Below, piece by piece: positions 1 through 64,000 of a stretch of 64,000 nt of DNA. The stretch spans positions 37,710 to 101,709 of IMG/VR virus record IMGVR_UViG_3300034107_000136; one strand, written 5' to 3'. The notes beneath the pieces are model-generated. The model was given only the letters and a program-made list of their open reading frames with translations. It was not told where the DNA came from and ran no database searches. Both the position numbers and the translations under genes were made by a program. Source of the DNA: a virus. Within the stretch, counting starts at the first letter, position 1, and each line of letters starts with the position of its first letter.

Positions 1-173
1 ATGAAGTAAGTGAAGTAAAAGATAGTTTTGGAAAGCGCGTGGACGCTGTGGAAAAGGACACTGCTTTCCGTAAGTCTGCTGATCTTGGCGAGATCTTGCA
101 GGAACAACCAATAGTGGTTAAAAAATCACTGTGGGGCGGCAGTTTCCTCAAAAATGCCGATCTATTTAAATAA
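1..173 (+). CDS. 3' end of capsid maturation protease/scaffold gene (partial)
   Basis: Frame 3 open from window edge (EVSEVKDSFGKRVDAVEKDTAFRKS...LWGGSFLKNADLFK*), directly upstream of major capsid. Confidence 0.6.
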   Translation, partial: EVSEVKDSFGKRVDAVEKDTAFRKSADLGEILQEQPIVVKKSLWGGSFLKNADLFK

Positions 174-203
174 AACAGGAAGAAATTCAGGAGGTGAAAC
201 ACA

Positions 204-1328
204 ATGACACAAGAAATTATTAAGAACCAGCCAAGTGATACAGGAGAATACGGTGATCCAAACCCAGGTCTATACCAAGGTCAAGGAGCATTCGCCGCAG
301 GAGGTATTGGTACTGTGGAAGACCCAAGTGCTGGTGTATTGGGAAACATCCCAAACTCCAACTATGGTGACACAACAGGCCCAAACGCAGTTAATCCAGT
401 AGGAGCACCTGGTGGTCTTTTAAACCCAGAACAAGCACGTCGATTCATCGACTATGTTTGGGATGCAACAGTTCTCGCCCAAGACGGTCGTAGAGTTACA
501 ATGCGTGCAAACACGATTGAACTTGAAAAGGTCAACGTAGGTGAGCGTGTTATCCGTTCAGCAGCACAGGCACTTGGTGAATACACCAATGCTGGAGCAA
601 CATTCACAAAGGTTGAACTTACTACAAAGAAGATTCGTCTTGACTGGGAGGTTTCAACTGAGGCACTTGAAGATAACATCGAAGGTGCAGCACTTGAAGA
701 CCATCTAGTTCGTTTGATGACAAACTCATTCGGTAACGACCTTGAGGATCTTGCCATCAACGGTACTGGAGGGATGGACCCATTCCTTGGTATCATGAAC
801 GGTTTCGTAAATCAGGCAACTGATGGAGATTCACACGAAGCAGTCGTTGATACAACAGGAGGATGGACACCTGAGGTAATGCAGGAGATCATTTATGCTC
901 TCCCACGCAAGTACCGTGCTATCAAGTCAGGACTCAAGTTCTACGCAGGTACAGATGTCTTTGCAAACATTGTAAAGAACAACGGTACACTTGCAGATGC
1001 TATCTCTGAAGCACTTATGCCAAGAGTTAGCGGAACACCAGGACGTCGTGAAGACTACCTTTCAGGTGGTGGACAGACATTTGGTGGCGCTCGTACCACT
1101 CGTGTTCTTGGCATGAATGTTCAGGAAGTTCCTTACTACCCTGCTGGTTATGTCGATTTGACATTCCCACAGAACCGTGTATGGGGTTTCCAGAGAGACA
1201 TCACTGTTAACCGTGAGTACAAGCCAAAGAAGGACACAATTGAATATACAATTTTCGTCCGTTTTGGCCTAACATGGGAAGAACTAGACGCAATTGCATA
1301 CGCAGAAGCAACACCAGTTGTTTCCTAG
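204..1328 (+). CDS. Major capsid protein (HK97 fold)
   Basis: 374 aa; GGLLNPEQARRF, EALEDNIEG...DLEDLAING motifs; strong SD GGAGGTG; position. Confidence 0.92.
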   Translation: MTQEIIKNQPSDTGEYGDPNPGLYQGQGAFAAGGIGTVEDPSAGVLGNIPNSNYGDTTGPNAVNPVGAPGGLLNPEQARRFIDYVWDATVLAQDGRRVTMRANTIELEKVNVGERVIRSAAQALGEYTNAGATFTKVELTTKKIRLDWEVSTEALEDNIEGAALEDHLVRLMTNSFGNDLEDLAINGTGGMDPFLGIMNGFVNQATDGDSHEAVVDTTGGWTPEVMQEIIYALPRKYRAIKSGLKFYAGTDVFANIVKNNGTLADAISEALMPRVSGTPGRREDYLSGGGQTFGGARTTRVLGMNVQEVPYYPAGYVDLTFPQNRVWGFQRDITVNREYKPKKDTIEYTIFVRFGLTWEELDAIAYAEATPVVS

Positions 1329-1341
1329 TATCAAATATGCT

Positions 1342-1380
1342 ATGCTTTGGGGAGGGACTGCGGTCCCTCCCCTTAAGCAT
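1342..1380 (+). terminator. Hairpin after major capsid gene
   Basis: GGGGAGGGAC-TGCG-GTCCCTCCCC with ATGCTT/AAGCAT extension. Confidence 0.7.
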
Positions 1381-1415
1381 ATAATGATATAATTAACATA
1401 AAGGAGAGGTACAGC

Positions 1416-1865
1416 ATGATGAATGAATCAGTAGACTTGGTAGAAGAAGAGTCAGATGTTGAAGAAAATGAAACTGCTGTAGAAGCAGTAGCAAAAGAAA
1501 ACCCAGTAATTCAAAACGTAAAGGTGGGAGAAGTTGTCAACTATGACAACCAAAAGGTTATTACTGGACCAGCAAAGAAGAAGACATCAAGATCTTCAAA
1601 CATACAGAAAGATACTGAAAATGTTCTTGGATCGAAGGCTGCTGACAGAGCACTTGCAAAAATCATCGTAGAAGAAAAAAAAGAACCAAAGAAAGTTTCA
1701 GAAAAGATTGCACTTTGGTCAAACAAGAATATTCGTTGGTCAGATGTTGGAGACTTAAAAAAGGGTTATAATATTGTAACAGAGGGGGCATCCGAAAAGT
1801 GGCTTTCTAGGGATGGTATCCGCAAGGCTACTCCTGAAGAAGTAGCAACTTATTTCGGTAAGTAG
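1416..1865 (+). CDS. Hypothetical protein (head region)
   Basis: 149 aa ORF, SD GGAGAGG, upstream TGATATAAT. Confidence 0.6.
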   Translation: MMNESVDLVEEESDVEENETAVEAVAKENPVIQNVKVGEVVNYDNQKVITGPAKKKTSRSSNIQKDTENVLGSKAADRALAKIIVEEKKEPKKVSEKIALWSNKNIRWSDVGDLKKGYNIVTEGASEKWLSRDGIRKATPEEVATYFGK

Positions 1866-1868
1866 TTT

Positions 1869-2885
1869 ATGGAAATTCCAAGAACGCAACCGTTTCCACT
1901 GACTTTTACTCAGTCTGGATTTGAAGCAGATACAGAATATGTGTTGTGCATTCTTGATGATCACGCGGCAGATCTTGTAGAGATTAGAAGTCCTAGCGAT
2001 TCAGATGGAACTATCTCCATAGATCTACCTAATTATTTTTCTAGGTACGATGATGAATACCGTGGAGAAATTTATTACAATCTTTCAATGACACCAGAAA
2101 CTACAATTTTACGAGGAGATTTAGTATGGGTAGACACAATTACAGTCATGCGTCCATATGTAAATCCATTAACTATTGCTGAAACTCCAGAAGACATAGC
2201 AAATGCAATAATTTATGAAGAAATTGCAAGGGCAATCATTAATTCAATAACTGGTGGATTCATGTATAAAAGAGAGGTGGTTGAAACCGTAGGACTAGGC
2301 AACGACTACCTATCAGTTCCATTTAGACTTAATAAAATAGTTCGGGTATATGAAAACGATGTAATTGTTTATGATACAGAGCCTGCTGATGCAGAAACTT
2401 GGACAAACGTAAAGGAATATTATATTACTCCAGACAAGGCATCTATCAGCGTGGTTGTGCCCGGTACAACTGGATTTAATAGAACACAGTCAAAGCCTGT
2501 AAACATGAGAAGAGGTGCATCAGATTCCTTTACTCTATACAACACTAACGACTCACCAAACTTTGCGTATGATGTGTACGATACTAAAACATTCTCAGAT
2601 TACGGGGGTAACTCTGTAATGTTTCCATCTGGATGGGATTATGTAGTATTGGTTGAAACGGGTTGGCCTATTATTCCACAAGATATAAAGCAGGCGACTA
2701 GCCTTCTCATCAGTGACATTAAATGCAACAATCTCCCTTATGTAAATCAATACATTTCAGAATATAAGAGCGATCAATTTAACATTAAATTTAATGATCT
2801 TGCATTTAAGGATACTGGAAACAGGATTGCTGACAAAATTCTTTCTGCCTACGTTAGGCCAATCTATCGCCTTGGTGTTTTGTGA
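1869..2885 (+). CDS. Head-to-tail adaptor
   Basis: Position; C-terminal GWPIIPQDIKQAT and TGNRIADKIL connector-like motifs. Confidence 0.7.
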   Translation: MEIPRTQPFPLTFTQSGFEADTEYVLCILDDHAADLVEIRSPSDSDGTISIDLPNYFSRYDDEYRGEIYYNLSMTPETTILRGDLVWVDTITVMRPYVNPLTIAETPEDIANAIIYEEIARAIINSITGGFMYKREVVETVGLGNDYLSVPFRLNKIVRVYENDVIVYDTEPADAETWTNVKEYYITPDKASISVVVPGTTGFNRTQSKPVNMRRGASDSFTLYNTNDSPNFAYDVYDTKTFSDYGGNSVMFPSGWDYVVLVETGWPIIPQDIKQATSLLISDIKCNNLPYVNQYISEYKSDQFNIKFNDLAFKDTGNRIADKILSAYVRPIYRLGVL

Positions 2886-3358
2886 TGGCGTTATTTCCAT
2901 GCTACAACCTATTCTTTCCAATGCATTGCGATGTCTACTATTCAGTAGAGACTCAAGATGATTATGGAAAGATGGTAAAAGAATGGTTTTTTGATAGATC
3001 AGAACATTGCTCAATATATTCAATTAGCGATAGATCTAATGATGAAAACTTTACTTTTAATGCCGCCAGCAAAGACATATTCTTTAAATTAGAAACCATG
3101 CTGTATGGAAGAACTCAAACAGATTTAAGAAAATCTTCAAGTGGAGAATACTATCCAATGTCTAATATTTTAATAAAAAATATTCGTGGCTTAGAGGGAG
3201 ATGACTCATTCTTTATTGAGACTGTAGGCGGGTATTCTGGAAAATCAACAATATATGAGATAAAGGCAAATCAACCATACGTTGGACCATTTAATAAAGT
3301 AGACTACTTTAAGATACAATTAGAACGTTCAGATATTCAAGGTGAGTTGATAACATGA
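2882..3358 (+). CDS. Head-to-tail stopper/closure protein
   Basis: Position, size, QDDYG motif. Confidence 0.6.
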   Translation: MMALFPCYNLFFPMHCDVYYSVETQDDYGKMVKEWFFDRSEHCSIYSISDRSNDENFTFNAASKDIFFKLETMLYGRTQTDLRKSSSGEYYPMSNILIKNIRGLEGDDSFFIETVGGYSGKSTIYEIKANQPYVGPFNKVDYFKIQLERSDIQGELIT

Positions 3359-4026
3359 TAGACATTAAGGTTGATGCAATGCAACTAAACAAAACTTTAA
3401 AGAATGTTGTGGATTACTCTGAAGGATTTCTTAAAGGTATAAACATGAAATCAATAGAGTTTAATAATGAGGTTGCTAACTTTACACATGCTGCACTAAA
3501 TAAATATATTGATTCTCAAGCAAGAATGAATCCACTTAGGCTTCACCATGTGTATGAGTGGGGCAAGGCTGGTAATCAAGCATCAAGACTTTTTGAGTTT
3601 GATACAAGAGTCTTAGGAAAAACTATATCATTTACTGGAAAGTTTCTTCCATCAAGATCTGTAAGTGATACGTCAAGTGAACCGTTTGTCAACAAGGCAA
3701 ATATTATGGAAAACGACATTCAAATAGTAATAGAGCCAAAGAATAGCGACGTGTTAGTATTTGAAAACAATGGAGAAACAGTTTTTACCACAAATGCAAT
3801 TTATATAGATCATCCTGGTGGAAATGAAGTTGCTGGAAGTTTTGGAGAAACAGTGAGTAATTTTTTTGACAATTACTTTACCAATGGATTGTTAAAGCCA
3901 TTAATAAATAAACTATCAACAGCAAGTGAGTTTGCTGCATCATTTTCCTCTGGTGCAAAAAGCGGTAGCAATGTGGGCATTCGTGCAGGAAAAGAATATT
4001 TAAATCTTAAGGGGATAGTTGAATGA
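3355..4026 (+). CDS. Neck/tail completion protein (putative)
   Basis: Synteny between stopper and terminator; LHHVYEW motif. Confidence 0.5.
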   Translation: MIDIKVDAMQLNKTLKNVVDYSEGFLKGINMKSIEFNNEVANFTHAALNKYIDSQARMNPLRLHHVYEWGKAGNQASRLFEFDTRVLGKTISFTGKFLPSRSVSDTSSEPFVNKANIMENDIQIVIEPKNSDVLVFENNGETVFTTNAIYIDHPGGNEVAGSFGETVSNFFDNYFTNGLLKPLINKLSTASEFAASFSSGAKSGSNVGIRAGKEYLNLKGIVE

Positions 4027-4526
4027 GCCTAACAGATCTAACCTTGCCAGTGCTTGCAGTAAACGGATATCTATGGGATACCATGAAAGACATTGAGCCA
4101 AGTTTTGCGGCAAGGTATGGATCTACCCTACCATTCTTCCCACTTAGCGATTCAGCAACGGGAGCAAGTTGGGAAAACAAACCTTACATTATCTATGACA
4201 GAATGATGAGAACTACGGGAAGTTCATTTTATCCAATAAAGAAGGATCATATACTTTATGCGGTAAAAGCAACAGACATTGAATCATTGCAGTGGGGACT
4301 TGCAATTGAATACATTCTTGATAGAATGGATGATGCTGCTCAAGATATCAATGAGTGGAATAGACAAAAGAATAATAAATATAAGGTATACTTTCATAGT
4401 TTGAGAGTGTTTCAATCGGAATCCTCTACAAATAGAAACTTCAGTACGAGGCCGTACTATATTACTGAATTCATCGTTCAGTCTGAATATCACTTTACTG
4501 AGTCATTAGAATCATTTTTGACATAA
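4023..4526 (+). CDS. Tail terminator protein (putative)
   Basis: Immediately upstream of major tail gene; size. Confidence 0.5.
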   Translation: MSLTDLTLPVLAVNGYLWDTMKDIEPSFAARYGSTLPFFPLSDSATGASWENKPYIIYDRMMRTTGSSFYPIKKDHILYAVKATDIESLQWGLAIEYILDRMDDAAQDINEWNRQKNNKYKVYFHSLRVFQSESSTNRNFSTRPYYITEFIVQSEYHFTESLESFLT

Positions 4527-4596
4527 AAAAGCAGGTATAATAGTACCGAGGGAACAACCGCAACAAAAAATAAAAGGAAAATAGAGGTGAAGTAAA

Positions 4597-5271
4597 ATGG
4601 CTTATAGTCGTGGTGATTCAAAGCAGATTATCATTGGTGCAGCAGCACTATTTGTATCAAAGACTGCTCAATTTGATCCAACAAATACCAGCCCAGTTCT
4701 ACCAGATTTCGTGGCAGGTACAGCATACCGTGAAACACTTACAACTGCTTCAACAGTAGTTCGTAACGTCGGTTACACAATGAACGGTTTAGAAATTCAA
4801 TTTCAGCCAGATTTTGGTGAGGTTCAAGTAGATCAAATTCTTGACGTTGCAAAGTTGTACAAGCAAGGAATGCAGGTTAACCTTAACACAGCATTTGCAG
4901 AAGCAACTCTTGAGAACCTTCTCGTAGCAATTGCTGCTAGCGATAATGACCTTGCAAAAGATGTCAAGATGGACAACCCACTTGAAATAGGAACAGTTAA
5001 CTTTGCAGATGTCATGGAAATTAAATCAGGCGAACTTGGCGAATGCCCAGTAGAGCGTGGACTTATTGCAATTGGACCTGGAACAGGAGACTGTGCTGCT
5101 GGTTCAACAATCGAAAGAATTTATGTTGCTTACCGTGCCCTCTCAATTGAGAGTGTTACAGTATCCGCAAAGCGTGATGCCCCTTCAATGTTTGAAGTTT
5201 CATTCCGTTTGCTCCCAGCAAACAACGGTTCATACGGAAAGATCGTTGACCGTCTCGTCCCATCTTCATGA
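4597..5271 (+). CDS. Major tail protein
   Basis: VGYTMNGLE, VDQILD, AEATLENL motifs; strong SD; followed by terminator. Confidence 0.85.
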   Translation: MAYSRGDSKQIIIGAAALFVSKTAQFDPTNTSPVLPDFVAGTAYRETLTTASTVVRNVGYTMNGLEIQFQPDFGEVQVDQILDVAKLYKQGMQVNLNTAFAEATLENLLVAIAASDNDLAKDVKMDNPLEIGTVNFADVMEIKSGELGECPVERGLIAIGPGTGDCAAGSTIERIYVAYRALSIESVTVSAKRDAPSMFEVSFRLLPANNGSYGKIVDRLVPSS

Positions 5272-5295
5272 TGTGACTATAATTTAATAGGCATT

Positions 5296-5318
5296 GGCCC
5301 CGCTTCGGCGGGGCTTTT
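5296..5318 (+). terminator. Rho-independent terminator
   Basis: GGCCCCGC-TTCG-GCGGGGCT-TTT. Confidence 0.85.
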
Positions 5319-5367
5319 GTCATGCGTGATATAATTTACACACAAACCTTAGAAAGGGTAAAAATAA

Positions 5368-5709
5368 ATGGCTACTACAGTTTTTGAAAAGACAGATCTT
5401 GTACTTATGGATGGCACAAAAATATCTATGCGTCCATTAAAGATTTCACTCCTTCGTAAGTTCATGAAGAAGTTCGATACCGTTGTTGAGGTTGCCTCAA
5501 GTAACGTTGATTCAATGGATGTACTTATTGATTGTGCATTGATTGCAATGGAGCAGTACGCCCCAGATCTTTCAACAGATCGTGAGAAGTTTGAAGATGT
5601 TGCTGACATTAAGATGGTTTACAAGATCATTGAAGTTGCTTCTGGTATCAAGTTGGACGCAGAGGGAAACGATCAGGCGATGGCGGCGGCACTACTTGGT
5701 CAGAACTAG
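5368..5709 (+). CDS. Tail assembly chaperone (gpG-like)
   Basis: Between tail tube and tape measure; in-phase slippery G-GGA-AAC at 5664-5670. Confidence 0.85.
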   Translation: MATTVFEKTDLVLMDGTKISMRPLKISLLRKFMKKFDTVVEVASSNVDSMDVLIDCALIAMEQYAPDLSTDREKFEDVADIKMVYKIIEVASGIKLDAEGNDQAMAAALLGQN

Positions 5710-6071
5710 ACCTCGCTGTCCTTGAATCAGAAATATTTCTTTTAGGTAATTGGAAGGATTATGAAGAATTAGAAGATAATCTTTCTATGCCAGAATTAAC
5801 GGCAACCCTAACAGCAATAAGAGAAAGAGAAAACAATCACAATAAATTCTTAGCAGCAATTCAAGGAATTGACCTTGATGGAGAATCTCAAGAAACCAAA
5901 GGGCAGAAAGAATGGGAAGACCTTAAAGCAAGGGTATTTAGCGGTGGAACTGCAAAAGATTCAAATGATATAACATCCCTTCAAGGGATAAATGCTTCAC
6001 AGGCTGGTTTTGGTATTGGCGCTGGTCTTTCTTACAACAATGTTGGAGATGGATCGGGTAGTTGGGCATGA
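5670..6071 (+). CDS. Tail assembly chaperone -1 frameshift extension (gpGT-like)
   Basis: -1 frame from 5670 open (RSGDGGGTTWSELDLAVLESEIFLLGNWKDYEELE...) and continuous with ORF 5787-6071. Confidence 0.85.
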   Translation, partial: RSGDGGGTTWSELDLAVLESEIFLLGNWKDYEELEDNLSMPELTATLTAIRERENNHNKFLAAIQGIDLDGESQETKGQKEWEDLKARVFSGGTAKDSNDITSLQGINASQAGFGIGAGLSYNNVGDGSGSWA

Positions 6072-6106
6072 GGAAAAATGATATAATCTATTAAGGTGAA
6101 AACATA

Positions 6107-9100
6107 ATGGCAGATGTAAATGCAATCATTAATATAGACATTAACTCGTCTTCTGCATTGGTAAATCTTAAAAGACTTGAATCGCAGATAGATCAGTTTA
6201 ATCGGTCTGTATCAACAAGCAATGCAACGGCTGCTGCATCACAACAAAGTTTAAATAGAGCACTTCTTGATGGCATAAATAACACTGGATTATTTACTTC
6301 AAAGATTATTCCAGTTGAATCATCAATGAAAAGATTTTCAAGATCTTTAGATGAGGGTCGTTTATCTCTTGGAGAGTATACAAGATACGCTGGATCTCAA
6401 TTACCTGGATTAAGCAAGGTGTTTAGAAAAGAATTTGACTCCATTGAACAAGTTGCCACATCTAGAGTTAAATCAATGCAGACTCAATATCTTGCCCTTG
6501 GTAAAACGGTAGATGGAGTTACAAGAGCAATCTCTTCAACTCCAACTGGATTAGCAAAAGGTATGGCTACAGACTTAGCCATGACTCAACAACGACAACA
6601 AATATTCAATAAATTACTTGATGATGGTTCTACTAAGTTGTTGAACTGGGGTAAAAATACTCAATGGGCTGGTCGTCAGTTGATGGTTGGCTTTAGCCTT
6701 CCCCTTGCTGCATTTGGCGCTGCCGCTGCCAAAACATTCATGGAAATTGACAAAGCAACTATTTCACTTAAAAGAGTTTATGGAGACTTAAGCACAACAA
6801 AAGAAGAGTTAGATTCAAATGTTGAGGCAGTAAAAGGTCTTGGAAAAGAATATACTAAATACGGTATAACACTAGCAGAAACAATATCCTTGTCTGGACG
6901 TGCGGCAGCCACTGGTGCAACAAATGAAAAACTTATGGCTGCAACTGAACAGACACTAAGATTTGCAACACTTGGTCAAATGGACTACAATCAAGCACTT
7001 GATACAACAATTTCTCTTCAAACTGCATTTGCAATTTCCAATGAAGATCTTGGGAAAACTGTAGATTACCTTAACGCTGTAGAAAACCAAACAATTCTTA
7101 CAATGGAAGACATGTCTGTTGCTATTCCAAGAGTTGCCACGGTAGTCAAGGGACTTGGGGGTAGTGTACAAGATTTAGCAGTAATGATGACAGCAATGCG
7201 TGAAGGTGGAGTAAGCGCAGAGAATGCTGCAAACGGTTTGAAGTCAGGTCTTGCATCTTTGATTAATCCAACAAAGAGGGCATCTGAAAGTTTGGCTGAT
7301 ATGGGTGTCAATCTCAAAGGCATCATTAATCAAAATAAGGGTGACCTTATGGGTATCGTTACTGAATTTGGAACGGCAATAAATAAACTAGATGAATTTA
7401 GTCGTCAACAGGTTCTTGAGCAGGTATTCGGTAAATTTCAGTATGCAAGAATGAGCGCATTATTTACTAATATTACAAAAGATGCTGGACAAGCAGCAAG
7501 AGCAATGGATCTTGCTGGAATGTCAGCAGAAGATCTTGCAAAGATTTCTGAAAAAGAACTTGGACAGATATCAGAATCAACATCTGTAAAGTTTCAAGCA
7601 TCAATGGAAAAACTTAAAATTTCCATCGCACCTATTGGAGAGGCATTCTTAAAAGGAATCACTCCAGTAGTCGATATGGTTTCAAAAATTGCTGATGCAT
7701 TTAATAATCTTCCAGATGGGGTAAAAAATGCAATAGCAGTTCTTACGGGCGTGGTTGCAGGAATAGGCCCAGTACTCCTTATGACCATTGGTTTGTTAGG
7801 TAACGGTATAGCAAACATAACAAAATTTGTTCAATTTATTAGAAAAAGTTTGGCTGGCATCAAGGGTGATGCATCAGCATTCACTTATTTAGCACAAGGA
7901 GAACTTGAAGCAGTAACAGCAAGCAAGGCGCTTGAAGGTAGTGCTGTTAATCTTACAGATAAATTACTTCTTCAAAGGGGAGCAGTAGTTGGTCTTACAG
8001 CAGAATACGAAAGATTTGCTCGTGCCGCAGGAATTGCTAGAGCAGAAATGGGACTAGTAAGTGGAGCGCCCATGCCCAGTGGTGGAGGTAGGCAAGCAAT
8101 ACCAGTACCAAGAATACGCAAAAATACAGGTGGAACAATTCCAGGTGTTGGAAGCACAGACACAGTTCCTGCAATGCTTACGCCTGGTGAATTTGTAATT
8201 AACAAAAAAGCAACTGCTCAAAACCTTCCACTGCTTCATGCAATAAATGATGGAAAAGGAATGGGAGGATTTAATAAGGGTGGGCAGATTCCTGGGGTAC
8301 AGTATTTTGCAATGGCAGGAAAAGTTCTTCCAAAACCCAAAAATGTAACTGTTCCTAAAGGTACGCAATCACCACAAATGACACATACAACACCAAAACC
8401 TATTTTATCAACAATTGGCACAGCAATGCCACAAAGAATTCTTGGTTCAGCAAGAGGAAGAGTTGCTCAGAGATTGGCTAATGCTGGAATTCCAGTTGAG
8501 TTATTAACTGATGCATGGATAAGAAGTCCATTTAATCAAAAACTTAAATCTAAAGTGCAAGGCTCAACAATAACTGATTGGGTAGAAGATTTAAAAGATA
8601 GTCAACTTGGTCCAGCGTACAGAAGAGCAGAAATAAGAGCGAGTGATTTAAGAGAAGAACTAAGAGGTAGTTTTCTTTCTGAAAACACTTATACTCAAGA
8701 GGATTTTGGAAATATAATAGAAGATGCTGCTAAAAGAATAAAACCAAGTTTTAGTCCAGCAATAGATTCTGCATATTTACCAAAACCAGAAGTTTTAAGA
8801 GAATATTCAGAGCAACTTGAGAGTGCTGGATTTTATTTACAAAAAAATGAAGCCAACGGTAAGAATTACATTGTAGATAGCACAGAAGTAGAAAAAAGAC
8901 AAATGGCTTCTTCCTCATACCCTTTAACAAGAAATAAAGGTGGTTTAATTCCTGGTGGAGAAGTAACACAAAGTAGACCATTCTATGGAGTGTTCAATGC
9001 AAAAACAATTGATATGTTTAAGAATTGGATAGGAACTCATTCTGAAGCAATTCCTGCACTTAGACAAACGATATTAAAAGATCCTAAAATGAAGTCAATG

Positions 9101-18900: not shown

Positions 18901-20580
18901 GCAAATAGAGTACAGACACCAATTGGAAGTGCTGAGTACATTTCAATCTCCCCCACAGATTCAAGCCAGCAGATGAGCATCTCAGGAGGCTCAGGTGGAA
19001 TAGGTGTTATGGTCAATAACACAACAAACAATGGTTATTATTTTGAAATAGCAGCACTAACAAACAACAACATAAGCAGTTATTATGATTCCAATAGAAA
19101 GCAAATAGTTGTCTATCCTGTTGCAGTAGGAGGAATAGCACTTTCTGGATCTGGAAACAGGATAGTAACAGTTACTACATCTGTAAATCATCAGTTTAAG
19201 GTTGGTGAAAAAGTTGTTATGTCTGGTTTTGTTAGATCCCCAGTCAGTTCAGAGGTAAATGGTGAGTTTACAATAACAGCAGTAACAGCAAGAACGCTCA
19301 CCTATGACTCAGGAGTATCAATTCCAGGAGTTCCGACAAGCGGTGGGCAAGCAGAAATCTATATTGACTCTGGTGTAAACATAAACAACCTAATATTTTA
19401 TAAGGTAGTTGAAGGACCAGATCCAGTTACAGGAGTAAGAGGAGCAGCCTACCCAGTCAAACTATGGTCTGGACTTGGAAACATCCTTGTTGACTCAGGA
19501 AGGTTTACAGGACAATATAGAACCGTTGGAGAAAATGCACCAACAGTATATGATCTTGCGGTAGAGTATAAGGATAGTGGAACAATCAGAACCTTCTACT
19601 TATATGTAAATGATAAACAAGTTGCAACAGTAGTAGATAGTGATCCTTTAATAAAAAATAACAACATGTGTGTCTTTGTTCGTGGGTCAACAAAGTGTAT
19701 GTTTGAAAACGTATACGCTTTATCAGAAAACTATGCTCAGAACACTATTGCCACAGCAGTAGATAACATATCGCAAGTGTTTGGAGATACAGAGATAAAC
19801 TCTTCTGAGGCGTTAAGGAAATATGCGGTAAATGGTTTTGTTCAGGCATCGTATTTAAGTGGTATCAGTAGTTATCAGCCACCAAACTTTAATATGTATT
19901 TTGAAGAATTTGGCACAATACTAAGAGAAGCCGCTCATTTTAATATTGAGTATGACAGAGCCTATCCTGCATTATATGCAAAACTTGCTCCAACAATGAA
20001 TAGAATTAAAACATATTCATCTTCTGGATTCTATGCTGGGGCATACGCAGCAGACTTCTTAATCTTTAATTGTTTAGATAAAAATATTAACCTTGACCCA
20101 ACATCGGGAAACTTCCTAAGAATTCAAGGAATAACATTTACTCAAAACACAACTAAAACTTTAACAGTAGATGATTATTTTAATAGAGTGTCAAATCTTG
20201 CTGACCCACAATTTGATTCTGGAAACTTAGTTTATAGTCCATTACATGCAAAAGAACTATACAACAAAGTGAAGGTTAGTAGAACTCGCCACGGCAATCA
20301 AGAGTTTTCTATTGATAGCATGTATATACAAACAGATGCAGCAGCGAATGATACCTTGGGTTGGATTATTAATAGAACGATGGAGCCTAAAAAGAATATT
20401 GGGATGACCACCTTCGGAACCCAAATGATTCAATTAGGAGATTTAGTAAACATATCCTATACAAATCCTGAAGGCATCAATGTTATTGCAGATATAGATA
20501 CAAAGTTTGTCGTCTATAATATTGAATATGGAAGAACTTCAAGCGGGACAAATATGACGTTATATTTGGCTGAGGTGTAG
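15973..20580 (+). CDS. Large minor tail/baseplate hub protein
   Basis: 1535 aa beta-rich; MFFDEYNNF and IQLGDLVNI hub-like motifs. Confidence 0.75.
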   Translation: MFQSDALKDHLQTSYTIENKSLVFAEWNLNQPENIARIGNYRYRPSGGVVDAQFATVPLTYDINDAGGYYTGATDADIVVDGGYDDNGDPISFTTAKDKMQMLYSLEDCFNPFRPRSGINKMIYLGLSGAGYTESQYIANFGSDSATRPRYYLSSKYDQFKYWTSYRTQDGVEYGVSKTMFNGRSYIDDAVPFVVYNENITANRIVIKMQTNVGETNLGDIRVGETTIPDPLYGVANQTTPVRWRVEVLKGTSWIEVASFDENSLRSDGTAIIQSDGYVELAYGLQLPNEYKDIFVYAGEISSFDSLPTSAPNGYAYLLKDNSDDKGIFYIYNEVDSEWVGLDPQYTWDIADNFVSKNSKFVTDLTNPDYFWDQGKKVYRDIEVFKGIRIVVATMNKPNCTFDLIELSPRLSADLTDRVQDFSITRTLSDLGNGKIPVGSLLAGTGQINVNDNDFAFVQNNSFNEITSQGSIVSKYLLTHVKFMFYDVIRNVDSYDYYVPIKTMYSEGLPQSQGNFDQISINLRDAYLILEASPAPSLMLTDISLSAAIMILLDYIGFSNYVFKRIQGVPDPVIPYFFVAPNQNVAEVLTQLAVATQSAMFFDEYNNFVLMTKEYLLPDIGGRDLDITLFGNKVDSMLPNIIQVSSSNKSVNNNGQINYTQRYIQRTYGSTRQSMYSDEFKTWVYTPTLMWEVTGDQTTKAINETATEQSSYSLSAMPLNSNLTADVPTVINNTMTNNILDVGESIYYIARYNGFFYANGEIIKYDAVEYSITGQATPLWINNVQEYQNYFLNIPFNGKMYPTGKIRIYSEPEYIVVGGVTVMSPGPAKIHGRGQFGTTITNHDAGINTYWTDSNNVYGCQQQGNYIYSADQVVNYPLGLEKNTAAGISNAKARESSRNGIIKNTTSQVYWTERQVNEFTTAQSGTVQSSALVFTGPNFDTGVSPRDYVSYIHKPLDNAYKHFGTRMRIIGKIEAGANRVQTPIGSAEYISISPTDSSQQMSISGGSGGIGVMVNNTTNNGYYFEIAALTNNNISSYYDSNRKQIVVYPVAVGGIALSGSGNRIVTVTTSVNHQFKVGEKVVMSGFVRSPVSSEVNGEFTITAVTARTLTYDSGVSIPGVPTSGGQAEIYIDSGVNINNLIFYKVVEGPDPVTGVRGAAYPVKLWSGLGNILVDSGRFTGQYRTVGENAPTVYDLAVEYKDSGTIRTFYLYVNDKQVATVVDSDPLIKNNNMCVFVRGSTKCMFENVYALSENYAQNTIATAVDNISQVFGDTEINSSEALRKYAVNGFVQASYLSGISSYQPPNFNMYFEEFGTILREAAHFNIEYDRAYPALYAKLAPTMNRIKTYSSSGFYAGAYAADFLIFNCLDKNINLDPTSGNFLRIQGITFTQNTTKTLTVDDYFNRVSNLADPQFDSGNLVYSPLHAKELYNKVKVSRTRHGNQEFSIDSMYIQTDAAANDTLGWIINRTMEPKKNIGMTTFGTQMIQLGDLVNISYTNPEGINVIADIDTKFVVYNIEYGRTSSGTNMTLYLAEV

Positions 20581-20581
20581 T

Positions 20582-21337
20582 ATGGCTCAATCAAATGCAG
20601 AAAAAGCAATTGAACGGATGAGACTTGCTCAAGAGGCTACAAATGCAGGTAATTTTGCAGCCGCCGAAGCATATGCTGCTGCTGCTGCAAAACAAGCAGC
20701 CAAGGCTCCAGCAACTGTTCAACAAGCAGTATATAACCATACCGCTCAAATAATGCAAACTTTATCACAAACTCCAACAACACCAGCAACACCAACCCCC
20801 AAGGGTCCAGACTCTGGAGGCGGTGGAGGCGGTGGAGGCGGTGGAGGCGGTGGAGGCGGTGGAGGCGGTGGAGGTTCTTCAGCACCAGCATCTACACCGC
20901 CAGCGCCCGTAATTCCACCACCAGCAGCAACCACTTACGCAGTAAAACAGCCAGCCCCAAGCCTAGTCACATACAATGCAGAAACTTTGCCACAAGAACT
21001 TATTGTTGATTTGCTATTTGAGGATGTCGGTGGAACAGAGTTAATTAATGTTTCTAGGCATGATACCATTAATGGTCAAAACGTAGTCTATTCATTAGTA
21101 AGCAACCTATCTATATTAAATAGATCATTCAATCCAAATAACATTCTTGCTGGACAGATGTCATACTCTCAATTTTCTGAATACTCACTAGACATTGCAT
21201 CAAAACTAGTTGGTATTTCATTAGACGCAGGCGGTAACCTTGTTATTGAATTTTCATCAATAGGAAACGATGAGTATGCAGAGATAGAATTATCTAGCGA
21301 TGGTACAATATATAGGATTGGAGTGGTCATACCTTGA
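20582..21337 (+). CDS. Minor tail protein with poly-Gly/Pro linker
   Basis: Tail module position; 20-Gly tract. Confidence 0.55.
   Translation: MAQSNAEKAIERMRLAQEATNAGNFAAAEAYAAAAAKQAAKAPATVQQAVYNHTAQIMQTLSQTPTTPATPTPKGPDSGGGGGGGGGGGGGGGGGGGGSSAPASTPPAPVIPPPAATTYAVKQPAPSLVTYNAETLPQELIVDLLFEDVGGTELINVSRHDTINGQNVVYSLVSNLSILNRSFNPNNILAGQMSYSQFSEYSLDIASKLVGISLDAGGNLVIEFSSIGNDEYAEIELSSDGTIYRIGVVIP
20816..20875 (+). repeat. (GGAGGCGGT)x6 + GGAGGT tandem repeat encoding Gly20
   Basis: Direct reading. Confidence 0.95.
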
Positions 21338-22470
21338 TTACAAATAACGGAAAAGAAATTATTGCTAAGTTTTTGCTTGGTCAAGCACCTGCATATGCAA
21401 CCCACATTGCATTAGGTTGTGGAGCAAAGCCAAACTCTGTGGGAGACTTTTCTGCTAAAGAGGTTATGGATTTTGAAATGATCAGGGTTCCAATTTCTTC
21501 AAGAGGATTTGTTGACGTGGGCGGCATAACAAAGTTAGCATTGTCAGCAGAAATGCCAACAGAATCTCGTTATGAGATATCTGAAGTTGCCCTATGGTCA
21601 GCAGCATCAAACAGCGCAGTCACAAACTCTGATAGCCGTATACTTTTTAGTTTTGATTCAAGCGAAGGGTGGAGACTTCATAAGACGGAATCTCCTGGAT
21701 TTACTGGGCCAATTCCAGAATTCACTGCATCTCTTGATGGTGGAGATGACACAAACGATATCAATCTTCCTGTCGTTGCTGGCGATGCTATCTTTGCAAC
21801 CACAGCAGACAACGAAACACTTCTTAGTTCAATCAGAAAAGATAGGCAAGAAGGTTCGCGGTTCCTTAATCACACCATCTTTTTAAGAGGAGACACCTCT
21901 GACATAAACTCGTCATTTGTTATCTCTGACGGAAGTGTTGGAAATTCATCCCACATCCATTTAGACGGAAGAAACATCAACTTATCTAAAAATAGTCCAG
22001 ACGATGAAATAAAGATCGCATTATCAATAGTTCCTCAACAAGAAAGTAATATTGTTATTCCAGATTCAACGAGGGTCGTCATTGAATTTCTTCAATCAGA
22101 AATAAATCCAACAGTTGGATATGCTCGTCTCACTCACGAAGTATTAAATACAGACTTAGAAGCAGACAATAGGTATGCCGTAATTACTAAAAAACTTAAA
22201 GATCTTGAAACATCTCCAGAATTTTCATGGACAGACGTAAGAATGATTAGAATATACACGTCAATACATAAGGATACAGGTGACGTTAATCCAAGCGATG
22301 AGTACTACGTTGTATTAGATGCAATGAGATTTGAAAACCTTAATTCTCCAAACCCGCTGTATGTAATGTCTGGGTATTCAGTTGTTGACACCACGCTACA
22401 AAGACCAATTGTAAAAATAGCAAACACTAGTAACTATATAGAGTTTAGGCTTTCCGTGGGAGTTGGGTAA
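21334..22470 (+). CDS. Minor tail/baseplate protein
   Basis: MITNNGKEIIAK...HIALGCG and ISEVAL N-terminal motif typical of tail/baseplate proteins. Confidence 0.65.
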   Translation: MITNNGKEIIAKFLLGQAPAYATHIALGCGAKPNSVGDFSAKEVMDFEMIRVPISSRGFVDVGGITKLALSAEMPTESRYEISEVALWSAASNSAVTNSDSRILFSFDSSEGWRLHKTESPGFTGPIPEFTASLDGGDDTNDINLPVVAGDAIFATTADNETLLSSIRKDRQEGSRFLNHTIFLRGDTSDINSSFVISDGSVGNSSHIHLDGRNINLSKNSPDDEIKIALSIVPQQESNIVIPDSTRVVIEFLQSEINPTVGYARLTHEVLNTDLEADNRYAVITKKLKDLETSPEFSWTDVRMIRIYTSIHKDTGDVNPSDEYYVVLDAMRFENLNSPNPLYVMSGYSVVDTTLQRPIVKIANTSNYIEFRLSVGVG

Positions 22471-22907
22471 TGCCAAAGATAATAATAAGAAAAGAAGAAC
22501 TTCCCCCCATCAGTACAGATGATACTGGATACAACGTTCGTGTAAGATTGATATCTCAAGACAGAAACAGATCATCCTTTTGGACTCCATTGGTTACAAT
22601 CATCTCCCCTCAAGTAACTGAAATTCCATACATTACTCACATAGTCAATACTGGTTCTGGAAAAACAATAAATGTTGTTTGGGATGATAATCAAAATAAT
22701 AAAGAATACGATATTTATGTAAAGTGGTATATGACTAATGGAGATCCATCAGCAATTTGGGAGTACAAAGGATCGACACTATCAAATACCTATACTTTAA
22801 TAGATCCATCAGCCCATTCATATCAAGTAAGCGTACAGAGGCTGACCTATCCAAAACAATATTCTTCAAGGTATTCTCTGTTTACATCACCAATACAGAA
22901 CGTTTGA
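22470..22907 (+). CDS. Putative minor tail protein (FN3-like)
   Basis: Beta-rich; YNVRVR..S.W pattern; synteny. Confidence 0.45.
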   Translation: MPKIIIRKEELPPISTDDTGYNVRVRLISQDRNRSSFWTPLVTIISPQVTEIPYITHIVNTGSGKTINVVWDDNQNNKEYDIYVKWYMTNGDPSAIWEYKGSTLSNTYTLIDPSAHSYQVSVQRLTYPKQYSSRYSLFTSPIQNV

Positions 22908-22919
22908 TATACTTAACCT

Positions 22920-23363
22920 ATGGCAATAGTTAGAGTCCCAGAAAGAGGGACGCCCCTAGATGTAACATACCTATATGATTTAGCAAACGCTATCAATAAC
23001 GTATCTAATTCGGTATCCTCAGCAACATATAATTACACTACAGTAAAAACTAGAGAAGCATCAGATCAAAGCATAAAAACTAGTGAGTCTAGGATTATTG
23101 CAGCGTATGTAGATGTAGTAAATAATGAAAACATGTTGGCAGGAACAACAAGATCATTCAGTTATGATTACCCATCAGACTTTAGATACGCACCAATCGC
23201 CACAGCAAGTCCTGTAAATACTGGACGGACGGCAGTTGGAAACGATGTCACTATTGTTTTAAATTCAATAACAACTTCCAGAGTAGAAGGAGAAATTAAA
23301 TTTGCTTCTACTGGAACGATGAGTGTAAGCATAAACTTAATCATTATTGGAATACCAACGTGA
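22920..23363 (+). CDS. Putative tail tip/fibre-associated protein
   Basis: F..APIATAS...NLIIIG H-lectin/gp53-like C-terminus; leaderless promoter. Confidence 0.45.
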   Translation: MAIVRVPERGTPLDVTYLYDLANAINNVSNSVSSATYNYTTVKTREASDQSIKTSESRIIAAYVDVVNNENMLAGTTRSFSYDYPSDFRYAPIATASPVNTGRTAVGNDVTIVLNSITTSRVEGEIKFASTGTMSVSINLIIIGIPT

Positions 23364-23378
23364 TATACTTCTTTCATT

Positions 23379-23570
23379 ATGCTTACTTGTAAAAAATGTA
23401 GTGGAAGAATGTTTATTGATAGAGCATTCTCTGAACACAATCATATGGAAACTTTCTGTATAAGATGCGGAACAAGAGTGTTTTATCATAACTTTGATCA
23501 ATCAAATGGAGAAATCTCATGGCTATGGAACATGGAGAAGATGAGAATGAAAGATCATATATCCAAGTAA
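23379..23570 (+). CDS. Small zinc-ribbon protein
   Basis: CKKC...CIRC. Confidence 0.6.
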   Translation: MLTCKKCSGRMFIDRAFSEHNHMETFCIRCGTRVFYHNFDQSNGEISWLWNMEKMRMKDHISK

Positions 23571-24061
23571 TACATAGAAAAAATAAAAAGGCTTGGTTCC
23601 TTGATGGAGATCTGGTAAGAATAATTCATGTCAGTCGTGCTCAAGGAATTGTTATACTTTGGAACTGTACAAAGTCTTTACAGATGACTGCCACTCTGGT
23701 AGAATTTAAAAGAAAGAGAAAAAGAGCCTTTACAGTAGCAGAAACAGCAAGACTTCTTAACTATCACAGAAAGAGTATTCCCAGACTAGTTAAAGCGGGA
23801 ATGCTTCCTCCTCCCATAGGACAACTGCCAGATGGCAGAACAGCATTTCATCATCTCAGTTATTATAGTGAAGATCATATCTGGGAAGCAAGAAATCTTA
23901 TGGCTCAGACCCATATGGGCAGGGCAAGAAAAGATGGAATGATAACAAATAATAAAACCCCAACAGAACAAGAACTCAAGTATGCAATGGGTGAGGGTCT
24001 TATTTATTATGTAAAGAATAATGAAGGAAGATTTATTCCTGTATTTAGTGAGACTGTCTAG
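23519..24061 (+). CDS. HTH (MerR/excisionase-like) DNA-binding protein
   Basis: FTVAETARLLNYHRKSIPRLVKAGMLP. Confidence 0.7.
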   Translation: MAMEHGEDENERSYIQVIHRKNKKAWFLDGDLVRIIHVSRAQGIVILWNCTKSLQMTATLVEFKRKRKRAFTVAETARLLNYHRKSIPRLVKAGMLPPPIGQLPDGRTAFHHLSYYSEDHIWEARNLMAQTHMGRARKDGMITNNKTPTEQELKYAMGEGLIYYVKNNEGRFIPVFSETV

Positions 24062-24064
24062 GTC

Positions 24065-24093
24065 TTGACTACTTACTATTAATCCAATATTAT
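24065..24093 (+). promoter_or_regulatory. Sigma70-type promoter for replication module
   Basis: TTGACT-17-TATTAT. Confidence 0.6.
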
Positions 24094-24120
24094 AGGTCCA
24101 TCAACTAGGAAAGGCTTTAC

Positions 24121-24318
24121 ATGGAAGAAACCAGAATTGCTTGGTCACTCGGTTATACTTTTAATACCGGCAATTTTCAAAACCTTCGTCTTGACTGTCA
24201 AGTGACAGATTACAAGCACGATGATGAAACAGCCAAGGAAGCATCTGATCGTATTTATCAGTTTGTAGAAAATCAACTAATGGAAAAACTCAACGAGGCA
24301 AAGGAAGAACTAGCATGA
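24121..24318 (+). CDS. Hypothetical protein
   Basis: LGYTFNTGNFQNLRLD motif common in actinophages. Confidence 0.6.
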   Translation: MEETRIAWSLGYTFNTGNFQNLRLDCQVTDYKHDDETAKEASDRIYQFVENQLMEKLNEAKEELA

Positions 24319-24518
24319 TCAATGATCATAGTGGACGATATGAAGCAAGAAACGAAAATCCAATCGTGCTTTGTTCCTATGGAGAGAGTCCAGCAGATGC
24401 CTTTAAGCAAATGGCTAAGTTACTAAAGAAGAGCGATCTTGTTAGCGACTTTGCAAGTGTTAATGCCGTAAACACTTCGTTTGAAGAAGGAATTCATTAC
24501 GTTACCGTCTATATTTAA
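24315..24518 (+). CDS. Hypothetical protein
   Basis: Coupled ORF with SD. Confidence 0.5.
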   Translation: MINDHSGRYEARNENPIVLCSYGESPADAFKQMAKLLKKSDLVSDFASVNAVNTSFEEGIHYVTVYI

Positions 24519-24526
24519 GGAGAGTC

Positions 24527-24835
24527 ATGGCTGATCGCAAGGATAGGTTTGCACTTATCACTAGGTTCGAAAGGTCATGCAAGATGAAAGGCATGTCTGC
24601 GCCCACTATCAATAAGTACAATGAGCAGTGGGCAGCAGACGCCCTCTTGGAATCTTTTGATATAGATGAGTTGTACAGGGCAATGGAATACTATTTTAGT
24701 ATTCAGGAACGTCCCACATGGAAGGCATTTGCCAATAACGCTGGCCGCCTGCTAGAATCCATGAAGGCAAGTAAAGAAGACAGAGAATTTCGGGCAGAAA
24801 TGCGACAGAAGGCAAAGGAATGGGTGAATGGCTAA
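24527..24835 (+). CDS. Hypothetical protein, possible helicase loader
   Basis: Immediately upstream of DnaB. Confidence 0.45.
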   Translation: MADRKDRFALITRFERSCKMKGMSAPTINKYNEQWAADALLESFDIDELYRAMEYYFSIQERPTWKAFANNAGRLLESMKASKEDREFRAEMRQKAKEWVNG

Positions 24836-26042
24836 TCTAGAGGCAAAGACAATATCAGCAGTCTTGAATGACAAGCAGGTTCACATTCTGCTACAGGCTA
24901 ACATTGATACGATTCTTAGGACACACAACGATGTGTGGGGATTCGTAAGAAACTACTATGAGCAGAATCAGACTGTTCCTCCTGCAAACATTGTGAAGCA
25001 GCAGTTTGCTGATTTTGAGTACACCTCTGATACTGGTAGCACCAAGCATCATCTTGATGAATTGCGTACCGACTTTCTTAATGACAATATTAAGATAATG
25101 CTTCGCTCTGCTGCAAATGAGGTTCAAGATGGAAAGGCAACGGATGCCCTCAACACTCTTGTTACCGAAACAGCAAACCTAAAGCGCATCACATCAACAG
25201 TGCGAGATCTTGATGTTTCAAACGTTGATGATGCTGTAGCATACTTTGAGAATATCAAGAGGCTACAGGAAAGCGGTATGCATGGAATCTACACAGGACT
25301 TGCAGGATTTGACAACTATATGCCAGCGGGAATTACCCCCGGACAGTTTGGCGTCCTTCTTGCTTACCCTGCTATTGGTAAGTCTTGGATGGCCTTGTAC
25401 CTTGCTGTACAGGCATGGAAGCACGGCAAGTCACCACTGATCATCAGCCTTGAAATGACGGAGGCAGAAGTTCGTAATAGATTATTTGCAATTATTGGCA
25501 ACGGTATGTGGAGTCATCGTAAACTATCATCTGGAAACGTAGAGATTGATATGTTTAAGAAGTGGATGAGCAAGACCTTTGATGGCAAGCCAAGCATTCA
25601 TATTATTTCCAACGAGGGAATTGGAGAGGTTTCTCCATCAGTACTTCGTGGAAAGATTGATCAGTACAACCCATCTATCGTGTTTGTTGACTACTTGAAC
25701 CTTATGACTTCTAATACTCGTACTGAGAGTGAAGTTGTCAAGATGAAGAATCTTTCGCGGGAACTGAAGTTGCTTGCAATTAGCGAGGAAGTTCCAATCG
25801 TAGCCATCTCATCTGCAACACCAGATGACGTAACAGACATGAATAGTGTTCCTACTCTTGGTCAGACTTCATGGTCACGACAGATTGCCTATGATGCTGA
25901 TTGGTTACTAGCCCTAGGACGTGCAGCCAACAGTGATGTGTTGGAGTGCGTATTTAGGAAGAATCGTAATGGCTTTCTTGGAGAGTTTATGGTTCAGGTA
26001 GACTTCGATAGTGGTCGATTTATCTATAAGGATTTTGAGTAA
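24828..26042 (+). CDS. dnaB: DnaB-like replicative helicase
   Basis: Walker A AYPAIGKS, SLEM, VDYLNLM, SRELKLLA, IAYDAD, KNRNG. Confidence 0.93.
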   Translation: MANLEAKTISAVLNDKQVHILLQANIDTILRTHNDVWGFVRNYYEQNQTVPPANIVKQQFADFEYTSDTGSTKHHLDELRTDFLNDNIKIMLRSAANEVQDGKATDALNTLVTETANLKRITSTVRDLDVSNVDDAVAYFENIKRLQESGMHGIYTGLAGFDNYMPAGITPGQFGVLLAYPAIGKSWMALYLAVQAWKHGKSPLIISLEMTEAEVRNRLFAIIGNGMWSHRKLSSGNVEIDMFKKWMSKTFDGKPSIHIISNEGIGEVSPSVLRGKIDQYNPSIVFVDYLNLMTSNTRTESEVVKMKNLSRELKLLAISEEVPIVAISSATPDDVTDMNSVPTLGQTSWSRQIAYDADWLLALGRAANSDVLECVFRKNRNGFLGEFMVQVDFDSGRFIYKDFE

Positions 26043-26060
26043 ATAGTGTATAATTAGTCT

Positions 26061-26345
26061 ATGCCAATTACACATAATCTTATATCACTAAACAATACAA
26101 CTGCAATACCAGTCTCTGTTACGGGTAATCATGCTGGAAGAGATATCACTATTCAAAATGTATCTAGTTCTGCAATTGTCTACCTTGGAGCAGAGGGTGT
26201 AACCACCACTAATTATGGATATAAAATTGCCCCAAATACTGCGTGGTCTGTAGAACTAAGGGGTGGAGATGTTTTGTATGCAATATCATCTACTACATCA
26301 GACGTAGCAGTAATACAACTTGGATTAGAGAGTATGAATATCTAA
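26061..26345 (+). CDS. Small beta-rich virion-type protein
   Basis: IQN.S...VYLG..GVT...G motif; leaderless promoter. Confidence 0.5.
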   Translation: MPITHNLISLNNTTAIPVSVTGNHAGRDITIQNVSSSAIVYLGAEGVTTTNYGYKIAPNTAWSVELRGGDVLYAISSTTSDVAVIQLGLESMNI

Positions 26346-27571
26346 TGGCTAGATTTTATAATTCAGGTGGTGGAGCAGGCGGCGATGTATCTTTTACTGG
26401 AGAGGGCTGCATAGTATTCCCAAACGATGGTGAAGTTTGCAATGTGCCGAATAGTTCAGGGGATGGTGCTGGATACTCTACAATACAGATAAATCCAGAT
26501 ACCACTACCAATGATAATAGATATATCATTATTGATCCTACCGCGCCAAACCATATTCATATCCGTGCTGGTGGAACACAAGACGGTTCTAGTGCAGATC
26601 TATTCCTTGGTGGAGAAAGAAACAATGTTCATGTTTCTGATGGTGGAAGAGATGTGGTCATTAATACAAGACCAGCCACAGTTATCAACACTTATACAAA
26701 TCTAAACCCAACAGGTAACACCTCCTTTGTAGTAAGCAATACAGCAAATATTTATGTAGGAGATACAGCATATTATGCAGGTGGCGGTGATACAGTCACT
26801 GTTGACTCAGTTACACAAGACTTACCAAGTGCTGGGTTACAAACTATTACAGCAAACATAAATGGAACCCCAGCAATATTTGTTGGAGGTGCAGCCCATA
26901 TATTTAGTCATGAAGAATCATGGAACAACAGTTGGTTATTTAATGACTCTGGTGTTTTATCTGGCCCAGCAATGGGATCAGTCGCGGTAAATGGAATTTA
27001 TAACAACTTTACTGATGACCTATACATAGGTAGTTCAGAGTCAATTCAAATAAGTGGTACTGGAGGAGAATTCCTTAACGACTCCTCTATTCCATCAAAT
27101 CAGATTGCAACCATTGGAGATGTTGCAAGCAGCACTGTAAGGTACTCTCCAACCTTTACCGCCACTGGTCTAGCATTTACAGGCAGCGGAGTTACATACC
27201 CAACATATAACTCTTACTATACAAAAGCAGGAAAGATAGTTAGTTTTGTTATTGAACTTGACTTTACCACTGTCACTAACTTTGGTACTGGTCAATACAA
27301 ACTGCAACTCCCCTTTACACCTGCTTTTGGATTTAATCATTTTTCTGGCTGGATATGGGCTGATCCCAATGTCGATCCCGATACTGGCACTGGTCACACA
27401 ATTCTTAATGCTGATACAGCAGGAGTTACCGATGTTTTAGACCTACATTACCTTAAGCAATCAGGCGGGGCTAACTCACCAATTAGAGAAGGATTGTTCT
27501 TACAAGGACTCCCTGTAACTCTAACTAGTATCAGTAAGGTCTATGTTAACGGTACTTATATCTCTGCTTAA
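26345..27571 (+). CDS. Tail fibre/receptor-binding-like protein
   Basis: Gly/Thr/Ser-rich; IATIGDV, YSPTFT, Y.K.GKIV, LPF, NGTY motifs; likely ATG at 26345. Confidence 0.6.
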   Translation: MARFYNSGGGAGGDVSFTGEGCIVFPNDGEVCNVPNSSGDGAGYSTIQINPDTTTNDNRYIIIDPTAPNHIHIRAGGTQDGSSADLFLGGERNNVHVSDGGRDVVINTRPATVINTYTNLNPTGNTSFVVSNTANIYVGDTAYYAGGGDTVTVDSVTQDLPSAGLQTITANINGTPAIFVGGAAHIFSHEESWNNSWLFNDSGVLSGPAMGSVAVNGIYNNFTDDLYIGSSESIQISGTGGEFLNDSSIPSNQIATIGDVASSTVRYSPTFTATGLAFTGSGVTYPTYNSYYTKAGKIVSFVIELDFTTVTNFGTGQYKLQLPFTPAFGFNHFSGWIWADPNVDPDTGTGHTILNADTAGVTDVLDLHYLKQSGGANSPIREGLFLQGLPVTLTSISKVYVNGTYISA

Positions 27572-27603
27572 TTCAATTAACTATAGACTGATATAATTTA
27601 ATC

Positions 27604-27921
27604 ATGGTATTTCTTCATAAGAGAATAAAAAGATTTGAACTTGTTGGACAAATAGCCGACGATTCTTTTATCTTACGCATGAAGGAGCAGTACATAAAGT
27701 TGTTATCAGAGTCAATGAAAGATGAAGGATACGTTCAGCGTATTGACATTGACCCAGATTGGTCTGTATCATATGAGGACAACCATTACGAATTTATATT
27801 AAGCGTATACGGATCATATATTGGAAAGAGGGAAGCCGCATGTATCGACGGTTTAGACAAGAACCGACCTCTCTATACTCCCCAGAACAAGTTAAGCGAG
27901 TCATTCAAAACTCAGGTATAG
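27604..27921 (+). CDS. Hypothetical protein
   Basis: ORF with leaderless promoter TGATATAAT-6nt-ATG. Confidence 0.6.
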   Translation: MVFLHKRIKRFELVGQIADDSFILRMKEQYIKLLSESMKDEGYVQRIDIDPDWSVSYEDNHYEFILSVYGSYIGKREAACIDGLDKNRPLYTPQNKLSESFKTQV

Positions 27922-28784
27922 AAGTAGTAGGAGAAGTTCCTAATGGATGGATTATGTTCTGTCCATTTCATAATAACTACCGCACTCCCGCAGGGGAAAT
28001 GGATAAGCATGGTGGACATTTCTACTGCTTCTCATGTAGTACATCAATCAGTCTTATTGACTTTGTAATCAATCTTACCAAAAAGACTTACTTTGAATCT
28101 GTTCGATTCATTAAATCTTTTGAGGTTGATAGTAGCATTGTTGATAGCCTTGACATTGCTCTTGAGACAAGGGTGGAGTTTGAGCCATTTGATGAACTCA
28201 TGATTAAGAGACTAAACAATCAAGCATTGGAATCTCCTAGGGCGGTTCGTTACTTTGAGTTTAGAAGTATAACCAAAGACAGCATGATAAAGTTTTCACT
28301 AGGGTATAGTGAGAAGCAGGACATGGTTACTGTTCCGATTACAACTCCAGATGGTAACATGTTCGTTGGGTTCGTCGGTCGTTCTGTGGAGGGTAAAGAT
28401 TTTAAGAATACCCCTAAACTTCCAAAGTCAAAGATTCTTTTCAACTTGCATAGGGCAAGATTACATGATACAGTATATGTAGTTGAATCTTCTTTTGATG
28501 CAATTCGTTTAGATCAATGCAACATTGCGGCGGTAGCAACTTTGGGTTCTAGTATATCTAAAACTCAGATTGACCTATTGACGAAACACTTTAACAATGT
28601 TATACTTATTCCTGACAACGATGATGCTGGTAAAGAGATGGTACGTCGTGTCATTGATGGTATGGGGCACAGAGCAGTATCAATTGGAATTCCCCAAAGA
28701 TTCAAGGATATCGGAGACATGACAGACTCCGATATCGGAGAGTTAGTTAAGAAAACGCAAGACCCACTATTAGCAATGTATTAA
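27840..28784 (+). CDS. DNA primase (CHC2 zinc finger + TOPRIM)
   Basis: CPFH...CFSC; VVESSFDA; PDNDDAG; KDIGD. Confidence 0.92.
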   Translation: MYRRFRQEPTSLYSPEQVKRVIQNSGIEVVGEVPNGWIMFCPFHNNYRTPAGEMDKHGGHFYCFSCSTSISLIDFVINLTKKTYFESVRFIKSFEVDSSIVDSLDIALETRVEFEPFDELMIKRLNNQALESPRAVRYFEFRSITKDSMIKFSLGYSEKQDMVTVPITTPDGNMFVGFVGRSVEGKDFKNTPKLPKSKILFNLHRARLHDTVYVVESSFDAIRLDQCNIAAVATLGSSISKTQIDLLTKHFNNVILIPDNDDAGKEMVRRVIDGMGHRAVSIGIPQRFKDIGDMTDSDIGELVKKTQDPLLAMY

Positions 28785-28808
28785 TCAACTATATAAGGAG
28801 CGTATTAA

Positions 28809-29480
28809 ATGAGTATTTTGAGAGGTTTGAAGGCTATGGAACAACTTGATCGCTCTCCTGCTAGTTTAGGAGACGGAACTAAGGTTCGTTGGGTTAAGTT
28901 GGAAGACAGTCAAAGCGTAAAGGTTCGATTTGTTAATGAACTTGATGAGGATTCACCAAACTATGATGCAGTACGAGATCTTGCAATTGTAGTATCTGAG
29001 CACACCAACCCAAAGGATTACAAGCGTAAGGCTGTCTGCACTATGGATAGTGAAGGCCGTTGCTTTGGGTGTGAGATGGCTAGGAAGCAGACTGAGGCTG
29101 ATCGTAAGCAGGGTTCGTGGCGTGCTCGTTTTCGCTACTACACCAACCTGCTTGTAGACGATGGCATGGAAGAGCCATACGTTGCTGTATGGTCACAGGG
29201 CGTAGGCAAGCAGTCTGCGTTTAATACTCTCAAGGAGTATGCCATTGACACCGGAAGTATTAGCAATAGGTCTTGGAGAATGAAGCGTCAGGGCAGTGGA
29301 ACTGATACCAGTTATATTATTCTTCCTGGAGATCCAGACAACGAGAAGTATGACTGGAGCAAGGTTGAGCCATTCAATCTTGAGAAGGTTGTTCGTCAGG
29401 TTCCATATGCAGAGCAGGAGTCATTCTATTTGGGATTTGATACTCCAACATCCAGCGACACAAAAAATGTTGACTGGTAA
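28809..29480 (+). CDS. Single-stranded DNA-binding protein (gp32-like)
   Basis: KVRF, C...CFGC, RQGSGTDTSY, acidic tail; between primase and polymerase. Confidence 0.7.
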   Translation: MSILRGLKAMEQLDRSPASLGDGTKVRWVKLEDSQSVKVRFVNELDEDSPNYDAVRDLAIVVSEHTNPKDYKRKAVCTMDSEGRCFGCEMARKQTEADRKQGSWRARFRYYTNLLVDDGMEEPYVAVWSQGVGKQSAFNTLKEYAIDTGSISNRSWRMKRQGSGTDTSYIILPGDPDNEKYDWSKVEPFNLEKVVRQVPYAEQESFYLGFDTPTSSDTKNVDW

Positions 29481-29529
29481 TTGACAAACAGAGAAGGGGA
29501 CGGTAGAATAAAACTATCGTCCCCTTCTC
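29481..29529 (+). promoter_or_regulatory. Promoter overlapped by long inverted repeat/terminator
   Basis: TTGACA-17-TAGAAT; GAGAAGGGGACGGTAG/CTATCGTCCCCTTCTC stem. Confidence 0.7.
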
Positions 29530-29549
29530 ATTTATATTTAAGGAGTTTT

Positions 29550-32500
29550 ATGCCTAACTACGTCCCCCTTCACCTACATACAGAGTATAGTTTGATGGAC
29601 GGAGTTGCAAAACCAGAAGAATATGTAGAGCGAGCACAGCAGAACGGTATGTCTGCAATCGCTATCACTGATCATGGAACGCTATCTGGTCATCGACCAA
29701 TGTATCGTGCGGCTAAGGCGGGTGGCCTTAAGCCTATCCTTGGAGTAGAAGGATACATTACAGCAGATAGGTTTGATAAGCGTGACAGGAAAGAGCGAAC
29801 GCTTCCACTTGATATGGTCTATAACCATATAGTAATTCTTGCTAAGAATGATGTTGGCCTTGAGAATCTTGGTCGTCTTAATGAGATTTCTTGGAACGAG
29901 GGGTATTACCGTAAGCCTCGTATTGACTTTGAGGTTCTAGAGAAGTATCGTGAGGGGCTTATTGTTTCCTCTGCTTGCATGTCTGGCCTTATCAATAAGG
30001 CTATTGAGGTAGACGACTATGCTGTAGCAAAGGCGCACCTAAAGTGGTTTGGAGATCGCTTTGGCGATGATTTCTATGTTGAGGTTATGCCACACAATAC
30101 TGCTGGTATGAATCGGGCATTGATTGATCTTGCTGATGCCTGCGGTCATAAGATTATTGTAACTCCAGATTGCCATCATGCGACGGTAGACCAGAAGGTC
30201 ATTCAAGAGATCATGCTTATTAATAATACTCATGCTAAGTTTGAGAAGGATATCTCCTACGATAAGTCTCGTAAGGTAGAAGACCCTCTTAAGCGTCTTG
30301 ACTATCTGTATGGACAAGATCGAATGATGAGTTTTAATAAGTTTGATATTCATCTTCTTTCTGGTGATGAGATGCATGAGTCAATGGGTGAAGACTCTCG
30401 CGCAGACATGTTTGCTAATACTTTGGACATTGCCGACAAGGTGGAAGAGTATACGATTCATCGTAACCTAAACCTTCTTCCTGTTGAGCACAAAGATCCT
30501 GATGCACAGATCAGAAAGTATGCATTTTCTTGGCTAAAGGCCAACAACTTGGATACTAATCAAGAGTACGTTGACAGGCTCAATGAAGAACTTGAGACTA
30601 TCAAGCAGAAGAAGTTTGCCTCTTACTTCATCGTTGTCCAGAATATGCTTAATTGGGCAAAGAAGGAAGGTATCATGGTTGGTCCCGGTCGTGGATCATC
30701 TGCTGGATCACTAGTTTGCTATGCCTTGGGCATCACAGATATTGATCCTATCAAGCATGGACTTCTGTTCTTCCGATTCATTGACATGGATCGTGATGAT
30801 ATGCCAGACGTTGACTCCGATATCCAAGATTCTCGCCGTGAAGAGGTCAAGGATTATCTAGAGAAGCAGTATAAGCACGTTGCATCCATTGCAACGTTCC
30901 TACAGTTTAAGGATAAGGGCGTTGTTAGAGACGTGGCTCGTTGCTTTAACGTCCCTCTTGCTGATGTTAATCGTGCGCTAAAGACAGTTGATACTTGGGA
31001 AGAGTATGTGATGTCTAAGAATACTCAGTGGTTCCGTGAAAAGTATCCTGAGGTAGAACTGTATGGAAATCAACTGCGTGGTCGCATTCGTGGCACTGGG
31101 GTCCATGCAGCAGGCGTTGTTACGTCCAAGATTCCAATCTCTAGGGTCGCCCCAATGGAGACTCGTAACGTCACAGGAAGCGATTCTAGGCTCCCTGTGG
31201 TCGCGGTAGACATGGAAGAGGCAGCAGACATTGGTTTGATCAAGATCGACGCTCTGGGGCTTAAGACTCTTACGGTTATGAATGATGCTCTCAATATTAT
31301 TGAGGATCGAACTGGAAGAAGAATTGTTCTAAAGGATATTAATCTTGAGGATTCCAATATCTACAACATGCTGTCTGATGGGCATACCAAGGGAGTCTTC
31401 CAATGTGAAGCAACACCATACACAAACCTACTAATTAAGATGGGCATTAGTAAGTTTAATGAACTTGTTGCATCTAACGCCCTTGTACGCCCTGGTGCTA
31501 TGAATACTATTGGCAAGGACTATATTGCTCGCAAGCATGGCAAGCAGGGTATTGTTTATGCATCCCCAATCATGAAGGAGTTTACCGAAGACACTTACGG
31601 TACAATTCTATATCAGGAACAAGTTATGCTTGCTTGCACAAAGTTGGGCGGCATGACTATGGGAGAGGCCAATAAGGTTCGTAAGATTATTGGTAAGAAG
31701 AAGGATGCGAGAGAGTTTGACGAGTTCAAGGAGTTATTTGTTCGGAATGCAACTGGGCCACTTGGCGGGGCGGCTGCTGAAAAGATGTGGCATGACTTTG
31801 AAGCACACGCAGGATACTCGTTCAATAAGTCTCATGCTGTCGCTTACTCAACAATTTCGTATTGGACGGCGTGGCTGAAGTATTACTATCCGCTTGAGTT
31901 TATGTTCTCTCTTCTTAGCAATGAGAAGGATAAGGACGGTCGTACTGAGTACCTAATTGAGGCAAAGCGCATGGGCATTCCTATGCGTCTGCCACATATT
32001 AATGACTCTGGATCTGACTTTAAGATTGAGGGTAAGGGGATCAGGTTTGGTCTTTCTTCCATTAAGTACATCTCAGACAAGATTGCATCCAAGTATCTTG
32101 AAGCACGTCCATTTAAATCATTTGAAGATGTAAAGGAATTTACATACACAAAGGGTAATGGGGTTAACTCACGAGCACTTGAGTCAATGAGGGCAGTTGG
32201 AGCATTGACATTTCCAGACAACCCTAGGAATGACGAAGAGATTCGTAGCAACATGTATGAATACCTAAATCTTCCAGAGTTTAATATGCAGGTTCCACAG
32301 CACTACCATGCTTATGTAACCTCTGCTGATGACTTTGATGAGAAGGGCGCATTCATCCTTATGGGTGTTGTTCGTGGTATTAAGCGTGGTAAGGGATGGA
32401 GCCGTGTAGATATTCTAGACGGTACAGGATCAATTGGAGTATTCGATGAAGAACAAACTACTATCGAAGCAGGTAGGACTTACATTATTCTTGTTGGATC

Positions 32501-32819
32501 TAACAGAATTGTGGAAGCAGTTCCTATTGACGAGATATCAACGAGCAAGTCACCGCTTATCAGGTTTTTAAATTACAAGCAACTGCCGTACAGCGATGAC
32601 GAATACTATGTGTTATCCTTTAAGCCAAGGATTACCAAGGCAGGTAAGAGGATGGCAAGCCTAGTAGTTGCCAACTCAGGTAGAGATCTCCTATCAATGA
32701 TTGTCTTTCCAACTGCATTTGCGGTTGCATACACAAGGATAGAAGAAGGTAACATTTATAAGATTAACTACAGTCTCTCAAAGGACGAGGACTTAATATT
32801 TCAGGAGGTAGTTGCATGA
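29550..32819 (+). CDS. dnaE: DNA polymerase III alpha subunit
   Basis: PHP HLHTEYS/TDHG; GRGSSAGS; PDVDSD; HAAGVV; FNKSHA; SD AAGGAG before ATG 29550. Confidence 0.96.
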   Translation: MPNYVPLHLHTEYSLMDGVAKPEEYVERAQQNGMSAIAITDHGTLSGHRPMYRAAKAGGLKPILGVEGYITADRFDKRDRKERTLPLDMVYNHIVILAKNDVGLENLGRLNEISWNEGYYRKPRIDFEVLEKYREGLIVSSACMSGLINKAIEVDDYAVAKAHLKWFGDRFGDDFYVEVMPHNTAGMNRALIDLADACGHKIIVTPDCHHATVDQKVIQEIMLINNTHAKFEKDISYDKSRKVEDPLKRLDYLYGQDRMMSFNKFDIHLLSGDEMHESMGEDSRADMFANTLDIADKVEEYTIHRNLNLLPVEHKDPDAQIRKYAFSWLKANNLDTNQEYVDRLNEELETIKQKKFASYFIVVQNMLNWAKKEGIMVGPGRGSSAGSLVCYALGITDIDPIKHGLLFFRFIDMDRDDMPDVDSDIQDSRREEVKDYLEKQYKHVASIATFLQFKDKGVVRDVARCFNVPLADVNRALKTVDTWEEYVMSKNTQWFREKYPEVELYGNQLRGRIRGTGVHAAGVVTSKIPISRVAPMETRNVTGSDSRLPVVAVDMEEAADIGLIKIDALGLKTLTVMNDALNIIEDRTGRRIVLKDINLEDSNIYNMLSDGHTKGVFQCEATPYTNLLIKMGISKFNELVASNALVRPGAMNTIGKDYIARKHGKQGIVYASPIMKEFTEDTYGTILYQEQVMLACTKLGGMTMGEANKVRKIIGKKKDAREFDEFKELFVRNATGPLGGAAAEKMWHDFEAHAGYSFNKSHAVAYSTISYWTAWLKYYYPLEFMFSLLSNEKDKDGRTEYLIEAKRMGIPMRLPHINDSGSDFKIEGKGIRFGLSSIKYISDKIASKYLEARPFKSFEDVKEFTYTKGNGVNSRALESMRAVGALTFPDNPRNDEEIRSNMYEYLNLPEFNMQVPQHYHAYVTSADDFDEKGAFILMGVVRGIKRGKGWSRVDILDGTGSIGVFDEEQTTIEAGRTYIILVGSNRIVEAVPIDEISTSKSPLIRFLNYKQLPYSDDEYYVLSFKPRITKAGKRMASLVVANSGRDLLSMIVFPTAFAVAYTRIEEGNIYKINYSLSKDEDLIFQEVVA

Positions 32820-33181
32820 TTAAAACAGAAAAAGAAACTATGGAGGATATAATGAATTTTGATACATGGGCAAAAGAGATTCATGAAACATCGGTAGAGA
32901 AAGGATTCTGGGAACCTAATAATGAAGAAACCCATACCATCTTCTATCTTAAGCAGATTGCTATGATTCATTCAGAGTGCTCTGAAGTACTAGAAGCAAT
33001 TCGTAAGGAAAAGGGAGACGATCAAGTTGTTGAAGAACTAGCAGACATCATTATCCGTACCCTTGACCTATATGAAGGATTGAAAGAAGATGGTTACACA
33101 GAAGAATCTCTTCATCAAGTTATGAGACGCAAGACAACCATCAATAGACAACGAGCACAAATGCATGGAGTGCTTGGGTGA
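32816..33181 (+). CDS. MazG-like NTP pyrophosphohydrolase
   Basis: HSECSEVLEA...EELADIIIR. Confidence 0.85.
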   Translation: MIKTEKETMEDIMNFDTWAKEIHETSVEKGFWEPNNEETHTIFYLKQIAMIHSECSEVLEAIRKEKGDDQVVEELADIIIRTLDLYEGLKEDGYTEESLHQVMRRKTTINRQRAQMHGVLG

Positions 33182-34194
33182 CAAACATTGAAGATATCCT
33201 TGCGAGTCTTAATCCTAAGTTACGGAAGAAGATTAGTTTAGGTTCAGAGATTGAACAAACACACTTTGCCAAGACTCCTAGTTTTGGATTAAATAGAGCA
33301 CTTAATGGTGGCTTTCCCTACGGTCGTCAAGTACTAGTGTGGGGAAATAAGTCATCTGGCAAGTCGTCATTCTGTCTACAGTTGATTGCACAGGCGCAGC
33401 AAGAAGGAAAGTCCTGTGCTTGGATTGATGCAGAGATGACCTACTCACCAGAGTGGGCTACAAAATTGGGAGTAGATAGTTCAAGTCTTATTCATTCAAC
33501 TGCTCGTACCATGAATGACATGGTTGATGTTGGCACAGATCTAATGAAAGCAGGGATAGATATAATTGTTGTTGACAGCATCTCTGCACTTCTTCCTGCA
33601 ATCTATTTTGAAAAAGATAGCACAGATCTGAAGCAATTAGAGAACACAAAACAAATTGGTGCAGAAGCAAGAGATATGACAAATGCTGTTAAGATGCTTA
33701 ACTATGCAAACAATCAAGTAAAGCCTACGCTGTTAATTCTTATATCGCAGGCCCGTAACAACATTGGTGCTATGTACGTCTCACAGCAGCCTACAGGAGG
33801 GATGGCGACCAAGTTCTACTCGTCTACCATCATTAAACTCTTCTCATCAGAGTCTGACAATCAAGCAATTAAAGGAAAGATCTATGTTGGAGATAAGATC
33901 ATTGAAGAGAAAGTTGGTCGAAAAGTTCGTTGGGACGTTCAGTTCTCAAAGACAAGTCCAGCATTCCAAACAGGAGAGTATGATTTCTACTTTAGGGGAA
34001 GTGATTTGGGAGTTGACTCTGTAGCAGACCTCGTTGATACATCAGAAATGCTGGGCTTTATTGAACGAGGAGGCGCTTGGTATACGGTTGAAGGAGAACG
34101 TTATCAAGGTAGAGAAAAGTTAATCCTTGGAGTTAAGGAAAATCTTGATATCCAGCAGGCACTAATTGAGAAGGTATCCAATGAGCAACTATAG
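33178..34194 (+). CDS. recA: RecA-like recombinase
   Basis: GNKSSGKS, WIDAE, VVDSI, GGAWY, QGRE. Confidence 0.93.
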   Translation: MTNIEDILASLNPKLRKKISLGSEIEQTHFAKTPSFGLNRALNGGFPYGRQVLVWGNKSSGKSSFCLQLIAQAQQEGKSCAWIDAEMTYSPEWATKLGVDSSSLIHSTARTMNDMVDVGTDLMKAGIDIIVVDSISALLPAIYFEKDSTDLKQLENTKQIGAEARDMTNAVKMLNYANNQVKPTLLILISQARNNIGAMYVSQQPTGGMATKFYSSTIIKLFSSESDNQAIKGKIYVGDKIIEEKVGRKVRWDVQFSKTSPAFQTGEYDFYFRGSDLGVDSVADLVDTSEMLGFIERGGAWYTVEGERYQGREKLILGVKENLDIQQALIEKVSNEQL

Positions 34195-34387
34195 TAAGCC
34201 AAACTATAATAATCGTAATCATCTAAAACCAGCACCAAAGTTTACTAATTACAATGGTGAGTTCATCTGTCAAAGATGTAAGGCAGAAGTAAAGAGGGCT
34301 AGGTTCTGGAAGGACACCTTTGACTTTACTTGGATGTGTGAATGTAAGTTTGTTTCAAAAGTAAATCTTTATATAAAGGGTTACTGA
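34181..34387 (+). CDS. Small zinc-binding protein
   Basis: CQRC...CEC. Confidence 0.5.
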   Translation: MSNYSKPNYNNRNHLKPAPKFTNYNGEFICQRCKAEVKRARFWKDTFDFTWMCECKFVSKVNLYIKGY

Positions 34388-34677
34388 TGACAGAACGTGG
34401 AGAGGCAAGCAGGATAGGTGCAAAATTGCACAAAAATTCTGGTCGCAATAACACTAAGGGAGATGCTAGTTGGCACAACTATGTTCTTGACTTTAAAGAA
34501 TTTACTAAGTCATTTAGCATCACTCAAAATGTTTGGGCAAAAGTAGTAACAGATACCTTAAGGGTTGACAAACAAAAGTCTCCTGCGATATGCTTAATCC
34601 TTGATGGTAAAACTAGGCTTGCCATAATTGAATGGTCTGAATTTGAAAGGTTGGTCGAAAATGACAACGACTCTTGA
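34387..34677 (+). CDS. PD-(D/E)XK Holliday-junction-resolvase-like nuclease
   Basis: E...NSG...KGD...DFKE. Confidence 0.65.
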   Translation: MTERGEASRIGAKLHKNSGRNNTKGDASWHNYVLDFKEFTKSFSITQNVWAKVVTDTLRVDKQKSPAICLILDGKTRLAIIEWSEFERLVENDNDS

Positions 34678-34957
34678 GCAGATTAACGATCTGTATGAAA
34701 TTGCAGAGTACATGAATGATCCAGAGTTAACTTCGGCACTAGAGTTTATTGCCAAAGTTATCTTTAAGCCAGACATTCCACCACACGTTGCTACCGTAGA
34801 GATAGTTAGGATGCAAGCAATTGCAGCAAAACTTCAAATGCGAGCAACATGGATGGCTAATGTAGACAAAAGCAATAGGGATAAAAAGAATATCTATTAC
34901 ACCGCAGCGGCAGAGGTAGATAAGGTCGTTGCCGCATTAAAGTTTCTACTAAAGTAG
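34661..34957 (+). CDS. Hypothetical protein
   Basis: Coupled helical ORF. Confidence 0.55.
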   Translation: MTTTLEQINDLYEIAEYMNDPELTSALEFIAKVIFKPDIPPHVATVEIVRMQAIAAKLQMRATWMANVDKSNRDKKNIYYTAAAEVDKVVAALKFLLK

Positions 34958-34990
34958 GGTACAATTATGTTTTACAAACAAAGGATAATA

Positions 34991-35761
34991 ATGGCTAAAA
35001 ACTTTTTAAAACAGGTAATGGATAAGCAACCAGAAGGAGCAATAGACACCAAAGCGTTTATTGAAAAGATTGAGTCTGGCTATATCGCAGGTAAGGGGCA
35101 GCCAGAATTCAAAAAGAAAAAGACTTTTAGCCCATCCTCTCTTGTGTATGGAAACGGTGCGTGCCCTAGATATTGGTGGTTGGCATTTACTGGAACAGAA
35201 TTTGTTGACGATCACGATCCATATGCTGTAGCAAACATGAGTTCTGGAACAATGGGTCATGAGCGAATTCAGAAGGCAATTGAAGATGCTGGAATGATGG
35301 TTGAGAAAGAAAAAAGAATCATTACTCAAGATCCACCAATCTTTGGTTTTGCAGATGCGGTAGTTCAGTGGGGAGAAGATCAGCCAGTAGTAGAAATTAA
35401 GACAATGAGGGATGAAGCCTTTGCTTATAGGAAGTATGCAAAGCCACCTTCATATCACTTAATGCAGTTAGTCATCTACATGAAGGTTCTTGGAAAGAAG
35501 TTAGGAATCCTTCTCTATGAGAATAAGAACTCTCACGAACTTCATGCCATCACAGTTGAGCCTACACCAGAACTTATTGAATGGGCAGACTATGCTTTTG
35601 ACTGGATGAGAAAAGTTCGATCACAGTGGGAGAATGAGGAAATTCCTCAAAAGACCTACAGGTCTAATTCAAAGGTATGCAAGGGATGCCCTGTATCAGC
35701 AGCGTGTGCTCTTGCTCCAAAGGGCAAAGATAAGATCGAACCCTTGGAGTATCTTGCATGA
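34991..35761 (+). CDS. Cas4-like PD-(D/E)XK exonuclease
   Basis: CPR...G.AD...EIKT...QL..Y...CKGCP....C. Confidence 0.85.
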   Translation: MAKNFLKQVMDKQPEGAIDTKAFIEKIESGYIAGKGQPEFKKKKTFSPSSLVYGNGACPRYWWLAFTGTEFVDDHDPYAVANMSSGTMGHERIQKAIEDAGMMVEKEKRIITQDPPIFGFADAVVQWGEDQPVVEIKTMRDEAFAYRKYAKPPSYHLMQLVIYMKVLGKKLGILLYENKNSHELHAITVEPTPELIEWADYAFDWMRKVRSQWENEEIPQKTYRSNSKVCKGCPVSAACALAPKGKDKIEPLEYLA

Positions 35762-36054
35762 AGACTTGCAACTGGTGTGGCAATAACTTTACACCAAACG
35801 TTAACTATCAAATTTATTGCTCACCAGAATGCAGGGAACTTTCCACTAAAGAAAAAGTAAGTGAGAGACAAAGAAGTAAAAAAAGACAGTCTTTTATGGG
35901 AAAGAAACGATACTGTTCTGCTGGATGTGGAACAATTCTATCTATCTATAACTCAAAAAAACGCTGTAGCCAATGCAACGTTGATACAAATAAAATTGAC
36001 AAGGCGTTGAAACAACTTAAGGGAATAATAGATTATGAAAGAATTGACGAATAA
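35758..36054 (+). CDS. Cys-rich zinc-binding protein
   Basis: CNWC, YCSPEC, CSAGC, CSQC. Confidence 0.6.
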   Translation: MKTCNWCGNNFTPNVNYQIYCSPECRELSTKEKVSERQRSKKRQSFMGKKRYCSAGCGTILSIYNSKKRCSQCNVDTNKIDKALKQLKGIIDYERIDE

Positions 36055-36601
36055 ACCAAGGTCATTCTGTTCTATTGATGCCAGCACTAATAGTCTGGCG
36101 TTTGCATATTTCTATGAAGAAAAGTTAAAGAGTTATGGGAAGATTAAGTATTTTGGAAGCGATATCTATGAAAAGATTATTGATACTGCATACAAAACAA
36201 AGGCATTCTTTGAAAACTTTGAAGATGTAGAATACATGGTGATAGAACAAGTGATCTATATGAATTCACCAAAGACTGCTGCAAACCTTGCAATGAGTCA
36301 TGGTGCGCTTGTTGCTGCTGCTGGAATAGCAGGTATAAATCATGTTGCAAGCGTTAGCCCAATGCAATGGCAGAATTGGTCGGGTAATAAAAGATTGACC
36401 GCAGAAGAAAAAGAAAAGATTCGTAATACAAATCCAGACAAGTCTGCCTCTTGGTATAAGACTCAAGAAAGATTGTTTCGTAAACAAAAGACAATAAGAT
36501 TTGTTAATGAAAAGTTTAACGTAAAGATTGACGATGATGATGTAGCAGATGCAGTCTGTATAGGAGCCTGGAGTATTGACAATTGGGGAAAGGTGTTCTA
36601 G
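36035..36601 (+). CDS. RuvC-like resolvase
   Basis: SIDAST...IEQ...DDVADAVCI. Confidence 0.8.
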   Translation: MKELTNKPRSFCSIDASTNSLAFAYFYEEKLKSYGKIKYFGSDIYEKIIDTAYKTKAFFENFEDVEYMVIEQVIYMNSPKTAANLAMSHGALVAAAGIAGINHVASVSPMQWQNWSGNKRLTAEEKEKIRNTNPDKSASWYKTQERLFRKQKTIRFVNEKFNVKIDDDDVADAVCIGAWSIDNWGKVF

Positions 36602-36604
36602 AAT

Positions 36605-36757
36605 ATGGCTAAGAACATGGGGCTTCATCACTCTGAAGCATTTTTAAAAAAAAGATTACACCTAGACAAAAAGACACCAGAGGAGATTGCAAAAGAATGC
36701 AACGTGAGTCTACAGATAATATATCGACAGATGAAAAAGTTTGGACTAAAAAAGTGA
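36605..36757 (+). CDS. Small HTH protein (not in ORF track)
   Basis: MAKNMGLHHSEAFLKKRLHLDKKTPEEIAKECNVSLQIIYRQMKKFGLKK. Confidence 0.7.
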   Translation: MAKNMGLHHSEAFLKKRLHLDKKTPEEIAKECNVSLQIIYRQMKKFGLKK

Positions 36758-36966
36758 AGGATATGGTGAATCATCCACCTCACTACACTTCAGATCCATC
36801 TGGTGTGGAGTGTATACAGATTACTCGTCATAGAAATTTTAATGTTGGAAACGCCATTAAGTATCTTTGGAGAGCAGGAATAAAGGATGATGCCAAGCAA
36901 ATTGAAGACCTAAAAAAGGCTATTTTTTACATAAATGATGAAATAAATAGATTAGAAAGTCTATAA
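36754..36966 (+). CDS. DUF3310 / T7 gp1.7-like protein
   Basis: VNHPPHY...ECI...GNAIKYLWRAG.K...EDLKKA.FY. Confidence 0.85.
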   Translation: MKDMVNHPPHYTSDPSGVECIQITRHRNFNVGNAIKYLWRAGIKDDAKQIEDLKKAIFYINDEINRLESL

Positions 36967-37064
36967 ACTGTGTGATCTGACTCACACTTCCACCATAAAC
37001 CATTGACAATAGAGCATAGTCTGTGTTATGCTAGATAACTGTTGCCGCCGCAAGGAGGAATCAA

Positions 37065-37610
37065 ATGACGAAAACAAAACTGGTAGGAGGAATTATGGTT
37101 AGCATAATGGCAGTAACTTTTGTTACTGCTTCTGCTAATGCTGCTTCAACCGAACAGGTGTATGCTAAGTCAAATGCACCTATTGCGACGGAGGCTTTTA
37201 TGAATAAGCCTGTCGTGAAGATGGCTGTTCAAAAGCCAAAGATTACCTGTAAAAACTGGCTTGCTAGGGAACTAAAAAAGGCAGGATTTAAAGGAAGAGG
37301 ATTGAAGATCGCTTGGTCTATTGCTATGAGAGAAAGTGGAGGAAGGGCAGATGCCATTTCTTCTACTGGAGACTATGGAGTTTTTCAATTCAATCGCGCA
37401 GCGTGGGGAAAGCAACCTTGGTGGAATACATCAAAGATGCTCACACGCAACTACAATATCATGATTGCTTATAGCATTTCGCAACATGGTAGAACCTTTT
37501 ATCCTTGGGATATTGATGGTCGTGGAAATCACAAGGGCGCATATACATCTGCGTCTGTTTACAATAAGTACAAGTCGTGGTACAACAAGTATCCGACAAC
37601 CTGTAAGTAG
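37065..37610 (+). CDS. Secreted lytic transglycosylase/lysozyme-like protein
   Basis: Signal peptide; IAMRESGG...DYGVFQFN; promoter TTGACA-18-TATGCT; SD AAGGAGG. Confidence 0.8.
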   Translation: MTKTKLVGGIMVSIMAVTFVTASANAASTEQVYAKSNAPIATEAFMNKPVVKMAVQKPKITCKNWLARELKKAGFKGRGLKIAWSIAMRESGGRADAISSTGDYGVFQFNRAAWGKQPWWNTSKMLTRNYNIMIAYSISQHGRTFYPWDIDGRGNHKGAYTSASVYNKYKSWYNKYPTTCK

Positions 37611-37614
37611 TAGA

Positions 37615-37666
37615 TGGCGGGGTAGGGAAACCAATTCAACTAGGTGGCAACAACCCTATCCCGCCA
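37615..37666 (+). terminator. 13-bp stem with 26-nt loop after transglycosylase gene
   Basis: TGGCGGGGTAGGG / CCCTATCCCGCCA. Confidence 0.6.
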
Positions 37667-37685
37667 CTGCTATACTAGTGGCATT

Positions 37686-38210
37686 ATGATAGATATTATT
37701 GAACACATGGAGGAAGTAAACAAAGTAGCCTCCGAATATATAAAAGGATTTAATGAGACTGAGATCTCTAAAGAACTTGACATACCAAGAGCCAGAGTAT
37801 CTTCTCTTCTTAGAGAATGGAAAGCGATGGCGTCTAACTCAGAAGCAGTTAGATCAAGAGCAAGAGAAGCCCTTGCTGGAGCAGATCAACATTACAGTAA
37901 GTTGATCAAGCAATCCTATGAAGTTATTGAAGATGCAAACACTCAAGGTAGCCTTTCAGCAAAGACTGCGGCTATAAAACTTATTCTAGATATTGAATCT
38001 AAGAGAATAGATATGCTTCAAAAAGCAGGGTTGTTAGAAAATAAAGAACTCTCAGATCAGTTATTGGAAACAGAAAGAAAACAAGAACTACTGATGAAGA
38101 TCTTAGTAGAAGTATCTGGCAAGTGTCCAACGTGCAAACTAAAAGTTCTTGATCGCCTATCAGAAGTATCTGGTCCAAATGGAGATGCCGTGGTAATCCA
38201 TGAATCTTGA
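37686..38210 (+). CDS. Terminase small subunit (putative)
   Basis: N-terminal HTH, helical, overlaps TerL. Confidence 0.6.
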   Translation: MIDIIEHMEEVNKVASEYIKGFNETEISKELDIPRARVSSLLREWKAMASNSEAVRSRAREALAGADQHYSKLIKQSYEVIEDANTQGSLSAKTAAIKLILDIESKRIDMLQKAGLLENKELSDQLLETERKQELLMKILVEVSGKCPTCKLKVLDRLSEVSGPNGDAVVIHES

Positions 38211-39990
38211 TCTGTCAGAATTCCTTAGTGCCCTTGATGAGTCTCCATTTGAAGAGAGTCCAGTAGACCTTGACACATTCCTTCATGATCCCCAATATTT
38301 AGATCAGCCAGAACTATCACAGATCCAAAGAGATCTTGTAGAGGCCATGAGTCAAATCTATAAAGAAGATGATCTTATTAGGTTCATGGGATATGAAGAA
38401 GGTAAAGCACACTTTAAAAAATATACTAAAGCAGAGGTGCTTCTTCAGTTAGGCAAGGGATCTGGTAAAGATCACACATCCACCATTGGTTGTGCATACC
38501 TCGTATACAAACTCCTATGCTTAAAAGATCCCGCAAGATACTTTGGTAAACCACCCGGTGATGCTATTGATATTATCAATGTCGCGGTAAACGCTCAACA
38601 GGCAAAGAATGTATTCTTTAAAGGATTTAAGAATAAGATTGCTCGTTCCCCTTGGTTTGCAGGCAAGTATGATGCAAAGGCTGATAGCATTGAGTTTGAC
38701 AGAGCAATAACCGTATACTCTGGTCACTCTGAAAGAGAGGGCCATGAAGGACTCAATCTTATCTTGGCAATCCTTGATGAGATTTCTGGTTTTGCTCAAG
38801 ACTCTGCATCTGGAAACGAAAATGCAAAGACTGGTGATGCTATCTATAAAGCATTCCGTGCTTCTGTTGATTCAAGATTTCCAGACTTTGGAAAAGTAAT
38901 CCTGCTCTCATTCCCCCGATATCCAGGAGATTTTATCTCTAAGCGATATGACGAGGTAGTTGCTGAAAAAGATGTTGAACATAAGTCCCATACATTTGTT
39001 ATTAATGAAGAACTGCCACATGATTCACTAGATAATCAGTTTACTGTTGAGTGGACAGAGGATCATATAATATCCTATAAGTATCCAGGCATTTACGCCA
39101 TTAAGCGTCCAACATGGGATGCAAACCCAACAAGAAGAATTGAAGACTTTAAGATTGCATTCATGACTGATAACGCAGACGCTATGCAACGCTTTGCATG
39201 TATGCCATCATTCTCATCAGATGCATTCTTTAAGGATAAGAGTGTTCTTGAAAGAGCAATGTCTCTGCATAACCCCATAGATCAGTTCAAGCGGGTAGAA
39301 CCAGTATGGCAGCCTCAAGAGGGTGTTCGATACTATGTTCATGCTGACCTTGCCCAGAAGCACGACAAGTGTGCTGTTGCTATTGCTCATGTGGATAAGT
39401 GGGTTCAAGTAAGAACATTCAACGACTATACACAGATTCATCCATTTATTATTGTAGATGCAATTGTTTGGTGGGAGCCAAGAAAAGAAGGTCCAGTCAA
39501 CCTATCAGAAGTAAAGGATTGGATTGTTGATCTGCGTAGGCAAGGATTTAGCCTAGGTCTTGTTACGTTTGACAGATGGCAATCATTTGACATTCAACAA
39601 GAACTACAATCTGTAGGAATTAAAACAGATACTCTTTCTGTAGGAAAGAAACACTATGAAGATCTTGCAATGCTCTATTACGAGAACCGTGTAGTGATGC
39701 CTCACATAGACATTCTCTTACAAGAAATGAGCGAGTTAAGAATTGTAAGTGACAAGAAGGTCGATCACCCCAGAAAAGGCTCTAAGGATCTCTCAGATGC
39801 CGTTACAGGGGCGGTATACAATGCAATAGCGCACAGCCCTCGTAATGCTAATCAAGAGATTGAAATTCATGACTGGAAATCAATAAATAAAAAACATGTT
39901 ACAGATGCTAATGAAGACAATAAACGGTGGGAACCAAAGGAAATGCCAGACGACATTGCTGATTTCCTTGACTCATTTAATATGCTGTAG
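38200..39990 (+). CDS. Terminase large subunit
   Basis: GKGSGKD Walker A; ILDE Walker B; HADLA, FDRWQS, DHP...KDLSDA nuclease motifs. Confidence 0.92.
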   Translation: MNLDLSEFLSALDESPFEESPVDLDTFLHDPQYLDQPELSQIQRDLVEAMSQIYKEDDLIRFMGYEEGKAHFKKYTKAEVLLQLGKGSGKDHTSTIGCAYLVYKLLCLKDPARYFGKPPGDAIDIINVAVNAQQAKNVFFKGFKNKIARSPWFAGKYDAKADSIEFDRAITVYSGHSEREGHEGLNLILAILDEISGFAQDSASGNENAKTGDAIYKAFRASVDSRFPDFGKVILLSFPRYPGDFISKRYDEVVAEKDVEHKSHTFVINEELPHDSLDNQFTVEWTEDHIISYKYPGIYAIKRPTWDANPTRRIEDFKIAFMTDNADAMQRFACMPSFSSDAFFKDKSVLERAMSLHNPIDQFKRVEPVWQPQEGVRYYVHADLAQKHDKCAVAIAHVDKWVQVRTFNDYTQIHPFIIVDAIVWWEPRKEGPVNLSEVKDWIVDLRRQGFSLGLVTFDRWQSFDIQQELQSVGIKTDTLSVGKKHYEDLAMLYYENRVVMPHIDILLQEMSELRIVSDKKVDHPRKGSKDLSDAVTGAVYNAIAHSPRNANQEIEIHDWKSINKKHVTDANEDNKRWEPKEMPDDIADFLDSFNML

Positions 39991-40019
39991 TATAATTTTC
40001 ATATCAGAAAGGTAACAAT

Positions 40020-40202
40020 ATGGTTATATCATTTCTAATTGCTACGTTAATAATATTTTTATTAAACTTATTCATAACTCTGCTTTCTATTTCAAATCAG
40101 TACGGAGATGATCAAGAAGGCGTTGAGGTCTTTAGGGTAATAACATTAGGAGCAGTCTTAGTAATGATTACTTGGAATATAGTCGCCATAGTGTATATAT
40201 AA
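40020..40202 (+). CDS. Small two-TM membrane protein
   Basis: Two hydrophobic segments. Confidence 0.5.
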   Translation: MVISFLIATLIIFLLNLFITLLSISNQYGDDQEGVEVFRVITLGAVLVMITWNIVAIVYI

Positions 40203-40207
40203 ATCAA

Positions 40208-40281
40208 GCGTCACGGCTGGCTGGTGGTCAGATGGTGTCTTATATACATCCTAGAGTTGGGTTCAATCCCCAAGTGACGTA
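40208..40281 (+). tRNA. tRNA-Ile(UAU)
   Basis: Acceptor GCGTCAC/GTGACGT; anticodon arm GGTGT-CTTATAT-ACATC; T arm TTGGG-TTCAATC-CCCAA. Confidence 0.85.
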
Positions 40282-40316
40282 CAATTGTTATATAATTATA
40301 CAAAGGAGTTGATAAA

Positions 40317-40652
40317 ATGCCAATGTTATATTTACTAATGATTATTCCGTGGGCATTGACAGTAGTACTGTTATCCTATATAATTGTAAAGAATAATAAC
40401 AGAGATTTAGAAGAAGGTTATGATGATCTTAACATTGAAGATGAAGGTGATCATAAAATAATTCGTGCTGCAATATACGACAGTAAAGCATTCTGGGTTG
40501 ATGAAAATATATTCTACGAATCAGAAGTTATTAGAGAGCCAGACTGGTCTACAGCAAGACCAATCGACACAATGAAATTGTCAGAGAAATCTTTAAGCAA
40601 TCTATTAAAGATTCTTGATGATCTAAAAGAAAATGAAAAGGAAGAGCGATGA
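40317..40652 (+). CDS. Membrane-anchored hypothetical protein
   Basis: N-terminal TM helix. Confidence 0.55.
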   Translation: MPMLYLLMIIPWALTVVLLSYIIVKNNNRDLEEGYDDLNIEDEGDHKIIRAAIYDSKAFWVDENIFYESEVIREPDWSTARPIDTMKLSEKSLSNLLKILDDLKENEKEER

Positions 40653-40996
40653 ATGTGGCAGTGCAAGGAACAAAAAACTTTATTGAATACAATGTGTTTA
40701 TGCGTGCGATGGGGGTAGCCCTATCATCTATTGCTGATGATGATGAATTTAATGTATATACTGTTGGTCCAGCACAAGTAAACTCCTTCACTTCAGAGTT
40801 CTGCAATATGTCAGAAGGAGGGCTGATGAGAAGAGGAATCAAGACAAGATTCTTTAAAGTTCCATCATCCTATATTGAAAAGAACGCCAAAACATTCGAC
40901 TACTTTGCCTTTCTTTCTTCCCCAAATGAGCGACCTTCAAGTCTGGTCACATACATGGAACTTATGGGAGTAGAAACTGGCATCTTTAGATATTAG
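40649..40996 (+). CDS. SLOG/YspA-like protein (putative)
   Basis: VAVQGTKNF..Y N-terminal motif. Confidence 0.45.
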   Translation: MNVAVQGTKNFIEYNVFMRAMGVALSSIADDDEFNVYTVGPAQVNSFTSEFCNMSEGGLMRRGIKTRFFKVPSSYIEKNAKTFDYFAFLSSPNERPSSLVTYMELMGVETGIFRY

Positions 40997-40999
40997 GAT

Positions 41000-41365
41000 G
41001 TGAACATGCTCTCAAGAAGAGATACTGCATACCTTAGTGTTGCCAGATACTGTGCAGCAAAGTCAGTTGCTAGGAATACTCATGGAGCCGTTGTTGTTAA
41101 GGGCGGTAGAGTTCTAGGAATTGGATGGAATAAGAATAGAAATAACCCCACAAAGGTTTCTCCAGAACATATTAAGACTGAATGTTCATACCATGCAGAA
41201 GAAGTTGCAATTCGGGAAGCAGGGAAAGATAACGTTCGTGGGGCTATAATCTATGTGGCAAGAATAAGTAAAAATGGTAGTGATAGAGATAGCAAGCCGT
41301 GTTCAAATTGCGCTGCTCTTATTGAGCAGGTAGGAATTAAGCGAGTTATCTTTACATCTCAATAG
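41000..41365 (+). CDS. Zinc-dependent cytidine/dCMP-type deaminase
   Basis: HGAVVV...HAEE...KPCSNC. Confidence 0.85.
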   Translation: MNMLSRRDTAYLSVARYCAAKSVARNTHGAVVVKGGRVLGIGWNKNRNNPTKVSPEHIKTECSYHAEEVAIREAGKDNVRGAIIYVARISKNGSDRDSKPCSNCAALIEQVGIKRVIFTSQ

Positions 41366-41374
41366 GAGAATATA

Positions 41375-41605
41375 ATGATTGTAACTAATTTAGAGCAAAT
41401 GGAAACCATTGTTTCATCACGAAAAGATTTGTCTTGGGATGGTTGGAACGTAGTAAAGCATAGCACTAGCAGCAACGCTATGTATTCAGTTGATGGAGAG
41501 TTTAAAGGTGGTAAGTGGATGAAGAAGAAAGTATTTCCTCTTACAGAGACTGGATGGAATATTTCAATCGTAGCAGGGAAACATGATGCACAGTTGGAAA
41601 AGTGA
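41375..41605 (+). CDS. Hypothetical protein
   Basis: ORF with SD; LSWDGW. Confidence 0.55.
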   Translation: MIVTNLEQMETIVSSRKDLSWDGWNVVKHSTSSNAMYSVDGEFKGGKWMKKKVFPLTETGWNISIVAGKHDAQLEK

Positions 41606-41867
41606 TGCCAAATGCTTAGGAAAAGATACAAATCTATTCTTTGATAAGTATGAAGAAGATAAGGTTATAGCAAAAAAGGTAGACGCCTTTTGCCAATCAT
41701 GCAAAATGAACAGGATGTGTTTTTCTACTGGATTCTCTGGTAAAGAGTGGGGGGTATGGGGTGGAGTTTATCTAAAAGATGGTAAAATAGATAAAGAACA
41801 AAACTCCCATAAGACTAGAGAAGATTGGTCTAACACTTGGGAGTCATTAACTACGGAGATAAATTAA
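41583..41867 (+). CDS. whiB: WhiB-family transcription factor
   Basis: W...A.C...FF...C..C.....C...GVWGG. Confidence 0.9.
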   Translation: MMHSWKSDAKCLGKDTNLFFDKYEEDKVIAKKVDAFCQSCKMNRMCFSTGFSGKEWGVWGGVYLKDGKIDKEQNSHKTREDWSNTWESLTTEIN

Positions 41868-42118
41868 TGTATACACCAGAGGTTGGAATGGCTATCAGAG
41901 CAGTTAAAATTCCAGTAGACATGTCTGTTGACATTGTTGATTATGGAAAATACCTTGGCATTAGATTTTACGAAAGCGAGTGGCAGCATATTAGTGAATA
42001 TGAAAGAACTAAAATGGCTGCCTATTTTGAATTAATTAGAAGGATCATTAAGAGTAAGGGTCTTGAGTCAACTCTAGATCCTATTTACGATAAACCCGGA
42101 ATTCAGGTATTGTCATGA
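41867..42118 (+). CDS. Hypothetical protein
   Basis: Coupled ORF (TAATG). Confidence 0.55.
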   Translation: MYTPEVGMAIRAVKIPVDMSVDIVDYGKYLGIRFYESEWQHISEYERTKMAAYFELIRRIIKSKGLESTLDPIYDKPGIQVLS

Positions 42119-43185
42119 GTATATTTATTTCAATTGCTGGATACCGTGATACGGAGTTACCTAAAACAATTAAAAGTTTATACAATAACGCTGACAAACC
42201 TGAAGAACTTTATTTTGGAATTGTATCTCAAGATCTTAAAAATAAACATCCAGACGTTAGTTGGCTTGGAGATCAGGCAAAAATATATGAGATGCACGCT
42301 AGAGATGCAAAGGGTGCAGGCTATGCAAGAAAAATTGCGATGGAGTTGTATGAAGAAGAGGATTACTTTCTTCAAACTGATTCTCATATGCGATTTATTA
42401 AGGGTTGGGACACTAAATTAAAAGATATGCTTTTAGAATCTCAAAAGTTATCTAAAAATAAAAAGGTAATCCTCAGTCAGTTCCCTGCACCCTACACCAT
42501 CCACTCAGATGGTAGGGATTATTATGAAAAAGGAGATCCAGACTTTTGGGATGATGTGTCTTGGACAAGTGTGGTTAATACTTGGACTGGTGTTTGGGCT
42601 GGCAATAGAGAAGTCATGGAAGATAAAACAAAGCCCATGAAGTCTCACACTGTTCTTGCTGGGCTACTCTTTACTATTGGAGACTTTGTAAAAGAAATTC
42701 CATACGATGAAAGAATATGCTTTATGGGTGAAGAGTTGTGTATTGCAATGAGAGCCTACACTAGAGGTTGGGACATATATGCACCTAACGAAATGGTGTG
42801 TTGGCACTTCTATAAGCGTGAGAATAGACCAAAGGTATGGAATGATAATACTGGTGTTCGTTCTTGGACAGACATTGAAATGAAATCTCAAAAAGTTCAG
42901 AGAGATGTTATTCTAGGTATTGAGCAAGGTGTTTATGGAATAGGCGACTACGACAAGTATGTTGAATATCAAGAAATGATTGGAATAAACTTTGCTGATT
43001 TTTATACAAACAGCATAGACCGTAAAGTTAATTTAGGATTGCTTACTCAAGAAACTATTTTTGATGAAGAATTTAATATGATCGAAATATCAATAACTGG
43101 GTACTGTAACTCTGGTCTTCATGAAGAATGTTTTGCAAAAGATAACTGTCATTGTATTTGTCACGAAGGAGAAAAAAATGTCTGA
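42115..43185 (+). CDS. GlcNAc transferase (GT60/Skp1-GlcNAcT-like)
   Basis: IFISIAGYRD..L; QTDSHMRF; YD..I.FMGEE; WHFY.R. Confidence 0.8.
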   Translation: MSIFISIAGYRDTELPKTIKSLYNNADKPEELYFGIVSQDLKNKHPDVSWLGDQAKIYEMHARDAKGAGYARKIAMELYEEEDYFLQTDSHMRFIKGWDTKLKDMLLESQKLSKNKKVILSQFPAPYTIHSDGRDYYEKGDPDFWDDVSWTSVVNTWTGVWAGNREVMEDKTKPMKSHTVLAGLLFTIGDFVKEIPYDERICFMGEELCIAMRAYTRGWDIYAPNEMVCWHFYKRENRPKVWNDNTGVRSWTDIEMKSQKVQRDVILGIEQGVYGIGDYDKYVEYQEMIGINFADFYTNSIDRKVNLGLLTQETIFDEEFNMIEISITGYCNSGLHEECFAKDNCHCICHEGEKNV

Positions 43186-43348
43186 GAATAACGATAGACT
43201 AATTAGTAACATGAACGCTGCATCTAGTAATATCAGAAAGATTATTGCTGGCAAAGGCGGGGACGGAGCAGAAAAAAAGTATGGTCAGGCATACCAAGAA
43301 CTGGTAAAGGTTGGACTAAAACCACAACTGCGTAAGAGATATAGATGA
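43178..43348 (+). CDS. Hypothetical protein
   Basis: Coupled basic ORF. Confidence 0.5.
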   Translation: MSENNDRLISNMNAASSNIRKIIAGKGGDGAEKKYGQAYQELVKVGLKPQLRKRYR

Positions 43349-43980
43349 ATCAAGATGTCATCATTCCTTGGAGGAACGTAGGAGAGCCTTGGAGAAAGAA
43401 ACATTTTAATTTTCTCTTGGACTACTACTCCAAAAACTTTAATATAATTATTGGAAACAATGAGGGTGAGTTTAATAGGTCTGCGGCAAGAAATAGAGGA
43501 GTTGCAGAAAGCACCAGTTCCGTTTCTGTAATCATTGATGCTGACAATTATATCCCTATTAATCAAATACTAGATGCAGTTAGGGCGGCAGAAAGAAAAG
43601 ACATATTAGTAAAACCATTCTCTTCATTTGGATACTTAACTGAAGAATCCACAAACTTGTTTTATGAATACTATTATAATCAGTATATGGACTTCAGTCC
43701 CACATACATAGAACCCCCACAAAAAGATTTTACTGGAGGAGCCTATGTTATGAAGAAATCTCTTTGGCAGGATCTTGGGGGAATGGACGAAGGTTTTGTT
43801 GGATGGGGTGCAGAAGATGATGCATTTCATTTATTATGCAAGAACAAAGAAATAGCAATAAAGTATATACCTGGGATTGATCATCACCTTTATCATCCTG
43901 CATTCAGAATAACGTCTGAGTTTAACTATAATAAATTAATGAAGGAGTATGTACATGGGAACAAGTCATCCAGAAAGTAG
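43345..43980 (+). CDS. Glycosyltransferase (GT2/GT7-C galactosyltransferase-like)
   Basis: FNRSAARN, DAD, GGMDEGFVGWGAEDD, HLYH. Confidence 0.88.
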   Translation: MNQDVIIPWRNVGEPWRKKHFNFLLDYYSKNFNIIIGNNEGEFNRSAARNRGVAESTSSVSVIIDADNYIPINQILDAVRAAERKDILVKPFSSFGYLTEESTNLFYEYYYNQYMDFSPTYIEPPQKDFTGGAYVMKKSLWQDLGGMDEGFVGWGAEDDAFHLLCKNKEIAIKYIPGIDHHLYHPAFRITSEFNYNKLMKEYVHGNKSSRK

Positions 43981-44464
43981 ACCTTGGGTACTAGATAAAA
44001 TTATTAAGAATGATATTAAATCAATCATTGATATTGGTGCTGGGTCAGGAACATATTATGATGCACTAAAACAAACAAGATACAAGGGCACCATTGATGC
44101 TGTAGAAGTTTGGGAACCATATGCTATTGAGTTTAATTTAAAGAAAAAGTATAAGAAACTTTGGATAGAAGATGTCAGAACCTTTGATCGCTTTCATCAT
44201 GACCTAGCCATCTTTGGAGATGTGTTAGAGCACATGACAGTAGACGAAGCACTTGATGTTTGGAATAGGGCATCAAAGTACTGTGCGTTTGCAGTTATCT
44301 CTATACCAATTATTGAGTATCATCAACACGCTATAAATGGCAACCCATATGAGGAGCACATTAAAGAGGATTGGACTCATCAAGAGGTTCTTGACACGTT
44401 CCCCCACATCATTGATTCTTGGCAGGGTGAAGTTGTTGGAGCATATTGGGCAAAGTTTAGATAA
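43955..44464 (+). CDS. Class I SAM-dependent methyltransferase
   Basis: IDIGAGSG; GDVLEHM. Confidence 0.85.
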   Translation: MGTSHPESRPWVLDKIIKNDIKSIIDIGAGSGTYYDALKQTRYKGTIDAVEVWEPYAIEFNLKKKYKKLWIEDVRTFDRFHHDLAIFGDVLEHMTVDEALDVWNRASKYCAFAVISIPIIEYHQHAINGNPYEEHIKEDWTHQEVLDTFPHIIDSWQGEVVGAYWAKFR

Positions 44465-44476
44465 AAGGAATAAATT

Positions 44477-44683
44477 ATGTATGTTGCAAAATTTAGTAGA
44501 GATTCAATCTTCTGGATAGTAACTATATTTGAAAAACGTTGGTCTGAATCAATGCTATCAAATGAATTAATTGAAATAAACAGAAAAGTATTTATACTAC
44601 ATTCCAGTGGATATCGTTGGATCAACTCAGAAATTTCTAGAATTCTATTCGATCAACATAAATTAGAGATAGTAAATGGATAG
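44477..44683 (+). CDS. Hypothetical protein
   Basis: ORF with SD AAGGA. Confidence 0.45.
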   Translation: MYVAKFSRDSIFWIVTIFEKRWSESMLSNELIEINRKVFILHSSGYRWINSEISRILFDQHKLEIVNG

Positions 44684-44701
44684 AATGATAGAATAGTATG
44701 T

Positions 44702-44854
44702 ATGGTAGCCATAAGTGATATATATGAAGACTCAGACACATATGTTTGCATAACCCATAAGCAGTTAATGCCATGCATTCAAGAAGGTAATCATCTAGTA
44801 TCAAATTGGGTTTCAGATGTACAAAAAATCTTAAAAATAATGGAGAAAACATGA
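44702..44854 (+). CDS. Small hypothetical protein (not in ORF track)
   Basis: MVAISDIYEDSDTYVCITHKQLMPC...; TAGAAT-7nt-ATG; overlaps next start. Confidence 0.5.
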   Translation: MVAISDIYEDSDTYVCITHKQLMPCIQEGNHLVSNWVSDVQKILKIMEKT

Positions 44855-45633
44855 GTTGGATTAAAAGAGAATCAGGAAATAGCGTGAGTAATCAAAACAC
44901 CAATACCACTAATAAGGTCGCTAGTAACTCTAATAGTTGGAAGTTAGTGGCTGGTGGAGAAGCCCTAAGAAATCAAGTAAACAATCGCTGGCCCAATAGG
45001 GACAAGCGTAGCGATGGAACTAAGGGTGATTCTGCCCATGCAACTAGAATCAGTGATCATAATCCAGATAGCAAGGGCGTAGTTCATGCATTGGATATTG
45101 ATGAGGATCTGAAGGGATCTAAGAATGACAACGTATGGTTTTCAGATCAACTAATTGCATACGCCAGAACAAGAAAGCCTGGATCAGAAAGATTAAAGAA
45201 TGTAGTTTATGAAAATAGAGTAGCATCAGGAACATATCCCACTAATTATTGGACATGGAGAAACGGAAACTTTGGTCATGATATTCATATGCACATATCT
45301 TTTTCTAATAAAGGTGAAACTGATGCAATGAAGTTTGACATTCCAATCCTTATGGGTAAGGGTGGTCAATGGGATGGAGCAGTTCCATTCTTTGATATCC
45401 TTTTAAATGCATCCATTAATGGTGCAACAAGCACAGCAACTTGGAGACTTGCTTGCAGACTTTCAGAATTAGGATTCTTTGAAGGAGCAGTGCAGCCAGA
45501 AGGAAAGCAGGCATTCCCATCTAGGGCAATAAAGAACATGCAAGACTATATGGGATGGGACAGAACCACATACAATGCAAAGATTCATAAAACAATTTGG
45601 AAAGAACTAACGCTTTCACATCTAGAAGCCTGA
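44851..45633 (+). CDS. Endolysin-like zinc peptidase (M15-like) with C-terminal cell-wall-binding-like domain
   Basis: SDG..GD..H...SDHNPD....HALDID...H.HISF. Confidence 0.65.
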   Translation: MSWIKRESGNSVSNQNTNTTNKVASNSNSWKLVAGGEALRNQVNNRWPNRDKRSDGTKGDSAHATRISDHNPDSKGVVHALDIDEDLKGSKNDNVWFSDQLIAYARTRKPGSERLKNVVYENRVASGTYPTNYWTWRNGNFGHDIHMHISFSNKGETDAMKFDIPILMGKGGQWDGAVPFFDILLNASINGATSTATWRLACRLSELGFFEGAVQPEGKQAFPSRAIKNMQDYMGWDRTTYNAKIHKTIWKELTLSHLEA

Positions 45634-45717
45634 TGGTGATGATACTCACAGTTACTTTGTTTGACTAACAAACAAATTACTGATAAAATTGAGTATCACC
45701 CAAAAGGAGGTATTTAT

Positions 45718-45870
45718 ATGAAGACAATCACAAATTTGTTTTCTAGAATGTTTAAGTCTTATAACAATGAGATGACAAGCATTCATAGAGAGTGGGACAG
45801 ACAGCGAGCAAGATCCATGTCCCCTGCTGAAACAGCAGAAATTGATGCAATCTTTTCAAGACATGCTTAA
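45718..45870 (+). CDS. Small hypothetical protein
   Basis: Promoter TTGACT-17-TAAAAT, SD AAGGAGG. Confidence 0.55.
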   Translation: MKTITNLFSRMFKSYNNEMTSIHREWDRQRARSMSPAETAEIDAIFSRHA

Positions 45871-45873
45871 TGC

Positions 45874-45920
45874 TTGACAGTCCCACCCTTAAGGTATATG
45901 CTTTAGGGGTGGGTTAGTCA
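45874..45920 (+). promoter_or_regulatory. Promoter inside inverted repeat
   Basis: TTGACA-17-TATGCT within CCCACCCTTAAGG/CTTTAGGGGTGGG stem. Confidence 0.6.
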
Positions 45921-45942
45921 TTTCTAGAGTAAGGAGTTAAAA

Positions 45943-46128
45943 GTGTTAGATGCAAGAGGAATTCCAACAAGAGTGTGTCCGTGTTGTGGACACGATCTTT
46001 TCACAGTACAAGTTTCGTTCGATGAAGACTATGAGATTTGTGGATATCTTCTTAACTGTGAATGCGCCTATTGTCACACAAAACTAACCGCTCCAACCCC
46101 GCTAGACCTAATCATGGAGAGTTACTGA
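45943..46128 (+). CDS. Small zinc-finger protein
   Basis: RG.PT..CPCCG...ECAYC...TAPTP. Confidence 0.65.
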   Translation: MLDARGIPTRVCPCCGHDLFTVQVSFDEDYEICGYLLNCECAYCHTKLTAPTPLDLIMESY

Positions 46129-46158
46129 TGCAAACATTAGGTGTGCTATAATGTTTGC

Positions 46159-46605
46159 ATGAGAGAGATATCATTAACACAAGGAAAAACGGCATTAGTG
46201 GATGACGAAGACTACGAATATTTGATGCAATGGAACTGGCATGTAGCATCTAATAGATACGCATCTAGAGCAATTATGCTTCCCGATGGGAAAAAAACTA
46301 AAATTTCTATGCATAGGATAATAATGTCTTGTCCAGAATTTTATGAAATAGATCATATAAATAGAAATACTTTTGATAACAGGAAATCAAATTTAAGAAT
46401 AGTTTCACGCAAACAAAATGCAGATAATAGAAAAAATCTTTTCAAAAATAATACTAGCGGTGCTAAAGGTGTGTGCTTTCATAATGGAAAGTGGCAAGCA
46501 TCATATAGAAATAATGGACTATTGACGTATATTGGAAGATTCAATACAATAGAAGAAGCCAAAGAGGCATATGAGACTACAAAGTCTCACCTAACAAAGG
46601 AGTAA
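46159..46605 (+). CDS. HNH homing endonuclease with AP2-like domain
   Basis: VDDEDY; IDHINRNTFDNRKSNLR; NTSG.KGV...IGRF.T.EEA. Confidence 0.9.
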   Translation: MREISLTQGKTALVDDEDYEYLMQWNWHVASNRYASRAIMLPDGKKTKISMHRIIMSCPEFYEIDHINRNTFDNRKSNLRIVSRKQNADNRKNLFKNNTSGAKGVCFHNGKWQASYRNNGLLTYIGRFNTIEEAKEAYETTKSHLTKE

Positions 46606-46608
46606 ATC

Positions 46609-47097
46609 ATCCAAACATTCGTGCCTTTTAACGATATGAAGTTGTCTGCTTTTGCTCTTGACAATCTTCGTTTAAATAAACAACTCTTGGAAGGACGACA
46701 GATCTATAATATTCTTGTCTCAGGTAAGCGCACAGGGGCTTGGGTAAATCACCCGGCAGTCAAGATGTGGCGTCATTACGACATGGCCCTTCTAGAATAC
46801 CTGCGTGCAATCAAGGATGAGTGCGTTAGTCGCGGTATTCAGACTGAAAAAAACTGGAATGCCATCATGGAAATTGATAACCGTAATTGGAATCGCGGGA
46901 GTAATGTGGTTATGCCTCCATGGTGGAATGATGAGCGTGTACATGAATCACATCGTAATAATCTTTATATCAAAGATAGTGTTCATTATATGATCTTTGG
47001 TGATGCAAAACGTGTGACATGTTGTGATAGTTGTAATTATTTTTGGCCTACACACACTCTTTTTTACAATGCAGAACTGCTCAGCAATGCAGTATAA
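46609..47097 (+). CDS. Pyrimidine-dimer DNA glycosylase (DenV/MSMEG_6728-like); probable ATC start
   Basis: (I/M)QTFVP...LD..RL.KQ..E..QI; HPAVKMW; PPW; HESHR.NL..KD; Y.WP. Confidence 0.75.
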   Translation: MQTFVPFNDMKLSAFALDNLRLNKQLLEGRQIYNILVSGKRTGAWVNHPAVKMWRHYDMALLEYLRAIKDECVSRGIQTEKNWNAIMEIDNRNWNRGSNVVMPPWWNDERVHESHRNNLYIKDSVHYMIFGDAKRVTCCDSCNYFWPTHTLFYNAELLSNAV

Positions 47098-47105
47098 TTA
47101 GGTAC

Positions 47106-47930
47106 ATGTTATTTGGAAACAACGTCCTTGGACCAATGCCACCAGTAGGACCAATAAGATTGTGGGATGCTGGAGTAGTGTGGGCTGACCTAGAAAAACA
47201 AAAAGGTGTTTGGGATTGGTCTAAGTTAGATCATCTTGTTAGTCTTGCAGGTACACGATCAATAACCTTAGTGCTTGGTCACCCACCAGCATGGGCAGCA
47301 AAAGGTGGTCCAGACGGAAAGGAGGCTGTCTGGATGCCAGCAGGAAGCAATAGACCCCCCATTACAGCCATTGCTTGGCGAAGGTACATCACAGAAGTTG
47401 TGAACAGATACAAAGGTAGAATTAATAATTATCAAATCTGGAATGAGCCAGTAGATAAAAGATTTTATTCGGGGGAACTTAGTGAGTTGGCAACTATAAC
47501 AAAAAGCGCATACACATTAATAAAGAAACTTGATTCAAGTGCAAAAGTTTTGTCTCCTCCCTTGCAGCCAAGAAGGCAGGCAGCATGGAACACTAAAGGA
47601 AAAATACTACTTAAAGAACTCAAGAGTGCTGGATACCCATTTGATGTGTACACAATGCACATTTATCCACAAAAAGGTGAAGGAATAGAAGGCTTTGTAA
47701 GAGATTGTAAGTTAGTTCAAAATGCAATAGCCACATGTCCAAAAAAGCCACTATGGATAACAGAGTTTAACTATAATTTAGGCGGTACAGGAAATCCATA
47801 TCCTATTGCTCAACAAAATAAACTTATAGCAGAAACAGAGAAAGCCTGTAAGATGCTTGGCATACCTAGGGCTTATTGGTATGCCTATCAATATAATAAC
47901 CCAGCATTAATAGCAATAACAAACACTTGA
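47106..47930 (+). CDS. Glycoside hydrolase (clan GH-A, GH39/GH5-like)
   Basis: RLWDAGV.W..LE; QIWNEP acid/base; WITEF nucleophile. Confidence 0.8.
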   Translation: MLFGNNVLGPMPPVGPIRLWDAGVVWADLEKQKGVWDWSKLDHLVSLAGTRSITLVLGHPPAWAAKGGPDGKEAVWMPAGSNRPPITAIAWRRYITEVVNRYKGRINNYQIWNEPVDKRFYSGELSELATITKSAYTLIKKLDSSAKVLSPPLQPRRQAAWNTKGKILLKELKSAGYPFDVYTMHIYPQKGEGIEGFVRDCKLVQNAIATCPKKPLWITEFNYNLGGTGNPYPIAQQNKLIAETEKACKMLGIPRAYWYAYQYNNPALIAITNT

Positions 47931-47955
47931 CAATAAGATTGTCAACATGTACAAT
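47927..47955 (+). promoter_or_regulatory. tRNA operon promoter with palindromic operator-like site
   Basis: TTGACA-17-TACAAT; TTGACAAT-AAG-ATTGTCAA. Confidence 0.75.
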
Positions 47956-47968
47956 ATAAATATACAAT

Positions 47969-48042
47969 GCGAATGTTGCATAATGGCAGTGCCTCAGTTT
48001 TCCAAACTGATAGCGCGGGTTCGATTCCCGCCATTCGCTCCA
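47969..48042 (+). tRNA. tRNA-Gly(UCC)
   Basis: Cloverleaf; loop TTTCCAA; encoded CCA. Confidence 0.92.
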
Positions 48043-48043
48043 C

Positions 48044-48115
48044 ACCTCTGTAGTTCAATGGATGAACAGTTGGTTTCTACCCAATATGATGCAGGTTCGA
48101 ATCCTGTCAGGGGTA
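48044..48115 (+). tRNA. tRNA-Arg(UCU)
   Basis: Cloverleaf; loop TTTCTAC. Confidence 0.9.
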
Positions 48116-48178
48116 CTTAAAATAGGGTACAATATAAATGCTTATCACCTCTGACACGATCATGTGATAGGCACTTAA

Positions 48179-48252
48179 CTACTTGTGGGAAAGTTTGGCA
48201 ATCCGTCTGTTTTGGGAACAGAAGAACGCAGGTTCAATTCCTGCCAAGTAGA
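48179..48252 (+). tRNA. tRNA-Pro(UGG)
   Basis: Cloverleaf; loop TTTGGGA. Confidence 0.9.
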
Positions 48253-48256
48253 CGTA

Positions 48257-48329
48257 CGGGCATTAGTAGACTGGTTTAGCACGTCACCCTGATAAGGTGA
48301 AGAAGGTGGTTCAATTCCATCATGCCCGA
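48257..48329 (+). tRNA. tRNA-Ile(GAU)
   Basis: Cloverleaf; loop CTGATAA. Confidence 0.88.
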
Positions 48330-48390
48330 CGTTAGCACGCAAGAGTACGCCAATAGTTACCTAATCAGATAAGTATTAGCGTACTCTCAA

Positions 48391-48463
48391 GGGGATATAA
48401 CTCAGTTGGTAGAGTGTCTGCTTTGCAAGCAGAAAGTCGCAGGTTCGAATCCTGTTATCTCCA
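48391..48463 (+). tRNA. tRNA-Ala(UGC)
   Basis: Cloverleaf; loop TTTGCAA; G3:U70. Confidence 0.93.
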
Positions 48464-48464
48464 C

Positions 48465-48540
48465 GGTGACAGTAGTGTATGGGATGGCACAGCAAACTGT
48501 GGCTTTGCTAGACAGGGTTCGACTCCCTGCTGTCACACCA
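48465..48540 (+). tRNA. tRNA-His(GUG)
   Basis: Cloverleaf; loop CTGTGGC; G-1; encoded CCA. Confidence 0.9.
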
Positions 48541-48541
48541 C

Positions 48542-48616
48542 ACCTCCGTAACTCAGTTTGGATAGAGTATCACGCTACGAACGTGAAAGCCATAGGTTCA
48601 AATCCTATCGGGGGTA
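48542..48616 (+). tRNA. tRNA-Arg(ACG)
   Basis: Cloverleaf; loop CTACGAA. Confidence 0.9.
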
Positions 48617-48621
48617 CGTTG

Positions 48622-48704
48622 GGAAGATTGGCAGAGTGGTTATTGCAGCGGATTGCTAATCCGTGAGTCGTAAGGCTCCATAGGTTCGAATCCTATATCT
48701 TCCG
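48622..48704 (+). tRNA. tRNA-Ser(GCU)
   Basis: Cloverleaf with long variable arm; loop TTGCTAA. Confidence 0.92.
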
Positions 48705-48750
48705 CGCAAAGAATGGTTGGATATGAACACCAATATGGTATAATATCCAT

Positions 48751-49179
48751 ATGAGAATTTGCAGTCAATGTAAAGAGAGTTTAGATGAGTCTAACTTCTA
48801 TGAAAGAAAGCGTGGTGGCAAGCAAGCCATCTGTATTTCTTGTAGAAAGATTTTAAATGAAATAAATTATCAAAACAATAAGAACAAAGTAATGGATAAT
48901 AAAAATCAGCGGATTGAAAGAAATAGAAAATTCATTGTTAGCATTTTAAGAATGGGCTGCGTTGACTGCAATAGTAAGGATATTCGAGTATTAGAGTTTG
49001 ATCATCTAAGAAATAAAACACTCGGTATAGCACAAATGAGATCTCATTCATTAGAAAGACTTAAAGAAGAAATAGATAAGTGTGAAGTTGTCTGTGCTAA
49101 TTGTCATAATATTAGAACTTCAGAAAGAAGAGATGACTGGAGACATAGGATATACTTAAAGGAAATGGGAACTATCTAA
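48751..49179 (+). CDS. HNH endonuclease-like protein
   Basis: CSQC..C..C; CVDC...LEFDH...KCEVVCANCH. Confidence 0.85.
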   Translation: MRICSQCKESLDESNFYERKRGGKQAICISCRKILNEINYQNNKNKVMDNKNQRIERNRKFIVSILRMGCVDCNSKDIRVLEFDHLRNKTLGIAQMRSHSLERLKEEIDKCEVVCANCHNIRTSERRDDWRHRIYLKEMGTI

Positions 49180-49616
49180 TGAGTACTGTGCTAGTTCTTA
49201 ATGCTGGTTTCGAACCACTTCACAGAGTAAGTATTCAACACGCTATTCGTATGCTCGTTAGAGAAGTTGCAGTAGTTGAAGAATCAATAGATGATAAAAC
49301 AATAGGACACTTTCCATTCCCTTTGGTTTTAAGGTTAGTTAGATATGTTAAGTTAAATTGGAGATCATCAACTCCTAAGTGGTCGAAAAGAAGATTGCTT
49401 GAAAGAGATCACTACTGCTGTGTGTACTGTGGAAAGCAGGCCACAACAGTCGATCATGTTATTCCTCGTGTCAATGGTGGAGAAACAACTTGGCTCAACA
49501 CTGTGTCAGCATGTTTACGTTGTAATGGTAAAAAGGGTTCAAGTAGTATTGAAAAAAGCGGAATGAAATTAGCAAGACAACCGTTTAAACCAACATGGAA
49601 AGACATAACGCACTAA
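49179..49616 (+). CDS. HNH endonuclease (McrA-like)
   Basis: VLVLNA.FEPL; RD...C.YCG...TVDHVIP...GG...W.N...AC..CN..K. Confidence 0.9.
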   Translation: MSTVLVLNAGFEPLHRVSIQHAIRMLVREVAVVEESIDDKTIGHFPFPLVLRLVRYVKLNWRSSTPKWSKRRLLERDHYCCVYCGKQATTVDHVIPRVNGGETTWLNTVSACLRCNGKKGSSSIEKSGMKLARQPFKPTWKDITH

Positions 49617-49697
49617 GCCTGATATGCTCCAAGGTGGGGCAGGAGACTGTAAATCTCTCGCGGTATCGCATGGTAGGTTCGATCCCTACATCAGGCA
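49617..49697 (+). tRNA. tRNA-Tyr(GUA)
   Basis: Cloverleaf with variable arm; loop CTGTAAA. Confidence 0.88.
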
Positions 49698-49724
49698 CAC
49701 TAATAAAAACTACGAAGGGATGCT

Positions 49725-49985
49725 ATGATGAAGAATACTATGGTTGATAATAGTAAGGTCAAAGATACTATTGTTGATGAGGTCAGTCCATCAAAAGTTC
49801 TTAATGCAAATGATCGTTGTGATTATTGTGGAAGTCAGGCATATTTTTGGGTAAACGGAATCAATGGAGATCTGTTGTTCTGCCGTCATGACTTTCTTAA
49901 ATGGGAAGATAAGTTGCGAGCATATGCTTTTGAGATTCTAGATGAAAGTCACAAGTTGGGCATTAAAGTAGAGTCATCTGCTTGA
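49725..49985 (+). CDS. Conserved actinobacterial-type small Zn-binding protein
   Basis: LNANDRCDYCGSQAY...LLFC.H. Confidence 0.65.
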   Translation: MMKNTMVDNSKVKDTIVDEVSPSKVLNANDRCDYCGSQAYFWVNGINGDLLFCRHDFLKWEDKLRAYAFEILDESHKLGIKVESSA

Positions 49986-50010
49986 CCTATAACTAAACAG
50001 TGTGTATAAT
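49982..50010 (+). promoter_or_regulatory. Promoter for second tRNA block
   Basis: TTGACC-17-TATAAT, 6 nt before tRNA-Trp. Confidence 0.75.
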
Positions 50011-50016
50011 ATAAAT

Positions 50017-50087
50017 GCGGTCTTGGTGTAGAGGTAACACAATTGTCTCCAAAGCAATTATCAAGAGTTCGATTCTCTTAGACCGTG
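50017..50087 (+). tRNA. tRNA-Trp(CCA)
   Basis: Cloverleaf; loop CTCCAAA. Confidence 0.9.
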
Positions 50088-50135
50088 CGATCATGCTTTT
50101 TCGAAGGCATTCATGAAATAGGTTCATGACTGGAA

Positions 50136-50212
50136 TGACAGATAACAGGACTTACCTCCCGATAGTGTTGCAAAGTAGAGTCTAGAATCAAAATGCTAAA
50201 TTCGGTCTGTCA
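50136..50212 (+). ncRNA. Candidate structured RNA (stem-enclosed pseudoknot)
   Basis: TGACAGA/TCTGTCA; GACTTAC/GTAGAGTC; CCGA-TAGTGTT pairs with AATGCTA..TCGG. Confidence 0.45.
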
Positions 50213-50215
50213 CAT

Positions 50216-50288
50216 TCCTCAGTAACTCAGCGGTCAGAGTTCTTCACTTGTAATGAAGGGGTCGGGGGTTCGACTCCCTCCTGAGGAT
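50216..50288 (+). tRNA. tRNA-Thr(UGU)
   Basis: Cloverleaf; loop CTTGTAA. Confidence 0.9.
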
Positions 50289-50302
50289 CGCAACACCTAT
50301 AG

Positions 50303-50368
50303 ACGGGGATATCCCCCGTTAAATCTCCGCTGGCATATCGGGGAGTTAAGAGTACTCAATATATGCCA
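50303..50368 (+). ncRNA. Candidate structured RNA (hairpin + H-type pseudoknot)
   Basis: TTAAATCTCCG/CGGGGAGTTAA stem; loop TGGCATAT pairs with ATATGCCA. Confidence 0.5.
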
Positions 50369-50371
50369 CTT

Positions 50372-50447
50372 GGCCCGTTGGAGTAGTGGTTATCTCACCT
50401 GACTTTCAATCAGGAGAAGGTCGGATCGTAACCGACACGGGCTACCA
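50372..50447 (+). tRNA. tRNA-Glu(UUC)
   Basis: Cloverleaf; loop CTTTCAA; T-loop ATCGTAA; CCA. Confidence 0.88.
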
Positions 50448-50448
50448 A

Positions 50449-50520
50449 GGATGATTAACTCAACGGTAGAGTGATTGCTTTACATGCAATTGGTTGGGGG
50501 TTCGAATCCCTCATCATCCA
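50449..50520 (+). tRNA. tRNA-Val(UAC)
   Basis: Cloverleaf; loop TTTACAT. Confidence 0.9.
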
Positions 50521-50541
50521 CTCCAACTATCAAAGGAAATC

Positions 50542-51060
50542 ATGAACGTTGTTGATGAATTCAAGGGCATGATGCTTGAAGATATTAAGTATCAGATAGA
50601 TCTTAAGAGAGCAGATTTCACATCAGTCTTTCTTAACCTTACTCATGACTTTAATAAAGCGGTAGGTGTTCGTAATCACAATGCTTTTGCTGGTAAGGAT
50701 ATTTGGTTTGTTGGACGCAAGCAGTGGGATAAGCGTGGTTCAGTTGGAACATATCACTATGAGGATATTCACTATGCCAGTAACTGGGACAATTTTATTT
50801 TGCATAAGCCAGATGGACCACTCATCTGTGTGGACAATGTGGGCGACATACGTCAGGTTTCTCTAGGTTCATTTGACATTCCTTATAATTCTATCTTTGT
50901 TTACGGGGAGGAGGGATCGGGAATACCTCAGGAAATCCTAGATCAGGCAGATTATATCCTTAATGTACCAATGTGGGGTAGTGTTAGGTCATTGAATGTA
51001 AGCGTAACAAGTGGTATTATTATGTACGAGTATAGAAGACAGCATTCCCCGCTGGTGTAA
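50542..51060 (+). CDS. SpoU/TrmH-family RNA 2'-O-methyltransferase
   Basis: N...GVR; YGEEGSGI; VPMWGSVRSLNVSV SPOUT motifs. Confidence 0.9.
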   Translation: MNVVDEFKGMMLEDIKYQIDLKRADFTSVFLNLTHDFNKAVGVRNHNAFAGKDIWFVGRKQWDKRGSVGTYHYEDIHYASNWDNFILHKPDGPLICVDNVGDIRQVSLGSFDIPYNSIFVYGEEGSGIPQEILDQADYILNVPMWGSVRSLNVSVTSGIIMYEYRRQHSPLV

Positions 51061-51117
51061 TCGGCAACACGGCTGATTCTGGATCAGCAATACGAGGATC
51101 GTAACCTTGGCGGGGAG
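51046..51117 (+). tRNA. tRNA-Gln(CUG)
   Basis: Cloverleaf; loop TTCTGGA; overlaps end of SpoU CDS. Confidence 0.88.
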
Positions 51118-51138
51118 CGCAATAGAAAAAATAAATAT

Positions 51139-51209
51139 TTCCCGTTCGTCTAATGGCAAGACGATTGGCCTTGGACCAATTAATCGAAGTTCGAATCTTT
51201 GACGGGAAG
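51139..51209 (+). tRNA. tRNA-Gln(UUG)
   Basis: Cloverleaf; loop CCTTGGA (C33). Confidence 0.82.
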
Positions 51210-51229
51210 CAAAGCGGTATAATTAACTA

Positions 51230-51988
51230 ATGATTATCAGCCCATCAAGAAACTTTATATTTATCCACCTAGAAAAATGTGGCGGCACATCAATAGAGTC
51301 AGCACTAGAACCACATCTATATTGGTCAGATATGATTCTTGGCAGTACAGATTTTGGTGAAAGAATGCAACAACTATACTATGATCGATACAGTCGTGAA
51401 GAGGTAAATGAATATATGTTGTGGAAGCATTCAACTGCAAAAGATATTCATGCATTCATTGGACACGACGAGTGGAATTCACTCAATAAAATATCTACCG
51501 TAAGAAATCCAGAAGATCTAATCATCTCTTTATATAAGTTTTCAAGAATGACAATTAAATATCATATTGGTAGAATTCATAGGTCAACTTGGAAAGACTA
51601 TTTAATGTCAGAAAACTTTCCACAGGTATATCCCTATACAGAAGGTTATATTCATGCCTATGTTGAATCACATATGGACGATAAGGGTATCAACGGTTTT
51701 GTAAATATACTATTAGATAAAGATTATCAATTTATTAAGCCTCAATTTGAAAGATTAAAGATAGATAGCAATACAAATATAGGCCGTGTGTTTGATTTAT
51801 CTGATATAGATAATGGGTGGCAAGAGATTCTCGAAATGCTAGATCTTCCTTGGTACACACAATTAGAAAAACTTAACTCAAGTGAGCATGTAGACGTTGA
51901 ACTATCTAGTAGATCAAAAAAAATAATTAAAAAGCATTTTGCTATTGACTATGATGTGCTTCCACAGTATACTGGTATCAATTGGTAA
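51230..51988 (+). CDS. Sulfotransferase family protein
   Basis: FIFIHLEKCGGTSIE PAPS-binding motif; VRNP.D..IS.Y; F..DY. Confidence 0.8.
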   Translation: MIISPSRNFIFIHLEKCGGTSIESALEPHLYWSDMILGSTDFGERMQQLYYDRYSREEVNEYMLWKHSTAKDIHAFIGHDEWNSLNKISTVRNPEDLIISLYKFSRMTIKYHIGRIHRSTWKDYLMSENFPQVYPYTEGYIHAYVESHMDDKGINGFVNILLDKDYQFIKPQFERLKIDSNTNIGRVFDLSDIDNGWQEILEMLDLPWYTQLEKLNSSEHVDVELSSRSKKIIKKHFAIDYDVLPQYTGINW

Positions 51989-51994
51989 AAACAT

Positions 51995-52068
51995 GCGAGT
52001 GTATCCCAGCGGCTAGAGGACGACGGCTCAAAACCGTTGTGTCGTGGGTTCGAATCCCACCACTCGTA
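51995..52068 (+). tRNA. tRNA-Leu(CAA), short variable loop
   Basis: Cloverleaf; loop CTCAAAA; variable region GTGTC. Confidence 0.85.
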
Positions 52069-52191
52069 CAATAGTTAGACCAGACAATGTACGGACATTT
52101 AATATAAAATAATAAAAACCCTCATAACAATATGCTAATATTGTTACTAAGAGCGCCCCCCTTCTCTCCTAAAAAAAGGAGATGCGTGTAA

Positions 52192-52908
52192 ATGAGGAAG
52201 AATGTGTTAATAGGTTTAATATTTTGGTTAGTAGTAGTTGTTATTGCGGTAACGGCAATTCTTATGACAACAGATGCTAAGGCAGAATCCGATAAGGTAA
52301 AAATATGCCATGCAACATCATCTGAAAAGAATCCATATACGAAAAATGAAGTGGATGTATCAAGCATAAATAATGAAAAGAATAAGTATCTTAATGGTCA
52401 TGGTGATCATGAAAGAGACATCATTCCACCTTTCACTTACGAGTCATCTTCTTTTGAAGGAAGAAATTGGGATGATGCGGGTAAGAAGATATGGGAGAAT
52501 GGCTGCAACATTGTAGAGCCAAGCCCAACACCCACTCCTACCCCCACACCTACCTCAACTCCAACACCTACTGTTACCCCAACACCCACAATTACACCCA
52601 CGCCTACAGCGAGTCCTACACCTACCATAACGCCAACAGAAACACCAACAGCGTCTAGCAGCCCTACTCCCACAGTAGTGCCTAATCCACCCTATGTGCC
52701 GCCTGTTATAGTGCCTGTGCCAAGTAATCCTGTAACACCAACAGTAGTTCCAGAGCCAACTATGACTCAAGAGCCAACACCAATGCCAACAGTAACACCA
52801 GCACCAGTTCCAAGTCCTACAAAGACACCAATGCCAATTCCTACAGCAGTTGATGCTGGCGGGGGAGGGATGGTGGAGATTCCTTTTTTAACATCAAAGC
52901 CCCGCTGA
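52192..52908 (+). CDS. Secreted/membrane-anchored Pro/Thr-rich protein
   Basis: N-terminal hydrophobic signal; ICHAT...NPY...GH..H..DIIPPF...NW...NGC domain; (PT)n linker; [10 protein letters not shown]. Confidence 0.8.
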
Positions 52909-53345
52909 TTCCAGTAGGGATAAAAAAGGACAACTCAGTAGACATTCCAGAGGATATATCAACGGTGGGTTGGTATAAATATGGAGCGGCCCCAGGCTCA
53001 AAGGGGGGGTCAACTGTCATCGTAGGACACCGAGATGGCACTGATCCTGAGCCTGGGGCTTTTTACTATCTTAATAAGTTAAGCAGTAAAAATTCCATTG
53101 TGATTGAATACTTAAATTATACAGCAATCTATGCAGTAAAGAGTGTAAATATAATAAGTAAAAAGAATTTTTATAAAATATCTAAAGATATATTTTCACT
53201 AAAGGGTAAGCCAAGAATTACATTGATAAGTTGTATTGGTCCATATGATAAAAATAAGGGCGGGTATCAGAAGAACATTATTGTTACTGCTGAGCCATTG
53301 ACGGGATACCCTTGGATACTCTACAATAGAGATCTAGACGGATAA
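52890..53345 (+). CDS. Class F sortase domain (reached via -1 frameshift from upstream ORF)
   Basis: IKAPLIPVG...IP.D...[16 protein letters not shown]...F..L..L...LISC.G.YD....Y..NIIV.A. Confidence 0.85.
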
Positions 53346-53355
53346 GGAGCCTACT

Positions 53356-53643
53356 GTGGTTGCTAGGAGATCTAAGAAGTCTGATACGGAATTCATCCCA
53401 ACTCCAGATCGACAAATGGAGATGCCTTCAGGATTCTGTATGACTGGTCATCATCATGACTGTAAGTATATCTTTATATCGGGTAAGTGTGGATGCGATT
53501 GTCATACACAAACACCAAAAACACAAATTGTAAGAGAAGAAGTTGCGTTTATTGCGGATAGTACCATTGATGATACTATCATTGATGTAACTAATGAAGA
53601 ACTAATCATTATAGAAGATCCACGACCGTGGATTAAAAAATAG
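53356..53643 (+). CDS. Hypothetical Cys/His-rich protein
   Basis: SGFCMTGHHHDC...CGCDCH. Confidence 0.55.
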   Translation: MVARRSKKSDTEFIPTPDRQMEMPSGFCMTGHHHDCKYIFISGKCGCDCHTQTPKTQIVREEVAFIADSTIDDTIIDVTNEELIIIEDPRPWIKK

Positions 53644-53651
53644 GAGGAAGT

Positions 53652-53879
53652 ATGAATAAAGATTTGTATCTGACTACTCAGGAGTTTGCAGATCTAGTAG
53701 CAAAGACTATAATTGATCAAGGATATTTTAAGGCTGAGGATGTATGTCATCCAGAAGATCTATCTAGTGCGTTTATAATGATGAGTAATACTATTGGAAC
53801 CACCCTATGTTGGGGAATTGACAAGGTACGAAACTCTCCTTCTAGTGATGTTAGGTATAAGTATGACAGTGCATATTGA
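53652..53879 (+). CDS. Hypothetical protein
   Basis: SD AGGAGG. Confidence 0.5.
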   Translation: MNKDLYLTTQEFADLVAKTIIDQGYFKAEDVCHPEDLSSAFIMMSNTIGTTLCWGIDKVRNSPSSDVRYKYDSAY

Positions 53880-54015
53880 TGTTGTTGAAGGATACCCTGA
53901 GTTTCGTGGCAAACTGGTAAGAATATTTGCAAGGTGCATTGGATTAAGATTTGACCACGTTCTATTTGTTAATATAGTTGAGGAAGAAGAGGACAATGAT
54001 AAGAGTAACGATTGA
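53863..54015 (+). CDS. Hypothetical protein
   Basis: Coupled ORF. Confidence 0.4.
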   Translation: MTVHIDVVEGYPEFRGKLVRIFARCIGLRFDHVLFVNIVEEEEDNDKSND

Positions 54016-54289
54016 AATCGTACCATTTGGTAAGGAGGATAGGGCTAGAAAGATCGGCACTCTGCTCCTTGCCAATGATGGTGAGGGAACACATGAAACA
54101 GGAAACTATGCATATGTTTATGGATACACTGATAGGGATGTTTCAATGGCTCGCGGTACGATTAAGAAGTTCCCTCGCAGTCAAGGTGCTTGGGCACTTA
54201 TAAAGAAGATCCTTAATAGCAAGTCAGAAGAAGATACAGTTCTTACTGATTTGCTTATGGAGCGTCTTGAATCATATAAAGGTGTATAA
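53996..54289 (+). CDS. Hypothetical protein
   Basis: MIRVTIEIVP.G...I.N...G...GNY motif common in phages. Confidence 0.55.
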   Translation: MIRVTIEIVPFGKEDRARKIGTLLLANDGEGTHETGNYAYVYGYTDRDVSMARGTIKKFPRSQGAWALIKKILNSKSEEDTVLTDLLMERLESYKGV

Positions 54290-54300
54290 TTAAATAGCGA

Positions 54301-54560
54301 GGGGATGAAAGGTTTCGACCTTGTTGGAATATGTGTGCGGCGTTTCAAGTGGAGTCTTGTAAACTACCAAATTATAATAAATGCAAATACACAAAACGCA
54401 TTCGCCCTAGCAGCATAAGGGCCGTGTGGCAACGGCATAGGAACAGAATCGTTGCATAAAGCACCACAATGTAGTACAATTGCTTTAAACGCTAGAGCAT
54501 AAACGTAACTGTTACACATAGGAATACAATGGGACAGGGGTTCGACTCCCCTCATCTCCA
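54301..54560 (+). ncRNA. ssrA: tmRNA, tag ANTQNAFALAA* (54383-54418)
   Basis: 5' GGGGATGAAAGGTTTCGAC; 3' GACAGGGGTTCGACTCCCCTCATCTCCA; resume context ATAAAT-GCA; upstream TATAAT. Confidence 0.93.
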
Positions 54561-54568
54561 CTGAAAGG

Positions 54569-54757
54569 ATGGCAATGCCAGTTTATTTATATACCTGCAA
54601 GGATTGCGGGGACATGGAAGTAAGACAGGACATGTACGATAATACACTCAAGACATGTCCTAAGTGCAGCAACATTGGTCTTGCTAAAAGATTTGTTCCA
54701 GTAGGAGTAAAGTTTACTGGATCAGGATTTTATTCAACAGATAATAGGGGTAAGTAA
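54569..54757 (+). CDS. FmdB-family zinc ribbon protein
   Basis: MPVY.Y.C..CG...CPKC...F.GSGFYSTD. Confidence 0.85.
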   Translation: MAMPVYLYTCKDCGDMEVRQDMYDNTLKTCPKCSNIGLAKRFVPVGVKFTGSGFYSTDNRGK

Positions 54758-54853
54758 TGGAAACAGCATTGTTTATTGCAGTTTTAATATTTGTATATGG
54801 CTTTGGAATGTACCTTGGATGGGAAGCAAGAAAAGATTATTCTAGGAGAAAAG

Positions 54854-55009
54854 ATGAATCCTGACCAGCCACAGTTTGAACTTTACTGGAGAGACGTAAT
54901 TAGTAGAGAGATAGATATGTATAGACTAATGAATAATCATCTAATTAGTGAAGATACCCTTGAAGTATTAGATGAGTTGATTAAGTTTGTCGGAAATCCA
55001 ACTCAATAA
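54854..55009 (+). CDS. Hypothetical protein
   Basis: SD AGGAG before ATG 54854. Confidence 0.45.
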   Translation: MNPDQPQFELYWRDVISREIDMYRLMNNHLISEDTLEVLDELIKFVGNPTQ

Positions 55010-55027
55010 ACAAATTAGGAGATTATT

Positions 55028-55222
55028 GTGAGTGCAGCAATTCATTGCGATGGTCCAGACTGTATTGGTTGGATGAAGATGGGCAGGGCATTTGCAGATA
55101 ATGCAGGTTTCTTGTCAGTATATTGGGGCGATGGGCCAGACAATAATTTTGATTTCTGCTCTTGGGACTGTTGTATTAGGTATGGAGCGACAAAGCCACC
55201 ATTAGTAATTATTGAGGAGTAG
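55028..55222 (+). CDS. Small Cys-rich protein
   Basis: CDGPDC...DFCSWDC. Confidence 0.55.
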   Translation: MSAAIHCDGPDCIGWMKMGRAFADNAGFLSVYWGDGPDNNFDFCSWDCCIRYGATKPPLVIIEE

Positions 55223-55223
55223 C

Positions 55224-55523
55224 ATGTATCTTCCTGCTGATGAAGAGAGTGTAGGACCACACCATAATAAAAAGAAAGATACAAAGAGATGGTGTAAGGG
55301 TAAGGTGGGAAGAGAGCATGTTCTACATATAACTAAATCAAATTATGGTGGCACAAGCAATTGTAAAAATGCTCCTTGGTTTATTAGGAACAAGTCTGGT
55401 GAATTAAAACCATTCGATAGATATATTTGCTGGCATCAAAGGTCTTGTCAAAATTGCGGTAAGGTGCTAGAATATTGGTTACCAGCAGAAGAGTGCCCTG
55501 ACTACAAGGAGACAAATGACTAG
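55224..55523 (+). CDS. Hypothetical protein
   Basis: KDTKRWCKGKVGREH...C.NCGK. Confidence 0.6.
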   Translation: MYLPADEESVGPHHNKKKDTKRWCKGKVGREHVLHITKSNYGGTSNCKNAPWFIRNKSGELKPFDRYICWHQRSCQNCGKVLEYWLPAEECPDYKETND

Positions 55524-55645
55524 CAAGTGTCCAAACTGCGGCAACAAGGCATGTCAATGCTTTAGTTCTCCTTGTTGCGGAATGCTAATAACCAGTATTG
55601 ATCTTACTTATAATGCACATTGTGGATACTGCGGAAGGAATTGGA

Positions 55646-55849
55646 ATGAGTGATTCTACTTGGTATGACATAGCATACGCAAAAGGACGGATGGACGCTA
55701 CCGTTGCTGCCGTGCAGCGGGTTGAAACGCTTAAGCCACGACTATGGATGACTACGTTTGAAGGAGGGTACGACTGCTGCGGATGCAGCACCCTACTTGA
55801 CTTGTACGAAGACGCTGTTGACGCTATTAGAGGAGAACGTAGTGAGTGA
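55646..55849 (+). CDS. Hypothetical protein (related to paralog family at 59.9-61.8 kb)
   Basis: Y.KGR.DA..AAV.RVE.L. Confidence 0.5.
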   Translation: MSDSTWYDIAYAKGRMDATVAAVQRVETLKPRLWMTTFEGGYDCCGCSTLLDLYEDAVDAIRGERSE

Positions 55850-56909
55850 ATGGAAAAAGATCTATAGATCAGCAACACCTATGACTTCAACGGTAGAGAT
55901 GGATACCCTTACCAGTAATCTGGTTCGCCCATTTGATTATGCATCAGATGGAACAGAGTCTTTCTATCCTTACATCCTTCCATCTGAACTCCCAAAGACT
56001 TTTGGTATCGGTGTTATTGTCGGTGCATCTGGCACAGGAAAATCTACCCTTCTTTCTGAGTTTGGAAAGTATGTCAAGCCACAATGGGACTATTCTAGTT
56101 CCATTGCCTCCCACTTCAATGATGCAGAAGATGCATCAGAGCGCCTTGCAGCCGCAGGACTTATGAGTATTCCAGAGTGGGTCAAGCCTTATCGGGTGCT
56201 GTCAAATGGACAGCAATTCCGTGCAGATCTAGCGAGGAGTATTAATAACTATGCTGTTCTTGATGAGTTTACTAGTGTTGTGGATCGTAACGTGGCAATG
56301 GCAGCGTCAACCGCGATGGCAAGATACATTCGAAAGAACGATGTACACAATGTTGTTGTGGCTACTTGTCATCGGGATGTTCTGGACTATCTTGAGCCTG
56401 ACTGGGTAATTGATCTTGATAAGGGTCTGTGGACCACTGGGAGGTGGGTTCAACGACCTGAACTGGCTCTCACAATACATCCTGCCCACTACAGCATTTG
56501 GACTTACTTCTCTAAGTATCACTACCTCAGCGAAAACCTCAACAGAGCGTCACACAACTATGTGGCAATCTGGAATGATCAGTTAGTAGGATTCAATAGT
56601 GTCATCACAGCACCGTCAGGTACTTATAAGAATGCTTATCGGGGTCATCGTCTTGTCGTTCATCCTGACTATCAAGGGTTTGGTTTTGGACCGAAGATCA
56701 GCGAGGGAGTAGCGCAGCATTATATTGATAATGGTAAGCGTTACTTTGCCAAGACTTCCCACCCTCGTTTGGGTGGGTATAGAGATAGCAGTCCCCTCTG
56801 GAAACCTACTAGCAAGAATCATATGAAGCGTAGAGATTCAGAAGGACATGATCGTTGGAAGATTAATCCTGATCGTTGGTCTTTCTCTCATGAGTATATT
56901 GGAGTATAA
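55842..56909 (+). CDS. ABC-type ATPase fused to GNAT acetyltransferase
   Basis: GASGTGKS; LSNGQQFR; LDEF; ATCH; RLVVHPDYQGFGFG. Confidence 0.85.
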   Translation: MSEWKKIYRSATPMTSTVEMDTLTSNLVRPFDYASDGTESFYPYILPSELPKTFGIGVIVGASGTGKSTLLSEFGKYVKPQWDYSSSIASHFNDAEDASERLAAAGLMSIPEWVKPYRVLSNGQQFRADLARSINNYAVLDEFTSVVDRNVAMAASTAMARYIRKNDVHNVVVATCHRDVLDYLEPDWVIDLDKGLWTTGRWVQRPELALTIHPAHYSIWTYFSKYHYLSENLNRASHNYVAIWNDQLVGFNSVITAPSGTYKNAYRGHRLVVHPDYQGFGFGPKISEGVAQHYIDNGKRYFAKTSHPRLGGYRDSSPLWKPTSKNHMKRRDSEGHDRWKINPDRWSFSHEYIGV

Positions 56910-57115
56910 TGATTGATCTATGTGTTGGAGGATACTATGCATTACAAGATCATAAAGCATATACTCCAAATAAGTGCATCCATGTATTGGGTCCACGGCA
57001 TCTAGAAGGAATTACAGAGGAAGTAAGAGTAGTAGCATTACCTGACTGTGACTGGGATCTTCTAGCATATGTAGAAGAAAAAGCAGAACAAATTAACATT
57101 ATCTTTAACAACTAA
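56909..57115 (+). CDS. Hypothetical protein
   Basis: Coupled ORF. Confidence 0.45.
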   Translation: MIDLCVGGYYALQDHKAYTPNKCIHVLGPRHLEGITEEVRVVALPDCDWDLLAYVEEKAEQINIIFNN

Positions 57116-57227
57116 CGAAGGAGTGGCAATGCATATTTGTATGGAAGAGGTTAATCTTGTCATTGCAGCAATCCGAGATCTAGCCTTAATGCTTCCGATT
57201 ATTCGTGTAAAGATCGGATTTTAAGTT

Positions 57228-57500
57228 ATGAAAAAGATAACGACAGGCAATGGAACACATTACATTCTTGATGAAGATCATCGTTGTGCCCGTCGCATCA
57301 AAGGTGAGGGACGAAATGATATGCGTGGCGATGGTGAATGGTTCTATTACACCAGCATGGGGGCATGGGATAAGGAAGAAAACAAAATCGTCAGCCCTCC
57401 AGTAATTGGAATGCCAATCTTCTTTAACCTTACGGGTCATCGTGACTATGATTGGCGAATGACAACAACTGTTAGAAATATTGAGGAGGTAGAGGAATGA
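57228..57500 (+). CDS. Hypothetical protein
   Basis: T.NG..Y..D...RR...TT.V..IE. Confidence 0.55.
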   Translation: MKKITTGNGTHYILDEDHRCARRIKGEGRNDMRGDGEWFYYTSMGAWDKEENKIVSPPVIGMPIFFNLTGHRDYDWRMTTTVRNIEEVEE

Positions 57501-58147
57501 TAGAGAAGATAGATCTAGATGCAATACTTGATACCCCTGTAGTCCCTGCCGATGCAGGAGAGTATGCAGAGGGGCTTACTAAGATTCTCAGCAGGATTCC
57601 CCCTCGTTGGGGACGTTGGGTTCAATGTGGCAAGGGTTGGTATCCTCTTCTTTGTGAACTTAATGAAAAACTTGCAGCAATCTTTCCAGATTACGAACTT
57701 CATCAAGTCAAGGAAAAGTTTGGTACTCTGAGGTACTACATTGGTTTCCCAGAACTAAACCCACAGTGCTGCCTAGATAGGTATGCTGAGCGTCCTGTAG
57801 AGGGTGCTGTAGACCCTAAATGGCTCTATGGTATTGAGCGTACTCTTCAAGAACAGTACGCTCTAGATCAATGGTTTTATGAGTTTGAAAAGCATCTAGA
57901 AGGTGAAGACCATGTTAATCAATGGGATGCACTAGAGCCAGAGCGTGATCGGAGACGAGAATGTTCTGACAAGATGCACAAGATCATTGACGAATATGAA
58001 GATCGAACAATGCGTACTTGCGAGACTTGTGGAAAAAACGCAGCACTTGCGTCAACAGGAGGGCGGGGTACTTGGTATAAGACCCTATGCACCCAATGTG
58101 CAGAAGAACTAGGATACATGATAATTGAGGAGGAAGATAATGAGTAG
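57497..58147 (+). CDS. Conserved phage protein
   Basis: GWY.LL...QVKEKFGTLRYY...TCETCG...W.KTLC. Confidence 0.7.
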   Translation: MIEKIDLDAILDTPVVPADAGEYAEGLTKILSRIPPRWGRWVQCGKGWYPLLCELNEKLAAIFPDYELHQVKEKFGTLRYYIGFPELNPQCCLDRYAERPVEGAVDPKWLYGIERTLQEQYALDQWFYEFEKHLEGEDHVNQWDALEPERDRRRECSDKMHKIIDEYEDRTMRTCETCGKNAALASTGGRGTWYKTLCTQCAEELGYMIIEEEDNE

Positions 58148-58406
58148 CGATGATTTCTTAGAATTCGGAATCATGCAATATGTAGAAGAGTTTGAAAGTC
58201 TCAAGATATACATTCACTTGAAGGATAAGACAATCCTTGCATTTGATAACGTTACACATGATCCTATTCGTTATAAAGGATGGATTAGTATTTATCACAA
58301 GTGGTTTAGTACTCAAGAGGTTTGCAGTATGATTCCTGCAAGTGATTTTTCATATGTTACTTATGTTACAACAGAACATAAGGAAAAGTCTAATGAGGAA
58401 GATTGA
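58140..58406 (+). CDS. Hypothetical protein
   Basis: Coupled ORF with SD. Confidence 0.45.
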   Translation: MSSDDFLEFGIMQYVEEFESLKIYIHLKDKTILAFDNVTHDPIRYKGWISIYHKWFSTQEVCSMIPASDFSYVTYVTTEHKEKSNEED

Positions 58407-58423
58407 ACTGAATATGGATTCCA

Positions 58424-58648
58424 GTGAAACTGAATCTGTTTCGTAATCCTGCCGTAGACCCTTATGTATCGCACATGAGGGTTATCTACGAGGATAATAT
58501 GAGAAAGCAAACAGAAGAGTATTGGCGAACTAAGATTGCCATTGATATTCAAAATGAAGTAAACTTTCATGCTTGGGGTAACTACCTCAATGGAGGTTCT
58601 TGGGAAGAAGGAATGGCAAAGGCTAAAGAGATTGCCTTGGGGCGGTAG
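58424..58648 (+). CDS. Hypothetical protein
   Basis: ORF ending in terminator. Confidence 0.45.
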   Translation: MKLNLFRNPAVDPYVSHMRVIYEDNMRKQTEEYWRTKIAIDIQNEVNFHAWGNYLNGGSWEEGMAKAKEIALGR

Positions 58649-58670
58649 AGAAATCTACCGCCCTTTCTTT
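58640..58670 (+). terminator. Rho-independent terminator upstream of pstS
   Basis: GGGCGGTAGA-GAAA-TCTACCGCCC-TTTCTTT. Confidence 0.85.
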
Positions 58671-58703
58671 GTTCATCTACAGTTCATGGTAAGTTTCTCA
58701 TAA
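58671..58703 (+). promoter_or_regulatory. Actinobacterial-type PHO box
   Basis: 11-nt units GTTCATCTACA / GTTCATGGTAA / GTTTCTCATAA. Confidence 0.7.
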
Positions 58704-58777
58704 TATGTGGCTCCTGTCTTGATTTCTTGCTATGATTATCTCGTTGGAAAGTCCAACCATAACGATAGGAAAAATAT

Positions 58778-59827
58778 ATGCGGAAAGTTTTAGTGGCTAC
58801 TGCTACAGCAGTTGCAGCAGTAATTGCATTGGCATCACCAGCACAAGCAGCAAACGGTATTGCGGGTGGTGGAGCATCATTCCCATACCCATTCATTTCA
58901 ACCTGTGCAGCAGATTTCAACGGCTCACAGAGCAATTTCACAGTAAACTATACTTCAACGGGATCTGGTACTGGTAAGGGTAACTTTACAAAGGGTACGT
59001 TTGTATTCGCACAGACAGACAGCAAGTACACATCGGGCGAGCCAACCTTTGGTTGGGAATACATCCCCAACATTGGTGGAGCAATTGCTTTCCCAATCAA
59101 TCTAACAAACACCAAGACAGGTAGAAGCCTTGGATCTTCAATTCAGTTAAAGAGAATTACTCTTGCAAAGATTCTTTCTGGAAACATCACTGCATGGAAT
59201 AACAAGGAAATTCTTAATGACAATCCAAGGATTGCATCTGGCATTCCTGCAACACTAATTAAGGTAGTTTACCGTTCAGATACATCTGGCACAAGCAACA
59301 ATGCACTTCAGTACCTCAATGCTTGGACACCAACAATCTGGCCGAAGGTTCAGGATGATTTCGGAACTGCATTTCCAAGCGGTAAGCCACTAGCAAGTTC
59401 AATTGCAGGCAAGGGTAATGCTGGAGTCATGGCATCAATCATTGCAACTGAAGGATCAATTGGTTATGTAGACTTAGGAGATGCAAAGGGCTACCCTGCT
59501 GCTCGTATTCAGAATGCACTTGGAGAATTCATTGCTCCATCCTCTAGTTCCGCTGCAAAGAACCTAGCCAACCAAACAAGTGTTGCATCAAATGGCCTTG
59601 TAACACTTAACTATAATGTCAAAGTTTCTGGTGCATACCCGCTAGCAATCTTTAGTTACATGCTTGTTCGCACTGATGGCAAGGGACCAAATGGTCTAGG
59701 CGTTCGTCAGTTTGCAGACTATGTAATTCAGAAGTGTGGTCCATCACGGGCTGCATCACTTGGATACGTTCCCGTTGGCGGCAAGGTTCTTGCTACAGCA
59801 AAGACTCTCGTCAACAACATCAAGTAA
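58778..59827 (+). CDS. pstS: Phosphate ABC transporter substrate-binding protein
   Basis: Signal peptide; GGASFPYP, STGSGTG, RSDTSGTS, GSIGYV, AYPL. Confidence 0.95.
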   Translation: MRKVLVATATAVAAVIALASPAQAANGIAGGGASFPYPFISTCAADFNGSQSNFTVNYTSTGSGTGKGNFTKGTFVFAQTDSKYTSGEPTFGWEYIPNIGGAIAFPINLTNTKTGRSLGSSIQLKRITLAKILSGNITAWNNKEILNDNPRIASGIPATLIKVVYRSDTSGTSNNALQYLNAWTPTIWPKVQDDFGTAFPSGKPLASSIAGKGNAGVMASIIATEGSIGYVDLGDAKGYPAARIQNALGEFIAPSSSSAAKNLANQTSVASNGLVTLNYNVKVSGAYPLAIFSYMLVRTDGKGPNGLGVRQFADYVIQKCGPSRAASLGYVPVGGKVLATAKTLVNNIK

Positions 59828-59840
59828 ACTACATAGCGAA

Positions 59841-59870
59841 GGGCGGCAGAGAAATCTGTCGCCCTTTTCT
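59841..59870 (+). terminator. Rho-independent terminator downstream of pstS
   Basis: GGGCGGCAGA-GAAA-TCTGTCGCCC-TTTT. Confidence 0.85.
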
Positions 59871-59925
59871 ATTGCACAAATATCCTTTATGCCCTATACT
59901 TATCATATACAAGAGAGGCGTAATT

Positions 59926-60210
59926 ATGAGTACACATTTCCCTGAATGTATTAATTTTGCTGGGCCTTGCTGTCCTTGGATGGGTGACTGCACATGCCAA
60001 TGCATCTGTGATATTCTCCGTGCTTGTGAAGAAAGAGTAACTAAGCAAAATGAAACTAACATCTTTGACCTGTACGATGCTGAATACGAAAATGGTTACG
60101 AAGATGGCATCAATGCAGCGATTGTAGCGGTACAAGAGTTGATGAATAAGCCTGGGGCACATGCAGAGCATTACATTTCAGCAATCGACCTATTAAGGAA
60201 ATCGGAATGA
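59926..60210 (+). CDS. Cys-rich paralog 1
   Basis: H.PEC...CICD.LRACEERV. Confidence 0.65.
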   Translation: MSTHFPECINFAGPCCPWMGDCTCQCICDILRACEERVTKQNETNIFDLYDAEYENGYEDGINAAIVAVQELMNKPGAHAEHYISAIDLLRKSE

Positions 60211-60476
60211 GCATTCAGCGGTTTGACTATGCGGGGGTAGTCGGAGATATTGATTACGCAGAGGGAACATATGTAAGATATGAAGATCATCTATCTGCAT
60301 TAGAGAGCATTATTGGTGATATTGTTGATAAGGCTTGGGCTAAAGGATATGCTGAGGCTGAAAAGTTTTTTACTAACTCATGCCTAGCGTGTGGCTATGC
60401 AGGAGAATGGTCCACATGGATATGTGAAGTTTGTGCGGCAGAATTACTTGAGGATGAGGATGAGGATTCTAAATGA
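60207..60476 (+). CDS. Hypothetical protein
   Basis: G.YVRYEDH; CLAC...CEVC. Confidence 0.5.
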   Translation: MSIQRFDYAGVVGDIDYAEGTYVRYEDHLSALESIIGDIVDKAWAKGYAEAEKFFTNSCLACGYAGEWSTWICEVCAAELLEDEDEDSK

Positions 60477-60576
60477 AAGAGTTAATTAGTAAGTGGAAGT
60501 ATTCTAAAAAGCGCGGGGCATGGATCATGAAATGGAAGCGTAGGAAAGTAAAGCCTCTTAGTATAAAGGAGAACCC

Positions 60577-60759
60577 ATGAATCTATCAGATTTTATCTAC
60601 ATGCCAAATACTAACTCTTGGTATATCAAGAAGACAGCAACATATGTCTATCAATCTTATATGCAAAGTGTAGATAGGGAAACAGTAAGGCAGCATCTCG
60701 TTGATTGTGTTGGTAGTTATCCATCAGAAGAGTTGCTTGATACCCTTATAGGAGTGTGA
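60577..60759 (+). CDS. Hypothetical protein
   Basis: SD AAGGAG. Confidence 0.45.
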   Translation: MNLSDFIYMPNTNSWYIKKTATYVYQSYMQSVDRETVRQHLVDCVGSYPSEELLDTLIGV

Positions 60760-60923
60760 GTTAACCATGACTGAGCAAGGTTCTGGTGGGAAAACTGCAA
60801 TGAGGTGTCATTACTGCCAAGAGAGAGTTTATTTCTTTGAAGATGTAAGCGATCCATTGCATTATGATCGCTCACCGTTATGTACATATGGAAGCGTTAT
60901 TAGATGGATGGAGGCTGTTCCTC

Positions 60924-61226
60924 ATGAACGATCACTTAGATGAATGTCCAGAAGTTTTTATAGATTGTTATGGAACATTATGTGATTGTGAATACTCACA
61001 CTTTTGTATCTGTGATGCGCTGCGGGCCTGCGAGGCTCGGGTCACCGCTCTGGCGACTCCAGAAACCGTGGCGCAAGCCGGGTATTGGTACGAGCAGGGC
61101 CAGCGTGACGCCATCGCTGCCGCCGTGAAGCGGGTAGAGGCGCTGCCGATCCCGCTAGACGAGGACCGCAGCATCGTGATGGATCGGATAGCGGTCATCG
61201 CCGCGATCAAGGTAGATCAGCCATGA
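60924..61226 (+). CDS. Cys-rich paralog 2
   Basis: HLDEC...CICDALRACEARV. Confidence 0.65.
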   Translation: MNDHLDECPEVFIDCYGTLCDCEYSHFCICDALRACEARVTALATPETVAQAGYWYEQGQRDAIAAAVKRVEALPIPLDEDRSIVMDRIAVIAAIKVDQP

Positions 61227-61549
61227 TTGAGCATTTACCAGAATGTTTCGAGCAGTGGCAGATCGCACGCAAATGCAACATCTGCGATGCGCTGCGTGCC
61301 TGCGAGGAGCGAGTGCGAGGCGAGGAGCAGCAGCGAATAGAGGCTGCCCTGAGGTCTGTCGGACAGCACGATGCGGCATGGGAGTTAGCCATCCGTGAAA
61401 GGACACTCCGAGATGCACGGGAAGCGATTATTGCAGCAAAGTCTTTAAACGTTGCAAGCAGTCATGCATTGGATAAAGAGGCACGGTTCATTTGGATGAA
61501 CCATGCACTAGAGGCTATTGACGCATTACGAGAGGAAACTAATGACTGA
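61223..61549 (+). CDS. Cys-rich paralog 3
   Basis: EHLPEC...CNICDALRACEERV. Confidence 0.65.
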   Translation: MIEHLPECFEQWQIARKCNICDALRACEERVRGEEQQRIEAALRSVGQHDAAWELAIRERTLRDAREAIIAAKSLNVASSHALDKEARFIWMNHALEAIDALREETND

Positions 61550-61784
61550 GCATCTACCAGAGTGCTGGGCGAAGCATGAGAGTGATCCTCCAGCATGGTG
61601 CATCTGCGATGAACTCCTTGCCTGTGAAAAGCGGGTACTTGGAGAAGGAATCCAAAAACTACTAATTGCTGAAGGTGTTAGAGGATTTATAGAGTATGGT
61701 AAGTCTAGATGGAATAAAGGATATGAGATGGGATATGCAGTAGCGAAAGTCAAATACAAGAAACGACGGAGGATTAATGAATAA
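61542..61784 (+). CDS. Cys-rich paralog 4
   Basis: EHLPEC...CICDELLACEKRV. Confidence 0.65.
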   Translation: MTEHLPECWAKHESDPPAWCICDELLACEKRVLGEGIQKLLIAEGVRGFIEYGKSRWNKGYEMGYAVAKVKYKKRRRINE

Positions 61785-61995
61785 GGTAATCGTAATACAA
61801 GAAGTGTTGTATGGTACTAATGCTGGTCAAGGTATGACTGCATCAGGTGAAGGCGGGTACGACATTTGGATTAGAGATGAAAATAATTATATGGACTTTC
61901 TAGGATTCATCAAGGATGAAGAGTTAGTTAACACAATCATGTATTATGAAGACTTGGGAGATAGAGTAGAGATTAGGTATCTTCCACATGAGTGA
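61777..61995 (+). CDS. Hypothetical protein
   Basis: SD GGAGG; last + strand gene. Confidence 0.5.
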   Translation: MNKVIVIQEVLYGTNAGQGMTASGEGGYDIWIRDENNYMDFLGFIKDEELVNTIMYYEDLGDRVEIRYLPHE

Positions 61996-61999
61996 TAAT

Positions 62000-62657
62000 G
62001 TAACATTCATACCCCTCGTAAATTAACATTACTCGCTAACAGAATGAGTTAGGTTCGCGCAAAAATAGAAGACACATCCTTGACACATGGTAGGTATCTA
62101 CGATACAATTCATGCAGTGGATGAATTTCGCGGGGCAGTCAAAGTAAGTCTCATCACTATACATACACTAACAACCTATACATATACATGGTGTTTATAA
62201 GGTATACATATGGCTGAATAACCTATACATTCTCATGTAATGGATAGTATTATCCATAATACTGATACATAATTATGCCTAATTATGCACAATAATGCCT
62301 TAATATGCACAAATGTATGCATAATATACATAAAAGATGTTACTGATTATATATTTATGATTGAAGAATGAATTTTATAAGGGAATTGGGTTACAGAAAA
62401 AATGTATTCTTAATCATAATCTCTTAATAATGGGGCAAAACATGCAGAATTCCCCCCAAAACGTAGCCGTAATGGAGGAAAACCTGTATAAAACTATGAA
62501 TTTATATATCCCAGTGGAGGATGGCAGAAACATAACAATTTCGTTACGGTTTTGGCAGGGCATATCGTAATGACATATAGTTACATGTGTTATATATATG
62601 TATAGGGAAATTCCTTATACCTTAGTATAGGAAGGTATGTATATGTATAGGGAAATC
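62000..62657. other. AT-rich non-coding convergence region with short repeats
   Basis: TATATGTATAGGGAAAT x2 (62595, 62640); TAATTATGC-like repeats near 62270-62315. Confidence 0.6.
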
Positions 62658-63173
62658 TTATACATTTATTATATCTATACCGCCTTGACAAGAGGGGGAA
62701 CATGTGATAGCAGCACACAAGGCTATCTCTATCCTCCACTCAGGGGTAGCAGGAAAGTCCTTAGTAGTAAATAGACTACCTAATGCAAATGGTCCACCCG
62801 ATCCTAATGCTGTTTCATTAACTTCCGCTACGCTCCAGTCAGCAGTATTCATTTCAAACAATCTACCTTGTGTTCCTATGAGAAATTCGGAGGTATGCTC
62901 AGGATCATGACTACTATATAGATCTATAGCACTACGCATATGTGATACTACGTCTGTTCGTAATGTCTTATAAGGATCTTCTCCTGCATCAGGCATATCA
63001 ATGATTTCCATCAATTGCCCTACCCCCAGAGATCCTGAATAACCAAATACCCATTCATTATTAATATGCACCTTTGGGCGGGATAAAGAAAGGATAGTTG
63101 AATCATCTGATATACCTCTATCTGCACCTATATATACTGTAGTACCGTCTGTTATACCTACAACAATTGTCAT
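62658..63173 (-). CDS. Ntn-hydrolase, proteasome-beta/HslV-like protease
   Basis: N-terminal MT.VVG...GAD; G.SG; ALGSGG.FALG. Confidence 0.8.
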   Translation of the reverse strand: MTIVVGITDGTTVYIGADRGISDDSTILSLSRPKVHINNEWVFGYSGSLGVGQLMEIIDMPDAGEDPYKTLRTDVVSHMRSAIDLYSSHDPEHTSEFLIGTQGRLFEMNTADWSVAEVNETALGSGGPFALGSLFTTKDFPATPEWRIEIALCAAITCSPSCQGGIDIINV

Positions 63174-63188
63174 TACTTCTCCTTTAGA

Positions 63189-63311
63189 TTTCGGCATTCT
63201 TAAAATGGCCCTCGTAATGTCTACGAGATTATTATTATATACCCGGGAAGGATTTTCGGCATTCTTAAAAGGTGCCTCGTAATGTTTATAGGATTGTTAT
63301 ATATGCCCGGG
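63189..63311. repeat. Two ~64-bp imperfect direct repeats ending CCCGGG
   Basis: TTTCGGCATTCTTAAAA..CCTCGTAATGT..GATT.TT..ATAT.CCCGGG at 63189 and 63254. Confidence 0.85.
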
Positions 63312-63316
63312 CCGTT

Positions 63317-63350
63317 CCCCTAGCACCTAGAGAATCCTAGGGCTAGGGGG
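63317..63350 (-). terminator. Hairpin after 63358-63669 gene
   Basis: CCCCTAGC.CCTAG / CTAGG.GCTAGGGG. Confidence 0.55.
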
Positions 63351-63357
63351 ACAAGGG

Positions 63358-63660
63358 CTAAACCGCTACAGGCTCAAGAGGTGGCTGGTCTGATGCCTCA
63401 AATGCAGCAGACAAATCAGCATACTCTCCATCAGCAGGAATGTCAATGTACTCGCAGAACATATCCCAAGTCTCGTCAATAAACGAGGGAGAATCAGAAG
63501 CCTCATTGATAGTGGCATAACCATTGTCAACCATGTAGGCTAGTGGCAGTGCCACATCGTTATACTTGAAGAACTCCATCCATGCTTCGCTTGACTGAAT
63601 GTCCTCCCTGTAGTAGGCCCATAGGTCACCTAGCACACTGCACTTATTGGAAAAGTCCAT
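63358..63660 (-). CDS. Hypothetical acidic protein
   Basis: MDFSNKC.VLGDLW...FF.YND.ALPLAY. Confidence 0.6.
   Translation of the reverse strand: MDFSNKCSVLGDLWAYYREDIQSSEAWMEFFKYNDVALPLAYMVDNGYATINEASDSPSFIDETWDMFCEYIDIPADGEYADLSAAFEASDQPPLEPVAV

Positions 63661-64000: not shown

Follow-up and report, generated by a model that had tools for sequence, protein, structure and literature searches.

A probable -1 programmed frameshift in a freshwater phage yields a putative sortase substrate and a substrate-sortase fusion from one mRNA

The window analysed here, a 64,000-nt stretch of phage DNA (positions 37,710 to 101,709 of the IMG/VR record IMGVR_UViG_3300034107_000136), contains on its + strand a locus that probably gives two products from one mRNA, a substrate and a substrate-sortase fusion, by means of a conserved -1 programmed ribosomal frameshift. 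Read normally, the mRNA would give a secreted protein composed of a signal segment, a small Cys/His domain, a Pro/Thr stalk and a sorting motif, and a fraction of the ribosomes would slip one base back on the heptamer T_TTT_TTA (52884-52890) and continue into a class F sortase domain, the efficiency of the shift setting the enzyme-to-substrate ratio. The sortase would reach the cell surface only on the signal of its substrate, and we infer a cleavage and anchoring chemistry in which it cleaves the motif, either within its own chain or on the 0-frame product, which would be the more abundant one, and fixes the stalk with its Cys/His domain to the wall of the infected host, a freshwater actinobacterium that probably belongs to the Nanopelagicales. 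Judged from the sequence comparisons, the main weight of this reading lies on relatives carrying a heptamer at the same aligned codon and not on the presence of a heptamer alone; the same -1 layout with a different heptamer in distant relatives looks like deliberate recoding, not like a broken gene.

The first reading frame, ORF1 (52192-52908, 238 aa), begins 10 nt downstream of AAGGAG, a ribosome-binding site read from the sequence (52176-52181). Its N-terminal signal segment (52192-52284), composed of MRK, a hydrophobic stretch of 22 residues and the site AKA-E, is probably a cleavable Sec signal peptide and possibly a signal anchor; residues 2-26 form a helix in the AF2 model, and ANA-G or AKA-E is found at the matching place in relatives. 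The small Cys/His domain that follows (52288-52515) also occurs in actinobacterial wall-anchored proteins. Across 28 sequences its C39, H40, H70, H73 and D76 are invariant and C105 is near-invariant, and the domain is modelled by AF2 with a pLDDT of 80-95 and has no PDB relative by Foldseek. The Pro/Thr-rich stalk (52516-52833) is devoid of secondary structure in the AF2 model and varies in length among strains, being the place where variants of 225-246 aa differ; the preliminary description of this locus had called the protein mucin-like, a term that suits this PT-rich linker and nothing beyond it. The stalk is followed by a class-F-type sorting motif, PTxxDAGGGG (52834-52869), which matches the consensus of bacterial class F substrates and is conserved in all phage relatives, and which in ORF1 stands without the usual transmembrane (TM) helix and basic tail. 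An SD-like GGAGG (52864-52868) lies within its Gly codons, 15 nt 5' of the heptamer. The ORF1 frame then encodes MVEIPFL (52870-52890), corresponding to strand β1 of a sortase, and ends in a short 0-frame tail, TSKPR and the stop TGA (52891-52908), which is not conserved, since only R, K or KR precedes the stop in relatives.

The rest of the sortase, from β2 onward (52890-53345), is encoded in the -1 frame, which is open from 52854 to 53342 between a TGA at 52851-52853 and a stop at 53343-53345. The motifs VGWYKYG, VGHRDG and LISCIGP occur there in order, with the codon of the catalytic His at 53028-53030 (VGHRDG) and that of the Cys at 53232-53234 (LISC). The first ATG, GTG or TTG of this frame is the GTG at 52965, 25 codons into the domain, and inspection of the sequence found no SD 5' of it. 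Moreover, the -1 frame contains no hydrophobic segment, hence no N-terminal membrane anchor of its own before the catalytic domain. Given the lack of both a start codon and a hydrophobic segment, the domain could be exported only on the signal segment of ORF1, through the frameshift. The 0-frame product stops 12 residues past the sorting motif, where the -1 product has the sortase domain, and no canonical membrane-retention segment was found in the phage gene products. The preliminary description, made from the sequence alone, had listed the parts of ORF1 (signal, His/Cys domain, PT stalk, motif and MVEIPFL), the sortase in the -1 frame, the in-phase T-TTT-TTA about 15 nt past GGAGG, the stop at 52851 and the absence of a start before 52965; every one of these statements holds.

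The -1 frame (52854-53345) matches Pfam Sortase PF04203 with E=1.2e-18 and 67.5 bits (cut-off 26.6). As the earlier reading had proposed, the best sortase class is class F, represented by the NCBIfam model NF033748 (E=5.6e-28), with 97.5 bits for the window and 109.9 for the in-frame homolog L003 against 32-39 for the next class, both scores being under the curated cut-off of 166. The closest named proteins are class F sortases of Nanopelagicales, with 40-50% identity, and a representative search gave 7872 relatives, typically of 200-260 aa and with a TM anchor. The Cys is invariant in both alignments; the His is invariant in one of them, and VGHRDG occurs in every covering row of the other. 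Another invariant stretch of the sortase group, GGYQxN(I/V)(I/V)VTA, lies in the region of the catalytic Arg (β7/β8), the equivalent residue being left unassigned. The fold was modelled with AF2 on residues 215-413 of L003, with a pLDDT above 90 over the domain, and a Foldseek search with this model returned sortases E, C and A (E ~3e-10, probability 1.00), so that on the homolog's model the predicted fold is the eight-stranded sortase β-barrel. Positions 13-19 of the NF033748 profile cover MVKIPSL in L003, whose MVKI is a strand with a pLDDT of ~97, which places the predicted junction inside the sortase fold, with β1 before it and β2 after it. In the AF2 model the sorting motif has no ordered structure (pLDDT ~55), and a complex prediction of the sortase domain with the motif-bearing end of the stalk scored 0.26, under the mark of 0.32, which speaks neither for binding nor against it.

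The two-frame layout is shared by most relatives, which passes a check set by the preliminary description, for which simple in-frame fusions in all homologs would have been a refutation. Three IMG/VR phage contigs from different samples (L009, L011 and L012) form a second clade, 53-57% identical in the N-terminal domain, in which ORF1 ends ...VP(V/A)LK on G(T/C)T_TTA_AAA_TAA and the aligned codon at which the sortase resumes in the -1 frame is the same as in the window. In each of the three the overlap contains a single in-phase heptamer, T_TTA_AAA, and the 0-frame stop stands directly 3' of it. Around 15 more ORF1-type protein clusters, down to 45% identity, end at the same column with FLR, SLK, ALK or TLKR before the stop, and every lineage retains β1 (IPxL) at the ORF1 C-terminus. 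Frameshift-type DNA was available for these two clades, and the lineages ending FLR, SLK and TLKR were, like the others, compared as proteins. The -1 frame is open for ~150 codons in every frameshift-type lineage. PHROGs holds no family for either the ORF1 part or the sortase part, phage GenBank records gave no match to the locus by blastn or tblastn, and additional IMG/VR scans (with P0016, P0001, the sortase alignment and a degenerate junction pattern) returned nothing new; a metagenome scan yielded one actinobacterial contig, and a look-up of RNA runs that hold the locus gave none. The cluster pairs P0163/P0221 (2801 nt), P0168/P0225 (1758 nt) and P0240/P0227 (7966 nt) have coincident contig sizes and sources, which hint at shared DNA.

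Within the 55-nt overlap of the two frames in the window, T_TTT_TTA is the sole in-phase XXXYYYZ heptamer. The long ORFs of the 64 kb have a background of 0.5% in-phase heptamers per codon, the chance of at least one in an 18-codon stretch being ~9%, and TTTTTTA itself has only 5 occurrences on the + strand across the whole window. An upstream SD-like element had also been put forward as a stimulator, and this part of the earlier reading is not borne out by the relatives: the GGAGG is a candidate stimulator in the window, but it is absent in L011 and shifted in L009 and L012, to ~21 nt 5' of the heptamer. RNA folding and an alifold of four loci revealed no strong or conserved downstream RNA structure; the z-scores are -0.9 to -2.7, and no more than weak hairpins came out, such as one of 5 bp on the PVG codons. 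Before its tape-measure gene the same phage also appears to have the textbook tail-chaperone layout, in which G_GGA_AAC lies in phase at 5664-5670 and the -1 frame is open, and this suggests that it relies on -1 shifting there as well.

That no stimulatory RNA structure for ribosomal shifting was found, together with the homopolymeric nature of the site (T6), would also suit transcriptional slippage, in which the RNA polymerase adds a base in the T6 run, or in the T4/A4 runs of the relatives, so that a minority of the mRNA is in frame. Some phage and bacterial genes do use such slippage. Nevertheless, productive polymerase slippage usually needs runs of at least 9 A/T, the runs of the relatives are only T4A4 and thus short for it, and what is kept across the clades is not the length of the run but the in-phase X_XXY_YYZ, the signature of tandem tRNA slippage, all of which makes a transcriptional origin improbable.

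A tolerated broken gene is just as improbable. In that case the loss of a base from an ancestral in-frame fusion would have left the 238-aa stalk protein as the only product and the sortase to drift. Such a fusion does exist in L003, which is 74-80% identical, encodes an uninterrupted protein of 413 aa, the very length expected of the window's trans-frame product, and differs from the window by a one-base gap near the junction; moreover, in L010 a deletion of ~75-80 nt has removed β2-β3, indicating that the sortase part is able to decay. On the other hand, the break falls at the same codon in both clades despite their divergence and with different canonical heptamers, β1 stays at the end of ORF1, and the long -1 frame has a dN/dS of 0.30, 0.20 and 0.38 among frameshift-type loci. 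The variants within the window's own population are likewise skewed to synonymous changes (8 synonymous, 6 nonsynonymous and no stops), and together these figures point to purifying selection on the -1 frame. L003 is the sole in-frame fusion among the relatives examined, and on the tree of the N-domain it is nested in the frameshift-type sequences, beside the lineages ending SLK, with a modest SH-aLRT of 82, which suggests that its fusion is secondary. Since L003, a close relative, needs no shift, the shift is not indispensable.

Two separate proteins made with no recoding, a tail-less substrate and a leaderless sortase translated from an internal or non-canonical start, are a little less probable again. 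Gene callers do give sortase ORFs of 94-147 aa in relatives, where the N-termini are missing from at least 18 sortase clusters of phage type (55-98% identical), but the pseudo-start is internal and differs from one of these short ORFs to the next, and a TM segment is absent from all of them, whereas the bacterial relatives measure 210-260 aa and have one. The position of the start is thus not conserved, the first available one being 25 codons into the conserved domain in the window and 43 codons into it in L009, and a protein begun there would lose strands β1-β2 or more. Furthermore, β1 is encoded in the other frame, the GTG at 52965 has no SD, and a sortase without an export signal would be unable to meet a secreted substrate. 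An error of sequencing or assembly, with T7 called as T6, is the least probable explanation and is rejected in practice: a one-base homopolymer undercall gives exactly such a picture, and the preliminary description had named a missing base here as a point to check, but the run is crossed with 0 gaps by Logan contigs from four runs of four studies (X2, X3, X6 and X15), these being separate lake metagenomes of 2018-2024 that were independently assembled, one of them a variant with 16 substitutions, and many database proteins of separate sources, in at least 5 clusters, share the ending ...IPFLTSKPR before the stop.

The programmed frameshift remains the likely explanation, and its first product resembles known bacterial proteins. 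Bacterial relatives of the Cys/His domain end in LPATG, a TM segment and RR, and Pfam Gram_pos_anchor is found on one of them (P0170). In 54 of 80 bacterial (actinobacterial) loci, the ORF 5' of a class F sortase carries in its C-terminal signal the consensus [AS]xP[TSNG]x[VI][PNAD][AG]G[GDET]G, and the motif, followed by a TM segment and a basic tail, closes these upstream ORFs. The same Cys/His domain occurs in 6-7 of them, including those of the Nanopelagicales MAGs L040 and L042. By this genomic association, the motif in the window is assigned as a putative sorting motif for a class F sortase, and the earlier view of ORF1 as a substrate gains strength. No NCBIfam model exists for the substrates encoded upstream in bacteria; Pfam gave DUF4397 on one and a sub-threshold DUF5977 on another, and a literature search for DUF4397 together with sortase found nothing relevant. 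P[TS]x[VI][PN]AGGG followed by a TM segment and a basic tail is therewith a candidate natural sorting motif of class F.

The phage gene can be compared with several known systems. The tail assembly chaperone genes G/GT of tailed phages, whose -1 frameshift was reportedly described by Xu, Hendrix and Duda in 2004, resemble it in that the -1 shift is conserved and uses an in-phase X_XXY_YYZ close to where the upstream ORF ends, in that a short product is accompanied by a C-terminally extended fusion (at a fixed ratio in the case of G/GT), and in that the heptamer varies at a conserved position, often with no obvious RNA structure. Unlike G/GT, the gene described here is an accessory gene of the cell envelope, its extension is an enzyme domain, and the shift site falls between β1 and β2 of that domain. 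An SD-like element ~10-14 nt upstream stimulates the bacterial dnaX shift, and the GGAGG of the window is similarly placed, 15 nt upstream, though it is not conserved in the relatives. The sequence U_UUU_UUA is also the HIV-1 gag-pol heptamer (U6A heptamer: PMC3458567). In contrast to dnaX and HIV-1, no strong downstream stem-loop or pseudoknot was found at the phage locus, and the second clade has a stop right after the heptamer.

The class F cassettes of Actinomycetota (NF033748, IPR042001; L040 and L042) have a sortase of the same class, a motif of the same type (PTxIPAGGGG) and, in several cases, the Cys/His domain, but they consist of two genes, with a TM segment and basic tail on the substrate and a TM anchor on the sortase itself. 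As far as the sequences tell, the phage gene corresponds to such a two-gene cassette of substrate and sortase minus both membrane segments. Class F sortases still have no known physiological role (PMC13251363). Gut huge phages encode a sortase B with an adjacent secreted substrate, for which display of phage proteins on the host wall was proposed (bioRxiv 10.64898/2026.10.24.761521). The phage gene shares with those modules a phage sortase and a neighbouring secreted substrate; unlike it, they belong to class B, to Bacillota hosts and to genomes of >200 kb, with separate genes, canonical sorting signals and no recoding.

A fuller scenario can be offered tentatively. Freshwater actinophages may have compressed a host class F cassette into one recoded gene, whose anchor-less sortase, exported as a frameshift extension, would cut PTxxDAGGGG in cis or on the unshifted product and staple a PT stalk bearing a Cys/His knob to the infected cell's wall, at a ratio given by the frameshift efficiency. 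Roles in superinfection exclusion, anti-grazing or metal capture, as well as decoration by glycosyl or sulfo groups, are speculation.

A literature search for phage sortases with a frameshift found nothing relevant. To our knowledge, the -1 programmed frameshifts described in phages nearly all belong to tail-chaperone genes, the other known cases being insertion-sequence transposases and dnaX. The shift described here would place recoding in an accessory envelope gene, with comparative support as good as that of the tail-chaperone, IS-transposase and dnaX classics, and in an arrangement where export of the enzyme relies on its substrate; if the fuller scenario is true, this would be the first known case of a programmed frameshift linking an enzyme with its own substrate. 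The finding also adds class F to the phage sortases, of which few are on record; the October 2026 preprint is the first report of them and covers class B only. Moreover, if that scenario is true, it would point to the motif that class F sortases naturally use in their substrates, and with a candidate motif at hand the question of their role becomes testable. The Nanopelagicales, the probable hosts, are among the most abundant freshwater bacteria, and for this reason the remodelling of their surface by phages could matter ecologically.

The putatively secreted, stalked protein ORF1 (52192-52908, 238 amino acids) is preceded by a good ribosome-binding site and runs from a hydrophobic signal segment reaching to AKA/E, through a Cys/His/Asp domain, a Pro/Thr-rich stalk and a putative sorting motif, to a 12-residue end and a stop codon. 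The overlapping -1 frame has no stop codon between 52854 and 53342 (reading VGWYKYG, VGHRDG and LISCIGP in succession), matches Pfam Sortase well above threshold and finds its best NCBIfam sortase class in class F, at a score below the curated cut-off. Its earliest ATG, GTG or TTG is the GTG at 52965, 25 codons inside the conserved domain. ORF1 and the -1 frame overlap by 55 nt, and within that stretch just one X_XXY_YYZ heptamer is in phase with ORF1, T_TTT_TTA at 52884-52890. The plus (coding) strand of the 64-kb window has 5 copies of TTTTTTA and the minus strand 26, a strong asymmetry that makes this slippery heptamer rare in sense orientation. The preliminary description had set out the parts of ORF1, the sortase frame, the heptamer and the absent start, and each of these statements was correct; the core of its interpretation, a programmed -1 shift joining a substrate to a class F sortase, is supported, while the surface function it proposed is, like the assignment of a host, something we infer. 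A conserved programmed frameshift is considered quite probable.

The first relative found, viral locus L003 (74-80% identical), would by itself suggest a recent break in the window's gene, being one uninterrupted in-frame ORF of 413 amino acids, exactly the length of the predicted trans-frame product, with a junction (CCT TCT TTG ATG) that is not slippery. A wider homolog search reversed this picture. The ORF1 N-terminal domain as query retrieved 32 proteins, and the phage-type relatives (190-246 amino acids, down to ~45% identity) all end at one alignment column, directly past a conserved (I/V)P-x-L, with FLTSKPR, FLR, SLK, ALK or TLKR before the stop. An alignment-based IMG/VR scan found a second deep clade of three loci from different samples (L009, L011 and L012; 53-57% identical), so that the DNA-level comparison of frameshift-type loci covers two clades. 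In this second clade ORF1 ends in GGGGMAVEVP(V/A)LK on G(T/C)T TTA AAA TAA, and the sortase follows in the -1 frame (INAEIVPVGITSNN, then SHRDG and ITCGGG), where the first 15-43 codons contain no start codon. T_TTA_AAA is the sole in-phase heptamer in each overlap, and in the alignment it shares its codon position with T_TTT_TTA of the window; since in-phase heptamers arise at 0.5% per codon in long ORFs of this phage, it is very unlikely that chance put distinct canonical heptamers at that codon. The two-frame layout is kept by most homologs, as the preliminary description had asked to be checked, and L003 is the only in-frame fusion of 227-723 amino acids found among 5.8 billion proteins. 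The weakly resolved N-terminal-domain tree nests it within frameshift-type sequences, beside lineages ending in SLK (SH-aLRT 82), which suggests that its fusion is secondary. In a search with the sortase part, phage-type clusters numbered 18 or more (55-98% identical, 94-147 amino acids), each with a different internal start and none with a membrane segment; bacterial relatives (at most 50% identical) have 210-260 amino acids and an N-terminal anchor.

The position of the shift bears on whether the locus encodes two independent proteins and no recoding takes place. In L003 the class F profile already matches from MVKIPSL on, ahead of the junction, and in an AF2 model of its residues 215-413 (whole domain pLDDT >90; Foldseek matches to sortases E, C and A at E ~1e-10) MVKI forms strand β1 (pLDDT ~97) and VEAPLTPV strand β2. 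In the window, ORF1 therefore codes for β1, and the -1 frame for β2 and all later strands, an arrangement that is hard to reconcile with two separate products. Nor is the sortase frame dead: dN/dS is 0.30 between L009 and L011 (dS 0.90), 0.20 between L011 and L012 and 0.38 between L009 and L012, ~150 codons stay open in frameshift-type loci with the His and Cys motifs retained, and variants of the window's own population in Logan contigs comprise 8 synonymous changes, 6 nonsynonymous changes and 0 stops, a pattern not to be expected of a dead frame. The downstream frame is under selection. A sequencing or assembly error is ruled out, given that the T6 run is spanned with zero gaps, and no base missing, in four of four Logan contigs from four runs and four studies (2018, 2020, 2023 and 2024; the locus is present in 20 public runs, and the probable source sample was left out), one contig differing from the window by 16 substitutions, and that several database proteins of separate origin share the IPFLTSKPR end.

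Bacterial sequences clarify what was joined. Freshwater Actinomycetota, in many cases Candidatus Nanopelagicales, supply the nearest bacterial sortases (40-50% identical), which belong to class F. Of 80 actinobacterial loci analysed, 54 carry, immediately upstream of the sortase gene, an ORF whose C-terminal end joins [AS]xP[TSNG]x[VI][PNAD][AG]G[GDET]G through a short spacer to a hydrophobic helix and then a basic tail, as in Nanopelagicales locus L040 (1909-2151; APTSIPAGGGGEAG, helix, RR), L034 (1900-2069; IPSAVPAGGGSS, helix, ARK) and L072 (1250-1427). Propionibacteriaceae carry the form VPGGTGGQ, and the single protein scanned there (L072) matches DUF4397. This non-LPXTG tripartite signal is a candidate natural sorting signal of class F sortases, whose roles were stated to be unknown in a 2026 paper (PMC13251363); no published description of the motif was found in the literature. 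In 6-7 bacterial loci, including L040 and L042, the upstream ORF also has the ICHAT..NPY..GHG.H..DIIPPF domain of the phage ORF1. Shared motif and domain support the earlier proposal that ORF1 is a substrate, with the motif near its end as its sorting signal, and make the phage gene a host cassette minus the substrate helix and tail and minus the sortase anchor and linker; the frameshift falls at the seam. In bacteria, relatives of this N-terminal domain are wall-anchored and have LPATG, a transmembrane segment and RR at their C-terminus (Pfam Gram_pos_anchor). The Cys/His domain (52288-52515), with invariant C39, H40, H70, H73 and D76 and near-invariant C105, gave a confident AF2 model, with which Foldseek found no PDB relative; its residue pattern hints at a disulfide and a metal site. 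The sorting motif is disordered in the L003 model (pLDDT ~55), and a predicted complex between the sortase domain and the motif-bearing stalk end scored 0.26, short of the 0.32 mark, a value that weighs neither for nor against binding.

The 101.7-kb virus record, estimated as 94% complete, comes from lake water, and the window encodes 17 tRNA genes and one tmRNA. The ORF1/sortase gene stands at the end of a 16-tRNA-gene block, immediately after a weak sulfotransferase-like ORF (51230-51988; Pfam Sulfotransfer_1/2, below threshold) and tRNA-Leu(CAA) (51995-52069), and just before the tmRNA gene (54301-54561). Its neighbours in L009 are different, an HAD-like phosphatase and a coiled-coil/transmembrane protein, so the module moves from one genomic setting to another. 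Right after the Cys/His-domain gene, two viral contigs encode homologous small secreted proteins of ~125 amino acids (L003, 5239-5616; L018, 1288-1700; signal AYALGT, then FPVVGQA, CDSDGV and TNIFTNEFDSVRV), possibly a partner that recurs in the family; none lies downstream of the window's copy. A further viral locus, L010 (3540-3620; IMGVR_UViG_3300008120_007368), has an ORF1 tail and heptamer identical to those of L011 and a deletion of ~75-80 nt right after TTTAAAA-TAG that removes sortase strands β2-β3 and shifts the rest of the domain to frame 0, past the stop; the locus is a decayed copy or else a chimeric assembly.

By analogy with established X_XXY_YYZ sites, tandem tRNA slippage would yield IPFL-NIKAPL. 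A candidate stimulator, the SD-like GGAGG, lies 15 nt upstream of the heptamer in the window and ~21 nt upstream in L009 and L012, and is absent in L011; downstream RNA folds are weak. The stop codon directly after the heptamer in the second clade may help shifting there. A classic tail-assembly-chaperone arrangement (5368-6071; ORF 5368-5709 with in-phase G_GGA_AAC at 5664-5670, -1 frame open 5664-6071), just upstream of a 3096-residue tape-measure ORF (6107-15397), suggests that the same phage relies on -1 shifting elsewhere. Recoding works alike in the G/GT tail-chaperone shift, but here the gene is an accessory envelope gene and the shift falls inside an enzyme fold; the U6A-type heptamer is common to HIV-1 and the window's site. 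The first report of phage sortases, a preprint of October 2026, describes class B enzymes of gut huge phages with canonical, separately encoded substrates and says that viral sortases had previously been undocumented (bioRxiv 10.64898/2026.10.24.761521). Having no export signal, the sortase domain would depend on fusion to its substrate to get to the surface; there it would process the motif, either in its own chain or in the unshifted product, and attach the Cys/His knob and stalk to the wall. This self-exporting, self-stapling reading is tentative, somewhat short of an even chance; the gene would combine two known kinds of system, -1 PRF and sortase-substrate modules.
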